NCBI GenBank assembly: GCA_964596525.1
Contig: CAZQUL010000001.1
Location: forward strand, 1,276,312-1,340,311
DNA from: an uncultured Gammaproteobacteria bacterium
GTDB taxonomy: Bacteria; Patescibacteriota; Patescibacteriia; Magasanikbacterales; GWA2-37-8
Length of the DNA stretch: 64,000 nt
Reading direction: 5' to 3'
The position numbers were made by a program, and so were the translations under genes. Below are positions 1-64,000 of the stretch, piece after piece. Below the pieces are notes generated by a model. That model was not told where the DNA came from and searched no databases. It worked only from the letters and a program-made list of their open reading frames with translations. Within the stretch, counting starts at the first letter, position 1; each line of letters starts with the position of its first letter.

Positions 1-376
1 TGAGCTTAAGGAGAGTGTTCTGGGCTTCAACAGTAAGGCGTTCAGCCTCATCAATGATGACGACTTTGGCTCCGTCTTTTTTCCAGGCTGTACCCGAAAC
101 ACGCTCCTTCAGATCGCGGATTTGGTCGAGTGAAATATCTTGTTTTTTTACCTCGCGTTTTTCATCGTAGAGGCGCTCGACACGGATAAAATCGGGGTGA
201 GACTCAAGTGCGGGACGCTCGGTTTTAAGAAGAACGGCACTGGTAAGTTCGGCCGCGAAACGCTTACCGATGCTTGCCGGGCCAATAAACAGATACGCAC
301 CGCTTGGAGCGGTGACAACGACGGTTTGGAGCCATGCCAGTGCAGCAGCATTACCGCAAAAGTTGTTTTTAAGCAT
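1..376 (-). CDS. holB: DNA polymerase III delta' subunit (HolB), N-terminal part; gene runs off the left edge (C-terminus outside window)
   Basis: Minus-strand translation from the ATG at about 376: MLKNNFCGNAAALAWLQ...AYLFIGPASIGKRFAAELTSAVLL...HPDFIRV...LDQIRDLKERV...VVIIDEAERLTVEAQNTLLK. This is the clamp-loader delta' pattern: degenerate P-loop, HPD motif and the iideAe..NaLLK box. Absent from the ORF track because it has no stop in the window. Confidence 0.7.
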   Translation of the reverse strand, partial: MLKNNFCGNAAALAWLQTVVVTAPSGAYLFIGPASIGKRFAAELTSAVLLKTERPALESHPDFIRVERLYDEKREVKKQDISLDQIRDLKERVSGTAWKKDGAKVVIIDEAERLTVEAQNTLLKL

Positions 377-451
377 AATCTTGACAAAAAGGGGTAAACG
401 GCGTAGCATAAGCGGTCCGCTTTGTCTGCCAAACTACAGGAGGAAAACACC

Positions 452-1225
452 ATGCGGATCTATGCAGGAACCCTGCTTTTGAGCCTTGTCTTCGCTGTCG
501 GCTGCGCAGCTCCGGGTCACTACCAGCGCTACGTTGCTTCGACGCCCATCGCAGGAAACGAGGTAAAGTGTCCTCTCCCGGCACTGGGAATAAACCGAGC
601 CGTAGATGAGCTGCTGAGCAGTCTACGGCGAGCACCAGTAAACGGTGCCGCGCGAGGAGTGCTCAAGCTCAACAACTATCCGGTCTCGGTCGACATGGCC
701 GTAACCGCCGATCAAAAGAATCCGATGTATCCGTTTAAAGTGGATACGCGATGGGGCTTTCTTTTTGTGAATATCCGGCGACATTTGCACATCGGAGACG
801 CCTGGTTCGATGCCCAAACCAAAGATGGGCATGAGGCAGGTCCGAGCACGAACTGGCATGTCCAATACGTATTCGGTGGACCGATCAAGGACTGGCGCGA
901 CGCCCGCATCATTTTCTCGGGCAGCGCACCCCTCATTGAGTACGAAGCAATGGAGACGAACCGCGGCTCAAGCGGCGAAACGCAGCTTACGCTACGCTCG
1001 AGGACGAACACCCAGACGCTCATATTCGACAACGAGGGCAACCTCAAGGCGAGCACGCTGTATACCGGCACCGAACACACATACACCATCTTCCACGAAG
1101 ACTGGCGCATGGTTGACGGACCGTCTGGTACGAGGATGCTCCCCTTCGTCACCGGCATCATCTTCCCGCACGAAGGATCGTCTTGGGTGCTGCGCTACAC
1201 GATGCAAGACCGACACCTCTTCTAA
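452..1225 (+). CDS. hypothetical lipoprotein (signal peptide with lipobox LVFAVGC)
   Basis: AGGAGG 8 nt upstream of the ATG at 452; N-terminus MRIYAGTLLLSLVFAVGCAAPG; no recognisable catalytic motif. Confidence 0.55.
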   Translation: MRIYAGTLLLSLVFAVGCAAPGHYQRYVASTPIAGNEVKCPLPALGINRAVDELLSSLRRAPVNGAARGVLKLNNYPVSVDMAVTADQKNPMYPFKVDTRWGFLFVNIRRHLHIGDAWFDAQTKDGHEAGPSTNWHVQYVFGGPIKDWRDARIIFSGSAPLIEYEAMETNRGSSGETQLTLRSRTNTQTLIFDNEGNLKASTLYTGTEHTYTIFHEDWRMVDGPSGTRMLPFVTGIIFPHEGSSWVLRYTMQDRHLF

Positions 1226-1269
1226 ACCTGCCGCTCCCGATGCTCACGCGTCGCGAGCGGCTTTCTGTT

Positions 1270-2283
1270 TTAACGGGTCGCAAGGATGCTGCGTTTATAG
1301 CTATCCAGATTTTCGAGCGCGATACCCGTGCCACGAGCAACGCAGAGCAAGGGCTCTTCGGCCACGTATGTTGGCACCCCGGTCGCAACGGCGACAAGCT
1401 CGTTGAGGTTGCGCAAAAGCGATGAGCCACCAGACATGATGATACCTTTATCCATCACGTCGGCCGAAAGCTCGGGCGGCGTAGCGTGGAGCACTTCTTT
1501 AATAGCTTCGATAAGCTGACCCAGATCGTGCTGCAAGGCTTCCACTACGTCTTCGGAGGTGACGGTGATGGTCCGCGGGAGTCCGGTGATCATGTCGCGC
1601 CCCGTGATTTCCGTCATGAGCGGCGGATCGACAGAGAGTGCGGAACCGATTTTTATTTTAATATCTTCAGCGCTCTGCTCGCCGACCGCGAGATTGTATT
1701 TATGGCGTATATACTCGGCAATGGACTGGTCGAACTTGGTACCGCCAATACGGACTGATCCGGATGAAACGATCCCGCCAAGCGAAATGACAGCGATTTC
1801 CGCCGTACCGCCACCGATGTCGATGATCATGTGGCCTGAGGCAGCGCCAATGGGAATATCCGCACCGATGGCCGAAACAATCGGTTCTTTGATGATATAG
1901 GCCGCGCGCGCACCAGCTGCAATAGTAGCATCAATGACCGCACGCCGCTCGGTAGAGGTAATGCCGCCGGGTACAGCCACCATCACTTCTGGGCGGAAAA
2001 GACGGATGCCGCCCATGGCTTTATTGATGAAATACCGAAGCATAGCTTCAGTAGTGTGGTAATTAGCGATGACACCATTTTTGAGCGGGCGTTCAGCGAC
2101 GATCGTGTCGGGTGTGCGGCCAATCATGTCACGTGCATCAAGGCCGACAGCCAGCACTTTACCGTCGACTTTGGATACCGCAACCACACTCGGCTCATTG
2201 ACCACAATCCCCTTCTTGGGCACGTATACCAAAACATTTTTGGTACCTAAATCGATGGCGATTTTTTTGACAAACATGGACAT
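1270..2283 (-). CDS. mreB: rod shape-determining protein MreB (actin homolog)
   Basis: 337 aa; IDLGTKNVLVY, ...GGGTAEIAVISLGG... and the C-terminal EEPLLCVARGTG, which are canonical MreB blocks. Confidence 0.9.
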   Translation of the reverse strand: MSMFVKKIAIDLGTKNVLVYVPKKGIVVNEPSVVAVSKVDGKVLAVGLDARDMIGRTPDTIVAERPLKNGVIANYHTTEAMLRYFINKAMGGIRLFRPEVMVAVPGGITSTERRAVIDATIAAGARAAYIIKEPIVSAIGADIPIGAASGHMIIDIGGGTAEIAVISLGGIVSSGSVRIGGTKFDQSIAEYIRHKYNLAVGEQSAEDIKIKIGSALSVDPPLMTEITGRDMITGLPRTITVTSEDVVEALQHDLGQLIEAIKEVLHATPPELSADVMDKGIIMSGGSSLLRNLNELVAVATGVPTYVAEEPLLCVARGTGIALENLDSYKRSILATR

Positions 2284-2286
2284 AGA

Positions 2287-3762
2287 CTAGGGCTCGAGAT
2301 TGATTTCAACATACTGTTCTCCGGCGAGCGAGAATTTCTGGCGGTAGCGGTTGTCGCCATGTTCGTTCGGTGCTTCGCCAGGCCGGGCCGCTAGTACCCT
2401 TTTAGCAAAGGCCATATCAAGCGTCAACGCATCGACCTTCATACCCAGTTCTTTCTGCGCGAGAAGATAATACGAACCGCGTTTTATCTGACTAACAACC
2501 TCGGGTGCAAGGCGCACCACAAAACTTACCTCACCGGCGCTTCCCGGTGGAATGATGATGAGCCCACCGAACCATTGACGACCATACTCAACCCCTTGTT
2601 CAGGCGTGGTTGTAGCAACACCAACGCTGTTTTTGCGGATACCGACAGCCTTAACGAGCGTTGTGCCGAGCGGAAGGTAAAGACGCGTATACGATTGATA
2701 CTGGCTCGTTTTCCAGTCACGTCCACCCTGGTGGGCATAGCGCATGGTGATGGTAGCGGTGTACCCACTGCCCACGGGCGCAATGGCATAAGAGAGGTCG
2801 CGTTTAATGACTGCATCGGTTTTAAGCGCGCCCAAGTTGGCATCGACCCACATAAGGTAATCGCCCTGGAACGATGAGCGGAATTCGCCCGCCCACTGCT
2901 TGGCACGGACAATCGCCTGCTCCTGCGCATCAGTGAGGTAAAGAGCGATGGAGCGGTTTTCAAACATGCGCTCGGCGAGTTTGAGATACGCTGCCCAGTC
3001 GGTGATGAGAGTCGAGGTAAGCTTAGCAGACATGGCGCGTACAAGTTCGGCAAGGATCTGTTTGCGATCGCGACGGGAAAGTCCTTTGTCTTCAAACGCT
3101 TGTTCTACTTCGTATTGGAGTTTTTCAATAACGTTTTCTTTGGTGAATCGCTCACCCGACACTTCGATCGGACCGGTGATACCAAGCATTTCTTCGAGCA
3201 CCGTAGCCGTAATGCCGATAACGCCGTCGATGTTAGCGGCCGCAACACCACGTTGTTTGGTGTAGAGTTCGAGCGCTTTTTCAGAGGAGCTGGCAAAGTC
3301 CGGCGACCAATTGGCATCGCGGAAATACCAGCGGTTTACGCCTAAGTAGGTTTTAAGCGGGGCGGGCGGAACAGACGGAAAATCTTCGGGATAACCGGAA
3401 TAATCGAGGATTTCGGTGCCTTCGACTTTCAAAATATGTGGCACACCATTCTTGAGTTCAACCGTAGCGTAGGAACCGATGAAGCCGCCACCAGGCCGGA
3501 GCTCGGTATTATTGAGAAACAAAAAGAGGTATGTACGTGGCTCGTAAAATCCGAGGAGGTGTTTGACGAATTCCTGCCGATCGGCCGTAGATGTTGCCAC
3601 CGCATCCAGGATATTCGTGCGATCACCAATGGTTTTTACGAGCTGGTCGGCAACAAGGCGCTGCAAGACACCCGAGCGATACGCCCAGTAGGTGCCACCA
3701 ACCACTGTAACACCAAGCGCAAGCAACGTTATTCCGCCGTAGAGAAGGATTTTTTTAAACAT
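2287..3762 (-). CDS. N-terminally membrane-anchored DUF4012-like protein
   Basis: 491 aa with a single N-terminal TM helix (ILLYGGITLLALGVTVVGG) then a large extracytoplasmic domain; architecture typical of DUF4012 proteins common in CPR genomes. Assignment from memory of the family, not a search. Confidence 0.5.
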   Translation of the reverse strand: MFKKILLYGGITLLALGVTVVGGTYWAYRSGVLQRLVADQLVKTIGDRTNILDAVATSTADRQEFVKHLLGFYEPRTYLFLFLNNTELRPGGGFIGSYATVELKNGVPHILKVEGTEILDYSGYPEDFPSVPPAPLKTYLGVNRWYFRDANWSPDFASSSEKALELYTKQRGVAAANIDGVIGITATVLEEMLGITGPIEVSGERFTKENVIEKLQYEVEQAFEDKGLSRRDRKQILAELVRAMSAKLTSTLITDWAAYLKLAERMFENRSIALYLTDAQEQAIVRAKQWAGEFRSSFQGDYLMWVDANLGALKTDAVIKRDLSYAIAPVGSGYTATITMRYAHQGGRDWKTSQYQSYTRLYLPLGTTLVKAVGIRKNSVGVATTTPEQGVEYGRQWFGGLIIIPPGSAGEVSFVVRLAPEVVSQIKRGSYYLLAQKELGMKVDALTLDMAFAKRVLAARPGEAPNEHGDNRYRQKFSLAGEQYVEINLEP

Positions 3763-3780
3763 AGGAGGCGTTAGAAAGTA

Positions 3781-5262
3781 TTAACTGCGTTTTTTGGACA
3801 CGTTGAACCCCAAATATTTGCCGCGCATCAAATGGGTCACCGCGTCCAAACACGGTACAGCCGAGAAAAAAATGAGCGATACCGGGAGTAAAATCCATTG
3901 CAGAATCATGAAAACGTAGCGGTGCGGCGGATGCGATTCGGGCCGTTTGGGCAGCATGAGAACGCTCAAAATCGCCGAAACGAAGAGGCCGATCATAGCA
4001 ATCGTCATAAGGATCTGCAGTACGTAGGGCGTGGTAAAAAATAGGAGTGTTTGGCGGAGTTCGTAATCAGCAAAGACGAGTGGCAGGCGTCCCATGATGG
4101 TAATGAAAATAGCTACCACAGCCCAACTCCATTTGCCTTCGAGTTCATGAAAAAAGAGCACGGCTTTTTTGTGCCACGGAATGAGTGGTCGGATTTTGAA
4201 CTGCTGCCAGAGATACGGGATATGTTCTACACCCCAGGCCCAGCGCCGCTGTTGATAATACAGGTTTTTGAGGCTTTTGCCGATCGTATCATCATGCACC
4301 GTATCCATGGAAACCGGGATGTAGAGCGGTGTCACTTCGTAATCGCCGTTGTAGTGGAGCCAGCACTGGAAAAATATGCGCGAATCCTCGCTTACGATGG
4401 CTTTGGCATGACCACCCACATCGACGAGCGCTTTAAAACTCATGCTGTGCGACGAAAAGGTGACGAGCGTATCGAGCCGCGCCAGACTGAACATCATCCA
4501 AAACGTGGTACCAAAAGCCATAATACGCAAAATAGCGTGCGAATCCCACAAATTGTTATTGTAGAGCGTCACCGGCTGAAACGAACTACGCGTCGGATTG
4601 GGATGCTTAAGGTACATATACTGGAGATGCGCCAGGTATTCAGGGTGCACTACAGTATCGACATCGAACATGGAGACGATGATGCGCTCGTAGGCCCAAC
4701 CATGCTGATCGGCATAGCGCCTGAATTCTTTTTCGGCATGATGGAGGTTTGAACCTTTGCCAGGAATTTCATCGGGCAGGCTGGCCGGATGGGTGTAAAA
4801 CAGCAGATCTTTAAACACACCAGCATAAGCACGCTCGATATCACGAGAAAGCGCTTGCCAGTGAGTCATCTGTCGTTCTTCACCCGAAATAACGACCGTA
4901 AGTTCGCGAGCCGGAAACGTCGAGGCTAGTAGCGCGTTAAGCGTGGCACTCAAAACCGCAAAGCTTTCGTTATATACCGGAAGAAAAACCACGTTATGCG
5001 TTTCTTTCCAACGCGGAAATTCCTGCTTTAAACGTTCAAACCACGCAACGCCGACCGCCTGCCGGAAGCGGCGCCATGACACGAGAACATACAGAGAAAA
5101 ATATACCACCCGCAGCACCCAATAGATGTCAAAAACGATCACCACGTACATCATGGCGAGCGGCGCGAAATAGGAAAGCGCCACACTCCCGATGAGTGTC
5201 GCCCAAATGAGTGCACCAGGCATGATTTCGTAAAGTCGGTAACGTTGATAATTCGTCAGCAT
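3781..5262 (-). CDS. family 2 glycosyltransferase, integral membrane (processive/cellulose-synthase-like)
   Basis: 493 aa; multiple TM helices flank a cytoplasmic GT-A domain (VVFLPVYNES...DVDTVVHPEYL..., with a QQRRW-like motif QQRRWAWG). Confidence 0.7.
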   Translation of the reverse strand: MLTNYQRYRLYEIMPGALIWATLIGSVALSYFAPLAMMYVVIVFDIYWVLRVVYFSLYVLVSWRRFRQAVGVAWFERLKQEFPRWKETHNVVFLPVYNESFAVLSATLNALLASTFPARELTVVISGEERQMTHWQALSRDIERAYAGVFKDLLFYTHPASLPDEIPGKGSNLHHAEKEFRRYADQHGWAYERIIVSMFDVDTVVHPEYLAHLQYMYLKHPNPTRSSFQPVTLYNNNLWDSHAILRIMAFGTTFWMMFSLARLDTLVTFSSHSMSFKALVDVGGHAKAIVSEDSRIFFQCWLHYNGDYEVTPLYIPVSMDTVHDDTIGKSLKNLYYQQRRWAWGVEHIPYLWQQFKIRPLIPWHKKAVLFFHELEGKWSWAVVAIFITIMGRLPLVFADYELRQTLLFFTTPYVLQILMTIAMIGLFVSAILSVLMLPKRPESHPPHRYVFMILQWILLPVSLIFFSAVPCLDAVTHLMRGKYLGFNVSKKRS

Positions 5263-5264
5263 AA

Positions 5265-5654
5265 TTAGTTCTCTCGAGGTTTGAGGCGGATGTTAGGCAT
5301 GCCGCTATAACGCGCCACGAGCGGTTTTCCGATCGTTGCCTTTTTAAGGCGTTCGATGGTTTGTTCTCCCAGCTCTTCTTCGGTGAGGGATTCGACAGGA
5401 ATGCGGTACGCCATGCCAAGCGTATTGGCAATCGTCGTCAAAACACGCGTCGTGGTAAATGACCCCCGTTCCAAACCGACCGCAACACCTTTGATGTCTT
5501 TTAAAGAAAGACCGACTGTCTCGAGCCAAGCAACGAGTTCAGCAAGAACGGCCGCGCTTTTTTTGCCGGCAAAAAAATGCGCCTTTCTTTCGTTGCTATC
5601 AAAGGCGACAAAACGTACCCCCTCCGGTAACTCTGGAATAAAAGCAAGATACAT
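5265..5654 (-). CDS. tsaB: minimal TsaB/YeaZ-like protein (tRNA t6A biosynthesis partner), truncated relative to canonical TsaB
   Basis: 129 aa; GLSLKDIKGVAVGLERGSFTTTRVLTTIANTLGMAYRIPV matches the TsaB core (dl.aiaVg.GPGSFTGvRig...A..l..P). Confidence 0.45.
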   Translation of the reverse strand: MYLAFIPELPEGVRFVAFDSNERKAHFFAGKKSAAVLAELVAWLETVGLSLKDIKGVAVGLERGSFTTTRVLTTIANTLGMAYRIPVESLTEEELGEQTIERLKKATIGKPLVARYSGMPNIRLKPREN

Positions 5655-5656
5655 AG

Positions 5657-6253
5657 TTACGATTCAGCACCGCTTGACGGGGCAGGTTTGCGATACACGA
5701 TAATATGTTTGTGAGCGAAAACAGAGCGAACGAACACATCCCCCAGATCCTGGCGCTCAGAAAGTTCGTTTGAAGTTATAAACGTATAACGGAGCGGTCG
5801 GCCAATCGCAGCTTCGGCCTCCGCGATGATCGTCTCGACGGGCGCAGCGTAGACATTACCAACAATCATGAGATCGATCGGCGCTTCATCATCCCCCATA
5901 AAAAAACCACTCACCACCAACTCGTGCACATCACCGCCCTCGGCGACAATACGGTTGAAGTAATCCTTATATTCCACGATGCGCGCTTTGGCGATAAGGC
6001 TTGCCAAATCATCGGCCAAAAAATGATCCACGCTCAGGCAGTAAAACTTTTGTTCACCTCGTTCAGCGCCATCGTTTTGCACCACCTGAAGAATGCCTAA
6101 ACGCTCGAGATTAGCCAATTCGCGGCGCACCGCATTGAGCTGGATATCAATAAGTCGGGCCATTTCCCGCACGTAAAAAGAACGTTCTGGATAGCGAAAA
6201 AAGAGCGTTAACAGTTTAACGCGGGTTTTCGAGCCAAAAAAATGCTCCAACAT
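5657..6253 (-). CDS. winged-helix transcriptional regulator with an uncharacterised C-terminal domain
   Basis: The ORF runs to 6337 but the first 28 residues look non-native; start placed at MLEHFFGSKTRVKLLTLFFRYPERSFYVREMARLIDIQLNAVRRELANLERLGIL (ArsR/MarR-like wHTH). The start is uncertain. Confidence 0.5.
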   Translation of the reverse strand: MLEHFFGSKTRVKLLTLFFRYPERSFYVREMARLIDIQLNAVRRELANLERLGILQVVQNDGAERGEQKFYCLSVDHFLADDLASLIAKARIVEYKDYFNRIVAEGGDVHELVVSGFFMGDDEAPIDLMIVGNVYAAPVETIIAEAEAAIGRPLRYTFITSNELSERQDLGDVFVRSVFAHKHIIVYRKPAPSSGAES

Positions 6254-6348
6254 ACGTCCGTAAACCAGGCCGAGGGATTTTTTCCTTTTGCAGCACCTCG
6301 GTAGATATAGTATACTGAGCTTACGAGACTGCGTCAAAATCTAATGGT

Positions 6349-8568
6349 ATGGATGGAGAGGTTAAATTTGAAGAATTTTTCGTTGAAGGAAGCGACCACG
6401 AAGCGTCGCATGTGATCCTTCGCATCACCGAGCCTTCCGCCGACACTGAAATGGGCAAAGGCCATTTTTTTGCGTTGTGCGATGTGTCGCAAGCTACACC
6501 TGATGATACTCAGGCGCTTGAGACTCTTTTGGAAGAAGCCGCGCTGCAATATTATCAATACGAAGGCGCTCCTGAACAATCGCTCGAACATGCCCTTGAT
6601 ATCATCAATAAAAAGCAAGGTCTGTTCCTCAAACCCTATCTTAAACTCGAATGCGTGGTCGGTGCCTTAGCCCAAACCACGTTCTTGTGTGGGTATCACG
6701 GCCGCCCCACTTTGCTGGTTCTTTATGGCGGCAAGGACGGCTATAAAACGCTCGATCTCTTTGCCGGTAATGCCGCCGAGGAGCCCCAAAACGGAGCAAT
6801 TTTCAGCCAAGTTATTCAGGGTCGTCTTAATCCAGGCGATTATATTTTCATCGCCTCGCGCGCGACCATGAAAATCGTCGACGCCGAACAGCTCAAACAT
6901 ATCATCACAACGCGCAGCCCCAAAGAAAGCAGTCAGCTCTTGGAGCGCAGTTTGCGCGGACCGCGCCGCGCTCTCTCATACGGCGGCATCATCATGCACT
7001 GCACGCGCCCCCTCGCTAAACCGCCCCAACTCATCAAACCCGGCCGCACCCCGCGCGGATCGGCTGAATCATTGCGTGAACTGTTTGCCACCGAAGAAAA
7101 AACCAAGGCCACTCTTTCCTCGTCCCTCGGCAGTGAAGTGACCAAAAAACTCCACGCTACCCTTGCCCGCGATGAATACGACGAGGGTGAAACCAATTAC
7201 GTTCCACCCCGCGTTCGCGAACGGGTAAACCAAGAATACGAACGCACCGCCGCCTATGAACGACGTAAAGGCTTGCTTATCCGCATCCTCAAAGCACTCG
7301 GACGCGGCGCTCTTGTTGTATTGAGTGCGTTAGGTCGGTTCGCTCAAGCCGTTTTTGTCTCCATCCGTGACGGTTTCTTTATCGCCATCAATTATCGCGG
7401 CCAACGCAACGCCCTACTTACCTCCCGCCGCCGCGAGATCCGCGGCTACGGCGAGCACTTGTGGCGCTTGCCACTGAGCACCAAAATACTCTTTACCACG
7501 GTTCTCGTTGCAGCCGGGGTGTTTGTTGGTGGCTATCTGCACATCCAAAAGAAAGAACGTCTCGCTGCCGCGGAAGCACAGTTTACGAACGCAGTAAAAA
7601 CCATTGAAACGAGCCTTGCTTCGGCCGAGTCGGTACTTTTATACAATAACACGCCAGCCGCCCGCCAAGAGCTTACAGCAGTCGAAACCGCCTTCAATAC
7701 CCTGGACTGTTCAGAGGGTCGCGCCGAAATCTGCACCCAACTCCGTTCTAAAATCGAGCAGTTAAGCCTTAAAGTACGCAAGGTCACCGTAACTGAACCT
7801 TCCGAAATCACTACACTCGACCCCTTCTTTACCACCGAGCAGAGCGGCATGGTGAAAATTAATACTACTCTTCTTATTTTCTCACCCAACACATCGACAA
7901 TTACTGCGTTTAACCTTCTGACCAACGAACAAAAGCAGCTCGCGACTCCAGCCACTACTGGCTTTGTGGCTGCCGCAGTACCCAAAGAGAGCGATTTCGT
8001 ACTCTTTATTACTACCGACCAGCGTCTTATCCGCTATACTCCCAACGACACAACGTTCCGCGCACTGTCGTTCTCTTTCCCTTCTTCGAGCGTCATGGTG
8101 AGCGCCGTGGTGTATAACCGCCGGCTGTACACGCTCGACAAAAATAACGGCCAGCTATGGCGCTTCGAGGCCATCCGGGCCGGGTACGGAGCCGGGACGA
8201 GTTGGATCAAGAGCGCTCCGCTTCCAACCGGCGAAGCACACGATGTTGCTATTGACGGTGATATTTTCATCACTACCGAACAAGGAAAGGTGCGCAAGTT
8301 CGCCAACGGTTTAGAGCAGGCTTTCCCGCAAGAAGAGATCTCCCCTGCTCTCGCGAGTGCCGTAAAAATCTGGACGTATCAGGATATGACGTTTAATTAC
8401 CTTCTTGATACTGCCGAAAAACGGCTTGTTGTTACCGACAAAACCGGGCGCTTGGTAAAACAGATCACCACCACTGCTTTCAACGCGCCGAGCGACATGG
8501 TGATTGATGAAGTGAATAAAACAGCATACATCGTAGATGGAAGTAAGGTGTTAAAAATTGGACTATAA
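6349..8568 (+). CDS. large hypothetical membrane protein: N-terminal cytoplasmic domain (possibly PP2C-like), central TM helix, C-terminal beta-propeller-like repeat region
   Basis: 739 aa; TM segment ILFTTVLVAAGVFVGGYLHI near residue 380; repetitive C-terminus (VVYNRRLYTLD, DVAIDGDIFITTEQGKV, AYIVDGSKVLKIGL). Confidence 0.45.
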   Translation: MDGEVKFEEFFVEGSDHEASHVILRITEPSADTEMGKGHFFALCDVSQATPDDTQALETLLEEAALQYYQYEGAPEQSLEHALDIINKKQGLFLKPYLKLECVVGALAQTTFLCGYHGRPTLLVLYGGKDGYKTLDLFAGNAAEEPQNGAIFSQVIQGRLNPGDYIFIASRATMKIVDAEQLKHIITTRSPKESSQLLERSLRGPRRALSYGGIIMHCTRPLAKPPQLIKPGRTPRGSAESLRELFATEEKTKATLSSSLGSEVTKKLHATLARDEYDEGETNYVPPRVRERVNQEYERTAAYERRKGLLIRILKALGRGALVVLSALGRFAQAVFVSIRDGFFIAINYRGQRNALLTSRRREIRGYGEHLWRLPLSTKILFTTVLVAAGVFVGGYLHIQKKERLAAAEAQFTNAVKTIETSLASAESVLLYNNTPAARQELTAVETAFNTLDCSEGRAEICTQLRSKIEQLSLKVRKVTVTEPSEITTLDPFFTTEQSGMVKINTTLLIFSPNTSTITAFNLLTNEQKQLATPATTGFVAAAVPKESDFVLFITTDQRLIRYTPNDTTFRALSFSFPSSSVMVSAVVYNRRLYTLDKNNGQLWRFEAIRAGYGAGTSWIKSAPLPTGEAHDVAIDGDIFITTEQGKVRKFANGLEQAFPQEEISPALASAVKIWTYQDMTFNYLLDTAEKRLVVTDKTGRLVKQITTTAFNAPSDMVIDEVNKTAYIVDGSKVLKIGL

Positions 8569-8591
8569 AACTAAAGTTTTCCAAACAAAAA

Positions 8592-8625
8592 ACATCCCGC
8601 GTTGTGCAGGATGTTTTTTGTTTGA
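8592..8625. terminator. bidirectional rho-independent terminator between the 739-aa gene (+) and rplL (-)
   Basis: AAAAACATCC-cgcgttgtgca-GGATGTTTTTTG: 7-bp stem flanked by an A-run and a T-run. Confidence 0.6.
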
Positions 8626-8628
8626 AAT

Positions 8629-9033
8629 TTACTTGAGAGTGACTTTGCCGCCAGCTTCTTCGATTTTCTTCTTCATGGCTTCGGCGTCTTCTTTCTTAAC
8701 GGCTTCTTTGATCATTTTCGGAGCGCCGTCAACGAGGGCTTTAGCATCAGCGAGACCAAGGCCAGTGATTTCTTTGACGACCTTGATGACATTGATCTTG
8801 TTGGCACCAGCGTCAGTGAGTTCGACGTTGAACTCAGTCTTTTCAGCAGCCGGAGCGGCGCCAGCAGCCGGAGCAGCAGCCATCATCATGGCCGGAGCAG
8901 CAGCGGATACGCCGAATTTCTCTTCGAGGACCTTAACGAGTTCGGCAAGGTCGAGAACGGACATTTTTTCGATAGTTTCTACGAGGCCCTTGAATTTCTC
9001 CGGAACCTCAACGATTTTCTTTTCGTCGGACAT
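8629..9033 (-). CDS. rplL: 50S ribosomal protein L7/L12
   Basis: 134 aa; [48 protein letters not shown]...[51 protein letters not shown]. Confidence 0.95.
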
Positions 9034-9074
9034 ACACGTGATAATTAGTATTTTTTTAATTAAATTGAGATAGT

Positions 9075-9599
9075 TTAGCTCGCTTTAGCACTTTTAATAT
9101 TGTTCAAGACGCCAACCAAATTGCGCAAGTTGCCGGCAAGTGCGTTGACAAAGCCGGAAACCGGAGCGTTGAGCGTACCGACGAGCTGACCGAGAAGCTG
9201 CTGCTTGGACGGAAGACCGGCCAAGTTCTTCACTTCGCCCTCGCCGATGAATTTGCCTTCGAGGATACCGCCGTAAATGGCGACGATCTCGTTGTCTTTG
9301 GCGAAGGTATGCACGACTTTGGCCGCTGCGACTTCGTCTTTACCCATAAAGGTAGCAATGCCGCCGGTAAAACCTTTGGGGTTGATTCCGGTGATGCCAT
9401 ATCCTTCGATGGCGCGTTTGACCAAGGTTTTCTTGGCCACAAGTACGTTCACGCCTTCGGCCCGCGCCTTGCGGCGGAGTTCGTCGGCTTTGGCGACCGT
9501 GAGACCCTGAAAGTTGGCGAAGACGACGCCTTTAGCCTCTTTAAGGCCAGTGGCAAGCGAATCGACGGTTGCATGTTTCTGCTGTTTTGATTTGGGCAT
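9075..9599 (-). CDS. rplJ: 50S ribosomal protein L10
   Basis: Start set at the internal [46 protein letters not shown]...; the 200-aa ORF extends upstream into the leader. Confidence 0.9.
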
Positions 9600-9800
9600 A
9601 GTTGGTAATCGGTTGAATGGGCAGTGCTTTATTGGAGGATGTATCCAATAAAAAAAGCGCCCATTCACCACAGACACCTTGAGACTTCGACCTTTTGGTT
9701 TGAGCTAAAACGCCAACGATGGTTAACGCTTTAACTTTAACATATGGCCTCGGCAGGGAGAAGTTTAATCCCGTGTACACGGGACCCTGCTGTCTATGGT
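9600..9800 (-). ncRNA. candidate L10-leader-type structured 5' UTR of rplJ
   Basis: About 200-nt untranslated leader on the minus strand with a perfect palindrome (CCCGTGTACACGGG) and an ATTGGA-7nt-TCCAAT hairpin; position matches the L10 autoregulatory leader. Not verified against a covariance model. Confidence 0.35.
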
Positions 9801-9807
9801 TGATGAG

Positions 9808-9836
9808 AGGTTATCATGGATCAGGCCGACTGTCAA
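9808..9836 (-). promoter_or_regulatory. putative sigma70-type promoter for the rplJL transcript
   Basis: Minus strand: TTGACA - 17 nt - TAACCT. Confidence 0.35.
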
Positions 9837-9857
9837 GAACAAAGCACCCCTAAAAAC

Positions 9858-9890
9858 AAAGCACCCCCGTTTCCTCGAAAGGAAACAGGG
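9858..9890 (-). terminator. terminator-like hairpin downstream of the high-GC lipoprotein gene
   Basis: CCCCGTTTCC-tcgaaa-GGAAACAGGGG, followed on the minus strand by a T-rich tract. Confidence 0.45.
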
Positions 9891-9945
9891 GTTTGAGCCG
9901 AGACGCGGCGGCGTGCGTCAGGGACTCAGGGGGCACACAGGGCCG

Positions 9946-10449
9946 CTACTGGATGAACGGGAGGAGCGTGCAGTAGGCCACGCGCTCGCCGTTGGGGAGC
10001 GGCTGCTGGAGGTTGCTCAGGACGACCTTGGTGAGGCCGCCCCGGGCGTAGGCGGCGGTCACCCACGCGGCGCCGAAGCGCTGCGGGAAGTCGGGCCGCG
10101 ACTCCTCGGTGACGCGCACGCCGGTCTTGTTGCCGTCGTACGTGGCCTGCTCCAGCTTGACCCAGGCGTCGAACTTGATGCCCTTGATGGTCTGCGAGCA
10201 GTTCTGGTAGTTGCTGTCGCAGGCGTACGGGTCCTGACCCTCGACAGCGCCGTCCGAAGCCGCGCAGTGGATGGCCGCGAACTTGGCGATGTCCTCGAAC
10301 TGGAGAGGCGTGCCGCCGGTGTTCTTGATCCAGCTCACGGTGGCGTCGCTGTTGAAGGCCTGATCGTCATAGAGGCCGCAGCCGGTGACGGAGGTGGCGA
10401 GGACGGAGGCGACGAAGGAGAGGCTGAGGGTGAGGGTGAGCTTGTTCAT
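9946..10449 (-). CDS. G+C-rich lipoprotein gene (hypothetical secreted lipoprotein)
   Basis: 167 aa; MNKLTLTLSLSFVASVLATSVTGCG (signal peptide plus lipobox); AAGGAG RBS; coding region visibly much more G+C-rich than the flanks; the antisense 237-aa ORF is a Gly/Arg-rich artefact. Confidence 0.6.
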   Translation of the reverse strand: MNKLTLTLSLSFVASVLATSVTGCGLYDDQAFNSDATVSWIKNTGGTPLQFEDIAKFAAIHCAASDGAVEGQDPYACDSNYQNCSQTIKGIKFDAWVKLEQATYDGNKTGVRVTEESRPDFPQRFGAAWVTAAYARGGLTKVVLSNLQQPLPNGERVAYCTLLPFIQ

Positions 10450-10534
10450 GGGATGCTCCTTTCGTTGTTCTCTGAGATGTTCAAGGCGTTAACGTTCGGG
10501 ACCGGGTAGCAGACCATGGGCAATGGTGCCGTAG

Positions 10535-10588
10535 ATCTACAACCGTACTTTCAGCGGCAGTGGTGGCGCGGAGAGTACGGTTGTAGAT
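10535..10588 (-). other. 15-bp perfect-stem hairpin in the 5' UTR of the lipoprotein gene
   Basis: ATCTACAACCGTACT - 24-nt G+C-rich loop - AGTACGGTTGTAGAT; no T-run follows, so not an intrinsic terminator. Confidence 0.5.
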
Positions 10589-10649
10589 GTTGTTCAAAGA
10601 ACGGAGATAGATCCTTGGTTCAGTGCCTATCTCCAGTCTCGAACTCTGC

Positions 10650-10679
10650 AGTATACCATACTTTGACAGTCTTGTCAAG
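10650..10679 (-). promoter_or_regulatory. sigma70-type promoter P1 (minus strand) driving the lipoprotein gene
   Basis: Reverse complement reads TTGACA-agactgtcaaagtatggc(18)-TATACT. Confidence 0.55.
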
Positions 10680-10756
10680 TATATCTCGGAGTGGTCAATT
10701 TGATTGGGTCTTTTTAAAGAACCTTGAGGCAGGTTCTACGATCACTCACGAGCATT

Positions 10757-10785
10757 ATATTACCATACTTTTACGACCTTGTCAA
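10757..10785 (-). promoter_or_regulatory. sigma70-type promoter P2, near-duplicate of P1 about 105 bp upstream
   Basis: Reverse complement reads TTGACA-aggtcgtaaaagtatgg(17)-TAATAT; the surrounding roughly 35 nt is about 80% identical to P1. Confidence 0.5.
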
Positions 10786-10855
10786 GAGTTGCTCAAAGAT
10801 AGCAAAACTAAGCGGAATTTCTGGCAGCGCTCTTAAAATTCCGCGCAATAAATGA

Positions 10856-10885
10856 GAAAAGGCCTTAGGAAGGCCTCTTTTCTCT
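10856..10885 (-). terminator. rho-independent terminator of the pyrH-like gene
   Basis: GAGAAAAGGCCTT-agg-AAGGCCTCTTTTCTC, with a T-rich tract on the minus strand. Confidence 0.55.
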
Positions 10886-10911
10886 TACCGGCTCTAGAAT
10901 AGAAAAATGAT

Positions 10912-11604
10912 TTAACCTAATGTGGTACCGCGGTATTTCTTTCCATGAAGCACTTTTTTAATCTGTTCTATATCAGTTCCTTTTACAAAGTGAACCTTAA
11001 GCTTAAGGCGCTCGGCCAAGCGTGTCGCCACCGGGTCAAACGGCGCACTCATACCCGGAGTCCACGTGTCGCCAACAATACCGCGATATTCTTTCCAGGT
11101 AAGGGCTTCAAAGCGTTTAGCGTCGGGGTTTATGCGCGGATCGCTGTCGCATACGTAATCAATATTAGAAAGATTAATGAGCTCGAGCGCGCCAAAATGC
11201 TTAGCAAGCAGAACAGCATCGGTGTCGGTTGAACAACCCGGTTTCCATCCCGCGGCAATAATGATCGGCTTGGCCGTGGCAATTTTCTTGGTGGGGTTGG
11301 TAACAACAAGGGGGTACGCGAGCTTACCAAAGAGCATGCGTACGAACTCAGCGTTAAAGATGGTGGTGTGGATACCTAACCAATCGAGATCGGTGTTGGT
11401 CGTGGTCGGGATGGTTTCTTTAAGCGCTTGCTGATAGTGGCGGCAGGTCGCTCCCCCGCCGACCGTCAGGATGAACCGGCGGCCTTTTTTAACTTCTGCC
11501 ATAATGAGCGCGCGGAACTTCTTGAGGAAGGGAACATCAAAACCCGTTTTGGGAATAATGATGGAACCTCCGACAGAAAGGATGGTGTACTTAGTGGAAG
11601 GCAT
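10912..11604 (-). CDS. pyrH: amino-acid-kinase-fold uridylate (UMP) kinase, archaeal-type PyrH-like
   Basis: 230 aa; ILSVGGSII...TVGGG...DLDWLGIHTT...AAGWKPGCSTDTDAVLLA...NIDYVCDSDP: glycine-rich nucleotide-binding blocks of the AAK/UMPK family. Confidence 0.55.
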   Translation of the reverse strand: MPSTKYTILSVGGSIIIPKTGFDVPFLKKFRALIMAEVKKGRRFILTVGGGATCRHYQQALKETIPTTTNTDLDWLGIHTTIFNAEFVRMLFGKLAYPLVVTNPTKKIATAKPIIIAAGWKPGCSTDTDAVLLAKHFGALELINLSNIDYVCDSDPRINPDAKRFEALTWKEYRGIVGDTWTPGMSAPFDPVATRLAERLKLKVHFVKGTDIEQIKKVLHGKKYRGTTLG

Positions 11605-11704
11605 AGCACTTATAAGTAAATAGGATCAGTAAAAAATAAATAGTAAGCAACAAGCATATCTACCGTTCCACTTTTTACTGCCTTCTATTTACTTTGTACC
11701 TTTA

Positions 11705-11872
11705 GGGATTGTTATCGTTATTCAACCACGAAGAATTGCCGCGCAGCTTGCGGTGCAATTTACTGTCGGGCTGCCGCTTAAAAACTTCGGGCCGTCCGGC
11801 CAACCAACGACTCGGAGTGCGGTAGGCCACCCGTCCTTTGTGCGCGCGATTGTTGGAATATCCTTTCATAAA
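11705..11872 (-). CDS. possible small basic protein (55 aa), unassigned
   Basis: MKGYSNNRAHKGRVAYRTPSRWLAGRPEVFKRQPDSKLHRKLRGNSSWLNNDNNP; no convincing RBS and no family recognised; may be spurious. Confidence 0.2.
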
Positions 11873-11885
11873 AAAGTTGGCTTAC

Positions 11886-11920
11886 AAAAAAGCATCCCGT
11901 TTCCGGGATACTTTTTGGGT
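11886..11920. terminator. bidirectional terminator
   Basis: AAAAAAGCATCCCG-tttc-CGGGATACTTTTTGG. Confidence 0.55.
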
Positions 11921-11922
11921 GT

Positions 11923-12270
11923 TTAATCATCACCTCGTTGCACCAAACCGCCGATGATCCAACCGAGAATGGACATGAGAAGCGCACCGAGGAAGGCGGG
12001 CCAAAAACCGGCGACATCGAAACCTTTGACTACCGTTGAAACAAGCCAGAACATGAGGGCGTTAATAATCAAGCCGAAAAGACCAAGGGTGAGGAGATTA
12101 ATAGGTAACGTAAGAAGCGAGATTATAGGACGGATAACGGCATTAACCAAGCCAAGCACGAGCGCAGCGATGAGTGCGGAATAAAAACCGTCTACATCAA
12201 TACCCGGCAAATAGTACGCGATAAGCATGAGTGCCCCGGCGGAGAGCAACCAACGAAGAAGTAAGCGCAT
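11923..12270 (-). CDS. DUF360/YvlD-family small membrane protein (phage-holin-4-like fold)
   Basis: 115 aa, 3-4 TM helices; MRLLLRWLLSAGALMLIAYYLPGIDVDGFYSALIAALVLGLVNAVIRPIISLLTLPINLLTLGLFGLIINALMFWL. Confidence 0.55.
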   Translation of the reverse strand: MRLLLRWLLSAGALMLIAYYLPGIDVDGFYSALIAALVLGLVNAVIRPIISLLTLPINLLTLGLFGLIINALMFWLVSTVVKGFDVAGFWPAFLGALLMSILGWIIGGLVQRGDD

Positions 12271-12299
12271 AGAAAATAAAGTTTCTTGTCAGTATAGTA

Positions 12300-12331
12300 A
12301 AGCAAAAACCCTTGCGGTGCAAGGGTTGTTC
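12300..12331 (-). terminator. terminator of the Cys-rich lipoprotein gene
   Basis: AAAAACCCTTGC-ggtg-CAAGGGTTGTT. Confidence 0.5.
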
Positions 12332-12337
12332 GGAGTG

Positions 12338-13300
12338 CTAGAAAAAGTCGCATTTTTTATAGACAGGGTCGCAGATAGTGCTTATGCACCATTTATCTTC
12401 GTCGCAATCCTCGTCGTATTGACAGGGCTTGAGGCAGGCCGGACCGCAGTCAATACCTTTTTCACGGCCATCCTTTACTTTGTTGCCACACGTCTCATCC
12501 ACACAGCGTCGGCGCTCGATGCGGTAGAAATCAGGCGGGCCGGAAATCATGAGCGGGTTATAGACTTCGCTCACCGGGCGGCACCCCAGGATGGGCGAGA
12601 CGACGGAACTGCAGTCATCGTCTATGGCGCAGAGCTTTCCGTGCGTGCAGCGCGGACAAGCAAAGCTTGCCGTGAGAGTCGGGTCAGCGGAGCTAAAGGG
12701 AATCATCTCGACACCACCACAGTCCACATCGGTTTCTTGGCCGTTACGTGATCCATCGGTACAGGTCGGCGCGATACAGGTACCGCCCCGACAGGAATAG
12801 CTGAGGCAATCCCAGTTATGATTGCATCTTTTGCCGCGTCCGCATTTCTTGAGTTCGTCGGCATGCTCGGTGAGGAGCGAAGCTTTTTCACGCGCCTTGC
12901 AGGCTTCGAAGTCGAAGCGGCCCCAGCAGCGCGATGCAGGAAGAACTTCACTAATCCAGACCGGATCGGTATAAGGAAAGAACGAACGGCAGGTGCCGCA
13001 GCTATCGGGCCAGGTGCAGGGGCCGGTTTTGGTGAAGGGACCTTCGCGACAATCGTCCGAAGAGCTGCACCAGGCCGGGCCTTTGGTGACTTCGTACGAG
13101 CCGTCGGGTAAGGCGCGCTCAAAGTAACAACGCCAGGAAGGATACTCGTCGATAAACTCCACGGCGCATACACCGCCGCAGTCAACATCGGTTTCGGTAC
13201 CGTTCATTTCTCCATCGGCACAGGTATGTGGCGGCGATGCGCAGCTAGACATACCGAAAAGCACCACACCTACAAAACCGAAAACAAGTCGAGATGCCAT
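12338..13300 (-). CDS. Cys-rich secreted lipoprotein with three copies of a C-x-DG-x2-NG-x-E-x-DVDCGG repeat (Myxococcus-type cysteine-rich repeat-like)
   Basis: 320 aa with about 40 Cys; lipobox LFGMSSC; repeats TCADGEMNGTETDVDCGGVC / TCTDGSRNGQETDVDCGG / TCGNKVKDGREKGIDCGPAC. Confidence 0.6.
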   Translation of the reverse strand: MASRLVFGFVGVVLFGMSSCASPPHTCADGEMNGTETDVDCGGVCAVEFIDEYPSWRCYFERALPDGSYEVTKGPAWCSSSDDCREGPFTKTGPCTWPDSCGTCRSFFPYTDPVWISEVLPASRCWGRFDFEACKAREKASLLTEHADELKKCGRGKRCNHNWDCLSYSCRGGTCIAPTCTDGSRNGQETDVDCGGVEMIPFSSADPTLTASFACPRCTHGKLCAIDDDCSSVVSPILGCRPVSEVYNPLMISGPPDFYRIERRRCVDETCGNKVKDGREKGIDCGPACLKPCQYDEDCDEDKWCISTICDPVYKKCDFF

Positions 13301-13385
13301 CTGTCTCTTCCTTTTGAAAAGTACCTGCTTAGCTTAAAGTAAAAAACACCGTTCAGCAAGCAGCATGATAAATGGTGTTTTTTGA

Positions 13386-13685
13386 TTATTTATCATTGCT
13401 CAAGCCCATCTTGGAAATCCAGCCAGCCACGTATACAGCAACATACTTGAAAATATCTCGCCCGAACGCGCGAAACGTCTCCCAGTCCCCTTTCACAATA
13501 TAATGAATGCTGAGCGCCACAACCCAAAGTATAAAAAAGGCAGTGACCGCATAGACACCATACTCAAGCACCGTCGCCAGTGCATCAAAAATACGCTCGC
13601 GACGACGATGATTCTTAAGCCGACCATTACGCTCCAGATCTTCATCAGATACTACTTCACGCGCTTGTTCAACCCTCCGTTCCAT
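13386..13685 (-). CDS. small two-TM membrane protein, last gene of the TA/ImmA operon
   Basis: 99 aa; charged N-terminus, then TM helices GVYAVTAFFILWVVALSIHYIV and YVAVYVAGWISKM; start is 3 nt after the immA stop. Confidence 0.45.
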   Translation of the reverse strand: MERRVEQAREVVSDEDLERNGRLKNHRRRERIFDALATVLEYGVYAVTAFFILWVVALSIHYIVKGDWETFRAFGRDIFKYVAVYVAGWISKMGLSNDK

Positions 13686-13688
13686 ATA

Positions 13689-14207
13689 CTACATCATTAC
13701 CTCGCCAAGGAGTTTTTCGGCCCGGATGCTGGCCGCCGATACTGAAACATTGAACTGTCTAGCCACTTCTTCAACCGAAGTGGCGGTTTTCCAGGCGTTT
13801 CTAAATGGTTCAGTTGGCATAAGAATTTCGGCAGCAAGGGTGTTCGCTTCGATTTCCATGGCTTTTTCTTCGGGAGTTTTGACACCTTCTTCTTTGCGGT
13901 GCAATGCGCTCGGCTGGCGCACACCATCAACATGTTCGAGACCAAGTTTATCACGGTGCAGTATGTAATGCGCTATTTCGTGCGCGATGGTGAAGCGTCG
14001 GCGCGTCGGTGGGTGGGAGCTATTAACGTAAATAGCAAATGTTTCTCCTTCTTTTTTGAGCGAGCCAGATTCATTCGGTCGAAAATCCTCGGTCAAAAAA
14101 ACTTTGAGACCGAGCTCTTCGGCGAGCGGGATAAGTTTGGTGGCGCCGCCGTCTTGGTAGCGCTCAATGATTTCTTTAAAGGCAGTAAGCATACGCAGAG
14201 CAGTCAT
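13689..14207 (-). CDS. ImmA/IrrE-family (COG2856, M78-like) zinc metallopeptidase
   Basis: 172 aa; HEXXH motif in RRRFTIAHEIAHYILHRD with the downstream E (EANTLAAEILMP) typical of ImmA/IrrE. Confidence 0.75.
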   Translation of the reverse strand: MTALRMLTAFKEIIERYQDGGATKLIPLAEELGLKVFLTEDFRPNESGSLKKEGETFAIYVNSSHPPTRRRFTIAHEIAHYILHRDKLGLEHVDGVRQPSALHRKEEGVKTPEEKAMEIEANTLAAEILMPTEPFRNAWKTATSVEEVARQFNVSVSAASIRAEKLLGEVMM

Positions 14208-14229
14208 GTCGAAACATGCGGGTACTATA

Positions 14230-14769
14230 CTATACTTCGGGAAAATGGGACATTATTCCCTGCTCGAGCACATCGTCATTCCATAATTCGACATCGACAT
14301 AGACTCGTTCATCAACGCCGATAAAGGCGGCGTAGGGTGCTTCGAGGACACGAGCTTTGTGGACCAGTTCTTTGAGCCCAAGTTCGTGTCGCAAGGAAAT
14401 AGCCCCAGTGGAATGTGCAAAGTCAATCGCCACGATCGGCCGTTCACGAGCTTCATTCTCATAGATGACAAGATCGATAGTATGGGGCGTTGGCATGCCT
14501 GGGACCGTAACGTTTAGAGCGATTTGCTGATGATGAAAACCACGGCCTTCCAAAAGTTCCTCGAAGAACTTTCGCCGCCGTTCATTGAGGGATTCGTACG
14601 CTCGATTGGGCTGAATGAGATATTTCGGACGTGGCGACCACACGTGATCGGCGGAAAATTTACTGTGTCCATGTGGTGCAATAACGGCGTACTGCGCAAT
14701 GATAGCCCGGGTATATTGCAATCGAAAGTCTTGGCACATGGAGGTCGAAGCGGTGCTTGAGGGCATACT
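14230..14769 (-). CDS. hypothetical protein, possibly PD-(D/E)xK/HsdR-N-like fold
   Basis: Start set at MPSSTASTS..., 1 nt after the toxin stop (the longer ORF start at 14811 would overlap the toxin gene); TIDLVIYENEARERPIVAIDFAHSTGA resembles, imperfectly, a restriction-endonuclease-like core. Confidence 0.4.
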   Translation of the reverse strand, partial: SMPSSTASTSMCQDFRLQYTRAIIAQYAVIAPHGHSKFSADHVWSPRPKYLIQPNRAYESLNERRRKFFEELLEGRGFHHQQIALNVTVPGMPTPHTIDLVIYENEARERPIVAIDFAHSTGAISLRHELGLKELVHKARVLEAPYAAFIGVDERVYVDVELWNDDVLEQGIMSHFPEV

Positions 14770-14770
14770 T

Positions 14771-15004
14771 TTAAAGGTTAAAAATAATAACTCGTTTAGT
14801 AGGCTCATCAAAACGATAGAGCAGCGTATATGGCCAGACTTTTACGCGCCGAAAATCTCCAAGCGGGGTGGAAACTTCTTCACCAAGCTTGGGGTAGAAG
14901 GAGAGCATGTCGATGGTTTCGACAACGCGCACCACCCACGGCAGCGGCAGTGAGCGTAGTGTTTTTTCGACGATTTTGGGAATGATGATGGGATATCCCG
15001 TCAT
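14771..15004 (-). CDS. RelE/ParE-family type II toxin
   Basis: 78 aa from the internal ATG: MTGYPIIIPKIVEKTLRSLPLPWVVRVVETIDMLSFYPKLGEEVSTPLGDFRRVKVWPYTLLYRFDEPTKRVIIFNL (characteristic ...G.YRiiY.id....v.I..v.hR-like C-terminus). The 174-aa ORF upstream extension overlaps the antitoxin gene in another frame. Confidence 0.7.
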   Translation of the reverse strand: MTGYPIIIPKIVEKTLRSLPLPWVVRVVETIDMLSFYPKLGEEVSTPLGDFRRVKVWPYTLLYRFDEPTKRVIIFNL

Positions 15005-15005
15005 A

Positions 15006-15350
15006 TTAGGACTTCTTGAAACGGTAAGCGGCGCGTGGTGTACGGACGGCAGTGTCTGGATCTGCCGCTTTGGGTTCAAGACCAAGGCGCTCTTTGATAC
15101 TTTCCCAACTGTAGTATTCGCCTCGTGCGTATTCGTCTTCGATCTTTTTGATGCGGGCGATAAGCTCGGGGTTGCTAAGAAGTTCGATCGTCTCCATAAG
15201 CGCATCGAACTCTTTTTTGGCGATGAGAATGAGTTTGGGATCGCCTTCGACGGTGAGCGTGCAAAAATTACCCGGTTTTTGGACTTCTTCAGCAAGTTCG
15301 AAAAGGTGCTTGCGAGCCTCGGAAATTGAAATGATTTTTTTGCCAGGCAT
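15006..15350 (-). CDS. Phd/YefM-family antitoxin
   Basis: 114 aa; MPGKKIISISEARKHLFELAEEVQK...LTVEGDPKLILIAKKEFDALMETIELLSNPEL matches the YefM N-terminal fold; stop is 1 nt from the toxin start. Confidence 0.75.
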   Translation of the reverse strand: MPGKKIISISEARKHLFELAEEVQKPGNFCTLTVEGDPKLILIAKKEFDALMETIELLSNPELIARIKKIEDEYARGEYYSWESIKERLGLEPKAADPDTAVRTPRAAYRFKKS

Positions 15351-15366
15351 AGGTGGTTGAAATTAT

Positions 15367-15397
15367 ATGTACATTATAACGTACATATCATGTACGT
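15367..15397. promoter_or_regulatory. overlapping perfect palindromes (likely Phd/YefM autoregulatory operator) over a TATAAT-like -10 region
   Basis: ATGTAC-attataac-GTACAT and ACGTACAT-atc-ATGTACGT (8-bp arms), immediately upstream of the antitoxin start. Confidence 0.5.
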
Positions 15398-15480
15398 GGT
15401 AGTGGATAATTTAAGAGACCGCCCTTCGTCCATTGACACTCCCCTATCTTAACTTTATGCTCTAACCGAAGAGGAGGACC

Positions 15481-16758
15481 ATGATGATAAGGAATGCCTG
15501 CCTGTCTCTATTTTTCGCACTCAGCTGCGCCTGCAGCCAGCCTAAGGAGAACACACCTGGTTTCGTTGATGCAGAAGCGCTCGTTAAAGATTCCGCCGTG
15601 CAAAAGGTGTTTCAAGAGCTCGACCACAGGTACGAGGACTTTATCTGCGATCTCGTACAGCTAACTGAGATTCCCGCCCCATCCCAGGGCGAAGCAGAGC
15701 GCGCAGCAGTGGTAAAAGCTCGATTTCAAGAGCTTGGCCTGTCTGCGGTTCGCATTGATAAAGCAGGCAATGTTATCGGCGAACGCGCGGGCAACGAAAC
15801 CGGGCCGAACCTACTCATCACCGCGCACCTCGACACGGTTTTTCCGGCCGGAACAGACGTGCGAGTACAAAAAAAGGGCACCATCTACAGCGCGCCGGGC
15901 ATCGGTGATAATGCACAGGGGCTCGCTGCGCTTATCGCTTTCGCACGGGCGCTTTATGCGCACCAGACGCCAACCAACGGGTCGATTATATTCGCAGCAA
16001 CCACCGGCGAAGAACAGGATCTACGCGGTATGCGCCATATGCTCGCAGACCGGGCAATGCGCACACGTATTCACGGCGTAATCGTGCTTGATTATAAAGA
16101 TGATTACACGGTGAATAACGTGGCTGTAGGCAAACGCTCATTTACCGTGACGTACCGCGGACCGGGCGGCCATGCCTTCGAATACGCCGGGAGCGTCAAT
16201 CCGACTTTTGCTCTGGCCTCGACGATTGCCATGCTCGGCCGGCTTAACGTAACGGATAACCCTAAAACCGCCATCAATGTGAGCAAACTCACGAGCAATC
16301 CCGGAGCGGGAACGATTCCGGAATATGCATCCATGGAAGTGAGCCTGCGCTCGGCATCGGAGCGACAGATTGATCAGCTCGAAGAACGCATGCGCAGCAT
16401 GGCGGCAGCCGGAGTTATGGCGGAAAATACAGTGCGTAGCCTAGCGCACGGAAAGATTTCGGTTGATATAACGCAGAACAGCTCATTTCCCGCCGGCATA
16501 ACGCCCGTAAACTCACCACTCGTCACACTCGCTCTATCGGTTACGAGCGCGCTCGGTCGACAGCCGGAACTTGGGGCGAGAAGCAGTGACGCGAATATCG
16601 CCATGCACTACAGCATTCCGGCGATCATGATCGGTGCCGGGCGCTCCGAAGGAGCTCACACGTTAAACGACACTATCAACGTAGATAAAGCTGCCGCGCT
16701 ACCCGGACAACAACGCCTCGCCGCGATCACGCTCGGATTCGTCGGTATCAAGAAGTAA
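15481..16758 (+). CDS. M20-family metallopeptidase (ArgE/DapE/PepT-like), secreted lipoprotein form
   Basis: 425 aa; GAGGAGG RBS; lipobox FFALSCAC; metal-binding blocks ITAHLDTV, GIGDNAQG, TTGEEQD. Confidence 0.75.
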   Translation: MMIRNACLSLFFALSCACSQPKENTPGFVDAEALVKDSAVQKVFQELDHRYEDFICDLVQLTEIPAPSQGEAERAAVVKARFQELGLSAVRIDKAGNVIGERAGNETGPNLLITAHLDTVFPAGTDVRVQKKGTIYSAPGIGDNAQGLAALIAFARALYAHQTPTNGSIIFAATTGEEQDLRGMRHMLADRAMRTRIHGVIVLDYKDDYTVNNVAVGKRSFTVTYRGPGGHAFEYAGSVNPTFALASTIAMLGRLNVTDNPKTAINVSKLTSNPGAGTIPEYASMEVSLRSASERQIDQLEERMRSMAAAGVMAENTVRSLAHGKISVDITQNSSFPAGITPVNSPLVTLALSVTSALGRQPELGARSSDANIAMHYSIPAIMIGAGRSEGAHTLNDTINVDKAAALPGQQRLAAITLGFVGIKK

Positions 16759-16764
16759 GGCAAG

Positions 16765-16788
16765 CCACCAATGTTCTTGGTGGTTTTA
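16765..16788 (+). terminator. rho-independent terminator
   Basis: CCACCAA-tgttc-TTGGTGGTTTTAT. Confidence 0.6.
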
Positions 16789-16835
16789 TAGTATGCCTAG
16801 TGAGTCGTAGAGCGGTCTTTTATGGTTGACTTACG

Positions 16836-16864
16836 CAAAAAAAACTGCTACAATATGAACTTCA
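16836..16864 (+). promoter_or_regulatory. sigma70-type promoter of the ABC exporter operon
   Basis: TTGACT - 17 nt - TACAAT. Confidence 0.55.
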
Positions 16865-16904
16865 TTCCTTAGCCCTGTTTTGGGTTATATTTCTTTATTT
16901 ATTT

Positions 16905-18647
16905 ATGCCTAATCCCCCACCATCCGGAACGGCACCAGCGAGCGTTTTCGGCCTGTTGAAGCCGTACCGCCGGTTCATTGCAGCACTCATTACACTCGCG
17001 ATCGGCGCGAACGCGCTTAACCTGCTTTTGCCTAAAATCATCGGCCGCGGTATCGACAGTTTTACGGCCGGCCGTTTTTCGTTCGGCACGACAGCGCTCG
17101 AGTTCGGCGGCGCGGCGCTGGCGGTTTTTACCCTGACCGTCGCCCAAAGCCTCATTCAAGTATTCACGTCGGAGCGCGTGGCGCGCGATCTGCGTACACA
17201 GGTGGCTGGTAAACTCTCCGAGCAGAGTTTTTCGTATATCCAAACCACGACGCCGGCAAAACTTTTAACCAATCTTACATCGGATGCGGACCTCATCAAA
17301 AATTTCGTGTCGATGGGTATCGTGTCGATCATTTCATCGCTCGTCGTGATTCTGGGTGCGGCAATTTTGCTTCTTACGATCAACTGGAAACTGGCACTGA
17401 TCGTGCTTACCATCATTCCGCTCATTGGCGGAACGTTCATGTTCGTGTTCAGCAAAGTGAAAGTTCTCTTTATCAAAGGCCGCAGTGTCATCGATCGGCT
17501 CAATAAAGTCATCAACGAAAGCATTTTGGGCGCCATGCTCATCCGCGTGCTTAACTCACAAGAGCGCGAATTCGCTAAATTCCGTGAGGCCAACGCCGAG
17601 GCGCGCTCGGTCGGGTTCTCGATCTTGCGCCTCTTTACCGGTCTTATTCCGATGATCACACTCATCGCCAACCTGGCCGCGCTCGCGATTATCGTTGTCG
17701 GGGGCCGGTTCGTGATTAACGCAGCGATGACGCTCGGCGATTTTGCGCAGTTCATGAGTTACCTCATGATGCTCATTTTTCCGATCATCATGCTTGGGTT
17801 CGTGAGCAATCTCATTGCCCAAGCGAGCGCAGCCTATGAACGTATTAAGGCGGTGTTGAATTCGGTAGCGGATAAAACGAAAGGCACGCGCACCGAGAAG
17901 CTCAAAGGCGAAATCAAACTCGAAGACGTGACGCTCACGATGGGCGAAAAAAATATCGTTAACCATGTTTCGTTCACAGCCAAAGCGGGAACAAAAACCG
18001 CGATCATCGGTCCGACCGCGGCTGGAAAAACACAACTCCTCCATCTCCTCATCGGGCTTATGCCACCGAGCGGCGGGAAACTTCTCTATGATAATCACCC
18101 TCTCGCGGAATATGACAAAGACGCGTTGCATCGCCAGATCGGCTTCGTGTTCCAGGACAGCGTATTGTTTAACCTGACGCTCCGCGAGAATATCGCGTTT
18201 ACGACGGACGTGAAAGACGAGGACTTAGCCAAAGCCATCGCTACGGCGGAACTCACGGATTTCGTTGCGAGTTTGCCCGCGAAGCTCGATACGGTCGTTT
18301 CGGAGCGCGGCACGAGTCTTTCGGGCGGACAGAAACAGCGCATCATGCTCGCTCGCGCGCTCGCGCTTAATCCGAAAATTCTCCTTCTTGATGATTTCAC
18401 CGCGCGCGTCGATCGCCAGACCGAAGAGCGGATCCTCAAAAATATTACAGATAACTACCCGGACCTGACGCTCGTTTCGGTGACGCAGAAAGTGGCGTCG
18501 GTGACGGATTACAACACCATCGTTTTACTCATGGACGGCGAAGTGATCGCCCAAGGCACGCACCAGGAACTCATGGCCGCATCTCCCGAGTACGTGCAGC
18601 TCTACACTTCGCAAGAAAGCACCCACCACTATGAAGTACACTCTTAA
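16905..18647 (+). CDS. ABC exporter, fused permease-ATPase (MsbA/type I exporter family), subunit 1
   Basis: 580 aa; 6-TM domain then GPTAAGKTQ (Walker A), LSGGQKQRIMLARAL (signature), LLLDDFTARVD (Walker B). Confidence 0.9.
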   Translation: MPNPPPSGTAPASVFGLLKPYRRFIAALITLAIGANALNLLLPKIIGRGIDSFTAGRFSFGTTALEFGGAALAVFTLTVAQSLIQVFTSERVARDLRTQVAGKLSEQSFSYIQTTTPAKLLTNLTSDADLIKNFVSMGIVSIISSLVVILGAAILLLTINWKLALIVLTIIPLIGGTFMFVFSKVKVLFIKGRSVIDRLNKVINESILGAMLIRVLNSQEREFAKFREANAEARSVGFSILRLFTGLIPMITLIANLAALAIIVVGGRFVINAAMTLGDFAQFMSYLMMLIFPIIMLGFVSNLIAQASAAYERIKAVLNSVADKTKGTRTEKLKGEIKLEDVTLTMGEKNIVNHVSFTAKAGTKTAIIGPTAAGKTQLLHLLIGLMPPSGGKLLYDNHPLAEYDKDALHRQIGFVFQDSVLFNLTLRENIAFTTDVKDEDLAKAIATAELTDFVASLPAKLDTVVSERGTSLSGGQKQRIMLARALALNPKILLLDDFTARVDRQTEERILKNITDNYPDLTLVSVTQKVASVTDYNTIVLLMDGEVIAQGTHQELMAASPEYVQLYTSQESTHHYEVHS

Positions 18648-20397
18648 TACCGCCGAAAAAAACGCTCCAGCAGACCAAAAATCCGCGGCTATCAAAAAAT
18701 TCCTGCCCTTCCTCAAGCCGGAGCGGAAATTTCTAGCCCTTGCGTTTTTGGCAACGATTGCGAGTGCCGGGCTCAACCTGGCTTCGCCCGCGATCATGGG
18801 TCGCACCATCGACCGCTCCATCGCCGGGCGTGATTTCCATGGCGTGCTCGTCGCGGCCGGGATTCTGCTTATCGTGTATATACTTTCCCTCATCGCCGGA
18901 TATTTGCAGACGCGCATCATGGGCGGGGTGGGCCAGCGTACGCTCTATAATTTGCGCAACACCGTCTTCGATAAACTGCAGGAATTGCCAGTCGCATTCT
19001 TCAACCAGAACAAAGCCGGTGACCTCATCTCGCGCATCAACAACGACACGGAAAATTTGAATCAATTCTTCTCGCAGGCGCTCGTGCAGTTCGCGAGCAA
19101 TATCGTGCTCATCATCGGCGCGGCGATTTTCGTGATTTCGCTCAATCCTCGCCTCGGTGCGGCAGCACTCGCTCCAGCCGTACTCCTCCTTATTTTCAGC
19201 GCACTCGTCGCTCCGTATGTCCGCAAAAAGAATGCAGCGAGCCTCGCAAGCGTCGGACTTCTCAGCGCCGAGGTGCAGGAAAGTCTCGAAAACTTCAAAG
19301 TCATCGTCGCTTTCAACCGCCGCGATTACTTCCGCGAAAAATTCGCTAAAGCCAATAATACTAATTACGAAAAAGCCACCCGCGCCGGCATCGTTAATAC
19401 AGCGCTTTTGACGCCCGTGTACGGACTCATCTCGAGCGCGGCGCAGCTCGTCGTTTTAACCTACGGCATTTTCCTCATCATGAGCGGCTACGCGACGATC
19501 GGCATCCTCATCAGTTTCATCGGCTACGTGTCACGGTTTTACGATCCGCTCCGCCATCTCGCCATGCTTTACGCGCAGTTCCAGGTAGCGCTCGGCAGCT
19601 GGCAGCGCATCGCGGATATCCTTGAGATGAAAAACGACATGGAAAAACTCCTTGGCGAAGACGCCGGAAAAACCAAAGCCCCGGTACTCGAATTCAAGAA
19701 TGTCGGATTCGGCTATGAGAACGGCAAACAGGTCTTGAACGACATCAACTTCGCGCTTGAGGCAGGAAAAACGTATGCACTCGTTGGTCCGACCGGCGGC
19801 GGCAAAACCACGACCGCGTCCATCATGGCCCGGCTTTACGACCCGACGAGCGGAACCGTCTTTTTGCACGGCCGAGATATCCGCACGGTGGATGATACGG
19901 AGCGCTCACGGGCGATCGGATTCATATTGCAAGACGCATTTCTCTTTACCGGCACAGTGCGCGAGAATATCGTCTACGGTAACGCGGCATACGAAACCAT
20001 GACGAGTGAAGAACTTGCCAAGGTTATTGAAGAAGCCGGATTGACCGAACTTATGAAGCGTTTCAACGACGGTCTTGAAACGAAGGTGGAAAACGGCGGC
20101 GCGACTTTGAGCCTCGGCCAGCGCCAGCTCATCGCGTTCATCCGGGCAGTGCTGCGCAAGCCGGATATTCTCATTCTTGATGAAGCGACCGCAAACATCG
20201 ATACGGTGACCGAAGAACTCCTGCAGACCATTCTCGAAAAACTCCCGAAAATGACGACGCGCGTGGTTATCGCGCATCGCCTCAATACGATTGAAAGCGC
20301 GGACGAAATCTTCTTCGTCAACGCCGGGGTGATCACGCCGGCCGGTTCGTTCGAGCATGCGGTCGAGATGCTGATGAAAGGAAAAAAGACCAGCTAA
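18631..20397 (+). CDS. ABC exporter, fused permease-ATPase, subunit 2 (heterodimer partner, translationally coupled)
   Basis: 588 aa; GPTGGGKTT, LSLGQRQLIAFIRAV, ILILDEATANID; start overlaps the subunit 1 stop. Confidence 0.9.
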   Translation: MKYTLNTAEKNAPADQKSAAIKKFLPFLKPERKFLALAFLATIASAGLNLASPAIMGRTIDRSIAGRDFHGVLVAAGILLIVYILSLIAGYLQTRIMGGVGQRTLYNLRNTVFDKLQELPVAFFNQNKAGDLISRINNDTENLNQFFSQALVQFASNIVLIIGAAIFVISLNPRLGAAALAPAVLLLIFSALVAPYVRKKNAASLASVGLLSAEVQESLENFKVIVAFNRRDYFREKFAKANNTNYEKATRAGIVNTALLTPVYGLISSAAQLVVLTYGIFLIMSGYATIGILISFIGYVSRFYDPLRHLAMLYAQFQVALGSWQRIADILEMKNDMEKLLGEDAGKTKAPVLEFKNVGFGYENGKQVLNDINFALEAGKTYALVGPTGGGKTTTASIMARLYDPTSGTVFLHGRDIRTVDDTERSRAIGFILQDAFLFTGTVRENIVYGNAAYETMTSEELAKVIEEAGLTELMKRFNDGLETKVENGGATLSLGQRQLIAFIRAVLRKPDILILDEATANIDTVTEELLQTILEKLPKMTTRVVIAHRLNTIESADEIFFVNAGVITPAGSFEHAVEMLMKGKKTS

Positions 20398-20419
20398 TAA
20401 ATCCGATTATAAATGTAAG

Positions 20420-20448
20420 ACCCCGGCGCGATGAGCCGGGGTTTTGGT
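20420..20448 (+). terminator. rho-independent terminator
   Basis: GACCCCGGCGCG-atga-GCCGGGGTTTTGG. Confidence 0.6.
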
Positions 20449-21707
20449 TAGGGATTTTTACGAGTTAGCTCGAGAGGAAGGTTTTTTCGGGCGGCTTCGA
20501 AGCGAATCAGGAAGTCCGCACGTACCGTGGATCCAGGGGACCCCCGCAGAACTTCTCTGACGCGCTCGAGCGAATAATATATCGATTCCCTCTTACGGAG
20601 CGAAAAGTAATAACGAAGCTGATTTTCCGACCACCTGAACTCCACAGCAAGAAGGTATACAGCGACCGTCCGCGACCAGGACGACCACCTCATCAGCTTG
20701 CGCCCCTCATAAGCCCACTGCGCCTCTACTACCCTCTTGACTGCCAGGTACTGCGCGATTAGCTCTTTGTCTTTACTGAAAGCTAGGTTAGCCGGGATGG
20801 GCTCAGGGCGAGGTTTGATTTCCCCTGCTTCCGAAAGAAGCCGGAGGGCTTCCTTGAGGCGCGCGTAGACCATATGTGCGCTGAGCTTGAGAGTTGTGGC
20901 AAGCTTGGTACCGGTCAAAAAGCCAGGCGGCCTGTCTTTGGCAAAGCCGTATCGGAGCTCAAGGGCGCGGTAATACTCCGGTCGTGCTTCCGCCAACTTC
21001 GCAAGCCGTCCGGATTTTTTGGCCTTAAGGAGAAGCTCAAGAGTCGGAAGCAAACTCTTAAGATGCAGCCTTGGCCACGAGATCCCAGAGAGCAGCATAG
21101 GAGAACAGCCCCGCAAAGCAGCCAGCACTTGGCGCGGACGGGCATCGATTTTACCGTCATACCGCTTTGCCAGATCTTTGGCGAATTTTTGCGCACACCA
21201 GTTGACCGAAAGACCAGGTTTGAGATAACGAAGCAGGCCTTCGATTCTCCAGGTCAAACTAGACATGACGCTGATCCCATACTCTTGTTTAAGCTCTTCA
21301 CTAGAGCACCGCCGTTCGCCATGGACGCCGAGATAACAGCGGATTATCCTGATCCAGCGGCAACCTTTTTTGGCAAGATGATTAAGCTTTTTTATCTCAT
21401 CCGCACTGAGATCTTCGAGTATCTTTCGTTTTTGATCTAACGTTTTGCGGCGCAGGCGGATGATCGGCGGCTTACGGGTCTTGCCCGATTCGACCAGGCG
21501 CACTTTGGTCCGATGCAGCGCAGCGCTAACAGTAGGCAGAAGCTCTTCACCACCCGAAGAAAGCTCGAGTTTACGCAGATTGGGCGCGCGCTCCAGGATT
21601 GCACTAACGAGCTCCAACGTCAGCGGGAGCGAACAGAAGACGTACTCGGTTCGGAAATTGAGCTGTCCAACATCCTCTTTCTTGGTGACGATTTTTCTGA
21701 CCGACAC
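20448..21707 (-). CDS. hypothetical basic protein with several helix-turn-helix-like segments
   Basis: 419 aa, Arg/Lys/Leu-rich; HTH-like GTKLATTLKLSAHMVYARLKEA and SEELKQEYGISVMSSLTWRIEGL; no catalytic motif recognised; opposite-strand ORFs are shorter and non-protein-like. Confidence 0.35.
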   Translation of the reverse strand: MSVRKIVTKKEDVGQLNFRTEYVFCSLPLTLELVSAILERAPNLRKLELSSGGEELLPTVSAALHRTKVRLVESGKTRKPPIIRLRRKTLDQKRKILEDLSADEIKKLNHLAKKGCRWIRIIRCYLGVHGERRCSSEELKQEYGISVMSSLTWRIEGLLRYLKPGLSVNWCAQKFAKDLAKRYDGKIDARPRQVLAALRGCSPMLLSGISWPRLHLKSLLPTLELLLKAKKSGRLAKLAEARPEYYRALELRYGFAKDRPPGFLTGTKLATTLKLSAHMVYARLKEALRLLSEAGEIKPRPEPIPANLAFSKDKELIAQYLAVKRVVEAQWAYEGRKLMRWSSWSRTVAVYLLAVEFRWSENQLRYYFSLRKRESIYYSLERVREVLRGSPGSTVRADFLIRFEAARKNLPLELTRKNP

Positions 21708-21798
21708 GGTTTTCCTCCTCAGGCTTCGGAAATATTAAAGAACTGACGTGATCTAAACCGCCAAGGTATAGCATGAGCCGGAAAAAGTCAACTATTTT

Positions 21799-22464
21799 TC
21801 AAGGCCACAATCCCTGTTCTTTAAGGCTCAAAAAATTTTCGCTTGTGACGATGATATGATCTAATACTTCGATGCCGAGCACCTGACCTGCGATGACAAG
21901 ACGTTTCGTCACTTCAAGATCACTTTCGGATGGCACGGTATCCCCGCTTGGATGATTATGCGCCACAATAATTTGCGATGCGGTGTGCAAAATCGCTGGC
22001 TCGAACACTTCGCGTGGATGCACTAGGCTCGTTTCAAGGAGCCCGACGGAAATAGTCTCGCGCTTAATCTGCTGTAGACGCGGATCAAGGTAAAAAATAA
22101 TGAAATGTTCTTTTTTAAGCACCGCAATATCTTTGAGTTCGCGCGCCACATCCGCGGGTGACATAAGAAGCGCGGCTTTTTTATCTTTTAGGAGACGTTT
22201 GCCGAGCTCAAAGCAAGCGGTGATCTCGCATGCCTTGGCTTCGCCGAGACCGAAAACTTTAGATAAATCTTCGACTGTCGCATCGACCAAGCCTTTGGCA
22301 CTGAAACTGCGCAAAATCGATTCTGCAAGTTCGACGACGTTGAGATTCTTGGTGCCGGTACGCAAAAGGAGCGCCAGAAGTTCGCTGTTGGAAAGTTTAT
22401 CCGGACCGTACTTGAGCATTTTTTCGCGCGGGCGGTCGACAGCGGGGAGATCTTTAAGCTTCAT
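21799..22464 (-). CDS. radC: RadC-family JAB-domain protein (UPF0758)
   Basis: 221 aa; N-terminal KYGPDKLSNSELLALLLRTGTKNLNVVELA (HhH) and C-terminal JAMM motif ILHTASQIIVAHNHPSGDTVPSESDLEVTKRL. Confidence 0.85.
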   Translation of the reverse strand: MKLKDLPAVDRPREKMLKYGPDKLSNSELLALLLRTGTKNLNVVELAESILRSFSAKGLVDATVEDLSKVFGLGEAKACEITACFELGKRLLKDKKAALLMSPADVARELKDIAVLKKEHFIIFYLDPRLQQIKRETISVGLLETSLVHPREVFEPAILHTASQIIVAHNHPSGDTVPSESDLEVTKRLVIAGQVLGIEVLDHIIVTSENFLSLKEQGLWP

Positions 22465-22469
22465 ATGAA

Positions 22470-22886
22470 CTATTTTTTCTCTGGCTTATTGAAACGCAAA
22501 TACGCTAGTATCGGCAACCCGAAAATAAAGATTTCTGTTACCAATAAATCATATCCACTCTTTATCAACCAATCAGTGGTTGGATGGCTGGAAAAAAATT
22601 GTATACGCACAAATTCAGCAGAACCGGTGGAAGTGGCGGAAGGCGGAGTAGCACACCACACTCCTTGAACCGGACGAAGCGCATCGGTGAGCGGATATTT
22701 CGGCCGATAGTCGACCCTATACGCCAGGCCGTCAAATATCTTTCCTTGAGCTTCGCACACCTGCCTCGCGCGCGGCTCGAAAAAAATTTTATGCAGAGAG
22801 TAGGTAGCCACAAACGCGCATAACAAACCTACGATAAAGCACCCGAATAAGATGCGATTATCACGGTCTTTAAAATAACCCAGCAT
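22470..22886 (-). CDS. hypothetical membrane protein
   Basis: 138 aa; TM helices at both ends (ILFGCFIVGLLCAFVATYSL; LLVTEIFIFGLPILAYL). Confidence 0.4.
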   Translation of the reverse strand: MLGYFKDRDNRILFGCFIVGLLCAFVATYSLHKIFFEPRARQVCEAQGKIFDGLAYRVDYRPKYPLTDALRPVQGVWCATPPSATSTGSAEFVRIQFFSSHPTTDWLIKSGYDLLVTEIFIFGLPILAYLRFNKPEKK

Positions 22887-22896
22887 AAGAAAACGA

Positions 22897-23085
22897 TCAC
22901 TTCATCTCTTTGATGACTAGCTCGACAGACTCGAGATATTGTTTTAGATCCTGCGCAATCTTACTCCCCTCTTTATATTTCTTAATTCCCTCTTCAAGGT
23001 CGATACCGTCCTGTTCGAACCATTCGACGATCTTCTGGAGTTCGGCGTAGGATTTTTTGAAATTAAGCTCCTTTATTTTAGGCAT
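22897..23085 (-). CDS. xseB: exodeoxyribonuclease VII small subunit
   Basis: 62 aa from the internal ATG: MPKIKELNFKKSYAELQKIVEWFEQDGIDLEEGIKKYKEGSKIAQDLKQYLESVELVIKEMK; the 118-aa ORF upstream extension is non-native. Confidence 0.7.
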   Translation of the reverse strand: MPKIKELNFKKSYAELQKIVEWFEQDGIDLEEGIKKYKEGSKIAQDLKQYLESVELVIKEMK

Positions 23086-23144
23086 ATTTTTGACAGATAA
23101 TGGAGAAAAGTATACAGTGGCCCCATCGAAATCAGGAGGTAAAG

Positions 23145-23699
23145 ATGTATAGAACAGCCACACTTCCGGTTCTTTCGCTGCTCTACTGCAGCTCGCCGGC
23201 CAAACCATCACCGCACCCAGACGCCAAGATCTATCGGGAATTTTCGCAGGCAATCGCGGATGCCGAGAAAAAGTACGGCGTCATGGGCGAAGTGCTCATG
23301 GCGAACGTGTGGGTGGTTCAGGGAAAACCGTCGCACCCCGTTCGCATTGCTCATGACAGCCTCTTCGTTCGCCGCGGCATGCGCTTTGGCCTGTTCGGTT
23401 TGAATTACGATGAGATCATGGTGTGTGGGAGGTTCGAAATTGAAGAGTTCAGCGTGCGTGGACAAGTGCTGTGCGCAGCTCGATTGATCCGCGACCGCGC
23501 TGGATTCTCCCCTTCTACCTGGGCGGCGCTCCGCCTCTATAGCCGTAAGCTCCCACCCGAAGCAGTGCGTGCCTGGGGCGCGCAGCTCGCGGATTTGCGG
23601 CTGACGTGTCCGGAGTATCAACACAAAAGATACAACTGCCCGAACGCGCCGTTTCTACCCGGCTTTGTCGACGCGCCATTTCCTTCTCCCTCACGCTAA
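23145..23699 (+). CDS. hypothetical secreted protein
   Basis: AGGAGG 6 nt before the ATG; MYRTATLPVLSLLYCSSPAKPS signal-like N-terminus. Confidence 0.45.
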   Translation: MYRTATLPVLSLLYCSSPAKPSPHPDAKIYREFSQAIADAEKKYGVMGEVLMANVWVVQGKPSHPVRIAHDSLFVRRGMRFGLFGLNYDEIMVCGRFEIEEFSVRGQVLCAARLIRDRAGFSPSTWAALRLYSRKLPPEAVRAWGAQLADLRLTCPEYQHKRYNCPNAPFLPGFVDAPFPSPSR

Positions 23700-23755
23700 C
23701 ACCGATCGCCTCGCGAGGCAAGGTGTTTTTTTGTTAGTTTTTTCAAAATCCAGTA

Positions 23756-23784
23756 TTGACAGCCCCGTTCACGCTCCGTATACT
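23756..23784 (+). promoter_or_regulatory. sigma70-type promoter
   Basis: TTGACA - 17 nt - TATACT, about 30 nt upstream of an AAGGAGG RBS. Confidence 0.6.
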
Positions 23785-23811
23785 CGGGGAGTTATCCGCA
23801 AGGAGGGATAA

Positions 23812-24195
23812 ATGTTCAAAAACATACAAAAAGGACTGAGCATTCTCATCATCATTACCAGCCTTAGCAACTGTACGACGCCCGGGCACGTCGTGCCAAC
23901 AGCTTCGTCGCCAGCCAAAAACGATCCAATGCCCTTTTGCCAAGGCGACGGGCAAGAGATTCTCGCTCGTCCGAGCAGCACTGCTTATTTTCTCGCACTT
24001 ATCGGCTGCTTCATGCGCGAGCTCGAATGTCGCGCCGCTGAGACGTGCCCCACCCGTTTCGACCAACATCCAAAGGCCAAGTTAATCAGCGAAAAATGTC
24101 ACGAATCAGACCCGGCGGTAAAAGACCATATCGGCATACTTACCCACGACGAACGCACCTTCGCCACTGAGTGTCTAGGCCTGCCCCTGCCGTAA
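23812..24195 (+). CDS. small Cys-containing secreted/lipoprotein-like protein
   Basis: 127 aa; MFKNIQKGLSILIIITSLSNCTTPG signal peptide; 8 Cys. Confidence 0.5.
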   Translation: MFKNIQKGLSILIIITSLSNCTTPGHVVPTASSPAKNDPMPFCQGDGQEILARPSSTAYFLALIGCFMRELECRAAETCPTRFDQHPKAKLISEKCHESDPAVKDHIGILTHDERTFATECLGLPLP

Positions 24196-24237
24196 CTCGT
24201 ACACACCGGCAACCATCCGCACACCGAATATGTAGCA

Positions 24238-25491
24238 TCACCGGCGGGCGGTTTTTTTATTTTCAACAGTTTCGGTGCGCGCAGTGTACGAGCCGTCGTA
24301 TGTACGCACACGAATTACGTCACCGGGTTTAATTGCAGCCGCAGAACGGATTAGCGCACCCTCATCGGTAAAAGCCAGACTATATCCTTGCCGCAAAAGA
24401 CGCTCTGGATTGGCTTGAGCCATAAGCCGTTCGGCATAAGCGACGCGTTCTTGGTAGCGTTCATATAGAGACCGCAGGCGCTCAAATGTACTCTCGAAGC
24501 GCGCCACGAGACGCGCACAAGGATCAACCAAAACGAACGCAGCCGTAGAAAGCGCGTACTCAGCAGCACGAATACGCTCCCGCTGCAGAGCGACTCCTTG
24601 TTTGAGCGCGCTTATGATAAATTCATACTGATATTCAAGTTCACCGAGCACATCGCGATAGTCAGGCACGATACGCTCGGCCGCATTAGAGGGCGTCGAG
24701 CAACGAACGTCGGCCACATAGTCGGCAAGTGTGTCATCCCGCTCATGCCCGATGCCCGTAACAACCGGGATGCGGCTCGCGTAGATGGCACGCACCACCG
24801 CCTCGTCGTTGAACGCCGCCAGATCTTCGAGCGAACCGCCACCACGGATAAGAACGAGCGCATCGAGATGATCGGGGTATTTACTGAAATCATCGAATGC
24901 AGCGAGAATATCCCCTACAGCTTCAGCGCCCTGCACGTTCACATGGCGCATAACCAGCTCTACAGCACCCCAACGATTAGCCAGAATACGGCGGAAGTCG
25001 CCCCACGCCGCGCTATCGCGCGAAGCGATCACACCAATCCGTTCGGGAAGATCAGGCAGCGCACGCTTGCGTTCTAAAGCAAACAACCCTTCTTTTTCTA
25101 ATTTTTCTTTAAGAAGAAGGAAGGCTTTTTTAAGCGAGCCTTCCCCAACTAACTCGGCGCGCTGCACCGTAAAACTGAATTTGCCGGTTTTCTCGTAGAT
25201 TTTAGGATAGCCGAACACGCGAACTTTCATGCCGTCCGCGATGGGTTGGTGCAGCATGAAGACCGTAGAAAAACAGCCTAGCACCCCAGTTTCATCCTTC
25301 AAATCAAAAAAGACCCACTTGTTTTGGGAAACTTTATACTGTGACACTTCACCCTCAATGGCGTATTCACCCAGGATAAGGTCGTTGATCTGCGAGAGGA
25401 AAGAGGTAACCGAGAGTGCCGCGAGCATAATGAAAAGTAATGTGCGAGACAAACTTGCGCCGATATCATCGCGTATTTTTATCTGCAACAA
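24238..25491 (-). CDS. xseA: exodeoxyribonuclease VII large subunit
   Basis: 417 aa; N-terminal OB-fold (YAIEGEVSQYKVSQNKWVFFDLKDE), catalytic core (GVIASRDSAAWGDFRRI...LVLIRGGGSLEDLAAFNDE...PVVTGIGHERDDTLADYVADVRCSTP). Confidence 0.85.
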   Translation of the reverse strand: MLQIKIRDDIGASLSRTLLFIMLAALSVTSFLSQINDLILGEYAIEGEVSQYKVSQNKWVFFDLKDETGVLGCFSTVFMLHQPIADGMKVRVFGYPKIYEKTGKFSFTVQRAELVGEGSLKKAFLLLKEKLEKEGLFALERKRALPDLPERIGVIASRDSAAWGDFRRILANRWGAVELVMRHVNVQGAEAVGDILAAFDDFSKYPDHLDALVLIRGGGSLEDLAAFNDEAVVRAIYASRIPVVTGIGHERDDTLADYVADVRCSTPSNAAERIVPDYRDVLGELEYQYEFIISALKQGVALQRERIRAAEYALSTAAFVLVDPCARLVARFESTFERLRSLYERYQERVAYAERLMAQANPERLLRQGYSLAFTDEGALIRSAAAIKPGDVIRVRTYDGSYTARTETVENKKTARR

Positions 25492-25494
25492 CTT

Positions 25495-26097
25495 CTACCT
25501 AACCAACACACCAAATAACGCATCAATCACCGGCCGGATGATATCGAACAAGAAGAACACAAAAACGAAGAGTAAAATCATGCCGTAACGTTCGAGAGTG
25601 TCGCGAATAGCGTTTGCCGAATCGGGCAAAAGGGCAAAAAGTACCTTGGAACCATCGAGCGGCGGAATGGGCACCAAGTTGAACACCATAAGAAGGATAT
25701 TAGCGTACACAATCACCTCTAGAAACGGTCGCATGGCGAGTACCGGGAAAAGCCGGATGATAGCCGCTGCAGCGACTGCTAAAAGCAGGTTGGCGAGCGG
25801 ACCAGCTACACCCACAATAGCCGGGCCCCATTTCTGGTCGCGCAGATTGTAGGGGTTAAAGGGTACGGGTTTAGCATAAGCGAACATGAACCGGCCGCCG
25901 CTACTGATAAACAAAACTAACGGTAGAAGAATGGTGCCGATCCAGTCGATATGCGCCCGCGGATCGATGGTGAGACGCCCGGCGTAGCGCGCCGTCGGAT
26001 CCCCCAGCCGGTCCCCCATCCAGGCATGGGCGTATTCGTGGATAATACTCGACGGAATGATGATGATAAAGTAAAAAAGGAGGCCGATAAGGTCCAT
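25495..26097 (-). CDS. M50-family (site-2-protease-like) membrane zinc metalloprotease
   Basis: 200 aa; polytopic; HEYAHAW (HExxH) in TM1 and NLVPIPPLDGSKVL (LDG motif). Confidence 0.75.
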   Translation of the reverse strand: MDLIGLLFYFIIIIPSSIIHEYAHAWMGDRLGDPTARYAGRLTIDPRAHIDWIGTILLPLVLFISSGGRFMFAYAKPVPFNPYNLRDQKWGPAIVGVAGPLANLLLAVAAAAIIRLFPVLAMRPFLEVIVYANILLMVFNLVPIPPLDGSKVLFALLPDSANAIRDTLERYGMILLFVFVFFLFDIIRPVIDALFGVLVR

Positions 26098-26098
26098 A

Positions 26099-26127
26099 TT
26101 GACAGAAAAAACGATTTCGCGTATAGT
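26099..26127 (+). promoter_or_regulatory. sigma70-type promoter of rpmB
   Basis: TTGACA - 17 nt - TATAGT. Confidence 0.6.
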
Positions 26128-26166
26128 CTGTTTATCTTAACAACTATCTTCTAACTAAGCAACGTT

Positions 26167-26343
26167 ATGAGCCGCATGTGCATGCTCTGCGGGAAACAGG
26201 CTGTCCGCGCCAATTCGGTGAGCCACTCCAACCGCAAAACCCCCCGCCAGCAGAAGCCCAATCTGCAGTTTTTGACCATCGCCAACACGCGCGTCAAAGT
26301 CTGCTCTGGCTGCCGCCGTACTATCGCCCGCCAGACGGTCTAA
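26167..26343 (+). CDS. rpmB: 50S ribosomal protein L28
   Basis: 58 aa, not in the ORF track: MSRMCMLCGKQAVRANSVSHSNRKTPRQQKPNLQFLTIANTRVKVCSGCRRTIARQTV (C..CGK...N.VSHSNR.T.R...PNLQ pattern). Confidence 0.75.
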   Translation: MSRMCMLCGKQAVRANSVSHSNRKTPRQQKPNLQFLTIANTRVKVCSGCRRTIARQTV

Positions 26344-26569
26344 CTGTTTCAGCGAATATAAGCTAAAAAGCGCCTTACCTGGCGTTTTTTGGTTTATGTC
26401 TAACAAACGAGCCCTTTAAACCGCTTAAATAAGCATAGTGCATTATTATTTGACTTATCCCGAGATATTCTTGACAATATTGTATAACTATGTTTAACTT
26501 GTCATTGTTCGCTTGCTCTCTGCACAACACCCACAACGTTCGACGACTTTGACCTCGGAGGAAGCACCC

Positions 26570-27193
26570 ATGTCGACCCTGAAGAACACTGGCCTCGCCG
26601 CCTTCTCGCTGTTCACCCTGCTGACCGGCTGCGGCGCTCCGGACCTGAACCCCGGCTCGACGCCCGGGGGCCCCATCGGTCCCATCGCGAGCACGGACCC
26701 GCTGCGCGAGGCCGACATCCCCGGCCCCTATACGATCGATGTCTCGACGGCGACCGACACCTGCCGCGGCCTGAACGAGGCCGTGTCGATCCTCAACAAG
26801 TCGGGCCTCTGGGGCACCTTCCAGGAGCCCAAGCTCGCCTGCACGTTCCCGCTCGACACGCGGCTCCCGCAGCGCGAGTTCTGGCTGTCCATCAGCCAGC
26901 TCGACGAGACCCGGCGCAGCACGACCCTCGGCTGCGAGTTCATGGGCAGCGAGATCCTGTTCCGCAACACGTTCGCGGTCCGCATGATCAAGAGCAGCAA
27001 GGACGGGGACCGGACGTTCAGCCTGAACTTCCAGTACCTCGAGATGTTCACCGGCATTTCCGTCTCGAAGATCGGAAGCAACGAGGACATCATCTCCGTG
27101 CTCGAGGCGTCCCAGGCGACCCGGCCGCCGGTCAACCCGCAGAACTTCATGTTCTGCCGGCTCGATCTGACGCCCGCCCTCAGCAAGCTGTAG
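26570..27193 (+). CDS. second G+C-rich lipoprotein gene (hypothetical)
   Basis: Start at MSTLKNTGLAAFSLFTLLTGCGAPDL (lipobox LLTGC) with GGAGG 8 nt upstream; coding region much more G+C-rich than flanks; overlapping 185-aa antisense ORF judged artefactual. Confidence 0.6.
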   Translation: MSTLKNTGLAAFSLFTLLTGCGAPDLNPGSTPGGPIGPIASTDPLREADIPGPYTIDVSTATDTCRGLNEAVSILNKSGLWGTFQEPKLACTFPLDTRLPQREFWLSISQLDETRRSTTLGCEFMGSEILFRNTFAVRMIKSSKDGDRTFSLNFQYLEMFTGISVSKIGSNEDIISVLEASQATRPPVNPQNFMFCRLDLTPALSKL

Positions 27194-27242
27194 TCGCCAC
27201 CTGGCCTGCAGCGGCTGAGAGGCTTCGCACTGTGCATTCCCA

Positions 27243-27270
27243 CCCCCGTCCCTGACGGGGGTTTATATTT
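27243..27270 (+). terminator. rho-independent terminator
   Basis: CCCCCGTC-cct-GACGGGGGTTTATATTT. Confidence 0.6.
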
Positions 27271-27486
27271 ATAATTGAAAAACACCTCGAAGGGACGAGA
27301 TGTTTTTCAGCGCAGTAGTTATAAGCACGGCATGTGTCCCGTGAAGGTAGGTGGTGAGCCGCACAGCACGCCCACGGGCGGGCTAAATATAGGCAAACCT
27401 AGGGGACAACATAGAACACTTTTGCACGCACCCATAACTGACTGACAAAATAACTATACCACAACCTCAAAATCCCTTCTAGCGGA

Positions 27487-27515
27487 CCATACAACAAGAC
27501 CTCGGCAGAACCGAG
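27487..27515. terminator. bidirectional terminator (10-bp perfect stem)
   Basis: AAGACCTCGG-cagaa-CCGAGGTCTTGTTGTT. Confidence 0.55.
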
Positions 27516-27575
27516 GTCTTGTTGTTAGTATGCAGTTTTCTACTCCCTACGAGCTACGCCCTACTACCTGGATTA

Positions 27576-28154
27576 TTAATCAACAAACCGCTGATAGCTG
27601 AAAACGACATCGCGGCCGCCGAACCAGTGTTTGATTTCATGCTGCGCTTCTTCGGCGGTTTCGGAGGCATGGATAAGGTTCATGACCGCGCGCTTTTCGG
27701 TGTTGGCAACGGCCGGGGAATCGGCTGAGTAATCACCGCGGATTGTACCCATCTCGGCCTGATACGGCATAGTCGGACCGACGATCTTGCGCACCATATC
27801 AACAGCATGAACACCCTCTACGACCATACGGACAAGCGGCGCGGACACCATGTAATCAACAAGCCACTGGCGGACCATTTTGCCGATTTCTAAATCATCT
27901 TTAGTACCGAGCGCCTGAATGGGGTCGATGTTGTATTTTTCGTAGGTGCCGAGCGTTTTTCCGCCCACGCGCTTGATCCAGGCTTCATCTTTCGGATAAT
28001 GATTGTCGATTTGTTCTTTGGTCGGCTGGAACATTTCAAGCGCTACGATTTTAAGATCGCGCTGCTCGAAGCGGCGGATGATTTCACCGATCAAACCTTT
28101 TTTGACACCATCTGGTTTGATCATGACGTATGTCTGTTCTTTCTTGAAGTTCAT
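27576..28154 (-). CDS. ndk: nucleoside diphosphate kinase (long form with insertion)
   Basis: 192 aa; TYVMIKPDGVKKGLIGEIIRRFEQRDLKIVA...; catalytic His region ...RGDYS....NLIHAS. Confidence 0.85.
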   Translation of the reverse strand: MNFKKEQTYVMIKPDGVKKGLIGEIIRRFEQRDLKIVALEMFQPTKEQIDNHYPKDEAWIKRVGGKTLGTYEKYNIDPIQALGTKDDLEIGKMVRQWLVDYMVSAPLVRMVVEGVHAVDMVRKIVGPTMPYQAEMGTIRGDYSADSPAVANTEKRAVMNLIHASETAEEAQHEIKHWFGGRDVVFSYQRFVD

Positions 28155-28211
28155 AGTATTAACGCTGAGTAAATAAGTTGGGCTTAAGTATAACGTTTTT
28201 GAGAAGCGCTG

Positions 28212-28568
28212 TCAATAAAAAACGGCGAAACGAAAGGTAACGTGGCGTGTCGCTCGGTTGAATTCCACCAAAAGTCCAGCCAAAATAAAGCTTCCTTCGG
28301 CAATCCCCCGCTTAAAACAATAACTTTTGACGGTCTTTTCAAGCTTATGTTTTTTAGCGGGCGTAATAGACGAATACGTAGCCATGTCCCCGCTTTGGCG
28401 GGTTTTAACTTCTACGAAATACCAATCCTCATCGCGGCGCGCAATGATGTCGATTTCTCCTGTAGTGGCAAAGAAATTACGCTCAACCACGGTAAAGCCT
28501 TGGCGAGCCAAAAAAGCGGCAGCTTGGTCTTCGCCCCAGGCGCCCACTTTTTTACGCACGGTCGACAT
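28212..28568 (-). CDS. yraN: YraN-family (UPF0102) predicted endonuclease
   Basis: Start at the internal MSTVRKKVGAWGEDQAAAFLARQGFTVVERNFFATTGEIDIIARRDEDWYFVEVKTR...KKHKLEKT. Confidence 0.75.
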   Translation of the reverse strand: MSTVRKKVGAWGEDQAAAFLARQGFTVVERNFFATTGEIDIIARRDEDWYFVEVKTRQSGDMATYSSITPAKKHKLEKTVKSYCFKRGIAEGSFILAGLLVEFNRATRHVTFRFAVFY

Positions 28569-28591
28569 GCGAGACGTTAGACGAACAAAAC

Positions 28592-28996
28592 CTAGCGGCG
28601 CAGGTATTTCTCGCGGCGTTCGCGCAACGCTTGTTCGGAGCGGATTTCCGGTACACGCAAGGTGAAGTAGCGGTACCATTCATAAGCACGCCACGCCGTA
28701 AGACCAAGGATGACGAGTGCCCAGAGCCGCCATGAGAAAAACGGAATTTGATGCTGGCGCGCAAAAGTGACCAGAAGAAGCGTTACCCCAAACCAGGCGC
28801 TGATGCGCATCGCTCGCAACATAAGGCGTTTAACCACGGAATCTACCGAAGAGCGGCGACTCAAGACAAACAACACCACCGAGAGAATAAGAGCGAGCAG
28901 TGGTATGCCATACCACACGATACGCGCCACACCAAGTGCCGCATCCGGAGTTGAAAACCAGTAAGAAAGGGAAAACAGATTGCCAATGCTATACAT
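28592..28996 (-). CDS. hypothetical membrane protein (4 TM)
   Basis: 134 aa; hydrophobic segments; basic C-terminus. Confidence 0.4.
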   Translation of the reverse strand: MYSIGNLFSLSYWFSTPDAALGVARIVWYGIPLLALILSVVLFVLSRRSSVDSVVKRLMLRAMRISAWFGVTLLLVTFARQHQIPFFSWRLWALVILGLTAWRAYEWYRYFTLRVPEIRSEQALRERREKYLRR

Positions 28997-29008
28997 ACAA
29001 CAAATACA

Positions 29009-29557
29009 TTAAGTTTTTCTGAGCAGAACACCGTAATGGAAATCACTGAACGTCATTTCATCAAGCAGTTCAAAACCGCTGCGCTCTGATTTTACGCGCA
29101 GTGCCTCGCGCGGCAAAAGACGGGCCGGAAAATTGGCGTTTGGGCCGATCTGGCGGGCGTAATCTACAATCAGCACCATGCCGCGCGGCTTGAGGAGGCG
29201 AGCCGTTTCTTCGAGCACGCGGTCATGCGCGGTAAGAGCACTCATAACATTGTGCAGCAAACAGCGGTCCAGCGAATTTTCGGGAATAGCTGTTTTGCCC
29301 ACGGTTTCGATATCCGACCAAACGGTTTTGATATTGCTATGACCATGCGCACGGACAAGGCCGCTCAGGTGTTCGAGCACCTCAGGGACGACGTCGACCG
29401 CATACACGGTTCCTTCGTGCCCAACTTCGCGCGCAAGGGCAAACGTAAGCTGCCCAGAGCGTCCACAGCCCAAATCCGCGACATGCATGCCGCTCTCGAC
29501 ACCTGCTTTGAGCAGCACGTCTTCGGGACGTGCCAAAACATTAGAAGCAAGGAGCAT
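29009..29557 (-). CDS. class I SAM-dependent methyltransferase
   Basis: 182 aa; motif I VADLGCGRSG and a post-I acidic residue (YAVDV). Confidence 0.7.
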   Translation of the reverse strand: MLLASNVLARPEDVLLKAGVESGMHVADLGCGRSGQLTFALAREVGHEGTVYAVDVVPEVLEHLSGLVRAHGHSNIKTVWSDIETVGKTAIPENSLDRCLLHNVMSALTAHDRVLEETARLLKPRGMVLIVDYARQIGPNANFPARLLPREALRVKSERSGFELLDEMTFSDFHYGVLLRKT

Positions 29558-29563
29558 AAAAAA

Positions 29564-29809
29564 TTACCGGATAAGGACTTTCCCGACAGTACCCATGAGA
29601 AAGCCGCCGAAAAGCCCGGTGATAAGAAGAAAACCGATGATGATAACAGCGATGCCAATGAGCTTATACATGAGGCGACTCCCACCATTGAAGCCTAAAT
29701 GTTCTTCGGCCCAAGCAATACTACCGAAATTCTCGAGAAACCATTCGCTTTTAATGACCAAAAGGGTTCCGAGCCCAGACAAAAGAAGGCCCACGAGGAT
29801 TTTAAGCAT
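29564..29809 (-). CDS. small membrane protein (2 TM)
   Basis: 81 aa; MLKILVGLLLSGLGTLLVI... and ...IGIAVIIIGFLLITGLFGGFLMG. Confidence 0.4.
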   Translation of the reverse strand: MLKILVGLLLSGLGTLLVIKSEWFLENFGSIAWAEEHLGFNGGSRLMYKLIGIAVIIIGFLLITGLFGGFLMGTVGKVLIR

Positions 29810-29904
29810 AACGAAAAGGCGAAAAAACAGAGTGATTTGAGTAGAGTACTAAATTCTAGGGGTGGGCGTCAACGGGGAAGGCGAAATATTTCAACTCAAT
29901 TTTT

Positions 29905-29945
29905 TAAAATAAACACCAACAACATCTCTGCTGTTGGTGTTTATT
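29905..29945 (-). terminator. rho-independent terminator (11-bp perfect stem)
   Basis: AAACACCAACA-acatctctgc-TGTTGGTGTTTATT. Confidence 0.55.
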
Positions 29946-30620
29946 CTACTTCTTCTCCCCTTTCCACTCTGTCGTATACCCCGGATTCTCGCTCGGGCGA
30001 AGCTTGTTCGGATATTCGATATCCGTCTTTACATCGTGCGAGAGCTTCTTGAAGAACTTAAATACGTCGTAGGGATTCGCGATGTTGGCAAGCGTGTGTG
30101 GTGTGGCGGTAAAATTACCGCGCCGATCGTGTTCGCCGACACCTTGGGCGAAGAACGCGATACTGCCGGACCCGCCGCCGATGGTTTTGTCCCAAAACCC
30201 GACCTGCACCTCTGTACTCGCAATCTGATCAAAATCAACATAGCTGAAATCACGGCCGATAATACCGCTTTGGATGATGATGCGCTTACCGGTGATGGCG
30301 TAGTAGAGATTTTTATAGCCGAGAATTTTGAGGAGTGGAATGCCGAACAGCAAGAAGAGACCGATGAGTACGAACGGCAGCAAGAAAAGATTAACTGAGG
30401 CCGTCACCATACCTTCGCCCGCGACGTTCAAGAACAATCCAGCCGATAAGAACGGCGACAAAAACAAAAACCACACGATGCCAAAGAGAAATGAAGGGAG
30501 CGAACCGGTGAGTACGTAGGGCCATAATGCCGGTTTTCCTTCCCAGAGAACCTGTTCGTTAGGGTCGAGGATGCGGTCGATTTCGCGCATAGAGAAAAAA
30601 TTAAAGTCTCTTAAACGCAT
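29946..30620 (-). CDS. membrane protein with bacterial PH (bPH_2/DUF304-like) domain
   Basis: Start set at MRLRDFNFFSMREIDRILDPNEQVLWEGKP...; the longer ORF start at 30707 lies inside the tRNA gene. Two TM helices then a PH-like domain (YAITGKRIIIQSGIIGRDFSYVDFDQI). Confidence 0.5.
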   Translation of the reverse strand: MRLRDFNFFSMREIDRILDPNEQVLWEGKPALWPYVLTGSLPSFLFGIVWFLFLSPFLSAGLFLNVAGEGMVTASVNLFLLPFVLIGLFLLFGIPLLKILGYKNLYYAITGKRIIIQSGIIGRDFSYVDFDQIASTEVQVGFWDKTIGGGSGSIAFFAQGVGEHDRRGNFTATPHTLANIANPYDVFKFFKKLSHDVKTDIEYPNKLRPSENPGYTTEWKGEKK

Positions 30621-30651
30621 ACATCGGTTGTCTTGAAAGATCAACCGATGT
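30621..30651 (-). other. 10-bp perfect hairpin between tRNA-Leu and the downstream start codon
   Basis: ACATCGGTTG-tcttgaaagat-CAACCGATGT. Confidence 0.5.
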
Positions 30652-30660
30652 ATGGATATG

Positions 30661-30744
30661 TGCCCAGGAGAGGATTCGAACCTCCATTCCCTTACGAGAG
30701 CTACCACCTCAAGGTAGTGCGTCTACCAATTTCGCCACCTGGGC
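30661..30744 (-). tRNA. tRNA-Leu (anticodon GAG), CCA not encoded
   Basis: Minus strand GCCCAGGTGGCGAAATTGGTAGACGC...CTTGAGGTGGTAG...GGTTCGAATCCTCTCCTGGGCA; type II long variable arm; anticodon loop cTTGAGgt. Confidence 0.85.
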
Positions 30745-30758
30745 ATGTTGAGTTGTAT

Positions 30759-30861
30759 TGTCATTGCGAGCGGCAGCGAAGCAATCCCCTTGATTCCAGA
30801 GCTCTTTCTGACATCGAAGGGATTGCTTCGTCAGTCGTCTAACTCCTTCCTCGCAATGACA
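30759..30861. repeat. about 100-bp palindromic (MITE-like) element, copy 1
   Basis: Outer arms TGTCATTGCGAG / CTCGCAATGACA and inner arms GAAGCAATCCC / GGGATTGCTTC; shares its termini with the element at 52759-52857. Confidence 0.55.
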
Positions 30862-30889
30862 CATTTTACAAAGGGCTGTTCTGCGCTTT

Positions 30890-31651
30890 TTAAAATTTTC
30901 TTTCCTTCCCGACGATCATGTCGATTTTGGGGGCGGCCATGCGAATGACGAGGCGCGTTTCTTTGGATGTGCGCCCGTCGGTTTCAACCGTGAACGGGTT
31001 ATGGCCGATGACCTTCATTTCTTTGAACGGAAACATGCTGGCCTCCTCCTTGGTATACCCCCACCACCGCTTCTTTGTCAACGGTTCAAGATACGCTTCG
31101 AGGCGTCCATCCTGTGGATGAACCGCGTAGGGCAACGGAGCAAGGAGCTGGGCTGGCTGGAACGGCTTAATGTTGCAGACCACCACTTCGAGCAAATCGT
31201 GCGTTGTGATTTTGAACCGTTCGTCGTAGACCACCTGCACTTTGGCCGGCGGAATGCGGATCTGGCCGATGAAGTAGCGATTGTTGACCTGGCCCACGTC
31301 GAGCGGCGTACGGCGGCGGCGCGAGAGCACCATGCACGAGTCGGGTCCGACGGGAATACCGAGGATGGAAGCGATAGAGAGTTCCTTGCCAAGCGGCAAG
31401 TAGCCGAAGGTGCACGGTACGTCGGCGGCGTTGGCGAGGATCTGGCCGAACGTGGTGTCGTCACCTACGATGACGATGGTTTTGGCACCGCGGCGCAGTT
31501 CGTCCACGATCATGCCTTTAACGTCGGAGTAGTTCACGACACGCAGCACTTTACCAGAAAGACCCAAATCGGTCAAACGAACTTCAAGCGCCCGGAGTAC
31601 GGCCGCGTTACTGCCCTGACGCACAAAATTGTCGTACAGGTAAACGTACAT
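30890..31651 (-). CDS. DAGK_cat-family lipid kinase (YegS/BmrU-like)
   Basis: Start at MYVYLYDNF...; GDDTTFGQILANAADVPCTFGYLPLG corresponds to the GGDGT...lPlGtgN lipid-kinase signature. Confidence 0.6.
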   Translation of the reverse strand: MYVYLYDNFVRQGSNAAVLRALEVRLTDLGLSGKVLRVVNYSDVKGMIVDELRRGAKTIVIVGDDTTFGQILANAADVPCTFGYLPLGKELSIASILGIPVGPDSCMVLSRRRRTPLDVGQVNNRYFIGQIRIPPAKVQVVYDERFKITTHDLLEVVVCNIKPFQPAQLLAPLPYAVHPQDGRLEAYLEPLTKKRWWGYTKEEASMFPFKEMKVIGHNPFTVETDGRTSKETRLVIRMAAPKIDMIVGKERKF

Positions 31652-31670
31652 ACTCCCCCGCGCGGGCGTC

Positions 31671-32162
31671 TTATTCGGCACCCATCATGCCGGACGTTTC
31701 TTCGACCGGAGCGGATTTTTTGGAACGGGTTGTGCGGGCAGGCTTGGGAGTTTCAAGACCTTCGACACCGGTCATACTGACCTTACCGTAGAGCACGGCG
31801 CCTGGTTCGACCGAGAGCGTTTCCACTTCCACATCGCCGATGATGCGACCCGTAGAGAGAAGTTCGAGCGAACCCATGATCTTCATGTTACCGCGCACCT
31901 CGCCCGAAATTTTGGCCGTGCCGGCTTGGACATTGGCGAAGATTTTGGCACCGGTTTCTACCAAGAGAAGTTTGGAGGTATATACCGTACCGGTCACCGA
32001 GCCTTTGACGATAATGTCGCCCTCGGAAGAAAAATCGCCTTCGACGTGCACCGAAGGACCGACGACCGTTTCGACGGTGTCGTCGTTCTCGACGCGTTCG
32101 TAGGCGGCTTCGTACTGTTCAGCCGGTGGCTGCGGGGCAGGTTTGGCTTTTTGGAAGATCAT
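31671..32162 (-). CDS. bactofilin-family cytoskeletal protein
   Basis: Start at MIFQKAKPAP...; repetitive beta-helical core (VHVEGDFSSEGDIIVKGSVTGTVYTSKLLLVETGAKIFANVQAGTAKISGEVRGNMKIMGSLELLSTGRIIGDVEV). Confidence 0.7.
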   Translation of the reverse strand: MIFQKAKPAPQPPAEQYEAAYERVENDDTVETVVGPSVHVEGDFSSEGDIIVKGSVTGTVYTSKLLLVETGAKIFANVQAGTAKISGEVRGNMKIMGSLELLSTGRIIGDVEVETLSVEPGAVLYGKVSMTGVEGLETPKPARTTRSKKSAPVEETSGMMGAE

Positions 32163-32274
32163 ACAAGGGTGGAATGAAAAAATGAACATGGTTAGTATAC
32201 CTAAAAAATGGGCTTTTGCCCATCGTGCTTAGTCTGTTGACAACTAAAAGTGTTCAGGCTACCGTGAGTGGCAT

Positions 32275-33672
32275 ATGCAGCATATCCATTTCATCGGCAT
32301 CTGCGGCGTGGCCATGTCCGCGCTTGCGGTGTTGTTTAATAAAAAAGGCTGGAAGGTAACGGGTAGCGACGTGGGTTTTTATCCGCCGGTATCGACCTAT
32401 TTGGAACAAGAAAACATCGCGTTTTATGCTGGGTGGCACCCGGAAAAGATGGGCAAGCCCGACATTGTGGTGGTGGGTAATGTGGCTGGATCGGAAAATG
32501 CAGAGCTCAAGGCGGCCGAAGAACAGGGGCTCCGTACCATGTCGTACCCTGAACTTGTTGCCGAATTTGTAGTAAAAAAAAACTCTATCGTGTGCGTAGG
32601 CACTTACGGTAAAAGCTCTTCGACGACGCTCGTTGCCTACCTTCTTAAATCTGCAGGCAAAAACCCAACGTACATGATCGGCGCTTTGCCGATCGATTTA
32701 CCGGGAAGCGCCGAGGATCCGGTAAGCAGTACCTGGAGCGTACTCGAAGGCGACGAATATAAGACGAGCCGAACCGATCTGCGCGCTAAATTTTTCTCCT
32801 ACCGCCCGACACATCTGCTTTTAACAGGCTTGGCCTGGGACCATGCTGATGTCTACCCGACCGAAGAAGCGTATCTGAACGCGTTCCGGAAACTGCTGCG
32901 CATGATTCCGGCCCACGGACTCATCGTAGCTTGCACGGATAATACTTTGGTAAAGCAGATCATCGACGAGGCTCTGCACGATGAGCGCTTCCAAAAGCCA
33001 CGCATCATTACCTACGGAAAAAACGAACGTGCCGATGTTCGGCTTGTGGATGTTACCGAAACGACTGAGGGTGTGACAGCACGTGTTTTACAAAACGGCA
33101 CGCCTTTCACGTTACATGCCCCGTTGGTCGGCGGTTACATGGCCGAAAATATCTGTGGGGCTTTTACACTCACGACGGCCATCGGCTGCAAACCAGACGA
33201 AGTAGCTACTGCTCTTGGTGGGTTCCACGGACTTAAACGCCGCCTGGAACTACGAGGTAGTACCGCCCGCGGCGCTCGCGTGTATGATGACATTGCGCAT
33301 TCACCCGTGAAAGCGCGCTCAACACTCGAAACACTTCGCCGTTTGTTTCCTGAACACACGATTACTGCCGTGTTCGAACCTAATACCGGTAATCGCACGC
33401 CTGAGGCCGAACCGCAATACGCCCACGCTTTTACCGCCGCAAATCGTGTAGTACTCCCCCGTCTTACCAAACTCAAAAAAAATCCCAATGCTGTGGTGTG
33501 GGACACAACTGATCTCTTACGCGTCATCGGAGCCACACATCCGACCGTCCACATGATTGAAGACGACGAAAAACTGGTCGCATTTTTACGCCAGACAACT
33601 GACAAAGATATTATTGTCTTCATGGGCAGCCACGGCTTCCGCGGCATGATCGAGCAAACACTCGCACCCTAG
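32275..33672 (+). CDS. mpl: Mur ligase family protein, MurC/Mpl type (closest in motif content to murein peptide ligase Mpl)
   Basis: 465 aa; HIHFIGICGVAMSALA, YPPVSTYL, GTYGKSSSTT, EGDEY, WDHADVY, RRLELRG and YDDIAHSP line up with Mpl-specific blocks (YPPMST, EADEYD, EFDHADI, RRLELRG, YDDFAHHP). Confidence 0.75.
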   Translation: MQHIHFIGICGVAMSALAVLFNKKGWKVTGSDVGFYPPVSTYLEQENIAFYAGWHPEKMGKPDIVVVGNVAGSENAELKAAEEQGLRTMSYPELVAEFVVKKNSIVCVGTYGKSSSTTLVAYLLKSAGKNPTYMIGALPIDLPGSAEDPVSSTWSVLEGDEYKTSRTDLRAKFFSYRPTHLLLTGLAWDHADVYPTEEAYLNAFRKLLRMIPAHGLIVACTDNTLVKQIIDEALHDERFQKPRIITYGKNERADVRLVDVTETTEGVTARVLQNGTPFTLHAPLVGGYMAENICGAFTLTTAIGCKPDEVATALGGFHGLKRRLELRGSTARGARVYDDIAHSPVKARSTLETLRRLFPEHTITAVFEPNTGNRTPEAEPQYAHAFTAANRVVLPRLTKLKKNPNAVVWDTTDLLRVIGATHPTVHMIEDDEKLVAFLRQTTDKDIIVFMGSHGFRGMIEQTLAP

Positions 33673-33677
33673 ATTCA

Positions 33678-33842
33678 TTACTTTCCTTCGTCCATGATTT
33701 CGGCCGCCCAGACAGTACCGTCATTGCCGGTGAGTTTGAGGGTAATGCCGCACATGTGGCACTCCACGACCGTGCCGGTTTGGAGCTCGGTATAAGGGTT
33801 TAAATCAACGGTGTTCTTGCATTCTGGACAAATGAGGTTCAT
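33678..33842 (-). CDS. small zinc-ribbon protein (54 aa), LysW-like fold
   Basis: Not in the ORF track: MNLICPECKNTVDLNPYTELQTGTVVECHMCGITLKLTGNDGTVWAAEIMDEGK; CPxC ... CxxC spacing as in LysW/ArgW carriers, but the C-terminus ends -DEGK, not the -EDWGE needed for carrier function. Confidence 0.4.
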   Translation of the reverse strand: MNLICPECKNTVDLNPYTELQTGTVVECHMCGITLKLTGNDGTVWAAEIMDEGK

Positions 33843-33984
33843 AGAGGTAAAGTATGGTGTTCATGTAAAGAATTTCTTTGATTAAAGCATATTTTAAGGA
33901 AAAACGCTAGACACGCACTTATCATTGCGAGCCGGCAGGCAGACTTGCGATGATGGGTATATAAAACATCCATCTCCTTCATCT

Positions 33985-34893
33985 ATGAAAAGCCCCCAAC
34001 TTCCCGCTCCTCGGCTTGCTGCCGCGCTCGGCCTCACAAGCGAAGTGTGGCTCAAACGCGAAGACCTGCACAAAAGCGGCTCTCACAAAGGCCGCTCGAT
34101 TCCGCATATGATTAAGGAATACACCCGGGCCGGAAAACGCCGTTTCGTTATTTCTTCCTCGGGAAACGCAGCCCGCTCCGCGATGCAAGACGTGGCAAGT
34201 CACAATAAAAACCCCCAAGCCGAGCCGCTCGAGCTTGTTGTGCTCGTGGGAGAACATATCGATACCGGAAAATGGGATATCTTGAAAAAATGCGCTGAAA
34301 CGACTTCGGGTATCACGCTTATACAGCATACTAACCCCCGCCAGGAGGCTCAGCGTTTGAGCCAAAAAGGTTACCAGCTTCTGCGTCAATCGACAGACGA
34401 TACCGCACTGTTTGGGTACGGAGAGCTGGCTCTTGAGCTCCATCGCATTCCCGGACTTTCTGCAGTGTTTATTCCAACTTCGAGCGGCACACTAGCCGAA
34501 GGGATATATCAAGGTTTTATCCAGGAAAATACCTCCCCACTCCCAGAATTTCACATCGTGCAAACCGTGAGCTGCCACCCGCTTGCAACTGCTTGGTTTG
34601 CGAACAAAAAACAAAAACTTTCAGAACTGCCAGCCGAAATATCGCTCGCCAGCGCGATCACAGACAACATTGGTCAGCGCCAAAAACAGATCATCAACCT
34701 TCTCACCGCTACACGCGGCGCGGCCTGGATCATTACCAACGAACAAATACAAAAAGCCCAGCACCTGGTGCTGGAAAGTGAAGGGGTCGAGATTTCCGCG
34801 ACTAGCGCTTTGAGCGTCGCTGCATTGCAAGCCGCCCTCGCGAGCGGATGGAAACCGCAGGGCGCCGTCGCTTGCCTTATTACCGGCCCCTAA
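33985..34893 (+). CDS. PLP-dependent enzyme, fold type II (tryptophan-synthase-beta/threonine-synthase superfamily)
   Basis: Start at MKSPQLPAP...; LKREDLHKSGSHKGRS carries the PLP-lysine motif (cf. SFKDRG); a Gly-rich loop (IPTSSGTLAEG) follows. Confidence 0.55.
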   Translation: MKSPQLPAPRLAAALGLTSEVWLKREDLHKSGSHKGRSIPHMIKEYTRAGKRRFVISSSGNAARSAMQDVASHNKNPQAEPLELVVLVGEHIDTGKWDILKKCAETTSGITLIQHTNPRQEAQRLSQKGYQLLRQSTDDTALFGYGELALELHRIPGLSAVFIPTSSGTLAEGIYQGFIQENTSPLPEFHIVQTVSCHPLATAWFANKKQKLSELPAEISLASAITDNIGQRQKQIINLLTATRGAAWIITNEQIQKAQHLVLESEGVEISATSALSVAALQAALASGWKPQGAVACLITGP

Positions 34894-36927
34894 TTAGCGT
34901 TCGCTCGTGAGCATGATTTCACGCTTGCCGTCGAAGTTGACGTCCGCGGTTGCAATGCGCACATCAGAGGCAGAGCCGAAGATGCCGCGCGTTTCGTACT
35001 CGTCGCGCTTTTTGAGGGACGAATTGAAGATCCGGATGAGTGGACGGCCGGTTTCGGGCAAGGTAATGATCTCGTCGCGCCCATCCCCATCCACATCACC
35101 CGCCGCCACCTGCACGCCATCGGCGTATTTTTTGTCGTACGGGGTGAGGCGCGCTACAGCCTTGTAAAGAAACCGGTCGTAGATATAGATTTCATTAGCG
35201 CGGCCTTTGCCGGTGCCAACTAAGAGTTCTCCGTGTTTATCACCCACGACATTACCAAACGCCAGGGTAAAACCACCCTGGTATTTTGACCCGAGCGGGG
35301 TATCGGTTTTAATCTTTTGCCCAAGATGGTTGTAGACAACAAGCCCGCTGCCGACTTCTTGGGCTACCGCGATAGCGAGTGGGTCCGTGGCTACGAGCCG
35401 CCCGACTGCCAGCCGGATACCGTAACGGTAATACGCGCCAAAAGGAAAATCTTTAAAAACAACGTTACCCTGCGCATCGAGCACCTTAAGCTCCGGTCCT
35501 TCGACAATGACTTTTTCTTCGGTACCATCACCAGTCAGGTCACCAATGAAAAGGCGGGCACCAGAAGCGACCGCGCGGTCTTCGACAAATATGCCATTGC
35601 GAGCACGGAACCCTTTAGCGTCGAAGAAACGGGCAAATGATCCGTTGGTAAAAACAGAATTACGCACCACTTCGAATGTCTTGAGCACAACGAGCCCGTC
35701 CTGCGCTCCGATAGTGACTGCATCAACAATACGGCCGCTATTGACCGTGCGATCTTGCGTGCCGAAAAGCGTTTCAAAGTCGCCTTGGAGATCGACTTTT
35801 TTCTGTTCGTTAGATGGATTAACGAGCGCTACGCCATTTTGAAAATCACGCCGCCATACCGCGGTTTCTGCGTAGTCGAGCGGCGTTTTAACAACCGATT
35901 GGGCATTGCCGCGCGGTGCGCCGAGCGAGAAATTGTATTCGTCATACCACCACAGCTGCGTATGATCGTTAGTACCGTAATCGAACGAAAAATATCCGTC
36001 GTGCATCAGCGCGCTTGCCAGACCGAAACGCATTTCGCGGTAATCGTTCTGACGCCCGGTATTTTTGGTATTGCTATTGAAAATAAGCAGTCGTTTGCCA
36101 GGTGTAGACACGTAGTCGCGGGCGAGACCCATAGTGTAGCGCCAGCCGAATTCCGGAAAATTCTCAAAGAGCGCAGCCTGCAAGTCAGTACGGTAAACGG
36201 AACTGCCTGCACCCGTGTTGCCCGCAACAAGAAAACCAGACGGCACGACGCGCCGCGTCTCGGCAAAAAGCGAGCGGTAACCTTCGCGCCAGGCTTCATC
36301 GCCGTTTAAATCTGCCCGGCCATCGCGATTGTAGTCGGCCTGTCCTTTAGTGAACCATTCAACGTCTTGCCAAACGTTATCGTAAAAAACACCGTCCCAC
36401 ACGCCGGCAGTCGCGATTTCGCGTCCTACGAACTGGGCTAAATACGTGCTCCACCGGGTACCGCCGACGACCGGCGACGCAGCAGACATATTGAGCATGC
36501 TCGTACCCGGCCAAAAGGTGAGGCGGTTCTGGTTTGCGTCCGTGAGATACCATTCGGCAGCAATACCCTGCACGAGCTTGCGACGCATCGCGCTTGGGCT
36601 GGTAGCCGCATCATTAGCAATTTCTTGCGAGGTCACGTAAGCGAGCAAAATAATGGACGGATTAAGCTCACGCAATTTTTTAAGCTTTTCGGAATTGCGC
36701 GCCTGGTTTTCCATGTCGAGAATAACGATATCCCATTTGGCAAGTTCGGGCAGCTGATCATCGCGCAAATCCCACGCCAAAAAATAATTAGCAAGCCGCG
36801 GCGCGGTATGGCCTGGACGGAGCGGAGCCGCACGGGTAGCCAGCGGCGAAAAAAGTAAAAAAAGACTTGCGCAGGACGTAGCAAGAAGGAGAACGGTGTA
36901 AATTCGCTGGAAAAATCCTCGCATCAT
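34894..36927 (-). CDS. secreted protein: N-terminal glycoside-hydrolase-like domain plus C-terminal FG-GAP/VCBS-type repeats
   Basis: 677 aa; signal peptide LLLATSCASLFLLFSPLATRAA; C-terminal repeats GDLTGDGTEEKV, GDVDGDGRDEII, DVNFDGKREIM. Confidence 0.45.
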   Translation of the reverse strand: MMRGFFQRIYTVLLLATSCASLFLLFSPLATRAAPLRPGHTAPRLANYFLAWDLRDDQLPELAKWDIVILDMENQARNSEKLKKLRELNPSIILLAYVTSQEIANDAATSPSAMRRKLVQGIAAEWYLTDANQNRLTFWPGTSMLNMSAASPVVGGTRWSTYLAQFVGREIATAGVWDGVFYDNVWQDVEWFTKGQADYNRDGRADLNGDEAWREGYRSLFAETRRVVPSGFLVAGNTGAGSSVYRTDLQAALFENFPEFGWRYTMGLARDYVSTPGKRLLIFNSNTKNTGRQNDYREMRFGLASALMHDGYFSFDYGTNDHTQLWWYDEYNFSLGAPRGNAQSVVKTPLDYAETAVWRRDFQNGVALVNPSNEQKKVDLQGDFETLFGTQDRTVNSGRIVDAVTIGAQDGLVVLKTFEVVRNSVFTNGSFARFFDAKGFRARNGIFVEDRAVASGARLFIGDLTGDGTEEKVIVEGPELKVLDAQGNVVFKDFPFGAYYRYGIRLAVGRLVATDPLAIAVAQEVGSGLVVYNHLGQKIKTDTPLGSKYQGGFTLAFGNVVGDKHGELLVGTGKGRANEIYIYDRFLYKAVARLTPYDKKYADGVQVAAGDVDGDGRDEIITLPETGRPLIRIFNSSLKKRDEYETRGIFGSASDVRIATADVNFDGKREIMLTSER

Positions 36928-36960
36928 AACGGCCTAATCTACCCAAAAATACTCTTTTTG

Positions 36961-38025
36961 TCAATCATTCACCCCCGCCACGCGCTCATATACGCTTTCA
37001 TGCAAGCGCGCAACCGCGGTAATAGAGCAACGCTGGCTGCGCACACGAGCTGCTTCGCCTTGCCCACACAGTGCATCCCAATGTTTGTGGTACCAAATTA
37101 TTTTTTCTGCCAGCTGCGAGGTATTTTCTACCTCAAACAATGCGCCGGTAATGCCATCTTCGACGAGCTCGGTGAGCCCTCCGGTGCGGGCAGCGATAAC
37201 CGCGCGTCCGGCTGCCATAGCTTCCATAACCACGATACCCAAACCTTCCCAACGCGAAGGAGCAATGAGGAGATGGTGTGAGGTGAAAAGTTCGGGGATG
37301 GCTAAGCTGGTGCGCACGAAGTTAATGCGGTCTTTGAGGCCGAGTTCTTGGGCAAGCGCAGCAAGAGGTTCGTACAACTCACCTTCACCCACGCAGGTAA
37401 GCTGCCAATTGCCCGGCACATGCGCCAAAGCTTTGAGTGCAATGTCATAACCTTTCTGCTCAGTGAGGCGGCCGATCATAAGAAGTTTAAAGAGCTCAGG
37501 CGCAGCTGCGGGAACCGGAGGAACACTCGCGAAACGTTCGGTGGAAATGCCGCACCGGACAGTGGTAATGGGGGCGGTGATACGGTAAAAATCCTTCATC
37601 CAAACATGGATTGCCTCAGAGGTGGCGAGGTACGCAACGCTCAGATGGCACAGTTTTCGTTTGAACCACCCTTTAAGAGCAGATTCAGGGCGCACGTTAT
37701 GCTCGGTGGAAACGGTCGGAATACCGGCAAAGTACGCAGCGATGCGACCCCATGCATCTGCGCCAAAAAGATGGGTGTGTACAATGTCGGGCTTGAGTTT
37801 TTTAAGGAGATGGTAGAGCGGAATGATTTTGAGGGGACCGAAACCGCGGACGTCGTAGACGGCGGCATGCCGGCCGAGTTCGGGTGCGAGCGGACGGTCG
37901 GGATGAAAAAGAATGACACTCGAGCGAACGAGAGCCGGGTCGAGATGGTTAACAACATCAACGACATTGCGCTCCGCGCCGCCAAAACGCAGCGACGGAA
38001 TGATCTGCACGACATGAATGGGCAT
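36961..38025 (-). CDS. family 4 (GT-B) glycosyltransferase
   Basis: 354 aa; MPIHVVQIIPSLRFGGAERNVVDV... N-terminus and C-terminal EGLGIVVMEAMAAGRAVIAARTGG (E-x7-E region). Confidence 0.8.
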   Translation of the reverse strand: MPIHVVQIIPSLRFGGAERNVVDVVNHLDPALVRSSVILFHPDRPLAPELGRHAAVYDVRGFGPLKIIPLYHLLKKLKPDIVHTHLFGADAWGRIAAYFAGIPTVSTEHNVRPESALKGWFKRKLCHLSVAYLATSEAIHVWMKDFYRITAPITTVRCGISTERFASVPPVPAAAPELFKLLMIGRLTEQKGYDIALKALAHVPGNWQLTCVGEGELYEPLAALAQELGLKDRINFVRTSLAIPELFTSHHLLIAPSRWEGLGIVVMEAMAAGRAVIAARTGGLTELVEDGITGALFEVENTSQLAEKIIWYHKHWDALCGQGEAARVRSQRCSITAVARLHESVYERVAGVND

Positions 38026-38026
38026 A

Positions 38027-39472
38027 CTACGGGGAATCAGACGAAGAGCTTAGTCGATCCAGATACCGCGCCGCGAGGGCAACGCCGATCGGCATCCACA
38101 TGACACTCGTAAAATACGATGTATTGAACAATTGAAATGTAACCGCACCAACGACCATAACAAACATCGCCAAAGCGCGGGAATGAGGGGCGTCTCCATC
38201 ATTCGTGCGGCGCGGATAGATGGTTATGAACAAAGCGATAAGTGCTAAGAAGAAAACCACTATACCGACAATCCCCTGTTCCAAAAGGACTTTTTGGATA
38301 AAACCATGCGATTCAAGAGCCTCCCCGAATTCAACTACGTATTCATGGGTATTTTCGAAAATGGGAATATACATCCCTGGCCCATGCCCGATAAGCGGCG
38401 AGCGCCAAAAATAAAAAGCGGCGATTTCGGTCGTGAGTATGCGGGCGAAATTGGAGCTCGAGACGATGGAGGAGCGCAAGAAAAAAATCATGTATAGCAA
38501 AAGCGCACTCCCCACCGCGACGAGCGGACCAATAAGGTATGTGCCGATTTTTTCCCACACTATTTTTACCGCCGAACGTAAAAGGAAGGCCGCAACAACG
38601 GCCTGCACCGCCAAACTTATCCAGCCGGCGCGCGATAGCGTAAGCAGTTCTGCTACTACCATAAGCACGGTACCAAGCGCCAAGAACGGCGCGGTTTCGC
38701 GGTTCTCTCGGTACGCTTCCCATGCTTTCCAGATACCGACGGGAATGAGCGCGACCAGCACTTCGGCGATAAGGTTGTGGTTATACCCAAGCGGGGCGAG
38801 CGAATTGATGCCATAGGGCGTAACGCGCCACCAGCCAGTCTGCGGCACGACGACAAGGGACGAAAGACCAAATAGAGCGATTCCGACACCAACCCCCCAC
38901 CAGATCGACAGCACCCGCTCTAGAACCGTCTTGGAATTAATGAGTAGTGGCGGCAAGAGACCGTAGAGCACAAACGTGAATGCGATCGGCCGCACTAGAT
39001 ACTTAAACGATAAACCGCTATTTCCCTCGTAAGCACCCAAAGCTGAAACCGCGCTCACAAGAATAAACAATGCGTACAGCCCGATAAACCACCGCGGAGC
39101 GTGCAGGCTCTTCCACTGCAACGGTAAGGCACCCACTAACACCGAAAGAACGACGCCAGCACCAACCATCATGGCTATAAAATCGATGAGCGGCGCGTTG
39201 ACAGACGAGAGATACGCAACATTGCGGGCAAAATCGTAGGCATTAAGGTAGATGAACCAATTGCTGAAAAAACAAAACAGGGCCATGAGATACACGCCCC
39301 AACGGATATTGAAAAGAAATACCCCTAAAAGAAGGCTACCAAGCAAAAAAATACCGCTATCAATGAACCATTCGCCGGGCAAGAAAAACGCCACAACGAG
39401 AGAGAGCGTGAGGAGAAGTCCGCCGTAGTAAACACGCTGCTGAGGAGTGATGGTGAGGACACGCCACGCCAT
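38027..39472 (-). CDS. O-antigen ligase/polymerase-like (Wzy_C family) membrane protein
   Basis: 481 aa, about 10-12 TM helices; LTLSRAGWISLAVQAVVAAFLL loop characteristic of O-antigen ligase-like proteins. Confidence 0.65.
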   Translation of the reverse strand: MAWRVLTITPQQRVYYGGLLLTLSLVVAFFLPGEWFIDSGIFLLGSLLLGVFLFNIRWGVYLMALFCFFSNWFIYLNAYDFARNVAYLSSVNAPLIDFIAMMVGAGVVLSVLVGALPLQWKSLHAPRWFIGLYALFILVSAVSALGAYEGNSGLSFKYLVRPIAFTFVLYGLLPPLLINSKTVLERVLSIWWGVGVGIALFGLSSLVVVPQTGWWRVTPYGINSLAPLGYNHNLIAEVLVALIPVGIWKAWEAYRENRETAPFLALGTVLMVVAELLTLSRAGWISLAVQAVVAAFLLRSAVKIVWEKIGTYLIGPLVAVGSALLLYMIFFLRSSIVSSSNFARILTTEIAAFYFWRSPLIGHGPGMYIPIFENTHEYVVEFGEALESHGFIQKVLLEQGIVGIVVFFLALIALFITIYPRRTNDGDAPHSRALAMFVMVVGAVTFQLFNTSYFTSVMWMPIGVALAARYLDRLSSSSDSP

Positions 39473-39527
39473 ACAGAGTAGAAGTGTTAAGCACGTTCAT
39501 AGTATCAATAAATTACTGTTCGGACAA

Positions 39528-39565
39528 TAAAAAAGACCCCTTCCGCTCAAAAGCGGTAAAGGGTC
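39528..39565 (-). terminator. rho-independent terminator of the third high-GC lipoprotein gene
   Basis: Nested hairpin CCCTTCCGCT-caaa-AGCGGTAAAGGG followed on the minus strand by TCTTTTTT. Confidence 0.55.
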
Positions 39566-39629
39566 CGGTGTGCAGACTCCCCAGTCTGCACGGACTACGC
39601 GTCACGCACGGGGCCGGTGCTGCGGGTTG

Positions 39630-40226
39630 CTACTGGCAGCCGCCGAGGATGCCCTGGATGAACAGGTTCACGATCGTGCTGCCGCCGGTGTACGTGATCT
39701 CGGGCAGCGCGCCGAGCTGCTCGCCGTTGACCTCGACGGTCACGAGCTCGTTGTCGTGCGGGCTGCGGCCCGGGATGCCCGCGGTGAGACCGGACTTGAG
39801 GTCCACCTTGAGCTGGATGCCCTGGGGCACCAGGCCGGCCTCGATCTTCTTGCCGCCGACGGTGTCGGTGGTGGTGATGGCCGCGAGGCACGCCACGCTG
39901 GGCAGGGCGAAGATGGCCGGGGCCGCCTTGCTCGCCGCCTTCTTCTGGACGCCGGAGTCGCCGAGCGCGCTGACCGCCGTCGAGTAGTACATGACGGTGA
40001 TGTCGACGGGCACGGCGCTGAGACGCGGGGTGACCTTGAGGTTGATCGCTCCCGGCGCGGCGACGGTCAGGTTGCGGGCGATGTTGTCGGGCGCGGGCTG
40101 CTGGGCATCCGGGTTGGGGTTGTTCGGCAGCGGCTGGGGGGCCGCTTCGGTGCCGCACGCGCCCACGAGGGCGAGGACGGCGGCGCCGAGGCCGAAGTTG
40201 AGGAACGAACGGAGGGAACGGTTCAT
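39630..40226 (-). CDS. third G+C-rich lipoprotein gene (hypothetical)
   Basis: Start at MNRSLRSFLNFGLGAAVLALVGACGTEA (lipobox LVGAC) with AGGAGAA RBS; coding region very G+C-rich vs flanks; the overlapping 250-aa and 254-aa ORFs in other frames are Arg/Gly/Pro-rich artefacts. Confidence 0.6.
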   Translation of the reverse strand: MNRSLRSFLNFGLGAAVLALVGACGTEAAPQPLPNNPNPDAQQPAPDNIARNLTVAAPGAINLKVTPRLSAVPVDITVMYYSTAVSALGDSGVQKKAASKAAPAIFALPSVACLAAITTTDTVGGKKIEAGLVPQGIQLKVDLKSGLTAGIPGRSPHDNELVTVEVNGEQLGALPEITYTGGSTIVNLFIQGILGGCQ

Positions 40227-40585
40227 GGGTCTTCTCCTGTGCACCTCGCTGTCGGGTGCGTTGACAGAAAATACGGTAGCAGAAGAAGGTCTTTTTGTCA
40301 AGTATTCTATGGATATCTTTGAGGTCGATTTTTTGAAGTTTTCTACAGTCAAACTTCATCTTTTATTTATCTTCCACAGCAGACCCTTTACAACGTTTTT
40401 TTATGGTGTAGGTTGTTTCCTAAGGGGGACGCGCTGCTGCATGTTCGGCAGTTTTTTTGTTGCCCTCAATTGGCTCGTTGACAACTCAACCCAAGGAGCT
40501 TGTTATGTCTACTACCTTGCCTCGTGCTACACTGCCTCCAGAATCTAGTCACCCTGCCACAACTCGTGGCGCTAAGGAGAATCCT

Positions 40586-41254
40586 ATGAAAACTTCTTCT
40601 GCTCATCTGCGTACGTTTCTCATCACTCTTGGTCTTGGCACCCTTGCCCTCATGGGCATGCGGTGTAATGGGTTTACCCCGGGCGGCGAAGCGTATCCGA
40701 AAGCTACGACGAGTATTCCGAGGTATACGTACAAGACGGTGATAGGTAAAGTTACTTGGCCGTCTCCGAATTCGATTGACCAGCAAGCGCTTGCCGCCAT
40801 TCCATCGGCGGAGCGAGAGAAACTCAAGCTCTCCGGCGTGCCGGTGTTGGTGCCGAGGGATCCGAAGTTCCTCAAGACAGGAATTATGATAAATCCTACG
40901 GAAACAGGCTACGCTTTTGGACCTGCTGACTGGGTAGAAGGGATAGATACGACAATAAACGGGGGTCGTATTGGCGATACGTCCGACGCCCCAATCTCAA
41001 CTAACGCGTATGAACAAAGTTCTAACAGCGTCAAAGTTGGTGAGTTTAATGTCGTGTTTTATCAGAACGAAGCTGGTACATGGTACGGAACCTGGGGTGC
41101 TTACGGCGATATGGGCTATCTCATGAGTTTTAGATGTCGAGATCGCCAGGATTCCCGTTGCGCTAACGAGAGCCAGCTTAAAGAGCTTATAAGAAATCTC
41201 GTCTTCGTTGGTGGCAACTTTATCCCTTACGAAACCACCATCCTCGACCAGTAA
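40586..41254 (+). CDS. hypothetical secreted protein
   Basis: AAGGAG 6 nt before the ATG at 40586; MKTSSAHLRTFLITLGLGTLALMGMRCNG signal peptide. An alternative start at 40505 also has an RBS. Confidence 0.5.
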   Translation: MKTSSAHLRTFLITLGLGTLALMGMRCNGFTPGGEAYPKATTSIPRYTYKTVIGKVTWPSPNSIDQQALAAIPSAEREKLKLSGVPVLVPRDPKFLKTGIMINPTETGYAFGPADWVEGIDTTINGGRIGDTSDAPISTNAYEQSSNSVKVGEFNVVFYQNEAGTWYGTWGAYGDMGYLMSFRCRDRQDSRCANESQLKELIRNLVFVGGNFIPYETTILDQ

Positions 41255-41275
41255 CCACAAGAAAGAGAGTGTGTC

Positions 41276-43162
41276 ATGAAAAAGATCGCTGTGGCTCTGT
41301 CGGTAGGAACTGCCACTATCTTTGGCGCCTTCTTTGCCCTCAACAGGGTAGAAGCCCAAAGTGAAACCCAAAAACCTGTCTTTAGCTACTACCCACCTGG
41401 TAGCATTGAGCCTAAGAGTGGTGCTGGTGCTAAACCTGAGTTTCAGCTTAGCACCGGCTATGTCGATTATACCGTTCATGCTCCCGGTATTGGTTTCCCG
41501 CTTAAGCTACCTGCCTTCCCTAACTCTCAAGTATATCGTCCTGGGGGAGAATTCTATGCCTTAAAAGGCGACGGAAAATGGCAGTGCGACAAAAGCAACT
41601 ACAGCTATCCGTGGCGGGACAACTATTGCGAGAAACGATCGTGGGATGTTGATGACTGCCAGGGCGGTCATGGGCACCAGGGACAAGACATCCGGCCTTC
41701 GACATGTGTCACTGATACGCACGAAGTGGTGGCGGTAGAGGATGGTGTCATATCTGAAATTCCTGCGCTGGGAGAGCTTTATGTCAAAAGTATCGACAAT
41801 AAGCGTCTCTACGACTACTTCCATATGGAGTTCGTCCGTCACAAGGTAAAAGATAATGGCGGACTGCTTTTGGACGCTAAGGAAAACCCCATAGAAATAC
41901 CTGGGACGAGGGTAAGTTTCAAGAAGAATGATCCTATAAAAAGAGGCCAGATACTTGGTTATGTTTCCACTTTTTCGGGTGGGAGTAGAGATGTCACTTC
42001 TCGTCATCTGCACCTCGCTCTTAGAAAGCACAGGTACGACAGCAGCGGAAAGATTCTGTACGGTGGCGCTTTCTTCTACCACTCCCCCTACATGTCCCTC
42101 GTCCGCGCCTATGAAGCAGCTCTGGGAACTGAAGGTGTAATGCTTTCCGCCCCGGTCATCTGCAAGGCCGGCACCGCTCGTTGCACCGATACGTCGATAG
42201 TTTCCTGCAACAGCGACGGAACATCGGAGAACTTGACTCCCTGCAAAACCACAGCGTGCAAGAACGACGTGATCTGCAAAACCGGTGTCGCCGATCCGCC
42301 GCCTGCCAAACCTCCTGATCTTTCTCTCCCGCCACCCAAAGACATGCCCACCCCACCACCCCCACCCGACCTCACCCCGAGTTGCCGACCTGAAGCCTGC
42401 ATCTGCGGGTGCGGTGGTGCCACGTGCCGTGCACAATCCTGTACGCCCTACTCCACCTACTGTGCCGATTCATCGCGCCTTTTCCAGTGCGCCAACGACG
42501 GATGCTCCTTTACGTTCACGCCCTGTCCGTATGGTTGCAGTGGCAATGTCTGCAAAGACAGCTCCGGCATGGTGCCAGACATGTCCATGCCTGTCCGTGA
42601 CATGGCTGGAGTGGATTTAGGTCGTCCGACCGAGATTTGCAATGGAATCGACGACGACAGCAACGGCATTATCGACGACAGGACGGAGTGCTGGACGTGG
42701 ATCACCCGCTTCAAAGATCCCATCACCGGGGCACGCTGTTACGGCGTTGGTTCCACCCCTCCGTTTGCCTGCGCAGCGTATGACCGCGAGTTCACCTTGT
42801 TTGCGGTTCCCTCTGTCGCCTGGAGCGACGGTAGCAATGCTCTCTGGGTACAGTGCAGCCGCGGCATCGACCACGTCATTACCAAAAAAGACGGTGGTGA
42901 GCGAGTGGCACTCGAAGGGCTCGGGTGGAACTGTTTCCTGGAGTTGGGATATTTCTTCAACTCGGGGATGGGTCCTCGAACGCCTAAGCGCACACCGTAT
43001 GCGAACACGTGTCCGCTGTACCGGCAGCGTTTTTCTACCTCTGGCTCACAGTCGCATCTTTTCACGCCCTTCTCAGAATCTGTCACCAGTGCGGTCTGCG
43101 AACCGCCGGCCCGGGCTGATGTGGTGGCTGTGAGCTCGTGTGGGTTGCCGGTGGGGTGTTAG
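41276..43162 (+). CDS. secreted M23/LytM-family metallopeptidase fused to Cys-rich domains with a MopE-like CxxGxDDDxNGxxDD motif
   Basis: 628 aa; signal peptide; M23 blocks GHQGQDIRP...HEVVAVEDGVI...GQILGYVS...HLHLAL; Pro-rich linker; 30+ Cys; TEICNGIDDDSNGIIDDRTEC. Confidence 0.65.
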   Translation: MKKIAVALSVGTATIFGAFFALNRVEAQSETQKPVFSYYPPGSIEPKSGAGAKPEFQLSTGYVDYTVHAPGIGFPLKLPAFPNSQVYRPGGEFYALKGDGKWQCDKSNYSYPWRDNYCEKRSWDVDDCQGGHGHQGQDIRPSTCVTDTHEVVAVEDGVISEIPALGELYVKSIDNKRLYDYFHMEFVRHKVKDNGGLLLDAKENPIEIPGTRVSFKKNDPIKRGQILGYVSTFSGGSRDVTSRHLHLALRKHRYDSSGKILYGGAFFYHSPYMSLVRAYEAALGTEGVMLSAPVICKAGTARCTDTSIVSCNSDGTSENLTPCKTTACKNDVICKTGVADPPPAKPPDLSLPPPKDMPTPPPPPDLTPSCRPEACICGCGGATCRAQSCTPYSTYCADSSRLFQCANDGCSFTFTPCPYGCSGNVCKDSSGMVPDMSMPVRDMAGVDLGRPTEICNGIDDDSNGIIDDRTECWTWITRFKDPITGARCYGVGSTPPFACAAYDREFTLFAVPSVAWSDGSNALWVQCSRGIDHVITKKDGGERVALEGLGWNCFLELGYFFNSGMGPRTPKRTPYANTCPLYRQRFSTSGSQSHLFTPFSESVTSAVCEPPARADVVAVSSCGLPVGC

Positions 43163-43277
43163 GTTAGAGCTTTCCTTGATCTTGACCATCCTGTTGTGGG
43201 GTGGTTTTGTGTTATCCGATTTCCTAGCTTTTTTTGCAGTTGCACATTTGATTTTCTTCTTGTAGGATACGTCCGTT

Positions 43278-44732
43278 ATGGCCTACGGAAATTCTGAACT
43301 CATCGATAAAGTCCCGCCCCAAAGCCTGGAAGCCGAAATGTCATTTCTCGGCTCGCTTTTGATTGACAAAGAAGCGCTCCTCAAAGCCGCGGATTTGGTG
43401 AAGCCGAACGATTTCTACAAAGACGCACACGCGACTATTTACGAAAGCATTTTAGAGCTCTACGACAAAAGCGAACCGATCGACCTTTTGACGCTTGCCA
43501 ACCGCCTCACGGAACGCGGCGTGCTCGAAGCCGTGGGCGGGCGCAACTATTTGGCCGAGCTAACAAGCGCGGTTGCAACCGCCGCCAATGTAGTGCACTA
43601 CGCTTCGATCATCCACCGCAAAGCCACCCGGCGCCGCTTACTTTCGGCTGCGCACGAAATCAGCCGCTTGTCCTACCAAGAAGATTCCGAAGATTTGGAA
43701 ACGATTCTCGATGAAGCGCAACAACATCTCTTCGGTGTATCGCAAACGCACTTCAAACAGGCGTTCACCCCGGTGCACAGTGTGCTTTCGGGCGCGTTTG
43801 AGCGTATCGATGAACTACACCGCAACCAGGGCAAGATGCGCGGTATTCCAACCGGTTTCCGTGAACTCGATTACAAACTTTCGGGTTTGCAGAGATCCGA
43901 TCTCATCATCATCGCCGCGCGTCCCAGTGTGGGTAAAACCACCTTCGTGATGGACATGGTGCGCCACATCGGCTCCCGTGAAAAAATCCCGGTCGGCGTG
44001 TTTTCACTCGAAATGAGCAAAGAACAACTCGTCGATCGTATGTTATCCTCGGAGTCGAACGTGGATTTGATGCGCATCAGAAATGGACGTCTTAATGACG
44101 GTCCGGATTCTGATGATTTCGCACGCATCGGTCATGCCATCGGAACGCTTTCGGAAGCACCCATTTTTATCGATGATTCTCCGAGCACAAACATTATGCA
44201 GATCCGCACCAAAGCACGCCGTCTGCAGAGCGAGCACGGGCTTGGACTCATCGTCATCGACTACTTGCAGCTCATGGAATCCCAAGGGGACATTGAAAAC
44301 CGCGTGCAAGAAGTTGCCAAAATCACCCGCGGCCTGAAAGGCATCGCCCGTGAACTCAACGTTCCGGTCATCGCCCTTTCACAGCTCGCCCGCGCCGTGG
44401 AACAAGAAAAACCGGCCATCCCCAAACTCGCCCACCTGCGTGAATCCGGTTCGATCGAGCAGGACGCGGACATTGTCATCTTCCTCTACCGCAAAGCCGC
44501 GGACCGCAACTACCAACTCGACAGCATTCCACCCGATGAACGCCGTATCGCCGAAATCCACATTGCTAAACACCGTAACGGTCCGACCGGCGTAGTGAAA
44601 CTTCTTTTCAACGACGCGTGCGTCTCGTTCCGCAACCTAGAAGCGAACATGAACATTCCGGATGCTGGCGGGGCGCCGCAGGGCGGACCAAAAGCGCTCA
44701 AACCCAAATCAGCGTTTACGAAGGCAACCTGA
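43278..44732 (+). CDS. dnaB: replicative DNA helicase DnaB
   Basis: 484 aa; PQSLEAEMSFLGSLL N-terminus, Walker A ARPSVGKTT, Walker B LIVIDYLQLM, arginine finger region. Confidence 0.95.
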   Translation: MAYGNSELIDKVPPQSLEAEMSFLGSLLIDKEALLKAADLVKPNDFYKDAHATIYESILELYDKSEPIDLLTLANRLTERGVLEAVGGRNYLAELTSAVATAANVVHYASIIHRKATRRRLLSAAHEISRLSYQEDSEDLETILDEAQQHLFGVSQTHFKQAFTPVHSVLSGAFERIDELHRNQGKMRGIPTGFRELDYKLSGLQRSDLIIIAARPSVGKTTFVMDMVRHIGSREKIPVGVFSLEMSKEQLVDRMLSSESNVDLMRIRNGRLNDGPDSDDFARIGHAIGTLSEAPIFIDDSPSTNIMQIRTKARRLQSEHGLGLIVIDYLQLMESQGDIENRVQEVAKITRGLKGIARELNVPVIALSQLARAVEQEKPAIPKLAHLRESGSIEQDADIVIFLYRKAADRNYQLDSIPPDERRIAEIHIAKHRNGPTGVVKLLFNDACVSFRNLEANMNIPDAGGAPQGGPKALKPKSAFTKAT

Positions 44733-44815
44733 GAGAGACCTTAGACCTGAGACCCTAGACCTTAGGATACTTGTAATTCTAAGGTCTGAGGTCTAATATC
44801 TAATATCTTAAGGAT

Positions 44816-45136
44816 ATGTCCATGTTCAACAAACTCAAGCAATTCAAAGACCTTCGCGACCAGGCCAAAAAAATGCAGGAAATGCTCGGTGAAGAATCCG
44901 TAACCGTGAACGCGCTCGGCGGCGGCGTAGTGCTTACCATGGACGGTACGCTCCAGATTACCGGACTCGCCATCAACGACGAATACCTTAACCCGGCGAT
45001 GAAAGAAAAACTCGAAAAGGGTATCAAAGAGGCTCACGCCGATGCCATGAAACAAATCCAAAAAAATATCACTCTTAAGATGCAGCAGAGCGGTGATTTG
45101 AACTTGTCGAATTTGCTCGGCAGCAAAGAAAGCTAG
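44816..45136 (+). CDS. ybaB: YbaB/EbfC nucleoid-associated protein
   Basis: 106 aa; MFNKLKQFKDLRDQAKKMQEMLGEE...VTVNALGGGVVLTMDG. Confidence 0.85.
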   Translation: MSMFNKLKQFKDLRDQAKKMQEMLGEESVTVNALGGGVVLTMDGTLQITGLAINDEYLNPAMKEKLEKGIKEAHADAMKQIQKNITLKMQQSGDLNLSNLLGSKES

Positions 45137-45228
45137 ACACTCAAAAAACCTCGACTCGGAACGGAAAGGAGGCAGCAGATTTTTATTTTGGACACATCCA
45201 AGGACACACCACACCTGACTGCGCGAGT

Positions 45229-45831
45229 ATGTACTCCCCTTCCATCGACAACCTAATCCGCGAGCTCAAAAAGCTTCCCTCGGTCGGCGAGCATACAGCT
45301 GAACGTTTTGTGTTCCATTGGCTTAGAAGCGGCAAAAAGGACGTGGGTACAATGCTACAGGCGCTCAAAGATTTGATGGAGAATGTGAAAAGCTGCGAAA
45401 CATGCTGGACATTCAGCGACGCCTCGCCGTGCGGCATCTGCAATAATCCGAAGCGAGATAAAAGTACGTTGTGTGTAGTAGCGAACCCGCAAGATGTTGC
45501 CGCCCTCGAAGCGACGGGAAGTTTCGCGGGCGTGTACCACGTGCTGCGCGGCACACTCGAAGCGACCGAAGAAAATTCCGAGGAACGATTAAAAGTGAAA
45601 GAATTACTGAAGCGTCTGGCCGGCACGCCCACAGCGCAAGAAATCATTCTGGCACTCAACCCCAATTTACCTGGTGAAACGACGATGATGTATCTCACCG
45701 AACAGATCCGCGCTGCGCGGCCGGAGATAAAAATAACCCGCTTGGCACGCGGGCTTCCTATGGGGAGTGACATTCAGTACGCCGACGAAGTAACGCTTAC
45801 GAGCGCCCTGCGCAACCGGTTGCAAAGCTAA
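45229..45831 (+). CDS. recR: recombination protein RecR
   Basis: 200 aa; HhH N-terminus (LIRELKKLPSVGEHTAERF), C4 zinc finger (CETC...CGIC), Toprim (LCVVANPQDVAALE). Confidence 0.9.
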   Translation: MYSPSIDNLIRELKKLPSVGEHTAERFVFHWLRSGKKDVGTMLQALKDLMENVKSCETCWTFSDASPCGICNNPKRDKSTLCVVANPQDVAALEATGSFAGVYHVLRGTLEATEENSEERLKVKELLKRLAGTPTAQEIILALNPNLPGETTMMYLTEQIRAARPEIKITRLARGLPMGSDIQYADEVTLTSALRNRLQS

Positions 45832-45853
45832 AAATAGAATTATAGAATTGAAG

Positions 45854-45888
45854 AAGCGAACGGGATGACCGTTCGCTTTTGGTTTTTT
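45854..45888 (+). terminator. rho-independent terminator of recR; hairpin sequence repeated at 46839-46857
   Basis: AAGCGAACGG-gatga-CCGTTCGCTTTTGGTTTTTTT. Confidence 0.65.
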
Positions 45889-45897
45889 TGAGATCGA

Positions 45898-46311
45898 CTA
45901 CTTGGCCGGAGCAACCGGAAGAACAAAGCAGTGGCGGATGGGTGCGGCCTCGGGGAGAGCGAGCGGTGCAGCACAGTCGCTGAGCTCTCGAAAGTAGGTG
46001 TGGTGGAAGAGTCCGCCAACACAAAATTTTGAGGCACACGTCCGTGCGTCTAAACGGAAACGGTAGTCGTGGACATCGAAAGATCCCTGGCATGCAGTCG
46101 CGGCTGCGCGGAGATTTTTTTCCTCTTGGAGAGAACACCGCGGAACAAAGACGGTACACACGACCACCCCAACGACGAGCAGGATCAGTCCGTACTTCGG
46201 CTTGAATTCGGGAATGTCTCCCGAATAAAAGCAAAATAAACCCGAAACTCCCACCAGCCCCACGAGCATTCCTACGGCAACACCAATCTTCATCTGCGTT
46301 TCGTATGCCAT
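45898..46311 (-). CDS. hypothetical small membrane protein (137 aa)
   Basis: Two TM helices, then a Cys-containing soluble tail. Confidence 0.4.
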   Translation of the reverse strand: MAYETQMKIGVAVGMLVGLVGVSGLFCFYSGDIPEFKPKYGLILLVVGVVVCTVFVPRCSLQEEKNLRAAATACQGSFDVHDYRFRLDARTCASKFCVGGLFHHTYFRELSDCAAPLALPEAAPIRHCFVLPVAPAK

Positions 46312-46332
46312 GGAATACCTCCTTTTTTGCGA

Positions 46333-46716
46333 CTAGCGCTGGCACTCCAGGTTCATTGCCACCCGGGGCAAAGTAAGCGGCGGCGAGCAGGTCACCTGCC
46401 AGCCATCATTTTCCTCAACTACACGGCAGGTTTTTGCCGGGAGATGAAAACCAACCATGGTCGCCGTGATCTGCCCCTTACAGTAAAGCTGGACGGTCGT
46501 GGGTTTGGGCGGATCAATCTTCAGCTGGCCGGAAAAACCCCATGCAAAGGAACCGAATGCAGCAGCAAGACTCAGGACACAAAGAAAAGCCAAAGAGACC
46601 GCCTTGGGCATAGAGAGCTCAACCGAACTTCTCAGCCGGAGGTAGCAGGCCGTAGAAACACCTACAGACGCTACCACTCCAAGCAAGCCGAACAGCAAAG
46701 GATTGTTGCCAAACAT
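46333..46716 (-). CDS. hypothetical small membrane protein (127 aa)
   Basis: N-terminal TM helices, then a Cys-containing extracytoplasmic domain. Confidence 0.4.
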   Translation of the reverse strand: MFGNNPLLFGLLGVVASVGVSTACYLRLRSSVELSMPKAVSLAFLCVLSLAAAFGSFAWGFSGQLKIDPPKPTTVQLYCKGQITATMVGFHLPAKTCRVVEENDGWQVTCSPPLTLPRVAMNLECQR

Positions 46717-46838
46717 CGTTTACCGCCTTTCTTTTCAACGATCAGGGTTCATGCCGGGCTGGAAACGTCTCCAACCCAAAGATTGAGCATGACAGATGAC
46801 TTTACGGGAGATGGGTTAAAAGGTCAAGAATTCAAAAA

Positions 46839-46857
46839 CGAACGGCATGACCGTTCG
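46839..46857 (-). terminator. hairpin terminator, near-identical copy of the recR terminator stem
   Basis: CGAACGG-catga-CCGTTCG, with a T-run on the minus strand. Confidence 0.5.
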
Positions 46858-46881
46858 CTGAGAAGAAACGCTACTCAAGTT

Positions 46882-47121
46882 TCAAGGCTGTACGCAAGAA
46901 TTCTGTACATGAGAGCTTGGGCAGGCCGCTCTTTTCTCGCGCATATCGCTCAGAAGCGTCGCAAGCACAATGCTGATAAGGAGGCAGTACAAACCGTAAA
47001 AAGCTTGCCGAACATCTTTGGAGCGTACAGCCCGCACCACGCCGTATACACCAGCCAAAAAACAGATTAGGGAAAGACCGTATAGCACGAACAGAACTAC
47101 TTTCATCAGCACGACCACCAT
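46882..47121 (-). CDS. hypothetical small membrane protein (79 aa, 2 TM)
   Basis: MVVVLMKVVLFVLYGLSLICFLAGVYGVV...LYCLLISIVLATLL. Confidence 0.35.
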   Translation of the reverse strand: MVVVLMKVVLFVLYGLSLICFLAGVYGVVRAVRSKDVRQAFYGLYCLLISIVLATLLSDMREKRAACPSSHVQNSCVQP

Positions 47122-47205
47122 CCTTTCTATGGATTCTACTCAGAAGCGGGAGTACGCTTCATAATGCCTGTATCCTAGTGATTGGGACAAAAGATGTCAA
47201 TCACA

Positions 47206-48429
47206 TCATTCTTTACGCAGCGCATCGATCGGATTCAAACTGGCTGCTTTTTTGGCAGGATAAAGACCAAAAATAAACCCGATAAGTGCGGAAAAGCCCA
47301 CAGCCAGTACAACGGACTGGAGCGGAATGCTATACACCCATGCAAGACCAAAATTGATGGCCAAGGCGTAGACAAGATAGGCGAGCAGCGCACCCACGAC
47401 AACGCCGACTGCACCGCCGCCGAGCGTAATGAAAATGGCTTCGTACAAAAACTGCATGAGCACGTCGCGGCGACGGGCGCCGAGCGCTTTGCGCAGACCG
47501 ATTTCAAACGTGCGCTCGGCCACCGAAACGTACATGATGTTCATAATGCCGACACCACCGACGACGAGCGATACAGCAACGAGCGCAACCAAAAGGAACG
47601 TAACGCCTTTAGCAATATCCCCTACCGCGGTTGCCGCTTGATCGACGGTCTGCACCTCAAAATCATCGCGCGCTGGATCGGTGATACTGTGATTTTCGCG
47701 CATGATTTCCTGCAGATCGAGAATCGTACTATCGACTTTGCTCATGTCGCGGAATTTGCCAGCAATGGATATATAATGATCGATACCGAGCAGTTTACGC
47801 TGGAGAGTTTTACCCGGCAAAATCATTATGCTATCCAGATCGAAGAAAAACGCCGCGCCGCGCGGGCTGAGCGCACCCACGACGCGGAATGGTTTACCGC
47901 GGACGTAAATAGTCTTACCCACCGGATCTTCGTCACCGAAAAACTGTTCGCGGACTTTGGAACCAAGCACTACGACGTTCGCAAGCGAGTCTTCTTCGTC
48001 ATGATCGAAAAATCGGCCGACCGCTAGGTCCATTTTTTCTACCTCGGGAGTATCGGCACCCTGGCCAAAGAGAATGACACGTTTGAGCTCGCTGCCGTAA
48101 CTCACCACTTCTTGACTCGTGAGTGTTCCGTAGGCAGCGACAATATTGGGGTGCTTGCGGATATCCTCCACATCAGCTTCTTTCATGGTAGTAACGACAA
48201 TACCCGAACTGCCAAAAGAACCGCGATTTGGAACGCGTGTTTCGATATTGAAGGTATCGCTACCAAAGACGTCAAGTTGACCCAGAATGAGGCGCTCCAT
48301 CCCCTTTCCTGCAGCCATAATCATAATGACAGCCGCAATACCGATGGCAATAGCGAGCATGGTAAGAACGGTACGCGTAAGCTGGTGGCGGAGCGATGCG
48401 ACGGCAAGTGAGGTATAGATGGAAAACAT
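47206..48429 (-). CDS. ABC transporter permease, MacB/FtsX family (permease 2)
   Basis: 407 aa; N-terminal TM, large periplasmic MacB_PCD-like domain, C-terminal FtsX 3-TM bundle. Confidence 0.85.
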   Translation of the reverse strand: MFSIYTSLAVASLRHQLTRTVLTMLAIAIGIAAVIMIMAAGKGMERLILGQLDVFGSDTFNIETRVPNRGSFGSSGIVVTTMKEADVEDIRKHPNIVAAYGTLTSQEVVSYGSELKRVILFGQGADTPEVEKMDLAVGRFFDHDEEDSLANVVVLGSKVREQFFGDEDPVGKTIYVRGKPFRVVGALSPRGAAFFFDLDSIMILPGKTLQRKLLGIDHYISIAGKFRDMSKVDSTILDLQEIMRENHSITDPARDDFEVQTVDQAATAVGDIAKGVTFLLVALVAVSLVVGGVGIMNIMYVSVAERTFEIGLRKALGARRRDVLMQFLYEAIFITLGGGAVGVVVGALLAYLVYALAINFGLAWVYSIPLQSVVLAVGFSALIGFIFGLYPAKKAASLNPIDALRKE

Positions 48430-48438
48430 ACAAGGCGA

Positions 48439-49680
48439 TTATTCGTAGCGGAGAGCTTCGATGGGATCGAGCCGACTAGCACGACGGGCCGGGATGATCC
48501 CAAAAACGAACCCGATAGCCGCTGAGATGCCCGTACCAAGAATGATGGAATATGGCGGAATGACAAAGTCCCAGGCATACCCGAAATGAATTGCGAGAGT
48601 AGCGGCCAACCATGAAATAAGGGCGCCCAAAAGAATGCCCAAAACGCCACCACAGATGGTAATAAAAATAGTTTCAACGAGAAACTGCACAATGATGTGC
48701 GAGGTGCGTGCCCCGAGCGCTTTGCGCAAACCGATTTCTTTGGTGCGCTCCTGCACGGCCGCGAGCATGATGTTCATAATGCCGATACCACCGACAAGCA
48801 GTGAGATTGCCGAAATAGCGGTAAGAAAGAGCTGCAACGCACTCGTGATTTGGGTAAGCACTTCGAGTCCTTGGTTGGTCGAGCGGACACTGAAATCATC
48901 TTCGGATGGCGAGAGAATATCGTGGCGGTCACGGAGCACAGCCTTTATTTCTTCAATGGCAACTTCAGTGTTTTCGGGTGTATCGATTTTGAAACGGATA
49001 AAGTTGACGTAGTTAATACCCAGAAGAAGTTTTTGTGCAGCCGTAACAGGCACGAGGATCTGGTCATCCTGGTTCTGAAAACCGCTCGTACCACGTTTTT
49101 TGAGTACGCCGATGATGGTGAAGTTGGTTTTTTTGAGCTTGATCTGCTGCCCGAGCGGATCAGCCTGATCGCCAAAAAGATTGTCGGCCACTTCGCTCCC
49201 GATGACCGCGACGCGGGCCGTGGTGCGATCTTCTTCTTCGCTGAAAAAACGCCCGCGCTCAACGACCGAGCTTTCCACATTCAAATAGTCGCTTCCTACG
49301 CCGACAAAGGTTGTGTCAGTCTTATTTTCACGCCAGGTAATGGTTTCGGAACCGCGGACGTAGGGCGTCATAGCAGTAATGCCGGGAATGCCGGCTTTCA
49401 TTACGGCACGGCCATCGTCGTGTGTAAGACTCGTGATGACAATGCCGAACGCAGCGGTTGGCGGCCCATTTTCTTCGGACTGGCCAGGCAAGACAGCGAT
49501 AAGGTTTGATCCAAGACTTTTTACCTGGTTGAGGATAAGGCTTTCTGCACCTTTGCCGACTGAGATGATAATGATCATACTCATAACCCCGATGATGATG
49601 CCGAGCATGGTCAAAAAGGAACGCACTTTATTGCGCATCAGAATCGACCAGGCGGTAAGGATGTTTTCTATAAAAATCAT
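48439..49680 (-). CDS. ABC transporter permease, MacB/FtsX family (permease 1)
   Basis: Start placed at MIFIENILTAWSILMRNKVRSFLTMLGIIIGV (parallels the permease-2 N-terminus); the 569-aa ORF N-terminal extension is Ser/Arg-rich, non-native and overlaps the opposite-strand gene. Confidence 0.75.
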   Translation of the reverse strand: MIFIENILTAWSILMRNKVRSFLTMLGIIIGVMSMIIIISVGKGAESLILNQVKSLGSNLIAVLPGQSEENGPPTAAFGIVITSLTHDDGRAVMKAGIPGITAMTPYVRGSETITWRENKTDTTFVGVGSDYLNVESSVVERGRFFSEEEDRTTARVAVIGSEVADNLFGDQADPLGQQIKLKKTNFTIIGVLKKRGTSGFQNQDDQILVPVTAAQKLLLGINYVNFIRFKIDTPENTEVAIEEIKAVLRDRHDILSPSEDDFSVRSTNQGLEVLTQITSALQLFLTAISAISLLVGGIGIMNIMLAAVQERTKEIGLRKALGARTSHIIVQFLVETIFITICGGVLGILLGALISWLAATLAIHFGYAWDFVIPPYSIILGTGISAAIGFVFGIIPARRASRLDPIEALRYE

Positions 49681-49692
49681 AAGGGTGCGTAA

Positions 49693-49721
49693 TTGACAAG
49701 GCTTAAATGACGGTGTTACAT
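49693..49721 (+). promoter_or_regulatory. sigma70-type promoter for the 150-aa plus-strand gene
   Basis: TTGACA - 17 nt - TTACAT, followed by AAAGGAGG. Confidence 0.45.
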
Positions 49722-49738
49722 GAAAAAGGAGGTTGAAC

Positions 49739-50191
49739 ATGTCGGATACTATCACTGCCCAACCGGTAAAAACGCCTTTCTTCACGCCGGAAACGATTCG
49801 TTCGCTCGATGAGCTCCGCGAGGAGATGGAGCGGCTCAAGAAGCTGAGCGATGCGCTTCTCGAGCCCTTGTTTGATCTGGCCCACATCGACAGGGAAGGA
49901 GAGCTCGACGATGCGGTCCGCACGCACTCCGCGGTAAGCGTGGATGAAGCGCGCACCAGCATTGAACGCAGCTTGCTGGGGCAGGACAGCCTTGGTGTGC
50001 CCTGCGAAATCATTCCGCCCCAAGAGAAGAAGATCCCTCCTCCCATGCTCAGTGAATTAGTGCGCACTATCACGCGCGAGGTCACAAACCTCAATTCGCA
50101 GCTCGAAACCGGATCTACCCTCGCCCGCCATGCGGATGTGGTATTCACCGAAGTAGAGCGGGTTTCCGGCCTTACCCACGAGACCTTCTGA
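49739..50191 (+). CDS. hypothetical soluble protein inserted on the opposite strand within the MacB-type ABC cluster
   Basis: 150 aa; strong RBS AAAGGAGG; acidic coiled-coil-like; no motif recognised. Confidence 0.5.
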   Translation: MSDTITAQPVKTPFFTPETIRSLDELREEMERLKKLSDALLEPLFDLAHIDREGELDDAVRTHSAVSVDEARTSIERSLLGQDSLGVPCEIIPPQEKKIPPPMLSELVRTITREVTNLNSQLETGSTLARHADVVFTEVERVSGLTHETF

Positions 50192-50246
50192 AAATATCCG
50201 CTTAGACAGACCGGCAGAACGGTCCCACCGATCGTCTGGCGGTTTT

Positions 50247-50975
50247 TTATTTGGCCAGATCGCCACCTTCTTTAATAAGGCGACGTTCAGCAACCGCAAC
50301 ATCACGCGTGATAGTGCCATCGCGGATTTCGAGGATACGGCGAGCATGCTCGGCAGTCGAGCGTTCGTGGGTAACAAGGATGATGGTGTGACCCTGACTG
50401 TTGAGGTCTTGTAGGATTTTCATCACCTGCGCACCAGATTTGGAATCCAGGTTGCCGGTCGGTTCGTCGGCAAAAATGATATCCGGGTTGCCAATAAGGG
50501 CGCGGGCGATGGCGACACGCTGCTTTTCACCACCCGAAAGTTTGGCCGGTGTATTGCCGAGGCGGTGGCTCAAACCCACGGCGCCAAGGAGTTTTTCGGC
50601 GCGCGTTTTACGCTCAGCAGCGCTTACGCCCGGGGTGTACAAAAGCGGCAGCATGACGTTTTCAAGCGCCGTGGAGCGGGCCAGCAGGTTGAAGGCTTGG
50701 AACACGAAACCCACGCGGAGGTTGCGCATGGCAGCGAGTTCGTCATCGGTAAGGCGGCTCACGTCTTTACCGTCGAAGATATAAGCTCCAGCGGTCGGCG
50801 TGTCGAGAAAACCGAGAATATGCATGAGCGTCGATTTGCCCGAACCGCTCGGGCCCATGATGGCGACGAACTCGCCTTTGTCGATGGTGAAATTAATGGT
50901 CTTGAGAACCGGCGTAACCACGTCGCCGTTGACGTAATCTTTTACTAAATCTTTGACCTCGATAAGGTGAGGCAT
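50247..50975 (-). CDS. ABC transporter ATP-binding protein, MacB/LolD/FtsE type
   Basis: 242 aa; [10 protein letters not shown] (Walker A), [15 protein letters not shown] (signature), [12 protein letters not shown] (Walker B), H-loop TILVTHE. Confidence 0.9.
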
Positions 50976-51026
50976 ACGGAATGCTTAGAGACAAACAAGT
51001 ATGCGCCGAACATAGCGCTCGTACGC

Positions 51027-52730
51027 TTACATTTCTGCTACGGTCTCGATCGTGAGAACGTCCAAGGCCGTGACAAGTACCGTTCTAACCGCTCCGGCGA
51101 GGGTAAGCCGGGCTTTCGAAAGCGCTTTCTCAGAACCGAGAATGGGGCACTGGGCATACCAGTCATTGAAGGCTTGGGCGAGATCGAAGCAGTATTTAGC
51201 GACGACCGAGGGGTTGTAAGCAAGAAAGGCCTTCTCGAGGATATCCGGAAAACTCGAAAGCATGAGGGCAAGCCTCTTTTCGGTCGGGGCAGAGAGCAAA
51301 TCAAGGTTAGAATTTTCCAGCGAAGACGTTTCGGACTGAGCTTTGCGGAAGATACTATTGATGCGCGCGACGGAATATAAGATGTAAGGCGCACTCATCC
51401 CTTCGAAACTGACCGCCTCGTCGAGATTGAACACGATATTCTTGGCAGCTTCGTGTTTTTGCATGTTGTATTTGAGAACGGCCAACGTTAGCTTGAGGGT
51501 CGTGCTCTGGATTTTTTCTTCCGGCCAGTCAGCATGACGGGCGGTCATTTCATGCTTGAGACGCTCAAAAACCTGATCTCGGAGATCCTCGTATAAAATG
51601 ACGGTGCCTGCGCGTGAGGACATCTTGCCTTCAGGGAGCATGACAAGGCCGTAGCTCACATGCGTCATTTTTTTGTTGAATCCGGCGAGCTCGAGGATTT
51701 TGAAGAGCTGCTTGAATTGGAAATTCTGCTCGAGTCCGGTGATACAGATGCTTTCGGTAATATCGTAACGCGCGAATTTTTCTTCGGCGAGCGCCAAATC
51801 GCTCGTGATATAAAGACCGGCACCGGTCGACTTGCGCAAGAGAACGGTATCCAACTTATAGGCGGAAAGATCCGCAATGATCGCCCCCCGCTCCCCGACC
51901 GTGGCGATGCCTTTAGCGAGAAGTTCGTCGACGACCTGCTGTCCGCGGTCCTTGAGATCGCTTTCAAAAAAAACCCTGGCATGCTCGATCGCGAGCTCGG
52001 CATTGAGGCGTTTGAATCCTTCCAAACTCCAGGCGCGGGTCTCTTCAAAGAGCGCAAAAACCGACGGATCGCGCGCTTCGAGTTTAAGTTGCAGATCATC
52101 CACCTCACCCTGACACTCCGGATGATCTTTGAGATAATTATTAGCTTCGGCGTACACCTGCCCGAGCCAGCGCTGTTTATTTTCGGGTGGTGTTTCGCCA
52201 CCATGGAATTTACGGAGTCCCCAGAGGCATTTGACCACGTGGGCGCCGAAATCGTTCAGATAGTTGACCGGCGTCACGCCGTAACCGGCCTTGGCGAACA
52301 GTTTGACAAGCGTATTGCCGATACAGACGTTGCGCAAATGGCCGATGTGGAATTCTTTGTGGGTATTATTCGACGGATACTCGATGAGAACGTTTGCCGG
52401 ATTCTCAAGGTGTTTTGATCCGAATCGTTCGCCGCTTTGAGCGATCTCGCCAAGCACGATCTGCGCTACTTTTCCGGCATTAAACGTGAAATTTAAAAAT
52501 GGGCCAGCAGATGAAACAGTCTCCACTAGACCGCCAATCAAGCCTTGCGCCGTACGAGCAAGTTCACTCGCAACCAGAGCGGGGTTTTTCCCCTGCTTCT
52601 TAGCCAGCTCAAAACAAGGAATAGCCACATCCCCCATCTCAGGATTGGGCGGCGTGGAACAGGGAGTGTCGGAAGGCAAGTTGAGAGCGGTAAGAAATTT
52701 CTTGAGTTCGTTATCGAGTACAGGAGACAT
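51027..52730 (-). CDS. argS: arginyl-tRNA synthetase
   Basis: 567 aa; class I HIGH motif (SNNTHKEFHIGHLRN), Add-1 N-terminal domain, DALR C-terminal domain. Confidence 0.9.
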   Translation of the reverse strand: MSPVLDNELKKFLTALNLPSDTPCSTPPNPEMGDVAIPCFELAKKQGKNPALVASELARTAQGLIGGLVETVSSAGPFLNFTFNAGKVAQIVLGEIAQSGERFGSKHLENPANVLIEYPSNNTHKEFHIGHLRNVCIGNTLVKLFAKAGYGVTPVNYLNDFGAHVVKCLWGLRKFHGGETPPENKQRWLGQVYAEANNYLKDHPECQGEVDDLQLKLEARDPSVFALFEETRAWSLEGFKRLNAELAIEHARVFFESDLKDRGQQVVDELLAKGIATVGERGAIIADLSAYKLDTVLLRKSTGAGLYITSDLALAEEKFARYDITESICITGLEQNFQFKQLFKILELAGFNKKMTHVSYGLVMLPEGKMSSRAGTVILYEDLRDQVFERLKHEMTARHADWPEEKIQSTTLKLTLAVLKYNMQKHEAAKNIVFNLDEAVSFEGMSAPYILYSVARINSIFRKAQSETSSLENSNLDLLSAPTEKRLALMLSSFPDILEKAFLAYNPSVVAKYCFDLAQAFNDWYAQCPILGSEKALSKARLTLAGAVRTVLVTALDVLTIETVAEM

Positions 52731-52758
52731 ATTTTAATATAATGTCTTTGCGAGGAGC

Positions 52759-52857
52759 GTAGCGACGAAGCCCGTCCGCCATGGCAGCAAGGCGTGCCGG
52801 GCGGGCTTCATCGCTCATTCTTCGCTCCTCGCAAAGACATATTTATTGACATGAACG
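52759..52857. repeat. about 100-bp palindromic (MITE-like) element, copy 2
   Basis: 18-bp perfect terminal inverted repeat ATGTCTTTGCGAGGAGCG / CGCTCCTCGCAAAGACAT with an imperfectly palindromic interior; termini match copy 1 (TGTCWTTGCGAG...CTCGCAAWGACA). Confidence 0.55.
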
Positions 52858-52895
52858 GAATGCTGTGAGACCGTACGGTACGAAAGCGAGGCAGC

Positions 52896-53204
52896 ATGAG
52901 TTCTTTACTCAACGCGATCGAGAGCCGATACCTTGACCGACGCGTCGGCGAGGAAACGGTGTTTGAAGATTATTCTCTTGTCAAGAGCGGCGATAAACTG
53001 GTAGTGGTTGTACATAGCTATAATGCCATTTCTGAAGCGGAATTCTGGGAATGGTACCAGATGAACGAGGCTCTTGGAAAACCGTGGCCACCCGTGGGCG
53101 CTGCGCGCGCCCAGGTTTATTTCAACGGCGTCTGCGAAGTTCCACATGCCGTCGAGAAGCTCTTGGAGCACGGGCAGCTCGTCGGCCGCTTTCCACCAGA
53201 GTAA
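52896..53204 (+). CDS. hypothetical protein
   Basis: 102 aa; no TM helices; no motif recognised. Confidence 0.4.
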   Translation: MSSLLNAIESRYLDRRVGEETVFEDYSLVKSGDKLVVVVHSYNAISEAEFWEWYQMNEALGKPWPPVGAARAQVYFNGVCEVPHAVEKLLEHGQLVGRFPPE

Positions 53205-53232
53205 CGTAACGAGTGCTCACCGAGCCCTCGTT

Positions 53233-54408
53233 TTATTGTATCCGCACGAAATGCCGACTCCCCTTTTGCACCACATCGCCCTTCGCCACTTTTTCATCGA
53301 TCAGCGAGACTTTGCGCTCACCGATTTTCACGCCGCCCTGGGCGATTACCTGGCGCGCTTCACTCTTACTCTTTACGAAGCCGGCTTCGAGGAGAACGGT
53401 GACGATGTCCGGGGCAGAAGGAGTGAGCAGGGCCATTTCATCGGGAACTTCTTTTTTAGAGAACGTTTTGACGAAGGATTCTTCCGCTTGAACCGCTGCT
53501 TTGGAAGAATGATACATTTTTACGAGCTCGAAGGCGAGCTTCATTTTGATATCGCGCGGGTTGGCGCCGCCCCGAAGCGCGCTTTCATAGTCTTTTACTT
53601 CATCAAGCGGTACGCGCGTAACGAGAGTAAAATATTTGATCACCAGATCATCGCGCAACGCCATCACCTTGCCGTACATGTCGGCAGGCTCGGCTGCAAG
53701 ATTGATGGTATTCCCCCAGCTCGAGCTCATCTTACGCCCATCAAGACCTTCGATAAGGGGACCCATGACGATGCTTTGCGACTCCTGGTTGTAACGCTCC
53801 TGGAGTTTACGTCCGGCGAGCAAATTGAAGCGCTGATCAGTGCCGCCGAGCTCAACATCGGCTTTGACGGCCACGGAATCATACCCTTGCATGATCGGAT
53901 AGAGAACTTCGCGCAGCGACACGCGCGTGCCCGCATCGAGACGGCGGCGGATATTATCGCGCGCGATGAACTCAGCCACCGAAAAACAATCTGCCTGTTC
54001 CCCGATTTCGCGGTAAGTCAATTTGTCGAGCCAGGTACTGTTATAATGGATTTCGGCTTTGTCGAGATCGATAATCTTGCCGGCCTGCTCAGTATAATGC
54101 CGCATGTTTTCTTCGATTGTTTGGCGCGTGAGCATGGGACGTTCACTGTCTTTATCGGACGTGTCGCCGATAACGCCCGTAAAATCGCCGACGATGAAAA
54201 CGACCTGGTGACCAAGCTCCTGAAAATCGCGCAGCTTAAGGAGCGGGATGGACCGGCCGAGGTGGATGTTCGGGCTCGTCGGATCAATGCCGAGTTTGAC
54301 GCGCACTTGTTTCTTGGCTTTGAGCTGGGCTTCGAGTTCGTCTCGGCCGATGATTTCTTCGACGCCACGGGTAAGAAGATCCGCCGAGTGGCGAGCGGAT
54401 GAGGGCAT
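53233..54408 (-). CDS. tyrS: tyrosyl-tRNA synthetase (with C-terminal S4 domain)
   Basis: 391 aa; HIGH-type GIDPTSPNIHLGR, KMSKS-type KMSSS, C-terminal S4-like SKSEARQVIAQGGVKIGERKV. Confidence 0.85.
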   Translation of the reverse strand: MPSSARHSADLLTRGVEEIIGRDELEAQLKAKKQVRVKLGIDPTSPNIHLGRSIPLLKLRDFQELGHQVVFIVGDFTGVIGDTSDKDSERPMLTRQTIEENMRHYTEQAGKIIDLDKAEIHYNSTWLDKLTYREIGEQADCFSVAEFIARDNIRRRLDAGTRVSLREVLYPIMQGYDSVAVKADVELGGTDQRFNLLAGRKLQERYNQESQSIVMGPLIEGLDGRKMSSSWGNTINLAAEPADMYGKVMALRDDLVIKYFTLVTRVPLDEVKDYESALRGGANPRDIKMKLAFELVKMYHSSKAAVQAEESFVKTFSKKEVPDEMALLTPSAPDIVTVLLEAGFVKSKSEARQVIAQGGVKIGERKVSLIDEKVAKGDVVQKGSRHFVRIQ

Positions 54409-54523
54409 ATGCTAAGAAGAGAAAAATATGGCTGTATTTAACTAAAATATTGACAAAAAGTCAAAAGATCAGTATGTTTTCCAGTCGGGTTACGTACCGA
54501 CCCCGAAAAACCAGGAGGACCCC

Positions 54524-55342
54524 ATGGGCGGCGAAACGCACGAAGTACCGCGGATTTCGAGCATGGATTGGAACGTCTACCGCGCAGCGGCGCAGAGCCT
54601 TGTCGATCTCTTGCTTGAAGCTGGACTCGAACCCAGTAAATTATGGCCGTTTACGATCGTCAAAGATCCGGGTTTAACCCGAAGAATGGTGGATTTTATC
54701 CACACCCAATCGGACGCCTACCCCCGGATCCGCATCGCCGAAGCGGCCGAGATCATGGGGAATAACTACTTCGGCTTTGCCGATGCCGAGCAGCTCTTTA
54801 ACACACCGATTGGCCAGGAAGTCTGCGACGGCCCGAACGGTCTTGTGCCGTTCTCGCGCTCAACGCTGAGCAGATTTAAAGACACGCATGTCCTTATCTA
54901 CCTTCCGGGCGGCACCGCCAAAGCATTACTTGGCAAAGAGACTCTCAACCTCGGCATCATCCCGATTAATAACGATCTTCGGGAAATGTCGGTAATTTGG
55001 GATGACCACGAAGAAGGACAATGGCACCTCGTTGCTCGCAACCCAGGCCTCGAACATTTAACCTACGGCGAACAGAGGGGGCAGATTCTCGCGCCATGCA
55101 CTGTCGCTTCGGCACGCACTTCACTATGCACTTTTGCAGCGCTATGGACAGGCAACGAAAGCGAGCGTCGCAAGCTTTATATGTGGCGCTGCCAAGCCAG
55201 TCACTCAAGAACCGGCCAGAATCTATTGGTCTACCTTGAGAATAACAATAGTTGTACCCACCTGCACATGCTTGTAGATACCCTTCGGAATTGCGACAAA
55301 GCACGAGTGCCCATCCATACCGAAATTACGCCGGGCATCTAA
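54524..55342 (+). CDS. hypothetical protein
   Basis: 272 aa; soluble; a sigma70-like promoter (TTGACA-17-TATGTT) lies about 70 nt upstream. Confidence 0.4.
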   Translation: MGGETHEVPRISSMDWNVYRAAAQSLVDLLLEAGLEPSKLWPFTIVKDPGLTRRMVDFIHTQSDAYPRIRIAEAAEIMGNNYFGFADAEQLFNTPIGQEVCDGPNGLVPFSRSTLSRFKDTHVLIYLPGGTAKALLGKETLNLGIIPINNDLREMSVIWDDHEEGQWHLVARNPGLEHLTYGEQRGQILAPCTVASARTSLCTFAALWTGNESERRKLYMWRCQASHSRTGQNLLVYLENNNSCTHLHMLVDTLRNCDKARVPIHTEITPGI

Positions 55343-55444
55343 ACCCCGCACCAGCAGCCGATATTTTGCGGCTGCTTTAAAATCTTTCAAACATTGACAA
55401 GCGGATAAACTCCGCGTAGGGTGGCTTTGGTTAAGGAGGTTCGC

Positions 55445-56011
55445 ATGCGCATCTACTTCATTGGCCTTGGCAATACGCGGACGAGCTACCAGCAAACGCT
55501 CCACAACACCGGATTCGCGGTACTCGACGCGCTCGCACGGCAGATCGGGAAAAAGTTCAAAGAAGAACCCCGGCTTAAAGCCGAGGTGGCGTACGGCACG
55601 ATCGGTACTACGCCCGTGACGCTTCTCAAGCCTATGACCGGCATGAACGAATCCGGCGAGGTCATCGACCTTATCAGGCAGGTCTACCCCTCATTCAAGA
55701 CCGAAGAGCTCTTCATTATCTACGATGATCTGACGCTCGCTCCGGGCACGATCCGCTTCCGCGAAGGGGGCGATGCAGGTGGTCACAAAGGCATGATGTC
55801 GATCGTCCAGCATGCCAAAACCAACCGGATCCGGCGCTGCAAGCTCGGCGTCGGACCCGACCCGGGCGGCACAGCGCGTTATGGCTACGTTACGACGCGC
55901 GTGACCGACGAACGCTGGCAGGAAATCCTCACCATGGCCGACAATGCCGCAAAAGAGATCGTGGATCTCGTCAACCGCGGTGGTTGCGAGAAGCCGCCGG
56001 CCGCGGCCTAG
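55445..56011 (+). CDS. pth: peptidyl-tRNA hydrolase
   Basis: Start MRIYFIGLGNTRTSYQQTLHNTGF with AGGAGG RBS; the catalytic His (HNTGF) context is conserved. Confidence 0.85.
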   Translation: MRIYFIGLGNTRTSYQQTLHNTGFAVLDALARQIGKKFKEEPRLKAEVAYGTIGTTPVTLLKPMTGMNESGEVIDLIRQVYPSFKTEELFIIYDDLTLAPGTIRFREGGDAGGHKGMMSIVQHAKTNRIRRCKLGVGPDPGGTARYGYVTTRVTDERWQEILTMADNAAKEIVDLVNRGGCEKPPAAA

Positions 56012-56085
56012 CACACATCTTTTTTCCAAACCAAAACCGCCCGGCATACGCCCGGCGGTTTTACATTTTTGATGATGACCACGCT

Positions 56086-56859
56086 CTAGCGCTGCAAACC
56101 AATATTAAAGAAGTTTTCACCAAGTACCGCACCCTGCTGGTTCGGATCAAGAGCGCGTACGCGCAGACCATAGATGCCGTCCGCCGTGTACGAAGGGGAC
56201 GTGAAATTGAGCGTGCTATTAAAGAGTGCGTTTTCTCCGGCATTGAGCTGTGAATTAAGCGTTGAGGAGGACACGATAACACCATTCGGATTGAACACAT
56301 CGCTCTGGATAATTACCGGACGGGCAGCACCATTATTGACGTACGAAAAACTGAGTGGCAACGGGTTTTGCACCGCCACCCGGCTCCCCGCGGTCGGCAG
56401 GTTCGAAAAAACGATCGGACCCGCGCTCATCATGGGCGAGAATGTAAGTGGATTGGTTACGCTGCCCAACGGATATGCCGACGAAGGCGCAAAGGCCATG
56501 GATGGAGTGATGTAAACGCCGTTTTGGAAGTAGGCGCTCAGATCCGACGTCAAACCAGGAGCACGGTGGAGTGTGTCAATGTAGCTAGGCGCGGTATTGC
56601 CCGGGAGATTCGTAGTCACTGTCCCGCCGGTGGCTGGGGCGGAAGCCGGAGGAAGAGCTGCTGGGAGGGCAGTTGGGGTCGTAGAAGCTGGTGTTTGCGT
56701 ACCCGTACTTTCAAAGTACCACGCCAAACCCGACGTAGGAGAGGTGGGTGTCGAAGTGGACCCGGTAAGTGAAAGCGGGGTTAGGGCGTGGGCCGACGAA
56801 GCGAACAGGAAGGCCCCGACAATAGCAGCGGAACCAACGAGGTAATTTAGGGATTTCAT
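56086..56859 (-). CDS. secreted Thr/Pro/Ser-rich hypothetical protein
   Basis: Start at MKSLNYLVGSAAIVGAFLFASSAHA (signal peptide); a TPS-rich linker then a C-terminal domain. Confidence 0.5.
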   Translation of the reverse strand: MKSLNYLVGSAAIVGAFLFASSAHALTPLSLTGSTSTPTSPTSGLAWYFESTGTQTPASTTPTALPAALPPASAPATGGTVTTNLPGNTAPSYIDTLHRAPGLTSDLSAYFQNGVYITPSMAFAPSSAYPLGSVTNPLTFSPMMSAGPIVFSNLPTAGSRVAVQNPLPLSFSYVNNGAARPVIIQSDVFNPNGVIVSSSTLNSQLNAGENALFNSTLNFTSPSYTADGIYGLRVRALDPNQQGAVLGENFFNIGLQR

Positions 56860-56939
56860 ACGAAACAGCATTAGAAGTTAATCTTATTTTAAGCTTATAC
56901 AGCCATTTTTGAGGCGGCTATACAATCTGTGTATAAGTT

Positions 56940-59618
56940 TTAGGATGTACGAAGGGCAGCAAGCTGACCAACAAGCTTGGCAAGCTTCCCCTCTGCCTCG
57001 CGATATTTAACCCGTTCTGCCTCAACCACGGTTGGCGGCGCATGGTTAATAAATTGATCGTTAGCGAGTTTGTTTTTGAGGGAGAGCACGTACCGTTCCA
57101 CATCAGCAACTTCTTTAGTCAGGCGCGTTTTTTCTTTCTCCACGTCGATTGCAGCCGAGATATCAAGCATAACGTCGACTGCACCCTCTGGAAAGGATAG
57201 AGCGTTTGGCGGTATACCAACATTCTCGCCGATCGTGATGGTTTCAACACCAGTACGCAAGCCCTTGATGAGTGCTTGGCACTCTTCCATAAGCTTCAAA
57301 TCTTCGCCGTGCGCGCGGATAACCACACCGATCTTTTTGGCCGGTTCAATTTTTTGCTCAGCACGCATGGTGCGGATACCGGTAACGATATTCTGGATGC
57401 GTTCGAACTCGCGCCCATGATAGGGCACATGCTCAGACGCTTTCGGCCATGTTTGAACCATAAGGAAGGATTCTTCGCCCCGCCACTCGCGCCAAATCGC
57501 TTCGGTCACAAACGGCATAAAGGGATGCCAAAGTTTGAGTACGGTTTCGAGGATGAAACCGAGGATTTCCTTCTTGCCCCCTTCGATTTTCGCTACTTCC
57601 AAATACCAGTCGGCCACGCTGTCCCAGGTAAATGTGCGCAAAATCTCGCCGGCAGACGATAGCTGGTATTCTTCCAAGAGTCTCGTCACATCACGAACAG
57701 TATCGTTAAGGCGCACAAGGATCCATTCATCAGCTTTTGTTTTAGCGGCGACCGGAGCACCCAGACTCACAACCCCGATCTCACCGGTTCCCAACATAAA
57801 CCGCGCCATGTTCCACAGCTTGTTTGTAAAATTGCGGAACCCGGCGATTTTCTCTTCGGAGAGCTTCATGTCATTACCGGGCGTGTTGCCCAAGAGGAGC
57901 GATAACCGCGTCGCGTCGGTACCATACCTTTCGATCATGTCGAGCGGATTGATGATGTTGCCAAGGCTCTTACTCATCTTTCTCCCTTGCTCGTCGCGCA
58001 CGAGGCCGTGCAGATACACGGTCTTAAAGGGCACGTCGCCGAGCGCATAGGTAGTCATGAGGATCATGCGCGCCACCCAGAAAAAGATGATATCGTAGCC
58101 GGTTTCGAGTACCGAAGTGGGGTGGAATTTGGCAATATCCGGGCTTTGCTTAACCCAATCAACCAAGGACTCAGCGTTAAGTATTCCCTTGTTGAGAAGA
58201 GTGGAAAAACTCCAGAGGCCCGAAGAAAACCAGGTGTCGAGGGTGTCGGAATCTTGCACCCAACCTTCCCCCGTCGGAGCATCAACAGCACACACCATTT
58301 CTTCGTCCCGATACCACACCGGCACCTGGTGCCCAAACCAAATCTGGCGGCTAATGCACCAGTCGCGCAGGTTATCGATCCAGCTGAAATACGTTTTTTC
58401 GAAACGATCCGGGATAATCTTGATTTCGCCGCTCCGCACGACGGATTGCATGAGCTGTTTGAGTGTCACCTCGTCGCCGGCTTTAAAATCTTTGAGCACG
58501 GAACGCTGTAAGGTGAATTTCTTGTTAACTCCGATGAACCACTGTTTTTTGATCTGCGGTTCGATAAGACCGCCGGAGCGTTCGGCCGTAGCTACCTGGT
58601 GAACGTAATCTTCTTCTTTTACCACGAGTCCTTTGGTACGGAGTTTTTCGACGATCTTTTGGCGAGCCGTAGCGATGGGCTCTCCGGCGAATTCGCCAGC
58701 AACAGGGAGAAGTTTTCCCGCTTCATCGATGATCTGCTCTTTGTCGAGTCCGTGGCGCTCGGCGATTTCAAAATCGATGGTGCTGTGCCAGGGCGTGATG
58801 GTCATGGCACCGGTGCCAAATTCTTTATCGATAGCTTCGTCTTTAATGACGGTCGCGGTAATCGGTCCGTTGATCCACTCGAGCGTTATGGTTTGGCCGG
58901 ACTTAAACTCCGCATACCGCTCATCATCCGGATGAACGACAACGTATTTGTCGCCGAATTTGGTTTCCGGACGAGCCGTACCAATAACAAACGGGCCGTA
59001 CTGGAAATAGTAAAATTTTGTTTTTTCTTCTTTGTAGACAATTTCATCGTCCGACACGGTGGTTTGGCCGATCGGGTCCCAATTGACAATGCGATGGCCC
59101 TGGTAAATAAGCCCGTCGTCGTGCATCTGTTTGAATACCAAACGCACCGCTCGGTTGCGCACCTCATCGAGCGTATAAGCTTCACGGCTCCAGTCGAGCG
59201 ACGCACCCATTTTTTTGCACTGATTGACGATCGTATCGTGGCTTTCTTGGGCAAACGTCTGTACGCGCTTCAAAAATTCGGCTCGGCCAAGATCGTATTT
59301 GGTCTTTTTCTCCTTTTCGGCGATGAGTTTTTCTACTTTAGATTGGGTGGCGATGGCGGCATGGTCGGTTCCCGGCACCCAGAGGGTCCGATCCCCTTTC
59401 ATGCGGTGGTAGCGGACCAGCGTGTCTTCGATAGCAAGCATAGCGGCATGGCCCATATGGAGCGTCCCGGTGACGTTCGGAGGCGGAAGGACGATAGAAA
59501 AAGCTTCTGATGCAGCGGAAAATGACGTCTCGGGAGAAAAAAGGCTGTTTTCGACCCAACGTTTATACAGGTTGTTTTCATGACTAGCAGGATCGTAAGC
59601 TTTAGGTAATTCGTTCAT
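56940..59618 (-). CDS. valS: valyl-tRNA synthetase
   Basis: 892 aa; PPPNVTGTLHMGHA (HIGH), KMSKSLGN, C-terminal coiled coil. Confidence 0.95.
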   Translation of the reverse strand: MNELPKAYDPASHENNLYKRWVENSLFSPETSFSAASEAFSIVLPPPNVTGTLHMGHAAMLAIEDTLVRYHRMKGDRTLWVPGTDHAAIATQSKVEKLIAEKEKKTKYDLGRAEFLKRVQTFAQESHDTIVNQCKKMGASLDWSREAYTLDEVRNRAVRLVFKQMHDDGLIYQGHRIVNWDPIGQTTVSDDEIVYKEEKTKFYYFQYGPFVIGTARPETKFGDKYVVVHPDDERYAEFKSGQTITLEWINGPITATVIKDEAIDKEFGTGAMTITPWHSTIDFEIAERHGLDKEQIIDEAGKLLPVAGEFAGEPIATARQKIVEKLRTKGLVVKEEDYVHQVATAERSGGLIEPQIKKQWFIGVNKKFTLQRSVLKDFKAGDEVTLKQLMQSVVRSGEIKIIPDRFEKTYFSWIDNLRDWCISRQIWFGHQVPVWYRDEEMVCAVDAPTGEGWVQDSDTLDTWFSSGLWSFSTLLNKGILNAESLVDWVKQSPDIAKFHPTSVLETGYDIIFFWVARMILMTTYALGDVPFKTVYLHGLVRDEQGRKMSKSLGNIINPLDMIERYGTDATRLSLLLGNTPGNDMKLSEEKIAGFRNFTNKLWNMARFMLGTGEIGVVSLGAPVAAKTKADEWILVRLNDTVRDVTRLLEEYQLSSAGEILRTFTWDSVADWYLEVAKIEGGKKEILGFILETVLKLWHPFMPFVTEAIWREWRGEESFLMVQTWPKASEHVPYHGREFERIQNIVTGIRTMRAEQKIEPAKKIGVVIRAHGEDLKLMEECQALIKGLRTGVETITIGENVGIPPNALSFPEGAVDVMLDISAAIDVEKEKTRLTKEVADVERYVLSLKNKLANDQFINHAPPTVVEAERVKYREAEGKLAKLVGQLAALRTS

Positions 59619-59659
59619 AGATACGATAAAAACAGGGTTACTATAGCACAGCCCGCTAC

Positions 59660-59693
59660 AAAAGCACTACCCCGGGTTGGCGGAGTAGTGCTT
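59660..59693 (-). terminator. terminator hairpin downstream of the giant surface-protein gene
   Basis: AAGCACTAC-cccgggttggcgg-aGTAGTGCTT. Confidence 0.45.
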
Positions 59694-59700
59694 ATGAGAT

Positions 59701-62700
59701 TTAGAGCCCGAGTGGAATGCGTTCTGCAGGCGGTGGAGTGGTTTCGACCGGAGGCGGATCTTGGGTGGGAGGAGTTGAAGGTGGCGCAGATTCTTGCGGC
59801 GGGGTTGGTTCACTCTCGGAAGATGAGGGTGTGGCAGGCTCAGTTTCTGACCCTGCAGGAGAAGGCTCTTCTCCTACCGCCGGAGCCGGCTCCGAAGAAG
59901 GGGTGGAAGAAACAGTCGTTTCCGGCGTTGAAGACGGCGTGTCAGCGCCACTAATGGTCGTAGTTGGCACCTCTACCGAAGGAGTCGTAGAAGGCGCAGT
60001 GGTTTCGTCGATGGTCGGCGTAGAGGTAGCGGCTTCTTCGGTCGTGGTCGTCGGGACAGTAGACGTTGAAACAGGAACAGTGGAAGTGGGCACCGTTAAC
60101 GGAGCAGAATCTGCCGGTTCGGACTCAGGGGTTGCGTCCGGTACGACTACGTCGATGCGAGGAGTTACGACTGGCGCGTCGCTCACCGTCATGCGCGCTC
60201 GTTCCGAGGGTAAGAAGGCATGCCAGTTAAAGATAACGTCACGCGTTGTGGTAGGAGAAGTAAGGGCCAGAACAAAACTGCTTGTTGCCACACTCTTAAG
60301 CTTCCACGGATCTTCAAAGTCGACCGGGGTGGCAACAACAATTGGCGATCGGACATACGGATTTTCGAAGGTTACGCGCACTTCTTGAGATCCAGCCAAG
60401 ATTTTTGCCTCACCCACGCTGTCGACGCCAAATTCGGCATGACCATATACGGTGAGCTTACCACCCACGCGAGCGTTACCTTCCACCACCAAAGAATTAA
60501 GGGTAAGAAGAGAAATCTCGGCGTTCTGAATCATGGAAAGGACGGTTGAAGTGTTGATGTTGACCGATGTGTCACGCGGGGTTGCCTCAAGGAGTTCAAC
60601 GCGCGATCGAACAGCAGTAAGATCGTTCGCTAAACGATCGGTCGAGCTTACGAGCTTAGCGTTGAGCTCTTTTACGCCCTGGAGTAAATAGATGGGGATA
60701 AGATGGTAGTGAATACCCATATATCCACGACCCACATCGGGAGAAACGAGCTCCGGAAGATACTGCTCTGTATCCTGGGCGATCAAACCATACTGTCGGC
60801 TGTTACCCAGGTGGAGATCGGGAAATTCATCCGAGCGGAAGAAATAGGTGCTCGGCGTAAGCTGAACGAGTTTCTCAAGAACATTATTCAAAGGTTCTAG
60901 GTCTTTTTTGAGGCGGATATCGGAAGAACAGCTACCAATAAGACCAGTGCCATCATACCGGCGCAAACAACCATTGGTTCCGGCCGTACCGACGCGGATG
61001 TCACCTGCTACTTGGAGGACATCGTTAATGGTTGTTGTACCTACGCCAAGCAAAGGGCCGATAAAGGAGGGTGCCAGAGAGACAACGGCCAGAGGACCTG
61101 TAGAATTGATGCCGCCATTTCCAACATCAAGGCTTTGCTGGGCCTCTAATCTCCCGCGCACCGCCACATCACTTGAAGCTTGAAGGCCACCGACCTGCGC
61201 GCTTTGGGCGATAAGGCTTGTTACTTCGGTCCCTGTTACATCGATAACCAACATTTTACCCGGGCTTCCTTCAATCGACACATACGCATAGCGACCGTAA
61301 ACCTTGAGATCATATGCCAGATCATCAATATCAATAGAGTGGGCAAGTACGGGGCTCAGGGGAGAAGAAATATCAATGACAAGCAATTTTCCTGTACCGC
61401 GTTGGACAGCGTAGAGGTACCGCCCTGCTACAACGAGCTCACGAACATTAGCCCCGACAGTTGTCGAAGCGAGCACTACCTGACCATTTATCGGATCCTG
61501 CATGTCAGCAATATACAAGCTGTCCGTAGCATGGCCAACATAAAGGTAGCGCCCGCTAACAGCGACACTCGACGGGCCACTACCGACACTAAGATGAGTG
61601 ATGTAGATCGTGTTGGGGTTATTTGGGCTATACAGAGAGTAAATACCCACGGTATTTTCACCCTGATGCGCGATATACATATAATTACCATCGAAGGTAA
61701 GGGCTACAGGACCAACACCGGTAGAGGGACCAGAATATACAACTTTAGTATATTCCGGATCACCTATATCAAGAACTGAAACATAAGTTCCAACATAGTT
61801 AAGCACATAGGCATAACGCCCTCGAATATCAATTGAGACGGGGGAAGCGCCAACCGAAGAAACCGTTTTGACGAGAAAAGGAAGACTCGGATCACGAACA
61901 TTTAGGACAGTTACATCATCTGAGCCTCGATTGACCACAAAAGCATACTCACCAGCCACGGCAACGTCGCTCGGTTGCGTTCCCACCGTTGTTGAAGAAA
62001 TCTGGATAGGATTGCGCGGATTACTAATATTGATGGCAGATAAGGTATTAGAAGCTGCATTTGTGACAAAAAGATTTGCACCGGATTTGGCAAACCCGCG
62101 TGATCCATACCCAAGCGTCGTGCTTGCCACTACCTGCACACCAGAGTTTGGTCCGATCAAATTTTGGATATTTCCTTCTACGGTCAAGCGCGCCGCTGCT
62201 GTTGTGGTACCAATACTAAGAGCGCCACTCGTATTATTCCAAACAAGCGACGAAGTCTGCATGACACTGCCCGTCGGACTACCGAAAACCACCTGCCCAT
62301 CATTAAAATTGCTCAAATCACCTGGGCCGATAGTAGAAGTACTGACCAAACCGTTCGTGCCGCGCAAGAAACCGGTTAAGCCACTCAAGGTCAAGCTCGA
62401 AATAGTCGTCGTTGCCAGTGTAGAGGTTCCGGCAGCTGTCAGGTTGCCACCTACGTACTGACTGCCGGTCGTGGTTGCGTTGGTAGCTACTAAGTTGGTA
62501 GCAAAGAAATTAGTGCTCGTCGCATTGCCCAAAACCGCATTGGTGAGGGTGCCGAGCGTGGCCGCGAAATTAGTAGTGGTAAGATTGCCGCCCGTGGCGT
62601 TAGTGAAGCTGAGCAGGCTGGCAAAAAAATTGGTTGATGTGACATTGGTTGATGTGACATTAGCCAAGGTGTTGAAGGTGGCAGTAAACGTCGTCACGAA

Positions 62701-64000
62701 CGAGTTAGTTGATGTGGCGTTCGTCGAAGTAACGTTCGTTAAGGCGCTGTTAGTACCTGTAAGATTTGTAATAGACGCCGTATTAAGTGAGGCGTTTGTT
62801 CCGGTAGCGTTTACCCAAGTAAGATTCTGAAAATTAGAAGTTCCATCAATCTGAAGGTTATCGAAACTGCCGGTGGCGGCATGGATAATCGTAGCAGTAG
62901 CACTGCCCGTAACCGTAAGGTCGCCACCAATAGTGGCATTTCTCGTTACATCAAGCTGCGCCACAGTCGTCGTAGCCAGGGACGAAGTGCCAGTAAATGT
63001 CGCTGCCCCAGAGAGCGCCAGGTTGGTGCCGGTCGCGTTAGTAAATGTTAAGCTGGCAAGATTCAACGAACCGTTAAAGATGAGATTATCGAAGGTGCCG
63101 GTTGTGGCGTGCAGGTAGGTCGAAGTAGCATTAGTCGCGACTATATTTGTCGCAAAGAAATTAGTGGAGGTAGCATTACCCAAAACCGCATTAGTAAGCG
63201 TACCGAGCGTGGCAGCAAAATTAGTCGTCGTGGCGTTGGTCGAGGTGACATTCGTGAAAAGAGCGTTAACACCCGTCAAATTAGTTGTCGATGCTGAGAC
63301 TATAGAAGCAGTGGTACCGGTGGCGTTGGTAAAAGTAAGATCAGTGAGGTTTAAAGGACCATTCAACGACAAACTGTCAAACGTCGCTGTTGTGGCACGG
63401 AAAATCGTCGCGGTGGCATTCCCGGTGATCTGTACATCATTGGAAAATACAAAACGATTGTTGGTGGCATCCCACTGCAAATAATTGCTACCAGAATTAT
63501 TGAAATAGAAGAAGTTGTCGCCCGCCGTAGTGAAGCGTCCGAACGAGCCAAGGAGGAGTGCGCCTTGCATCGTGGTCGTGTTGACAGTAGTCAGACTTGA
63601 TACGGTAGTCGTCGCCAAACTCGACGTAGCAGTAGCAACGATCGGCCCACTGAAGGTGCTAGATCCGGTAGCGTACCAAGAACCAGTCGTGGTGGCATTG
63701 TTGAGAAGCGTATTTCCTGAAACGGTCAACTCGACGATGGTTGTAGTGGTAAGATTGGTAGCTCCCGTAGCTTTTAACTGATTTAAAGCCGTAACACCAG
63801 TGGAAGTGCCGTTGACCCACGTAATATCGCCAAAAGAACTACCGCTCGTGGCACCCGAAATCTGCTGGCCGTTCCAGTACAGGCTTCCACCCTGGTTATA
63901 CAAACTGAAGCTTGTCGTAGCCGGCGTAGTGGAAGCTAGAGAAATGCCACCGACTACCGAGAGAGCGTTATCAGGCGCGCTGGTGCCAATACCTAGGCGC
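59701..64000 (-). CDS. giant secreted/surface protein (5' end beyond window): Thr/Asn-rich beta-helical repeats, LVIVD-type beta-propeller repeats, S74-type intramolecular-chaperone (tailspike-like) domain, PT-rich tail
   Basis: More than 1430 aa within the window; the frame stays open to the right edge and the track's M at 63903 is TTG. Repeats such as ...TNATSTNFFATN...; LVIVD-like blocks GEYAFVVNRGSDDVTVLNV / GRYAYVLNYVGTYVSVLDI / GRYLYAVQRGTGKLLVIDI; S74-like SSDIRLKKDLEPL...YGLIAQDTEQYLPELV; C-terminal PT/ST-rich low-complexity tract. Confidence 0.7.
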   Translation of the reverse strand, partial: RLGIGTSAPDNALSVVGGISLASTTPATTSFSLYNQGGSLYWNGQQISGATSGSSFGDITWVNGTSTGVTALNQLKATGATNLTTTTIVELTVSGNTLLNNATTTGSWYATGSSTFSGPIVATATSSLATTTVSSLTTVNTTTMQGALLLGSFGRFTTAGDNFFYFNNSGSNYLQWDATNNRFVFSNDVQITGNATATIFRATTATFDSLSLNGPLNLTDLTFTNATGTTASIVSASTTNLTGVNALFTNVTSTNATTTNFAATLGTLTNAVLGNATSTNFFATNIVATNATSTYLHATTGTFDNLIFNGSLNLASLTFTNATGTNLALSGAATFTGTSSLATTTVAQLDVTRNATIGGDLTVTGSATATIIHAATGSFDNLQIDGTSNFQNLTWVNATGTNASLNTASITNLTGTNSALTNVTSTNATSTNSFVTTFTATFNTLANVTSTNVTSTNFFASLLSFTNATGGNLTTTNFAATLGTLTNAVLGNATSTNFFATNLVATNATTTGSQYVGGNLTAAGTSTLATTTISSLTLSGLTGFLRGTNGLVSTSTIGPGDLSNFNDGQVVFGSPTGSVMQTSSLVWNNTSGALSIGTTTAAARLTVEGNIQNLIGPNSGVQVVASTTLGYGSRGFAKSGANLFVTNAASNTLSAINISNPRNPIQISSTTVGTQPSDVAVAGEYAFVVNRGSDDVTVLNVRDPSLPFLVKTVSSVGASPVSIDIRGRYAYVLNYVGTYVSVLDIGDPEYTKVVYSGPSTGVGPVALTFDGNYMYIAHQGENTVGIYSLYSPNNPNTIYITHLSVGSGPSSVAVSGRYLYVGHATDSLYIADMQDPINGQVVLASTTVGANVRELVVAGRYLYAVQRGTGKLLVIDISSPLSPVLAHSIDIDDLAYDLKVYGRYAYVSIEGSPGKMLVIDVTGTEVTSLIAQSAQVGGLQASSDVAVRGRLEAQQSLDVGNGGINSTGPLAVVSLAPSFIGPLLGVGTTTINDVLQVAGDIRVGTAGTNGCLRRYDGTGLIGSCSSDIRLKKDLEPLNNVLEKLVQLTPSTYFFRSDEFPDLHLGNSRQYGLIAQDTEQYLPELVSPDVGRGYMGIHYHLIPIYLLQGVKELNAKLVSSTDRLANDLTAVRSRVELLEATPRDTSVNINTSTVLSMIQNAEISLLTLNSLVVEGNARVGGKLTVYGHAEFGVDSVGEAKILAGSQEVRVTFENPYVRSPIVVATPVDFEDPWKLKSVATSSFVLALTSPTTTRDVIFNWHAFLPSERARMTVSDAPVVTPRIDVVVPDATPESEPADSAPLTVPTSTVPVSTSTVPTTTTEEAATSTPTIDETTAPSTTPSVEVPTTTISGADTPSSTPETTVSSTPSSEPAPAVGEEPSPAGSETEPATPSSSESEPTPPQESAPPSTPPTQDPPPVETTPPPAERIPLGL

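Follow-up and report, generated by a model that had tools for sequence, protein, structure and literature searches.

An M23 peptidase gene and its constant upstream partner form a widespread two-gene module

Peptidases of the M23 family are among the best-studied hydrolases of the bacterial cell wall, and are candidate enzybiotics. Latency through pro-peptides and immunity factors of the FemABX-like type are both covered in a review of the family, which does not mention an obligately linked, exported partner of any M23 subfamily (PMC9662197). Two adjacent genes in the window, the 64,000 nt stretch of DNA analysed here, encode a candidate for such a pair. The first, ORF A (40586-41254, + strand), encodes 222 aa from an ATG preceded by the Shine-Dalgarno sequence AAGGAG (40574-40579), or 249 aa from the alternative start at 40505 used in the public annotation; the second, the M23 gene (41276-43162, + strand), encodes 628 aa and follows in the same direction after a gap of 21 nt. 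These open reading frames lie exactly where the original prediction had placed two co-directional secreted proteins, and both carry export signals.

The M23 protein begins with MKK and a hydrophobic stretch typical of a classical signal peptide (residues 1-27; 41276-41356, + strand), with cleavage predicted from the sequence between VEA and QS and low pLDDT over residues 1-20. This is followed by a catalytic domain of the TdaR2 type (residues about 30-290; 41363-42145, + strand). Members of the family are defined by H(x)nD and HxH zinc/catalytic motifs (PMC9662197), which are present as H134-QGQ-D138, in HQGQD at residues 134-138, and as H244-L-H246, in HLHLAL at residues 244-249; H183 provides the additional catalytic histidine upstream of HxH. 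All five active-site residues (H134, D138, H183, H244 and H246) are kept, and are nearly invariant in an alignment of 66 family members, so that the M23 core originally recognised from its HxxxD...HxH and HLHLAL motifs is borne out. The distance from H183 to HxH is 61 aa, compared to about 33 aa in relatives, because of a lineage-specific insertion of 26 aa after H183, one of three or four such insertions in the domain. Further features are an unusual extended, conserved N-terminal segment and four conserved cysteines (104, 118, 128 and 144).

At least 843 homologues of this catalytic half were found at E <= 1e-3, with no relative among phage records. The window protein falls below the gathering cut-off of Pfam PF01551 (20.6 vs 28.7 bits), which is exceeded by the homologues TdaR2 (32.2 bits), P0010 (43.5 bits) and P0005 (54.2 bits). 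In the AlphaFold model, which like that of ORF A is of a single chain, residues 30-340 have block-mean pLDDT mostly of 82-98, with two 10-residue blocks at 66 and 63, and adopt the M23/LAS beta-sheet fold; Foldseek matched the model to 3nyy, LytM, lysostaphin, Csd3 and LasA with probabilities of 0.99-1.00. The family profile matches M23 chains in the PDB at 4e-9, its top matches including the secreted bacteriolysins pseudoalterin (3.9e-9) and LasA (1.6e-8). Judged from its sequence, the N-terminal half is predicted to be a zinc M23 peptidase of the lysostaphin/LytM/LasA type with a complete, and apparently active, catalytic core, belonging to a Sec-exported, disulfide-rich protein; an extracytoplasmic location fits both the signal peptide and the protein's 32 cysteines, which are even in number in each segment. 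Lysostaphin, LytM, LasA and pseudoalterin share with it the fold, all catalytic residues, export and a modular layout of catalytic and targeting parts, but the window enzyme differs from secreted M23 bacteriolysins in its very divergent sequence, its extended N-terminal segment, its four cysteines and its targeting modules, which are not SH3b domains. The producers of lysostaphin and zoocin are protected by cytoplasmic, FemABX-like modification of the wall (Lif and Zif) rather than by an exported binding protein (PMC9662197).

The fusion of the M23 core to a Pro-rich linker and unusual Cys-rich domains, another part of the original prediction, can be read directly in the C-terminal half. Cys-rich repeat 1 (residues 293-336; 42152-42283, + strand) has six cysteines and is modelled as three beta-strands with block-mean pLDDT of 79-91; it also occurs in P0002, P0003 and the L003 orthologue, and is similar to a second copy contained in Cys-rich region 2 (residues 369-426; 42380-42553, + strand; 12 cysteines), where pLDDT is low to moderate. 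The two are separated by the Pro-rich linker (residues 337-368; 42284-42379, + strand), read from the sequence, with pLDDT < 50. A C-terminal cassette (42629-43159, + strand) then combines a single MopE-like motif, TEICNGIDDDSNGIIDDRTEC (residues 452-472), with 'C-dom', an uncharacterised domain of about 155 aa and 10 cysteines that is the last in the protein. The suggestion of MopE-like domains survives in part: the motif is present, but residues 452-468 score 14.0 to 15.3 bits against PF11617, below the threshold of 27 bits, and represent one degenerate copy. At the homologous position in P0134 the same family passes with 36.2 bits, and it reaches E <= 1e-3 in 12 of 41 C-dom proteins. Searching the whole window protein against Pfam at E <= 1 returned the M23 domain and the MopE motif only, both below threshold, and thus neither a LysM nor a coiled-coil domain.

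A profile of C-dom matched 1746 proteins at E <= 1e-3 and 64 at E <= 1e-30, nearly all full-length matches having the domain at their extreme C-terminus. When 40 proteins with full-length matches were scanned for partner domains together with the window's own C-terminal fragment (n = 41), M23 was found in nine, CHAP in three, Peptidase_C39_2 in three, and Extensin-like_C and NAGPA in one each; the domain added to the enzyme in the window lineage is one shared by wall hydrolases of different classes (M23, CHAP and C39-like). C-dom belongs to no Pfam family, and a profile search found no sequence relative in the PDB. Its possible identity as a DUF5648-like repeat, suggested by its 'PLYRF...HLFT' motifs, was rejected, there being no such Pfam match in the window protein or the 40 relatives. 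Across the homologues, varying C-termini are attached to a constant catalytic domain, comprising MYXO-CTERM, SLH, Golvesin_C or Kelch modules, or none in Alphaproteobacteria, and the Cys-rich cassette of the window enzyme is rare. The MYXO-CTERM tag (GCGC-hydrophobic-RRRR, TIGR03901), found in Myxococcota homologues such as P0010 (28.5 bits) and P0053 (20.4 bits; cut-off 20), is absent from the window protein, which ends ...SSCGLPVGC.

Each of the 80 GTDB-species loci retrieved, from at least 571 matches (Myxococcota, Caulobacterales and others), has a homologue of ORF A as the gene immediately preceding the M23 gene on its strand, 63 being detected in a first pass and the full 80 after one HMM iteration. 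The pair is likewise present in 8 metagenomic relatives of the lineage and on plasmids of Phaeobacter, Tritonibacter (a roseobacter) and Rhizobium. Order and adjacency were upheld at every locus examined, and all-against-all clustering of the 80 loci yielded no third conserved gene. On this comparative evidence the two genes are a real functional pair, as had been proposed. Rather than being a further effector, the product of the first gene is an obligate, fast-evolving partner of the peptidase; the adjacent immunity-like gene that the original prediction suggested looking for in relatives is ORF A itself. The pair, found in hundreds of bacterial species, is not confined to one lineage and does not depend on particular neighbouring genes. 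It is distributed patchily, one MAG having two or more copies (L017 and L032). Literature searches linking M23 peptidases to MYXO-CTERM, to immunity, to predation by myxobacteria or to Patescibacteria returned no account of the module.

Experimental work exists on one example of the module, which extends well beyond it. According to reviews, tdaR1-tdaR2, together with tdaR3, form the self-resistance operon for the antibiotic tropodithietic acid (TDA) in Phaeobacter inhibens DSM 17395 (Wilson et al. 2016, cited in PMC7497051, PMC9075582 and PMC5765558). The pair is co-regulated with TDA synthesis in Phaeobacter, and together with tdaR3 it raised TDA tolerance in E. coli, such tolerance being reported only for the three-gene operon, in Phaeobacter and E. 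coli, this sole experimental context presenting the pair as part of an antibiotic tolerance operon and not as a lysin and its immunity protein (PMC7497051, PMC9075582). The roles given in the reviews are speculative, that of TdaR2 being the hydrolysis of Cys-Gly in the gamma-glutamyl cycle, a proposal rather than tested biochemistry (PMC7497051). The claim made in reviews that tdaR genes are confined to TDA producers fails for the R1-R2 pair. The window M23 protein is 43% identical to Phaeobacter TdaR2 over 187 aa (E 2e-34), and TdaR2 matches the subfamily HMM at E 7.5e-74. Pairwise BLAST of ORF A against TdaR1 gave nothing; hhalign related ORF A to the TdaR1 group with 96.1% probability (E 2.8e-9), and an iterated ORF A HMM matched members of the TdaR1 family at E 5e-15 and 1.6e-18. 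The window locus thus has a TdaR2-subfamily M23 gene directly preceded, in the same orientation, by a gene of the TdaR1 family, preserving the order of small exported protein and signal-peptide peptidase, but TdaR2 consists of the catalytic domain only (228 aa), whereas the window protein has around 340 aa of additional Cys-rich modules. On pGal_A255 and NC_018291.1, a trio of hypothetical protein, M23 peptidase and gamma-glutamylcyclotransferase follows tdaA-E; by contrast, tblastn found no match to tdaB-E or tdaR3 in the window, which shows no linkage to tdaR3 or tdaA-F, and neither tdaR3 nor a tda biosynthesis homologue was next to the pair in any of the 80 GTDB loci.

The region upstream of ORF A (40387-40585, + strand) is conserved and non-coding, and may serve as the leader and promoter of the module. 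It contains TTTACA and TAGGTT separated by 16 nt (40387-40414), a hairpin followed by a T-run (40433-40459), the invariant sequence TTGACAAC (40478-40485), an extended -10-like TGcTACACT (40525-40533) and the Shine-Dalgarno sequence. Mean DNA identity across seven related loci, the upstream genes of which differ, is 71%; the hairpin was detected by a terminator scan and shows slight covariation, and comparison of the leader with Rfam gave zero matches. The same type of scan identified a terminator-like hairpin with a T-rich tail 3' of the M23 stop codon (43184-43216, + strand), consisting of a 10-pair stem (43184-43206) followed by TTGTGTTATC, which is likely to mark the end of a two-gene transcription unit. 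The 21-nt gap, the common strand, the conserved leader and the downstream terminator mark ORF A and the M23 gene as an operon complete in itself, which represents the TdaR1-TdaR2-type module in the window lineage.

The N-terminus of ORF A comprises a positive charge, a hydrophobic helix and a conserved G-M-R-C (C27). Its homologues are lipoproteins with classical lipoboxes in Myxococcota and periplasmic proteins with type-I signal peptides in Alphaproteobacteria, the anchor-like G-M-R-C motif of the window protein making it an exported and probably membrane-tethered partner. The core (residues 55-212; block-mean pLDDT mostly 75-95) contains an invariant pair, C184...C192, and little is conserved across the family apart from these cysteines and a few other residues. 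ORF A falls outside all Pfam and NCBIfam families and has only nine close homologues; the mean pairwise identity of 26%, compared to 57% for the enzyme, indicates that the partner evolves much faster. Scanning genome contigs with a single peptide pattern for the ORF A alignment gave zero matches, the window's own genome likewise being unmatched, while a metagenome scan retrieved one 1.1-kb contig. An orphan paralogue of ORF A, P0129, is encoded elsewhere in the window genome.

The top PDB fold matches of the ORF A model are five chains of Tsi3 (best E 3.3e-4, TM 0.46, rmsd 5.8 A), followed by PA3488 and PsbP-like proteins, which suggests a small exported protein with a Tsi3/PsbP-like beta-sandwich. 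This similarity is modest and the fold generic, and the ORF A profile matched no chain among PDB sequences, Tsi3 included. Tsi3, an exported protein, disables a wall hydrolase by inserting loops that block the groove of the enzyme, and has a fold typical of protein-protein interaction domains (PMC3792639). Although Tsi3 has the closest predicted fold to ORF A, the Tse3-Tsi3 system of Pseudomonas aeruginosa differs from the window pair in lacking sequence homology, in its reversed gene order and in the nature of its enzyme, a muramidase delivered by the type VI system rather than a peptidase with its own Sec signal; no T6SS domains were found among the 20 flanking proteins scanned. The link to type VI effector-immunity pairs is one of fold resemblance only, with neither Tsi3 homology nor T6SS delivery. 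With its fast divergence, few conserved residues and Tsi3-like fold, ORF A resembles an inhibitor in both evolution and structure.

The reading we tentatively prefer, at slightly short of an even chance, is that the pair represents a Sec-exported peptidoglycan endopeptidase restrained by a cognate binding protein that is itself tethered. The M23 enzyme would cleave the peptide cross-links of peptidoglycan, and ORF A would be a dedicated binding partner keeping it inactive near the producer's wall, acting as a self-protection or latency factor in the manner of an immunity protein or autolysin inhibitor. Once released, the enzyme may be directed to a wall or surface ligand by the window-specific Cys-rich repeats, MopE-like motif and C-dom, and the wall attacked could be either the cell's own, in controlled remodelling, or that of another cell, in antagonism or host attack. 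Exported proteins that neutralise a co-produced wall hydrolase exist elsewhere, Bdellovibrio Bd3460 countering the producer's own DD-endopeptidases and Bacillus IseA countering DL-endopeptidases; these offer an analogy for the proposed role, but their folds and enzyme families are unrelated to those of the window pair. Counted against the preferred reading are the insertion between H183 and HxH, the sub-threshold Pfam score, and the position of the partner gene 5' of the enzyme, as many immunity genes follow their toxins. The modest resemblance to Tsi3, the antibiotic-tolerance setting of the Phaeobacter pair and the occurrence of a bare catalytic-domain enzyme in non-predatory bacteria also speak against it.

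A somewhat less probable explanation is that the enzyme is a housekeeping or stress autolysin, remodelling the wall of its producer as the cell grows, meets envelope stress or tolerates membrane-active compounds, with ORF A as an anchor, activator or localisation factor instead of an inhibitor. Among free-living Alphaproteobacteria that are not predators, the module is widespread, each locus mostly has a single copy, and the enzyme carries no targeting domain; for this catalytic-domain-only form in Caulobacterales and roseobacters a housekeeping or stress function fits at least as well. It is also in keeping with the absence of linked secretion-system or mobile-element genes, both from the flanks and from the clustering of 80 loci, with the MurC-like ligase and MreB of the window genome, which indicate that it makes its own peptidoglycan, and with the co-regulation and TDA tolerance recorded in the Phaeobacter work (PMC7497051, PMC9075582). 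However, the MYXO-CTERM of Myxococcota enzymes is a tag that sorts proteins to the surface outside the wall, and the highly variable C-terminal additions, the fast divergence of the partner, the patchy, in one MAG multicopy, distribution and the presence of secreted bacteriolysins among the best profile matches all speak against this reading. Were the partner a mere accessory, what is left would be an M23 autolysin of an ordinary kind, if a divergent one.

The enzyme may act as an effector against bacteria or a host, as the original prediction had it. In its most far-reaching form, which we consider unlikely, the module would be a Sec-dependent lysin-immunity system, with the TdaR1 family a new class of exported M23 inhibitor shielding the producing cells across hundreds of species. 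The bacterium has a small genome (about 1.3 Mb) and may be episymbiotic; its enzyme would use a previously undescribed Cys-rich cassette, targeting the wall or surface, to break through the wall of host or competitor cells, and the orphan paralogue of ORF A would serve as a reserve copy for immunity. More generally, the module could come to define both a targeting domain and a family of regulators or immunity proteins that are new. A specifically host-directed role is weakened by the occurrence of the module in free-living Caulobacterales, Rhizobium and roseobacters, besides Myxococcota.

It is rather improbable that ORF A serves outside the cytoplasm as a steric chaperone devoted to the folding of its disulfide-rich peptidase, by analogy with the lipase foldase Lif, which is membrane-anchored and encoded beside lipA. 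The strict gene linkage, the probable tethering of ORF A, and the four conserved cysteines and extended N-terminal segment of the catalytic domain would suit such a role, but the fold of ORF A resembles protein-binding beta-sandwiches and immunity proteins and not known foldases, other M23 enzymes fold unaided, and the isolated chain already gives a confident AlphaFold model of the catalytic domain.

Homology to Phaeobacter tdaR1-tdaR2 and the Cys-Gly proposal (PMC7497051) would make the pair a small-molecule self-resistance device of the TDA type, working through the gamma-glutamyl cycle, but this was already disfavoured and is very improbable: tda genes and tdaR3 are missing as described above, the enzyme is exported with an endopeptidase groove and, in the window protein, large extracellular modules, and tdaR3 alone helped against a protonophore in the published work (PMC7497051). 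A catalytically dead LytM factor, activating amidases at the division site, is refuted at the sequence level. EnvC, NlpD and DipM share the LytM/M23 fold (the model also resembles the EnvC LytM domain in Foldseek, and DipM is among the sequences matched by the family profile), but their active sites are degenerate and they have LysM or coiled-coil domains in addition, whereas the window protein has all zinc ligands and the catalytic histidines and neither accessory domain. Genes for FtsEX or amidases do not accompany the pair in any specific way. Both observations that the original prediction named as refuting it, missing catalytic residues and the usual EnvC/NlpD architecture, are therefore contradicted by the sequence.

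The genes around the pair were also considered as parts of the system, the original prediction having drawn attention to its placement beside a laterally acquired lipoprotein and envelope genes. These candidates were rejected, being absent from the loci of all relatives, and as the flanks of the pair are different in every relative the genomic placement is uninformative. The lipoprotein gene itself (39630-40226, - strand) is compositionally foreign, as had been suggested, with a GC content of 0.70 and a GC3 of 0.965, against 0.50-0.67 in nearby genes.

The two genes form an operon-like pair whose products both carry export signals. As originally predicted, they are co-directional: an ORF listing and direct reading of the sequence both placed ORF A at 40586-41254 (+, 222 aa) and the M23 gene at 41276-43162 (+, 628 aa), with 21 nt between them. 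An AAGGAG motif, also read directly, lies 6 nt ahead of the ORF A ATG at 40586, and a terminator-like hairpin is found downstream of the M23 gene at 43184-43206. The pair is a real and well-defined feature in which a known enzyme family appears in a new configuration, with an obligate partner and a C-terminal domain that are both uncharacterised; its closest named relatives are tdaR1-tdaR2.

The enzyme strictly co-occurs with this fast-evolving exported partner. Within its own lineage the full-length protein has few relatives, such as P0002 (56% identical) and the orthologue at metagenomic locus L003 (62% identical). Across the related metagenomic loci (L001-L005 and L086-L088), every contig with either gene has both, adjacent and in the same order, and the genes flanking the pair differ at each locus. 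When one genome per GTDB species was scanned using an alignment of the catalytic domain, at least 571 relatives were found, and the best 80 loci were examined. These derive from Myxococcota (Sorangium, Nannocystis, Sandaracinus, Polyangiaceae and Labilithrix), Caulobacterales (Asticcacaulis, Brevundimonas, Phenylobacterium and Caulobacter), other Alphaproteobacteria and single MAGs labelled Vicinamibacterales, Desulfobacterales and Flavobacteriaceae. With an HMM built from window-lineage ORF A only, 63 of the 80 loci had a co-oriented homologue immediately 5' of the M23 gene, rising to all 80 after one iteration; all-versus-all clustering of these loci identified no further conserved gene. On the 'Flavobacteriaceae' contig L077, the ORF A N-terminus is nearly identical to that on an alphaproteobacterial MAG contig (L061), and L081, from a MAG likewise labelled, is closely similar to the alphaproteobacterial L083 and L067. 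Judging by these similarities both are probably mis-binned, and the presence of the module in Bacteroidota is therefore not to be assumed.

The C-terminal half of the enzyme had been described as a Pro-rich linker joined to Cys-rich domains including TEICNGIDDDSNGIIDDRTEC, which is accurate: direct reading located these at approximately residues 337-368 and 452-472, respectively. The catalytic domain is followed by two copies of an approximately 40 aa, six-Cys repeat, and the protein also has one degenerate MopE-like motif, scoring below the Pfam threshold, and a terminal domain of approximately 155 aa with 10 Cys, here termed the C-dom; there are 32 cysteines in all, with an even count in each segment. 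The C-dom is covered by no Pfam family and has no PDB relative. A word-indexed search with the C-terminal end returned only four relatives, and an exhaustive profile search 1746 proteins at E <= 1e-3, 64 of them at E <= 1e-30, with the domain at the extreme C-terminus in nearly all full-length matches. This domain also occurs in other wall hydrolases: a Pfam scan of 40 such proteins, along with the window's own C-terminal fragment, identified nine with M23 domains of other subfamilies, three with CHAP, three with Peptidase_C39_2, one each with Extensin-like_C and NAGPA, and others with adhesin-like repeats. Within the enzyme's own subfamily the C-termini are variable, being lacking in Alphaproteobacteria, terminating in MYXO-CTERM in the extensions of Myxococcota, and consisting of SLH, Golvesin_C or Kelch domains in other members. 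A catalytic domain that stays constant while its anchoring or targeting ends are exchanged fits an enzyme that acts on a surface substrate beyond the cytoplasmic membrane. GC3 is higher in the part of the M23 gene that encodes the C-terminal cassette (0.67) than in the part for the catalytic domain (0.50); this may be due to amino acid composition, or the fused cassette may have arisen separately. P0135 (L090:5303-7836) has the same Cys-rich repeats, MopE motif and C-dom behind an N-terminal domain of no recognised kind; ahead of it is an overlapping gene for a 236 aa lipoprotein (LLGGMGC), which does not belong to the ORF A family, such that this locus has a similar two-gene layout to the window pair but is made of different parts.

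ORF A has no relative in Pfam, NCBIfam or among PDB sequences, and only nine close homologues. Over 84 distinct sequences, family-wide conservation is limited to C184 and C192 (both 100%), G174, Y178, P86 and few others; mean pairwise identity is 26%, and the catalytic domains encoded alongside average 57%; the distances of the two proteins are correlated (r = 0.75), as predicted from a shared history of the genes. Homologues in Myxococcota are lipoproteins (for instance, with LAAC in Sorangium), those in Alphaproteobacteria have type-I signal peptides and those of the window lineage have an invariant, non-canonical G-[ML]-R-C. The modelled core (residues 55-212, block-mean pLDDT mostly 75-95) is nearest to Tsi3 (five chains, best E 3.3e-4, TM 0.46), followed by PA3488, an uncharacterised Jonesia protein and PsbP-like proteins. 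PsbP is listed among the structural neighbours of Tsi3, three loops of which enter the groove of its wall hydrolase and thereby inactivate it, and the fold is regarded as typical of protein-protein interaction domains (PMC3792639). Combined with its fast divergence, the Tsi3/PsbP-like predicted fold suggests that ORF A is a binding or inhibitor protein.

The M23 enzyme would cut peptidoglycan cross-links, targeted by its C-terminal cassette, and ORF A would bind it and hold it in check close to the membrane of the producing cell. We prefer this model of inhibition, or self-protection, at slightly less than an even chance. An outward-facing role is favoured by the modular ends and by sorting to the surface in Myxococcota, and an inward-facing role by the form found in Caulobacterales and roseobacters, which is plain and periplasmic. 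That the enzyme is an autolysin used in housekeeping or stress, and its partner a regulator that does not inhibit it, is rather unlikely. The obligate partner might also be a foldase for the peptidase, an explanation we consider improbable.

In a tblastn search of plasmids, 58 replicons of Phaeobacter, 3 of Tritonibacter and 2 of Rhizobium proved to carry the module. On pGal_A255 of P. gallaeciensis the pair comes after tdaA-B-C-D-E, in a trio annotated as 'hypothetical protein' (191 aa), 'M23 family metallopeptidase' (228 aa) and 'gamma-glutamylcyclotransferase', and the same trio is present on the 262 kb plasmid of P. inhibens DSM 17395. These genes are tdaR1-tdaR2-tdaR3, the tropodithietic acid (TDA) self-resistance operon, reportedly described as such by Wilson et al. 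in 2016. The window enzyme is 43% identical to Phaeobacter TdaR2 (E 2e-34), and ORF A resembles TdaR1 at the profile level (hhalign 96.1%, E 2.8e-9; HMM E 5e-15). According to reviews, the role of TdaR1 is not predictable, TdaR2 is likened to Gly-Gly zinc endopeptidases and 'could' cleave Cys-Gly, and tdaR3 alone helps against a protonophore (PMC7497051, PMC9075582, PMC5765558); tdaR1-3 are also stated to be absent outside TDA producers (PMC9075582). By contrast, at least 571 GTDB species have homologues of tdaR1-tdaR2 unaccompanied by tdaR3. Whereas the Phaeobacter pair is accompanied by tdaR3, neither this gene nor tda genes adjoin the pair in the window or at the 80 GTDB loci, so tdaR1-tdaR2 is one instance of a general module, set beside the TDA cluster; a TDA-specific mechanism is not transferable to the window pair. 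A gamma-glutamyl-cycle role for the pair is very improbable, and both Phaeobacter proteins have signal peptides, with which the cytoplasmic Cys-Gly role proposed for TdaR2 fits poorly.

The M23 protein begins with a classical signal peptide (cleavage between VEA and QS), and the HxxxD...HxH core with HLHLAL noted in the original prediction was recovered on direct reading as HQGQD at residues 134-138 and HLHLAL at 244-249, with H183 between. The Pfam M23 match was sub-threshold (20.6 bits versus 28.7) and an NCBIfam scan produced no match; residues 1-290 have at least 843 homologues, the majority with PF01551 in precomputed annotation. In a 66-sequence family alignment H134, D138, H183, H244 and H246 are nearly invariant, as are C104, C118, C128 and C144, and the first five are those defining M23, namely H(x)nD, HxH and a catalytic His further upstream (PMC9662197). 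An AlphaFold model, confident over residues 30-340 (block-mean pLDDT mostly 82-98, two blocks being 66 and 63), matches the LytM-like protein 3nyy, lysostaphin, LytM, Csd3 and LasA with probability 0.99-1.00, and the best matches of the subfamily profile to PDB sequences are pseudoalterin (3.9e-9), 3nyy and LasA (1.6e-8). All M23 active-site residues are thus present, within a confidently predicted M23 fold; the window lineage differs from its relatives in three or four insertions, one being of 26 aa after H183. No LysM or coiled-coil domain was found and the catalytic residues are intact, and therefore the EnvC/NlpD-type architecture originally named as the alternative was rejected. Least probable of all is a dead LytM factor, given the near invariance of the five active-site residues.

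The approximately 200 nt 5' of ORF A (40387-40585) are as conserved as the coding region, with 71% DNA identity over seven loci (the window, L001, L003, L005 and L086-L088) that have different upstream genes. This region contains a promoter-like TTTACA-16-TAnnnT, a hairpin and T-run with some covariation, an invariant TTGACAAC and a TGnTAnnnT element that varies at the n's; an Rfam search of it gave no match. It may serve as an attenuator or leader. The start of ORF A is ambiguous (40505 or 40586) because the conserved region spans the alternative in-frame ATG used in the public annotation (P0122, 249 aa); this 27-codon extension is open in all seven loci, with an in-frame 3 nt indel in L005. 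A paralogue of ORF A, P0129, is found on the same contig outside the window; its identity to ORF A is 83% over residues 1-75, a stretch that takes in the part encoded by the leader in the annotation, and 41% over the remainder. No second M23 paralogue from that contig was among the 120 best matches listed, and P0129 could either be an orphan or have arisen by partial gene conversion.

The neighbouring 198 aa lipoprotein gene (39630-40226, -), which has a canonical lipobox (LVGAC), appears to have been acquired recently from a donor of high GC, based on a GC of 0.70 and GC3 of 0.965 versus 0.50-0.67 in neighbouring genes; its product matches no Pfam family and has no homologue in any locus compared, and the gene is not part of the module. 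An envelope-related block (34894-39472, -), encoding a 677 aa GHL15 and FG-GAP protein, a GT4 glycosyltransferase and a 481 aa multi-pass membrane protein with no Pfam match, is not retained beside the module in related loci. The window also encodes MreB, adjoined by a DUF4012 protein (2287-3762, -), a Mur ligase and many ORFs without a family. Taken with the length of the parent contig (1,343,778 bp), these features would be compatible with a bacterium of small genome, possibly CPR-like. A 1400 aa protein (59701-63903, -) combines LVIVD repeats with an intramolecular-chaperone domain of the Peptidase_S74 (endosialidase chaperone) type, an arrangement characteristic of surface proteins of the fibre or tailspike-like kind.

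Follow-up and report, generated by a model that had tools for sequence, protein, structure and literature searches.

The palindrome that lies between the argS and tyrS genes of the present window, by which we mean the whole 64-kb stretch of DNA that was analysed, is probably a diverged copy of a widespread non-coding palindromic repeat resembling a REP doublet (REPIN-like), which would have spread as single-stranded DNA by means of an enzyme acting in trans and which sits within an insertion that splits the tyrS–argS pair. It is most likely a non-autonomous DNA-hairpin repeat. Its membership of a repeat family, of which it had been proposed as the second copy in the window, was borne out by a covariance model (R1) built from 78 elements, all of them from other organisms, which scored it at 47.2 bits on the plus strand and 42.2 bits on the minus strand (E value approximately 1e-10).

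Structure of the palindrome

The palindrome, termed copy 2 below, is a real element and not a product of chance. The initial annotation had assigned it to positions 52759–52857, but both ends had been stated 17 nt too high and the element actually occupies 52742–52840. The perfect 18-bp terminal inverted repeat that had been described was found at these limits, with arms that are fully complementary, and the interior, which had been given as roughly 63 nt and imperfectly palindromic, does measure 63 nt and contains a second pair of arms with 86% complementarity. The parts of the element are as follows.

52742–52840, no strand assigned: copy 2, the whole element of 99 nt, supported by its inverted repeats, fold z-score and covariance model R1
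52742–52759, plus strand: left terminal arm, perfect over 18 nt, ATGTCTTTGCGAGGAGCG, containing TGTC (head) and TTTGCGAG (core of the family)
52755–52765, plus strand: junction insert GAGCGTAGCGA, identical with the long-form consensus of the family
52761–52781, plus strand: left inner arm AGCGACGAAGCCCGTCCGCCA, standing where the family usually has CGAAGCAATCCAG
52795–52815, plus strand: right inner arm TGCCGGGCGGGCTTCATCGCT, with 86% complementarity to its left counterpart
52816–52822, plus strand: unpaired 7-nt bulge CATTCTT in the minimum-free-energy structure
52823–52840, plus strand: right terminal arm CGCTCCTCGCAAAGACAT, perfect complement of the left terminal arm

Both strands of copy 2 fold into one long hairpin, with free energies of −71.3 and −68 kcal/mol and z-scores of −11.2 and −10.9 respectively, and none of 200 shuffled sequences folded as well (RNA folding). 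The hairpin is asymmetric because of the 7-nt bulge, and T-rich runs follow it on both strands. Two long-form units in inverted arrangement make up copy 2; its junction insert, an 11-mer met four times in other organisms, contains a mini-hairpin GCGTAGC with a GNA loop at 52757–52763. Its inner arms (GAAGCCCGTCCG/CGGGCGGGCTTC, as against GAAGCAATCC/GGATTGCTTC in the family) were not found among the other 244 loci first compared, and the type is present in one metagenome element, L246, the head of which is a third compensated variant, GTCG...CGAC. In addition, copy 2 has TTTGC in place of ATTGC and is devoid of any unit-level pairing.

At position 52777, inside copy 2, Logan short-read contigs from two sequencing runs stop at the same base, one reaching it from the side of argS and two arriving from the opposite direction, and no 31-mer is repeated locally around this point. 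These contig ends could reflect a drop in coverage at the hairpin, other genomic copies or a polymorphism in the population, such as loop inversion.

An insertion between tyrS and argS

The genes and other features that surround copy 2 are listed below.

51027–52730, minus strand: argS, with Pfam domains tRNA-synt_1d, DALR_1 and Arg_tRNA_synt_N
52731–53232, no strand assigned: tyrS–argS spacer of 502 bp, a lineage-specific insertion compared with 2–8 bp in relatives
52896–53204, plus strand: open reading frame of 102 amino acids inside the insertion, with a weak coding signal and no credible homologue
53233–54408, minus strand: tyrS, with Pfam domain tRNA-synt_1b (E value 1.6e-70), upstream of argS on the same strand

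As argS is encoded on the minus strand, copy 2 lies upstream of its start codon and not downstream of the gene. The ATG is 11 nt from the element, and the alignment of the Arg_tRNA_synt_N domain begins at residue 8 of the predicted protein. The element had been said to fill the whole ‘argS downstream spacer’, whereas it stands at the 5′ end of argS in a gap of 502 bp; its location upstream of the gene at 52896 was correctly stated, the distance to that reading frame being 55 nt. In three relatives, whose ArgS proteins are 57–65% identical, tyrS and argS also lie on one strand with only 2–8 bp between them, and the family element is absent from all three tyrS–argS loci; the named relatives of ArgS are from the Magasanikbacteria and other Patescibacteria, which makes it probable that the window, part of a 1.34-Mb contig, belongs to a CPR bacterium. 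Given this difference in gap size, the spacer is a lineage-specific insertion into a tight junction, and copy 2 belongs to this 502-bp insertion that splits a closely abutting gene pair. The comparison with orthologous spacers in relatives, which had been proposed as a check, speaks for a repeat, with copy 2 as an insertion, and against a conserved regulatory hairpin.

It had also been suggested that the palindrome might double as a terminator. An intrinsic terminator of argS was rejected as a candidate, since it requires a hairpin and a U-run at the 3′ end of the gene and copy 2 sits at the 5′ end; the three relatives have no such sequence, and a promoter and terminator scan of the spacer detected neither a sigma-70-like promoter nor a canonical terminator at the element. 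A promoter-proximal or 5′-UTR effect of copy 2 on argS or on the putative 52896 reading frame is possible. The logic of the annotation is thereby corrected, in that the hairpin marks a lineage-specific insertion rather than an argS terminator. Because a tight tyrS–argS junction has been broken in a small genome, expression of argS must have been rewired: its transcription would now have to pass the hairpin or start right at the hairpin's border, and any effect on argS would be a by-product of the insertion, with no conserved regulatory design.

The 102-amino-acid reading frame within the insertion gave no Pfam match, and its codon score of 0.11, compared with a gene mean of 0.22, is atypical and borderline. 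A search of 1.84 billion representative proteins returned only the protein itself and two repetitive proteins, which we rejected as homologues as they matched via short repeated stretches. The 52896–53204 frame could be foreign DNA, a young gene or no gene at all.

A widespread family of palindromic repeats

The consensus of the family reads (C/T)GTC-ATTGCGAG-[insert]-CGAAGCAATCCAG-[loop of 13–67 nt]-CTGGATTGCTTCG-[insert]-CTCGCAAT-GAC(G/A). A search with the pattern TTGCGAG-N55-85-CTCGCAAWGAC retrieved at least 120 stretches in viral contigs of IMG/VR, where the copies adjoin tail, portal and capsid genes, and the T-variant GTCTTTGCGAG...CTCGCAAAGAC, a rarer form and the one that copy 2 has, was found in at least 119 stretches of species-representative genomes. 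True members from isolates include those of Legionella and Methylobacterium, and others come from further Proteobacteria, Bacteroidota, Chloroflexota, Nitrospirota, Omnitrophota, Deferribacteraceae and Neomarinimicrobiota, and, within the Patescibacteria, from Paceibacterota, Kaiserbacteria and others. The family spans at least eight bacterial phyla and phage contigs. It is also carried by 12 plasmid or megaplasmid records, in none of which it is annotated, and GenBank phages yielded only four partial matches. In total, approximately 260 doublets and approximately 150 unpaired ends were counted, and single units are common.

Searches of Rfam with copies 1 and 2 and nine loci of canonical copies, at gathering and permissive thresholds (E values up to 10), returned nothing relevant, be it a T-box, a riboswitch or an sRNA, and a literature search with the conserved strings and typical peptides found only PCR primers. 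Integron attC sites, dif/Xer sites and IS200/IS605 ends were rejected by inspection, as their defining motifs (RYYYAAC/GTTRRRY etc.) are absent.

The T-variant pattern also picked up a different repeat, built on GCGTCTTTGCGAG(TCC)TTTGCG motifs, which is not of the same family (loci L123, L124, L149, L167, L184, L202, L215, L223 and L239) and whose hosts include Sphingobacteriales, Pedobacter, Blastocatellia and Clostridia. In Legionella quateirensis (L135, 1770–2320) we observed a tandem array with a period of 176 bp and three full copies, in which a fourth copy has begun and is interrupted by an assembly gap. Beside this array are repeats of a sister family, GTCATCCTGAG/GTCATCCCGAG...AGGGATC, whose stem bases have changed together (ATCCT/AGGAT compared with ATTGC/GCAAT).

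Anatomy of the repeat unit

Each unit starts at the head GTC, runs through ATTGC-GAG, an insert and CGAA-GCAAT, and ends in the tail CC(A). In most units the base that precedes GTC is C or, less often, T: the viral set has 174 units with C and 115 with T, and the genome set 235 and 42, respectively. The canonical unit has a 5-bp stem of ATTGC and GCAAT, G/A-rich internal loops and a 2-bp GNA mini-hairpin. Among inserts of five nucleotides, 142 of 187 have the form C-GNA-G (N being A in 73, C in 42, G in 14 and T in 13), which gives the unit a core of GCGNAGC. Longer inserts follow the scheme GA-NN-loop-NN-GA, and the two NN dinucleotides are complementary in 36 of 37 distinct sequences, with eight pair combinations. 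As this mini-hairpin lies within a single arm, its covariation is no side effect of the arms copying each other. Pairs between the arms covary as well, for which concerted evolution of the inverted repeats, and not selection, could be responsible. With regard to the tails, the family consensus is GCAAT-CCAG, whereas copy 1 has CCC and copy 2 has the other inner arm (GCCCGTCC).

DNA mini-hairpins of the sequence d(GCGNAGC) with GNA loops have reportedly been described by Hirao, Yoshizawa and colleagues. The commonest core of the repeat unit is exactly GCGAAGC, GCGCAGC, GCGGAGC or GCGTAGC. The mini-hairpin is a structural motif and not a genetic element, and we infer its relevance to the family from this identity of sequence.

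Other copies in the window

The family is represented in the window at a low and irregular density, with two to three copies in 64 kb. Apart from copy 2, the following were found.

30759–30861, no strand assigned: copy 1, with canonical inner arms CGAAGCAATCC (R1 score 62 bits, E value 9e-15)
33918–33957, plus strand: possible relic or mini-palindrome, ATCATTGCGAG-12 nt-CTTGCGATGAT (R1 score 16.7 bits, E value about 0.02, weak)

On the minus strand, a DAGK-like gene ends 28 nt before copy 1 and a tRNA-Leu gene starts 14 nt after it; both window copies stand 11–14 nt upstream of the next minus-strand gene. The termini of copy 2 had been reported to match those of copy 1, and indeed the 12-nt terminal sequence TGTCWTTGCGAG occurs four times in the window, compared with 0.03 occurrences expected, as two inverted pairs that form the ends of the two copies; TGTC stands at both ends of both. 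Copies 1 and 2 are alike only in the parts conserved in the family and so give no sign of recent mobility in this genome. The sequence at 33918–33957, between a Mur ligase gene and the gene of a PLP enzyme, may be a relic of the family with its interior deleted or a ‘seed’ of it.

Two further hairpin-like sequences were noted in the window. A perfect 13-bp hairpin at 30618–30654 (CATACATCGGTTG...CAACCGATGTATG), directly 3′ of tRNA-Leu on the minus strand, is probably the terminator of that gene, and a 33-nt imperfect inverted repeat at 44736–44808, containing runs of TAGACCT/GAGACC-like heptamers, is unrelated to the family.

Mobility and spread

A unit that is inserted or deleted as a whole was seen at one phage site, where two contigs have the element and a related contig lacks it; the site falls exactly in the gap that separates a stop codon from the ribosome-binding site that follows. 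The median identity of loops is 0.71 within genomes, compared with 0.47 between them, which indicates proliferation within genomes. No direct repeats flank either copy in the window, and the flanks of 96 elements showed only a pyrimidine preference and no target duplication. One element, at 3140–3252 of L204, is read in frame in the RNase H domain of a 673-amino-acid UvrC (...HCEEQSDEAI...APRNDG...).

A classical MITE, i.e. a deletion derivative of an insertion sequence that is moved by a DDE transposase binding the 18-bp terminal inverted repeats, would share with copy 2 the perfect terminal repeat, the small size, the lack of coding capacity and the observed presence/absence polymorphism. 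We nevertheless regard this origin as improbable, since target-site duplications are missing both at the window copies and in the flank profile, single unpaired units are common and the interior is conserved and structured rather than arbitrary filler. In addition, no transposase gene with these termini was present in the approximately 1.1 Mb of viral loci screened, and clustering of the neighbouring genes at these loci yielded phage structural proteins only, with no recurring transposase.

We favour instead the reading of copy 2 as a REPIN-like doublet. In this family, two inverted units each begin with an unpaired (C/T)GTC head and continue with ATTGCGAG, an internal mini-hairpin that mostly has the form G-C-GNA-G-C, CGAAGCAAT and finally a tail resembling CCA. 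They face each other over a variable loop, which lets a single strand fold into one long hairpin. In the manner of REPs and REPINs, the element would spread as single-stranded DNA and leave no target duplication; the enzyme acting in trans would most plausibly be a Y1 HUH transposase (RAYT/IS200 type). Several findings stand against this explanation. A lone unit is predicted to fold weakly, and copy 2 has no pairing within its units. No mobilizing enzyme was identified in the 2.2 Mb of flanks or in the 64-kb window of the 1.34-Mb genome: tblastn with nine RAYT/TIRYT proteins gave no RAYT-like sequence in the window and a single match in the flanks, which is not flanked by units. The occurrence of the family in phage contigs, furthermore, contradicts a strictly vertical REPIN–RAYT picture.

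Two copies in one viral contig (L068, 4145–4227 and 11957–12039) have the same asymmetric stems and central loops that are reverse complements of each other at 15 of 19 bases, as compared by eye, which points to an inversion of the loop or a template switch inside the hairpin. Nested or stuttered copies were seen at metagenome loci (L247, L253, L257, L265 and L266) and viral loci (L012, L047, L048, L066, L069 and L109), where a complete element is enclosed by a fragment that has only the head or by an additional mini-palindrome GTCATTGCGAG...CTCGCAATGAC on the outside; these loci look as if new copies insert into existing hairpins.

A bolder proposal treats the GTCATTGCGAG family as one DNA-hairpin replicator whose stems are almost the same in phages, in Patescibacteria and across at least eight phyla, and which spreads horizontally, copied by an enzyme that is encoded elsewhere. 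We put this forward tentatively, as an idea that is rather doubtful at present. If it were true, the enzyme might come from phages or be a host nuclease, of the HUH or repair type, with broad conservation, the family would be a ‘universal’ REP-like element breaking the rule of lineage-specific REPIN–RAYT pairs, and the nested copies and inverted loops would point to self-targeted insertion into existing hairpins.

Possible roles of the hairpin

In an RNA-based explanation, copy 2 would act as a very stable hairpin in the 5′ UTR or between the cistrons, keeping tyrS read-through out of argS or helping to stabilize or process the transcript, or else it would terminate transcription in both directions between argS and the 52896 reading frame. 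The predicted RNA fold of −68 to −71 kcal/mol, the T-rich runs past the hairpin on both strands and the position of both window copies 11–14 nt ahead of a minus-strand gene would suit such a role, as would a weak orientation bias of doublets relative to transcription in other genomes (42:24, P=0.036) and, in the text of PMC3733652, the report that REPs lie mostly downstream of genes and are transcribed. Nevertheless, we consider it unlikely. The hairpin is missing at the same junction in the three relatives, the terminator scan left the element unflagged, there is no Rfam match even at an E value of 10, and a full terminator 11 nt ahead of an essential gene would do harm. Mismatches in the inner helix show no excess of the G-U type (G-T plus T-G 70, compared with A-C plus C-A 64), and single units are oriented without bias relative to their flanking genes (29 sense and 27 antisense), so that these tests and the Rfam searches provided no evidence of a strand-specific RNA role. 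Members of the family are also found in divergent spacers and within genes: 94 element contexts were unidirectional, 30 convergent and 18 divergent, roughly following the background of 67%, 16.5% and 16.6% obtained with crude gene calls. Proximity to tRNA genes (three of 261 elements) was no more than chance.

A second possibility is a DNA site of use to the host and retained for the working of its chromosome, e.g. a cruciform or a site bound by a nucleoid protein, gyrase or a repair protein. The conservation of sequence on both strands and across phyla and the strand symmetry would agree with this, and similar roles have been suggested for the REPs of E. coli according to the text of PMC3733652. 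Yet the low and irregular density in the window, the absence of the element at this locus in relatives and the wide variation of copy number between genomes make it very improbable, and the fact that each lineage has its own loop subfamily points to proliferation.

Comparison with known repeat systems

Among elements of known type, MITEs such as the Correia elements of Neisseria and Chunjie are similar in size, in having terminal inverted repeats and hairpin-forming transcripts and in inserting between the genes of operons. In contrast with these, the present family has no target duplication or related insertion sequence, possesses a conserved structured interior and includes single half-elements. 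The REPINs of Bertels and Rainey resemble the family as well, being composed of two inverted REP-like units with a short spacer that form a long hairpin, with a subfamily specific to each genome and no target duplication. However, no cognate RAYT was found in the window or in the 2.2 Mb of flanks, and the stems of the family stay conserved from phylum to phylum and do not co-evolve lineage by lineage. In addition, the REPIN–RAYT system is described as vertical and absent from mobile elements, whereas the family occurs in viral contigs and in the 12 plasmid records. The REPIN of Neisseria has been tied to a Group 2 RAYT (bioRxiv 10.1101/2021.07.10.451892), and its sequence appears to us to be of the CGTC-1 type; read in this way, it would make a Y1 HUH enzyme the most plausible mobilizer of the present family.

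The closest known elements are the CGTC-tagged REPs (Di Nocera, De Gregorio and Rocco 2013, BMC Genomics 14:522, PMC3733652), especially CGTC-3. Our comparison is with the text of that paper, and the repeats of some species listed there could belong to the same family. As described in that text, these REPs share with the family an unpaired CGTC/TGTC head, a stem beginning with AT and perhaps a CCA-like tail, occur mostly as inverted doublets that fold as one hairpin, often from unlike units, have no flanking transposase gene, and are mainly intergenic, with occasional in-frame copies in DNA-repair genes. An excess of REPs inside DNA-repair genes and copies read in frame are reported in the same text, to which the in-frame UvrC copy is a parallel. 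For CGTC-3, whose sequence we deduced as GTCATTGCCGGGCTTGACCCGGCAATCCA from the peptide VIAGLDPAIH in the text, the outer stem ATTGC...GCAAT agrees with that of the family, and GTCATTGC...GCAATCCA, likewise back-translated from the listed peptide, is common to both.

The differences lie mainly in the unit. According to the same text, CGTC-tagged REPs bear an unpaired tag, CGTC or also TGTC or CCTC, at one end of each unit and have a stem of 8–9 bp, the first two pairs being A-T, and a loop of 4–5 nt, whereas the family unit has a 5-bp stem, G/A-rich loops and a variable mini-hairpin and is predicted to be weak alone; by nearest-neighbour folding a lone unit hairpin reaches −2.7 kcal/mol (z about 0), compared with −10.9 kcal/mol (z −4.8) for a CGTC-3 unit. 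This difference in stem and loop makes the family a variant rather than a member of the CGTC-tagged REPs, from which copy 2 departs further with its TTTGC and other inner arm. CGTC-type REPs have been without a known transposase since 2013, and the nearly identical stems across phyla and phages, the GNA signature and a searchable consensus offer a handle on the missing enzyme via phylogenetic profiling. Recognition of the family would also clear the many spurious ‘hypothetical proteins’ to which the repeats give rise, for example those with the peptides ...HCEE.SDEAI... and ...APRNDG. The kind of element is ordinary (REP/REPIN-like), and what is moderately interesting is its presence in phages and CPR bacteria and its breadth, which exceeds the five phyla reported in the text on CGTC-tagged REPs and extends to Patescibacteria and phage contigs.

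Follow-up and report, generated by a model that had tools for sequence, protein, structure and literature searches.

Among the closest known counterparts of the fibre reported here are the phage endosialidase tailspikes (endoNF/K1F), in which, as in the fibre, a propeller is followed by a stalk and then by an S74 chaperone, and the eukaryotic protein MYRF, whose S74-type ICA domain, again like that of the fibre, lies inside the chain and has a functional segment after it. The Ser and Lys of the two systems have the same S(i)/K(i+5) spacing (S911/K916 in endoNF and S587/K592 in MyRF), the cut falling on the N-terminal side of the Ser, and cleavage of MyRF is lost on mutation of either residue (PMC8326128).

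The gene examined here lies on the minus strand at the edge of the window, by which we mean the whole 64-kb stretch of DNA that was analysed. Its frame is uninterrupted over 1432 codons (window 59701-63999, minus strand) up to the window edge, in keeping with a preliminary description of this DNA that had placed more than 1400 residues in the window and the 5' end beyond it; the first 418 codons are outside. Extension of the gene to full length, a check proposed in that description, gave an 1850-aa protein (P0001, in which window residue 1 is residue 419) that is intact upstream. The complete gene is present without a frameshift on the 1.34-Mb NCBI contig and on Logan contig L001 (10001-15553). 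Both motifs quoted previously, DIRLKKDLEPL and YGLIAQDTEQYLPELV, occur in the translation, and the order of parts given there is right: a repeat shaft, then an LVIVD propeller, then the S74 intramolecular chaperone and last a PT-rich tail. Coordinates of the individual features are collected in Table 1.

Table 1. Features of the fibre gene and its product, in window coordinates
Feature	Position	Strand	Residues (window numbering)	Basis or remark
Fibre gene, 3' 77% (1432/1850 codons plus stop at 59701-59703)	59701..64000	-		open frame; 100% match to P0001
Thr/Ser/Asn-rich repeat shaft, in-window part, diverged internal modules	62224..63999	-	1-592 (full-length 419-1010)	
Collar segment with motif W-N-N-x-x-G-x-L-S-I-G-T-T	62083..62223	-	593-639	read from sequence
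Seven-bladed LVIVD/YVTN-type beta-propeller	61162..62082	-	640-946	Pfam LVIVD; predicted from sequence
Gly-rich stalk running into the cleavage site, Cys-x11-Cys pair directly before the scissile bond	60925..61161	-	947-1025	
S74 intramolecular chaperone/autocleavage domain, including C-terminal helix with heptad-like spacing	60469..60924	-	1026-1177	
Predicted nucleophile Ser codon	60922..60924	-	1026 (full-length Ser1444)	Pfam S74 match begins here, profile position 1
Predicted general-base Lys codon	60907..60909	-	1031 (full-length Lys1449)	Ser + 5 residues
Predicted six-stranded beta-sandwich, H-type-lectin-like, following the S74 domain and the predicted cut	60169..60468	-	1178-1277	AF2, Foldseek
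Pro/Thr/Ser/Glu-rich tail, 155 residues, presumably disordered	59704..60168	-		composition; hydropathy and motif scan

The neighbouring ValRS has its best named relatives in Candidatus Magasanikbacteria (57-63% identity), which is the basis for placing the bacterium in a Magasanikbacteria-like CPR lineage; the named homologues of the fibre are nearly all from Patescibacteria. On these two grounds the earlier wording, an episymbiont-like genome, is reasonable. A life attached to other cells is ascribed to CPR/Patescibacteria, and to our knowledge little of their attachment machinery has been described beyond pili. The surrounding genes are housekeeping genes (ValRS, Pth, TyrRS, ArgRS, DnaB, PGK, enolase and iPGM). 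The 82 nt that separate the fibre gene from that for ValRS showed neither a promoter-like nor a terminator-like site and, because a terminator-like site is lacking there, the two may be co-transcribed.

The N-terminus of the full-length protein, MRKFLSWLLTAGLLLVLSIQTVAAA/VPQ, resembles a Sec-type signal peptide, and in 11 homologues a conserved N-terminal domain begins directly after an A-x-A-type site. Hydrophobic segments are present at the N-terminus of 61 of 85 complete homologues and at the C-terminus of 1 of 98. The N-terminal domain returned no family match and no PDB sequence match, and the matches to its predicted fold were generically Ig-like (pLDDT 69, TM <=0.41). Neither end of the protein showed a wall-anchoring motif: the mature N-terminus has neither a lipobox nor a TM anchor, and the tail has neither a TM segment nor LPXTG, the hydropathy of its last 40 residues reaching at most -0.1. 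The LPXTG-then-TM arrangement of a sortase- or TM-anchored Gram-positive-type adhesin is thus absent from this protein.

The shaft is rich in Thr (22%), Ser (13%) and Asn (10%), matching in composition the Thr/Asn-rich character first ascribed to it. Its repeats were not detected by a BLASTP self-comparison of the protein and were revealed by windowed internal Smith-Waterman alignment (scores of 150-256 against 61+/-12, maximum 96, for a shuffled null); at the DNA level a GTSTLATTTV-coding motif occurs six times and a 114-nt repeat is found at 79% identity. The collar that follows carries a motif found again ahead of S74, and in homologues the same motif class lies upstream of S74. Pfam LVIVD (PF08309) matches the propeller in three stretches (E 5.6e-13, 48.4 bits against a gathering cut-off of 20.2), and the TIGR02276 YVTN repeat matches weakly, under its cut-off. 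What had been described as several LVIVD-style blades is therefore of that type, and their number can now be given exactly as seven: tandem blades of 43-45 aa, each beginning G-x-[YNL]-x-[YF]-[VIA], start at window residues 640, 683, 727, 771, 816, 859 and 902. A Cys pair like that of the stalk, shortly upstream of the Ser, is present in 45 of 111 motif-matching S74 domains (130 collected).

A profile search for the suspected S74 domain matched Pfam Peptidase_S74 (PF13884; E 2.2e-12, 47.5 bits against a gathering cut-off of 22) over window residues 1026-1085, corresponding to profile positions 1-57 of 58, and an in-house HMM matched residues 1022-1120. The Ser-Lys dyad on which this assignment had been made to depend is present, in the context S-D-I-R-L-K (residues 1026-1031), and shows no exception among 44 homologous domains, as judged from their listed motifs; the GLIAQ...PELV core motif is conserved as well. 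The region around Ser1026 aligns with SSDRRIKKD of PDB 6F45, and cleavage is predicted N-terminal to this residue. From these features we infer that the fibre would trimerise and cleave itself. The S74 domain is not the C-terminal end of the protein: some 255 residues come after the ~150-aa chaperone domain, and among homologues roughly 100-600 residues beyond the S74 core are common.

The first part of this downstream segment is a lectin-like domain. Its AF2 model (pLDDT 89) has Helix pomatia agglutinin as top Foldseek match (probability 1.0, E 5e-3, TM 0.45-0.48), with phage tailspike C-terminal domains also among the top matches; it also resembles viral tail-fibre proteins and proteins annotated 'H-type lectin domain' (TM 0.46-0.51 for the latter). 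At the sequence level, the top PDB profile matches are H-type lectins but are marginal (E 0.12), and Pfam H_lectin (PF09458) gave no match to the domain's own sequence at E<=1 and weak matches in 16 of 20 aligned family members (best E 1.1e-4). An exhaustive search of cluster representatives found the domain in 4016 of them, mostly giant Patescibacteria proteins; when the lectin-domain profile was used in a word-indexed search, 4 short proteins were the only matches. Of the 137 best new representatives with the domain, 89 have S74 directly upstream of it, and the gap between the two has a median of 15 aa across all 103 proteins with both. In homologues lacking S74, a 'GDxLxxSxxPGxAM' region that precedes the lectin-like domain was considered as a Peptidase_G2-type chaperone, for which Pfam gave no support. 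The last 155 residues consist of Pro (23%), Thr (21%), Ser (15%) and Glu (11%), with Pro, Thr and Ser together making up 59%, much as the Pro/Thr/Ser-rich tail had been described. Proteins that combine S74 with a lectin-like domain and a disordered tail are widespread. The parts of the self-processing fibre or adhesin proposed earlier are thus borne out, but the lectin-like domain between S74 and tail had been missed, and its place beyond the predicted cut leaves the simple picture of an adhesin incomplete.

The domain identities, the conservation of the dyad, the intact gene, the export-type N-terminus and the cellular, non-phage context are all observed. Our conclusion, with a probability of roughly 0.6, is that a Magasanikbacteria-like CPR bacterium here encodes a Sec-exported surface or extracellular fibre, probably trimeric and self-cleaving, that follows the design of phage tail fibres or tailspikes and may have a role in binding host cells. 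The signal peptide would direct export and leave the conserved Ig-like domain as the mature N-terminus, followed by a modular Thr/Ser/Asn-rich shaft of ~850 residues, the LVIVD propeller as a ligand-binding head and the short stalk. Outside the cell the S74 chaperone would join three chains, nucleate folding of the upstream fibre and then cut N-terminal of Ser1026 (full-length Ser1444) by means of the Ser1026/Lys1031 dyad, yielding a mature fibre of ~1417 residues and a 407-residue fragment comprising chaperone, coiled coil, H-type-lectin-like sandwich and P/T-rich tail. We propose that this C-terminal fragment is more than a waste product: it may act both as a trimerisation clamp and as a glycan- or wall-docking module, and so keep the C-termini of the three chains aligned at the cell surface during folding of the long fibre.

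The presence of a conserved lectin-like domain after S74 is not explained by the canonical phage model, in which S74 is terminal and discarded. A tentative extension, which we hold to be possible rather than probable, is that S74, lectin-like domain and P/T-rich tail form a distinct, undescribed 'assemble-then-cut' cassette for building very long extracellular fibres in cellular organisms, mainly CPR bacteria, in which the downstream piece has a function of its own. Examples of such a function are wall-glycan docking during assembly, or service as a cap that can be removed from the tip of the fibre. Its partner may be a membrane protein with CarboxypepD_reg-like domains that is conserved upstream.

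Other arrangements of the same parts can be imagined. The cut could act as a release switch, as in MYRF, with the cassette remaining wall- or glycan-bound while S74 autocleavage sheds the N-terminal fibre as a free trimer. Such a mechanism has a precedent in MyRF, where a large functional segment follows the ICA and cleavage frees an N-terminal trimer (PMC8326128). The strong conservation of the cassette and a mature N-terminus free of lipobox or TM anchor would also suit release. P/T-rich segments beside wall-binding modules are, moreover, common in monoderm surface proteins. The sequence downstream of the cut, however, lacks a TM segment, LPXTG and any known wall-binding domain, binding of the cell's own wall by the lectin-like domain is speculation, and the conserved N-terminal Ig-like domain suggests that the N-terminus docks too; we consider release unlikely. 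We regard as less likely again a fibre that is never cut, in which S74 would be a trimerisation and folding nucleus only and the sandwich of the intact chain its distal receptor-binding tip. A strict near-C-terminal position in thousands of proteins is what a tip domain would show, and the post-S74 fold matches C-terminal domains of phage proteins (LKA1 gp49, phi297 gp61, Pam1, Sf6 and R-pyocin fibres) as well as H-type lectins, but the full invariance of the dyad is hard to account for absent catalysis, and a disordered tail of 155 aa comes after the supposed tip.

The remaining two readings concern the setting of the fibre. YVTN/LVIVD propellers are known in archaeal and bacterial surface-layer proteins, and a structural envelope protein, that is, a propeller fibre in an S-layer-like coat and not a host-cell adhesin, would fit the housekeeping neighbourhood and possible co-transcription with ValRS. 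The extreme range of length (117-5238 aa) and the highly variable domain content of the family fit fast-evolving interaction proteins better than a lattice protein, and we hold this reading to be very unlikely. Least credible of all, to the point that we give it almost no weight, is a part of a virion or other particle, with the protein serving as tail fibre to a prophage, a tailocin or an extracellular contractile injection system (eCIS) encoded in the genome. The S74 part does match two tail-fibre PHROGs (phrog_14572 and phrog_33119) and 638 phage records (at <=42% identity), relatives are named as tail fibre proteins by NCBI, and eCIS tail fibres are known that carry both S74 and H-lectin domains (PMC12923769). 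Coverage in a tblastn search of the S74+lectin query against 50,697 phage records never extended beyond the S74 part. The Sec-type signal peptide of this protein speaks against a particle component, phage and eCIS fibres being assembled in the cytoplasm. No phage or eCIS gene was found in the 64-kb window or the 10 kb upstream, and a PHROG search of ten unannotated ORFs in the window gave no match. Homologues at five further loci (L003, L004, L005, L007 and L008) likewise lie among housekeeping genes, and the GC content of the fibre gene (0.50-0.51) is unremarkable against a window range of 0.495-0.561. The fibre gene lies outside any prophage, in a cellular context. Of the alternative raised at the outset, a domesticated phage module, shared ancestry with phage tail fibres is supported and a prophage location is not.

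The preferred reading, an exported self-cleaving fibre, adds a member to a large, already-labelled but uncharacterised family and introduces no new principle. We found no description of this family in the literature on S74, LVIVD or tail-fibre proteins in CPR/Patescibacteria, and a scan of GTDB representatives with the S74+lectin segment returned one distant Verrucomicrobia locus only. What gives the protein significance is its membership of a very large family, that of exported giant fibres in which components of phage receptor binding (self-cleaving chaperone, propeller, lectin-like sandwich) are put to use again. Should contact with the host be made through these fibres, they would be obvious determinants of specificity and targets for the pull-down of host partners, and the conserved lectin-like domain past the cut poses the question of what role a cleaved intramolecular chaperone fragment might have.

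The nearest known proteins include the Patescibacteria relatives, labelled 'tail fiber domain-containing protein' by NCBI. Those with the same plan (LVIVD and Peptidase_S74, 1000-2500 aa) include P0003 (Ca. Vogelbacteria), P0014, P0040, P0051 and P0070 (Ca. Buchananbacteria), and many relatives share the post-S74 lectin-like domain, the low-complexity tail and the N-terminal domain; they differ in being 25-34% identical over parts only and in having other shaft modules. EndoNF/K1F and phage tail fibres (PDB 6F45, a long tail fibre distal subunit) share the SDxRxK dyad and the GLIAQE core motif. Unlike the fibre, however, phage S74 proteins are virion parts without a signal peptide, in which S74 is the C-terminal end and is discarded, and the propeller of the endosialidases is a catalytic sialidase whereas that of the fibre is an LVIVD repeat. 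In MYRF, Ser-Lys self-cleavage N-terminal of the Ser depends on trimerisation (PMC8326128), while in the fibre such cleavage is predicted; MYRF is a transcription factor of the eukaryotic ER membrane with a TM helix after its ICA domain, whereas the fibre is bacterial, exported and free of TM segments. H-type lectins (Helix pomatia agglutinin, discoidin II and SLL-2) and phage receptor-binding C-terminal domains have a six-stranded beta-sandwich like that predicted for the fibre; similarity in sequence is marginal, and TM values reach no more than 0.45-0.65.

The fibre gene occupies the window's end as a single frame of 1432 codons, still open at the window edge, with 418 further codons beyond it (the first residue in the window is number 419 of the full-length protein). 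A search across 5.8 billion proteins returned an identical full-length product of 1850 residues (P0001), present on both a 1.34-Mb NCBI contig and a 24.9-kb Logan contig; sequencing run SRR11567528 contains the gene. The gene is therefore intact, which answers the concern of a preliminary description that it might be interrupted upstream. The N-terminus, outside the window (MRKFLSWLLTAGLLLVLSIQTVAAA, with VPQF following the putative cut), begins with basic residues and has a hydrophobic core of 12 residues (Kyte-Doolittle 2.6) and an A-x-A site. A hydropathy scan found no further TM-like segment in the protein beyond this core, and a motif scan found no LPXTG motif.

A domain of ~140 residues follows the signal peptide. 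At least 11 homologues have it as their mature N-terminus, and in each it begins directly after an A-x-A-type site. It had no Pfam match and no PDB sequence match; AF2 modelled it as a beta-sandwich with moderate confidence (pLDDT 69), and a structure search with that model returned only generic Ig-like neighbours. The next ~850 residues form a shaft rich in Thr (22%), Ser (13%) and Asn (10%). It is built of diverged internal modules that score 150–256 in local alignments, versus 61 ± 12 for shuffled controls, and the coding DNA of the shaft contains weak repeats. The Pfam LVIVD match of the predicted beta-propeller exceeds the gathering score. A viral family of unknown function, phrog_22523, matches the collar and first propeller blades, and LVIVD-type propellers therefore occur in phage proteins too.

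The stalk that follows is Gly-rich, carries a Cys-x11-Cys pair and precedes the sequence S-S-D-I-R-L-K-K, within which a Pfam Peptidase_S74 match begins (window residue 1026, E = 2.2e-12). Among solved structures the best relative is the distal subunit of a phage long tail fibre (6F45), and the SSDxRxKKD motif is common to both. Cleavage in endoNF (S911/K916) and MyRF (S587/K592) requires both members of a Ser-Lys pair spaced five residues apart, and takes place N-terminal to the Ser (PMC8326128). The fibre's counterparts are Ser1026 and Lys1031 in window numbering (Ser1444 and Lys1449 of the full-length protein). The architecture proposed in the preliminary description (repeat shaft, LVIVD blades, S74 domain and PT-rich tail) was essentially right, and the Ser-Lys dyad for which it proposed a check is present.

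S74-like domains of the homologues, gathered with an iterated profile, numbered 44 in 43 proteins. As read from their listed motifs, the Ser at position i and the Lys at i+5 are kept in all 44, which argues that selection acts on catalysis, beyond trimerisation alone. A cut between Ser1443 and Ser1444 is predicted to yield a fibre of about 1417 residues (27–1443) and a C-terminal fragment of 407 residues. The Cys-x11-Cys pair sits directly before the predicted scissile bond and may form a disulphide-closed loop at the mature fibre's new C-terminus; of 130 S74 domains collected, 111 match the motif, and 45 of these have a similar pair. On the other side of the chaperone core, the sequence reads as a helix with 3–4 hydrophobic spacing.

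That helix leads into a domain of ~100 residues (full-length 1596–1695), overlooked in the preliminary description, and then into a C-terminal tail of 155 residues (23% Pro, 21% Thr, 15% Ser and 11% Glu). The domain is common to about 20 of 98 homologues, at the same position. Pfam H_lectin did not match the window sequence itself and weakly matched 16 of the 20 aligned family members (best E = 1.1e-4); the top four hits of a PDB profile search were Helix agglutinins, but at E = 0.12–0.49. The domain was confidently modelled as a six-stranded sandwich (AF2, pLDDT 89), with Foldseek neighbours that include Helix pomatia agglutinin and C-terminal domains of phage tailspikes and pyocin fibres. 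Matching predicted viral structures were named 'H-type lectin domain', 'tail fiber protein' and 'K1 capsule-specific polysaccharide lyase C-terminal domain'; TM-scores of the fold matches were modest (0.45–0.65). Because of the weak sequence matches and modest TM-scores, we call the domain H-type-lectin-like rather than assign it to the H-type lectin family.

Searched exhaustively with a profile, 1.84 billion cluster representatives yielded 4016 proteins with this lectin-like domain at E ≤ 1e-3 (2753 at E ≤ 1e-10). Among the best 150 of the 4016 matches, protein lengths range from 117 to 5238 residues and the domain nearly always lies 100–250 residues from the C-terminus. An S74 domain stands directly upstream in 89 of 137 new representatives drawn from the top matches, and the median gap between the two is 15 residues in the 103 collected proteins that carry both. 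Given these counts and this adjacency, the cassette of S74 domain, lectin-like domain and P/T-rich tail is common. A tblastn search (E ≤ 1) of 50,697 phage records gave no match to the lectin-like domain, and no PHROG family matched it; 638 of the phage records matched an S74-plus-lectin query through the S74 part only. In five giant homologues (P0056, P0073, P0076, P0047 and P0031) the domain follows an S74-less region with the motif GDxLxxSxxPGxAM; of 47 long proteins that lack S74, 17 have this motif. We suspected this region of being another autoprocessing chaperone; Pfam finds no match there.

Coordinates of the fibre gene, its parts and associated features (L001 is a Logan contig with the full fibre gene; L004–L007 carry homologous fibre genes)
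Feature	Location	Strand	Remarks
Fibre gene, 3' part	window 59701-63999	-	stop codon 59701-59703
Collar and first blades, phrog_22523 match	window 61614-62228, window aa 591-795	-	E 4.7e-13
Beta-propeller, LVIVD-type	window aa 640-946	-	seven blades of 43-45 aa; Pfam LVIVD E 5.6e-13
Cys-x11-Cys pair	window 60925-60966, window aa 1012-1025	-	GC LRRYDGTGLIGS C S/SD (slash, predicted cut)
Fibre gene-ValRS gap	window 59619-59700		82 nt
CarboxypepD_reg-like membrane protein, 584 aa	L001 7351-9105	+	three genes upstream of fibre gene, beyond window
Counterparts of the 584-aa protein	L004 7034-9766; L007 7401-9767; L005 1510-2445		
Tandem iPGM paralogue pair, 527 and 528 aa	L001 2736-4319, 4397-5983		Metalloenzyme and iPGM_N matches
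P0050, S74 and lectin-like domain, 1191 aa	L006 10001-13576		on 4.37-Mb contig
GHL15 glycosyl-hydrolase-like domain and FG-GAP repeats protein, 677 aa	window 34894-36927	-	
GT4 glycosyltransferase	window 36961-38025	-	adjoins 677-aa GHL15-like protein
tRNA-Leu(GAG)	window 30660-30744	-	sole RNA gene found in window (Rfam, ARAGORN)

The fibre gene lies in a cellular context. ValRS, 57–63% identical to proteins named Candidatus Magasanikbacteria, lies immediately downstream; no promoter-like or terminator-like site was found in the intervening gap, and the two genes may be co-transcribed. Other neighbours are Pth, TyrRS, ArgRS, MacB/FtsX transporters and DnaB, with PGK, enolase and two iPGM genes upstream beyond the window; both of the latter match cofactor-independent phosphoglycerate mutase, and the pair adjoins enolase. 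Housekeeping neighbours also occur at five homologous fibre genes, each in its own contig, and the named homologues are Patescibacteria nearly throughout. The GC content of the gene (0.50–0.51) is inside the window's range. Elsewhere in the window are ORFs for MreB, ABC exporters, XseA, a Mur ligase and glycosyltransferases, and ten unannotated ORFs gave no PHROG match; the GHL15-like and GT4 gene pair is possibly another surface-glycan locus. The genes on either side of P0050 encode two phage-type integrases, AbiEii, a TrwB-like ATPase and a relaxase, and the cassette therefore travels on mobile elements too; the genome that carries P0050 is large and non-CPR-sized.

In the 584-residue membrane protein, two CarboxypepD_reg-like domains alternate with TM segments; it also has a signal peptide and a P/T-rich linker. 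Over 306 residues it shares 38% identity (E = 4e-55) with the product of the gene directly upstream of a distant fibre homologue, the Patescibacteria LVIVD and Peptidase_S74 protein P0051. An upstream trio (proteins of ~312 and ~250 residues and the CarboxypepD_reg-like membrane protein) is common to L004, L007 and L005; the membrane protein is absent from two other contigs of homologous fibre genes (L003 and L008). The protein is a candidate for a conserved partner of fibre genes.

The best-supported reading, to which we assign a probability of roughly 0.6 as a general model, is that the protein is exported as a fibre that assembles in the manner of a phage tail fibre, although outside the cell. 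Sec translocation would bring the chain out N-terminus first, and the C-terminal S74 domain would emerge late, trimerise, nucleate folding of the upstream stalk and shaft, and afterwards cut at Ser1026 (window numbering). The propeller, close to the new C-terminus, would be the likeliest ligand-binding head; the role in host attachment suggested in the preliminary description is a hypothesis. That the protein is instead a virion or eCIS component would fit the presence of both S74 and H-lectin domains in eCIS fibres (PMC12923769), but the protein's export signal, taken together with a cellular context and the lack of particle genes, argues against it.

Within the exported-fibre model, the unexplained feature of the cassette is the place of the lectin-like domain after the cleavage site. 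Our preferred guess is that the lectin-bearing fragment acts during assembly, as a trimerisation clamp or a wall-glycan dock. Candidate alternatives are that it is a wall-bound anchor from which the fibre would be released, as in MYRF, or that, in a chain that stays uncleaved, the lectin-bearing part is the true receptor-binding tip. We hold any such specific role with less confidence than the general model.

The S74 and LVIVD profiles and motifs are all found in the fibre, and it clearly belongs to a large Patescibacteria group that carries the NCBI name 'tail fiber domain-containing protein'. We found no description of this group in literature on S74, LVIVD or tail-fibre proteins in CPR/Patescibacteria; it is already annotated but uncharacterised, and the present protein adds another member. 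In its order of propeller, stalk and S74 domain the fibre resembles the endosialidase-type tailspikes, to which its working may be likened. It differs from phage-type proteins in that phage neighbours are absent, a signal peptide is present and its S74 domain is not terminal.
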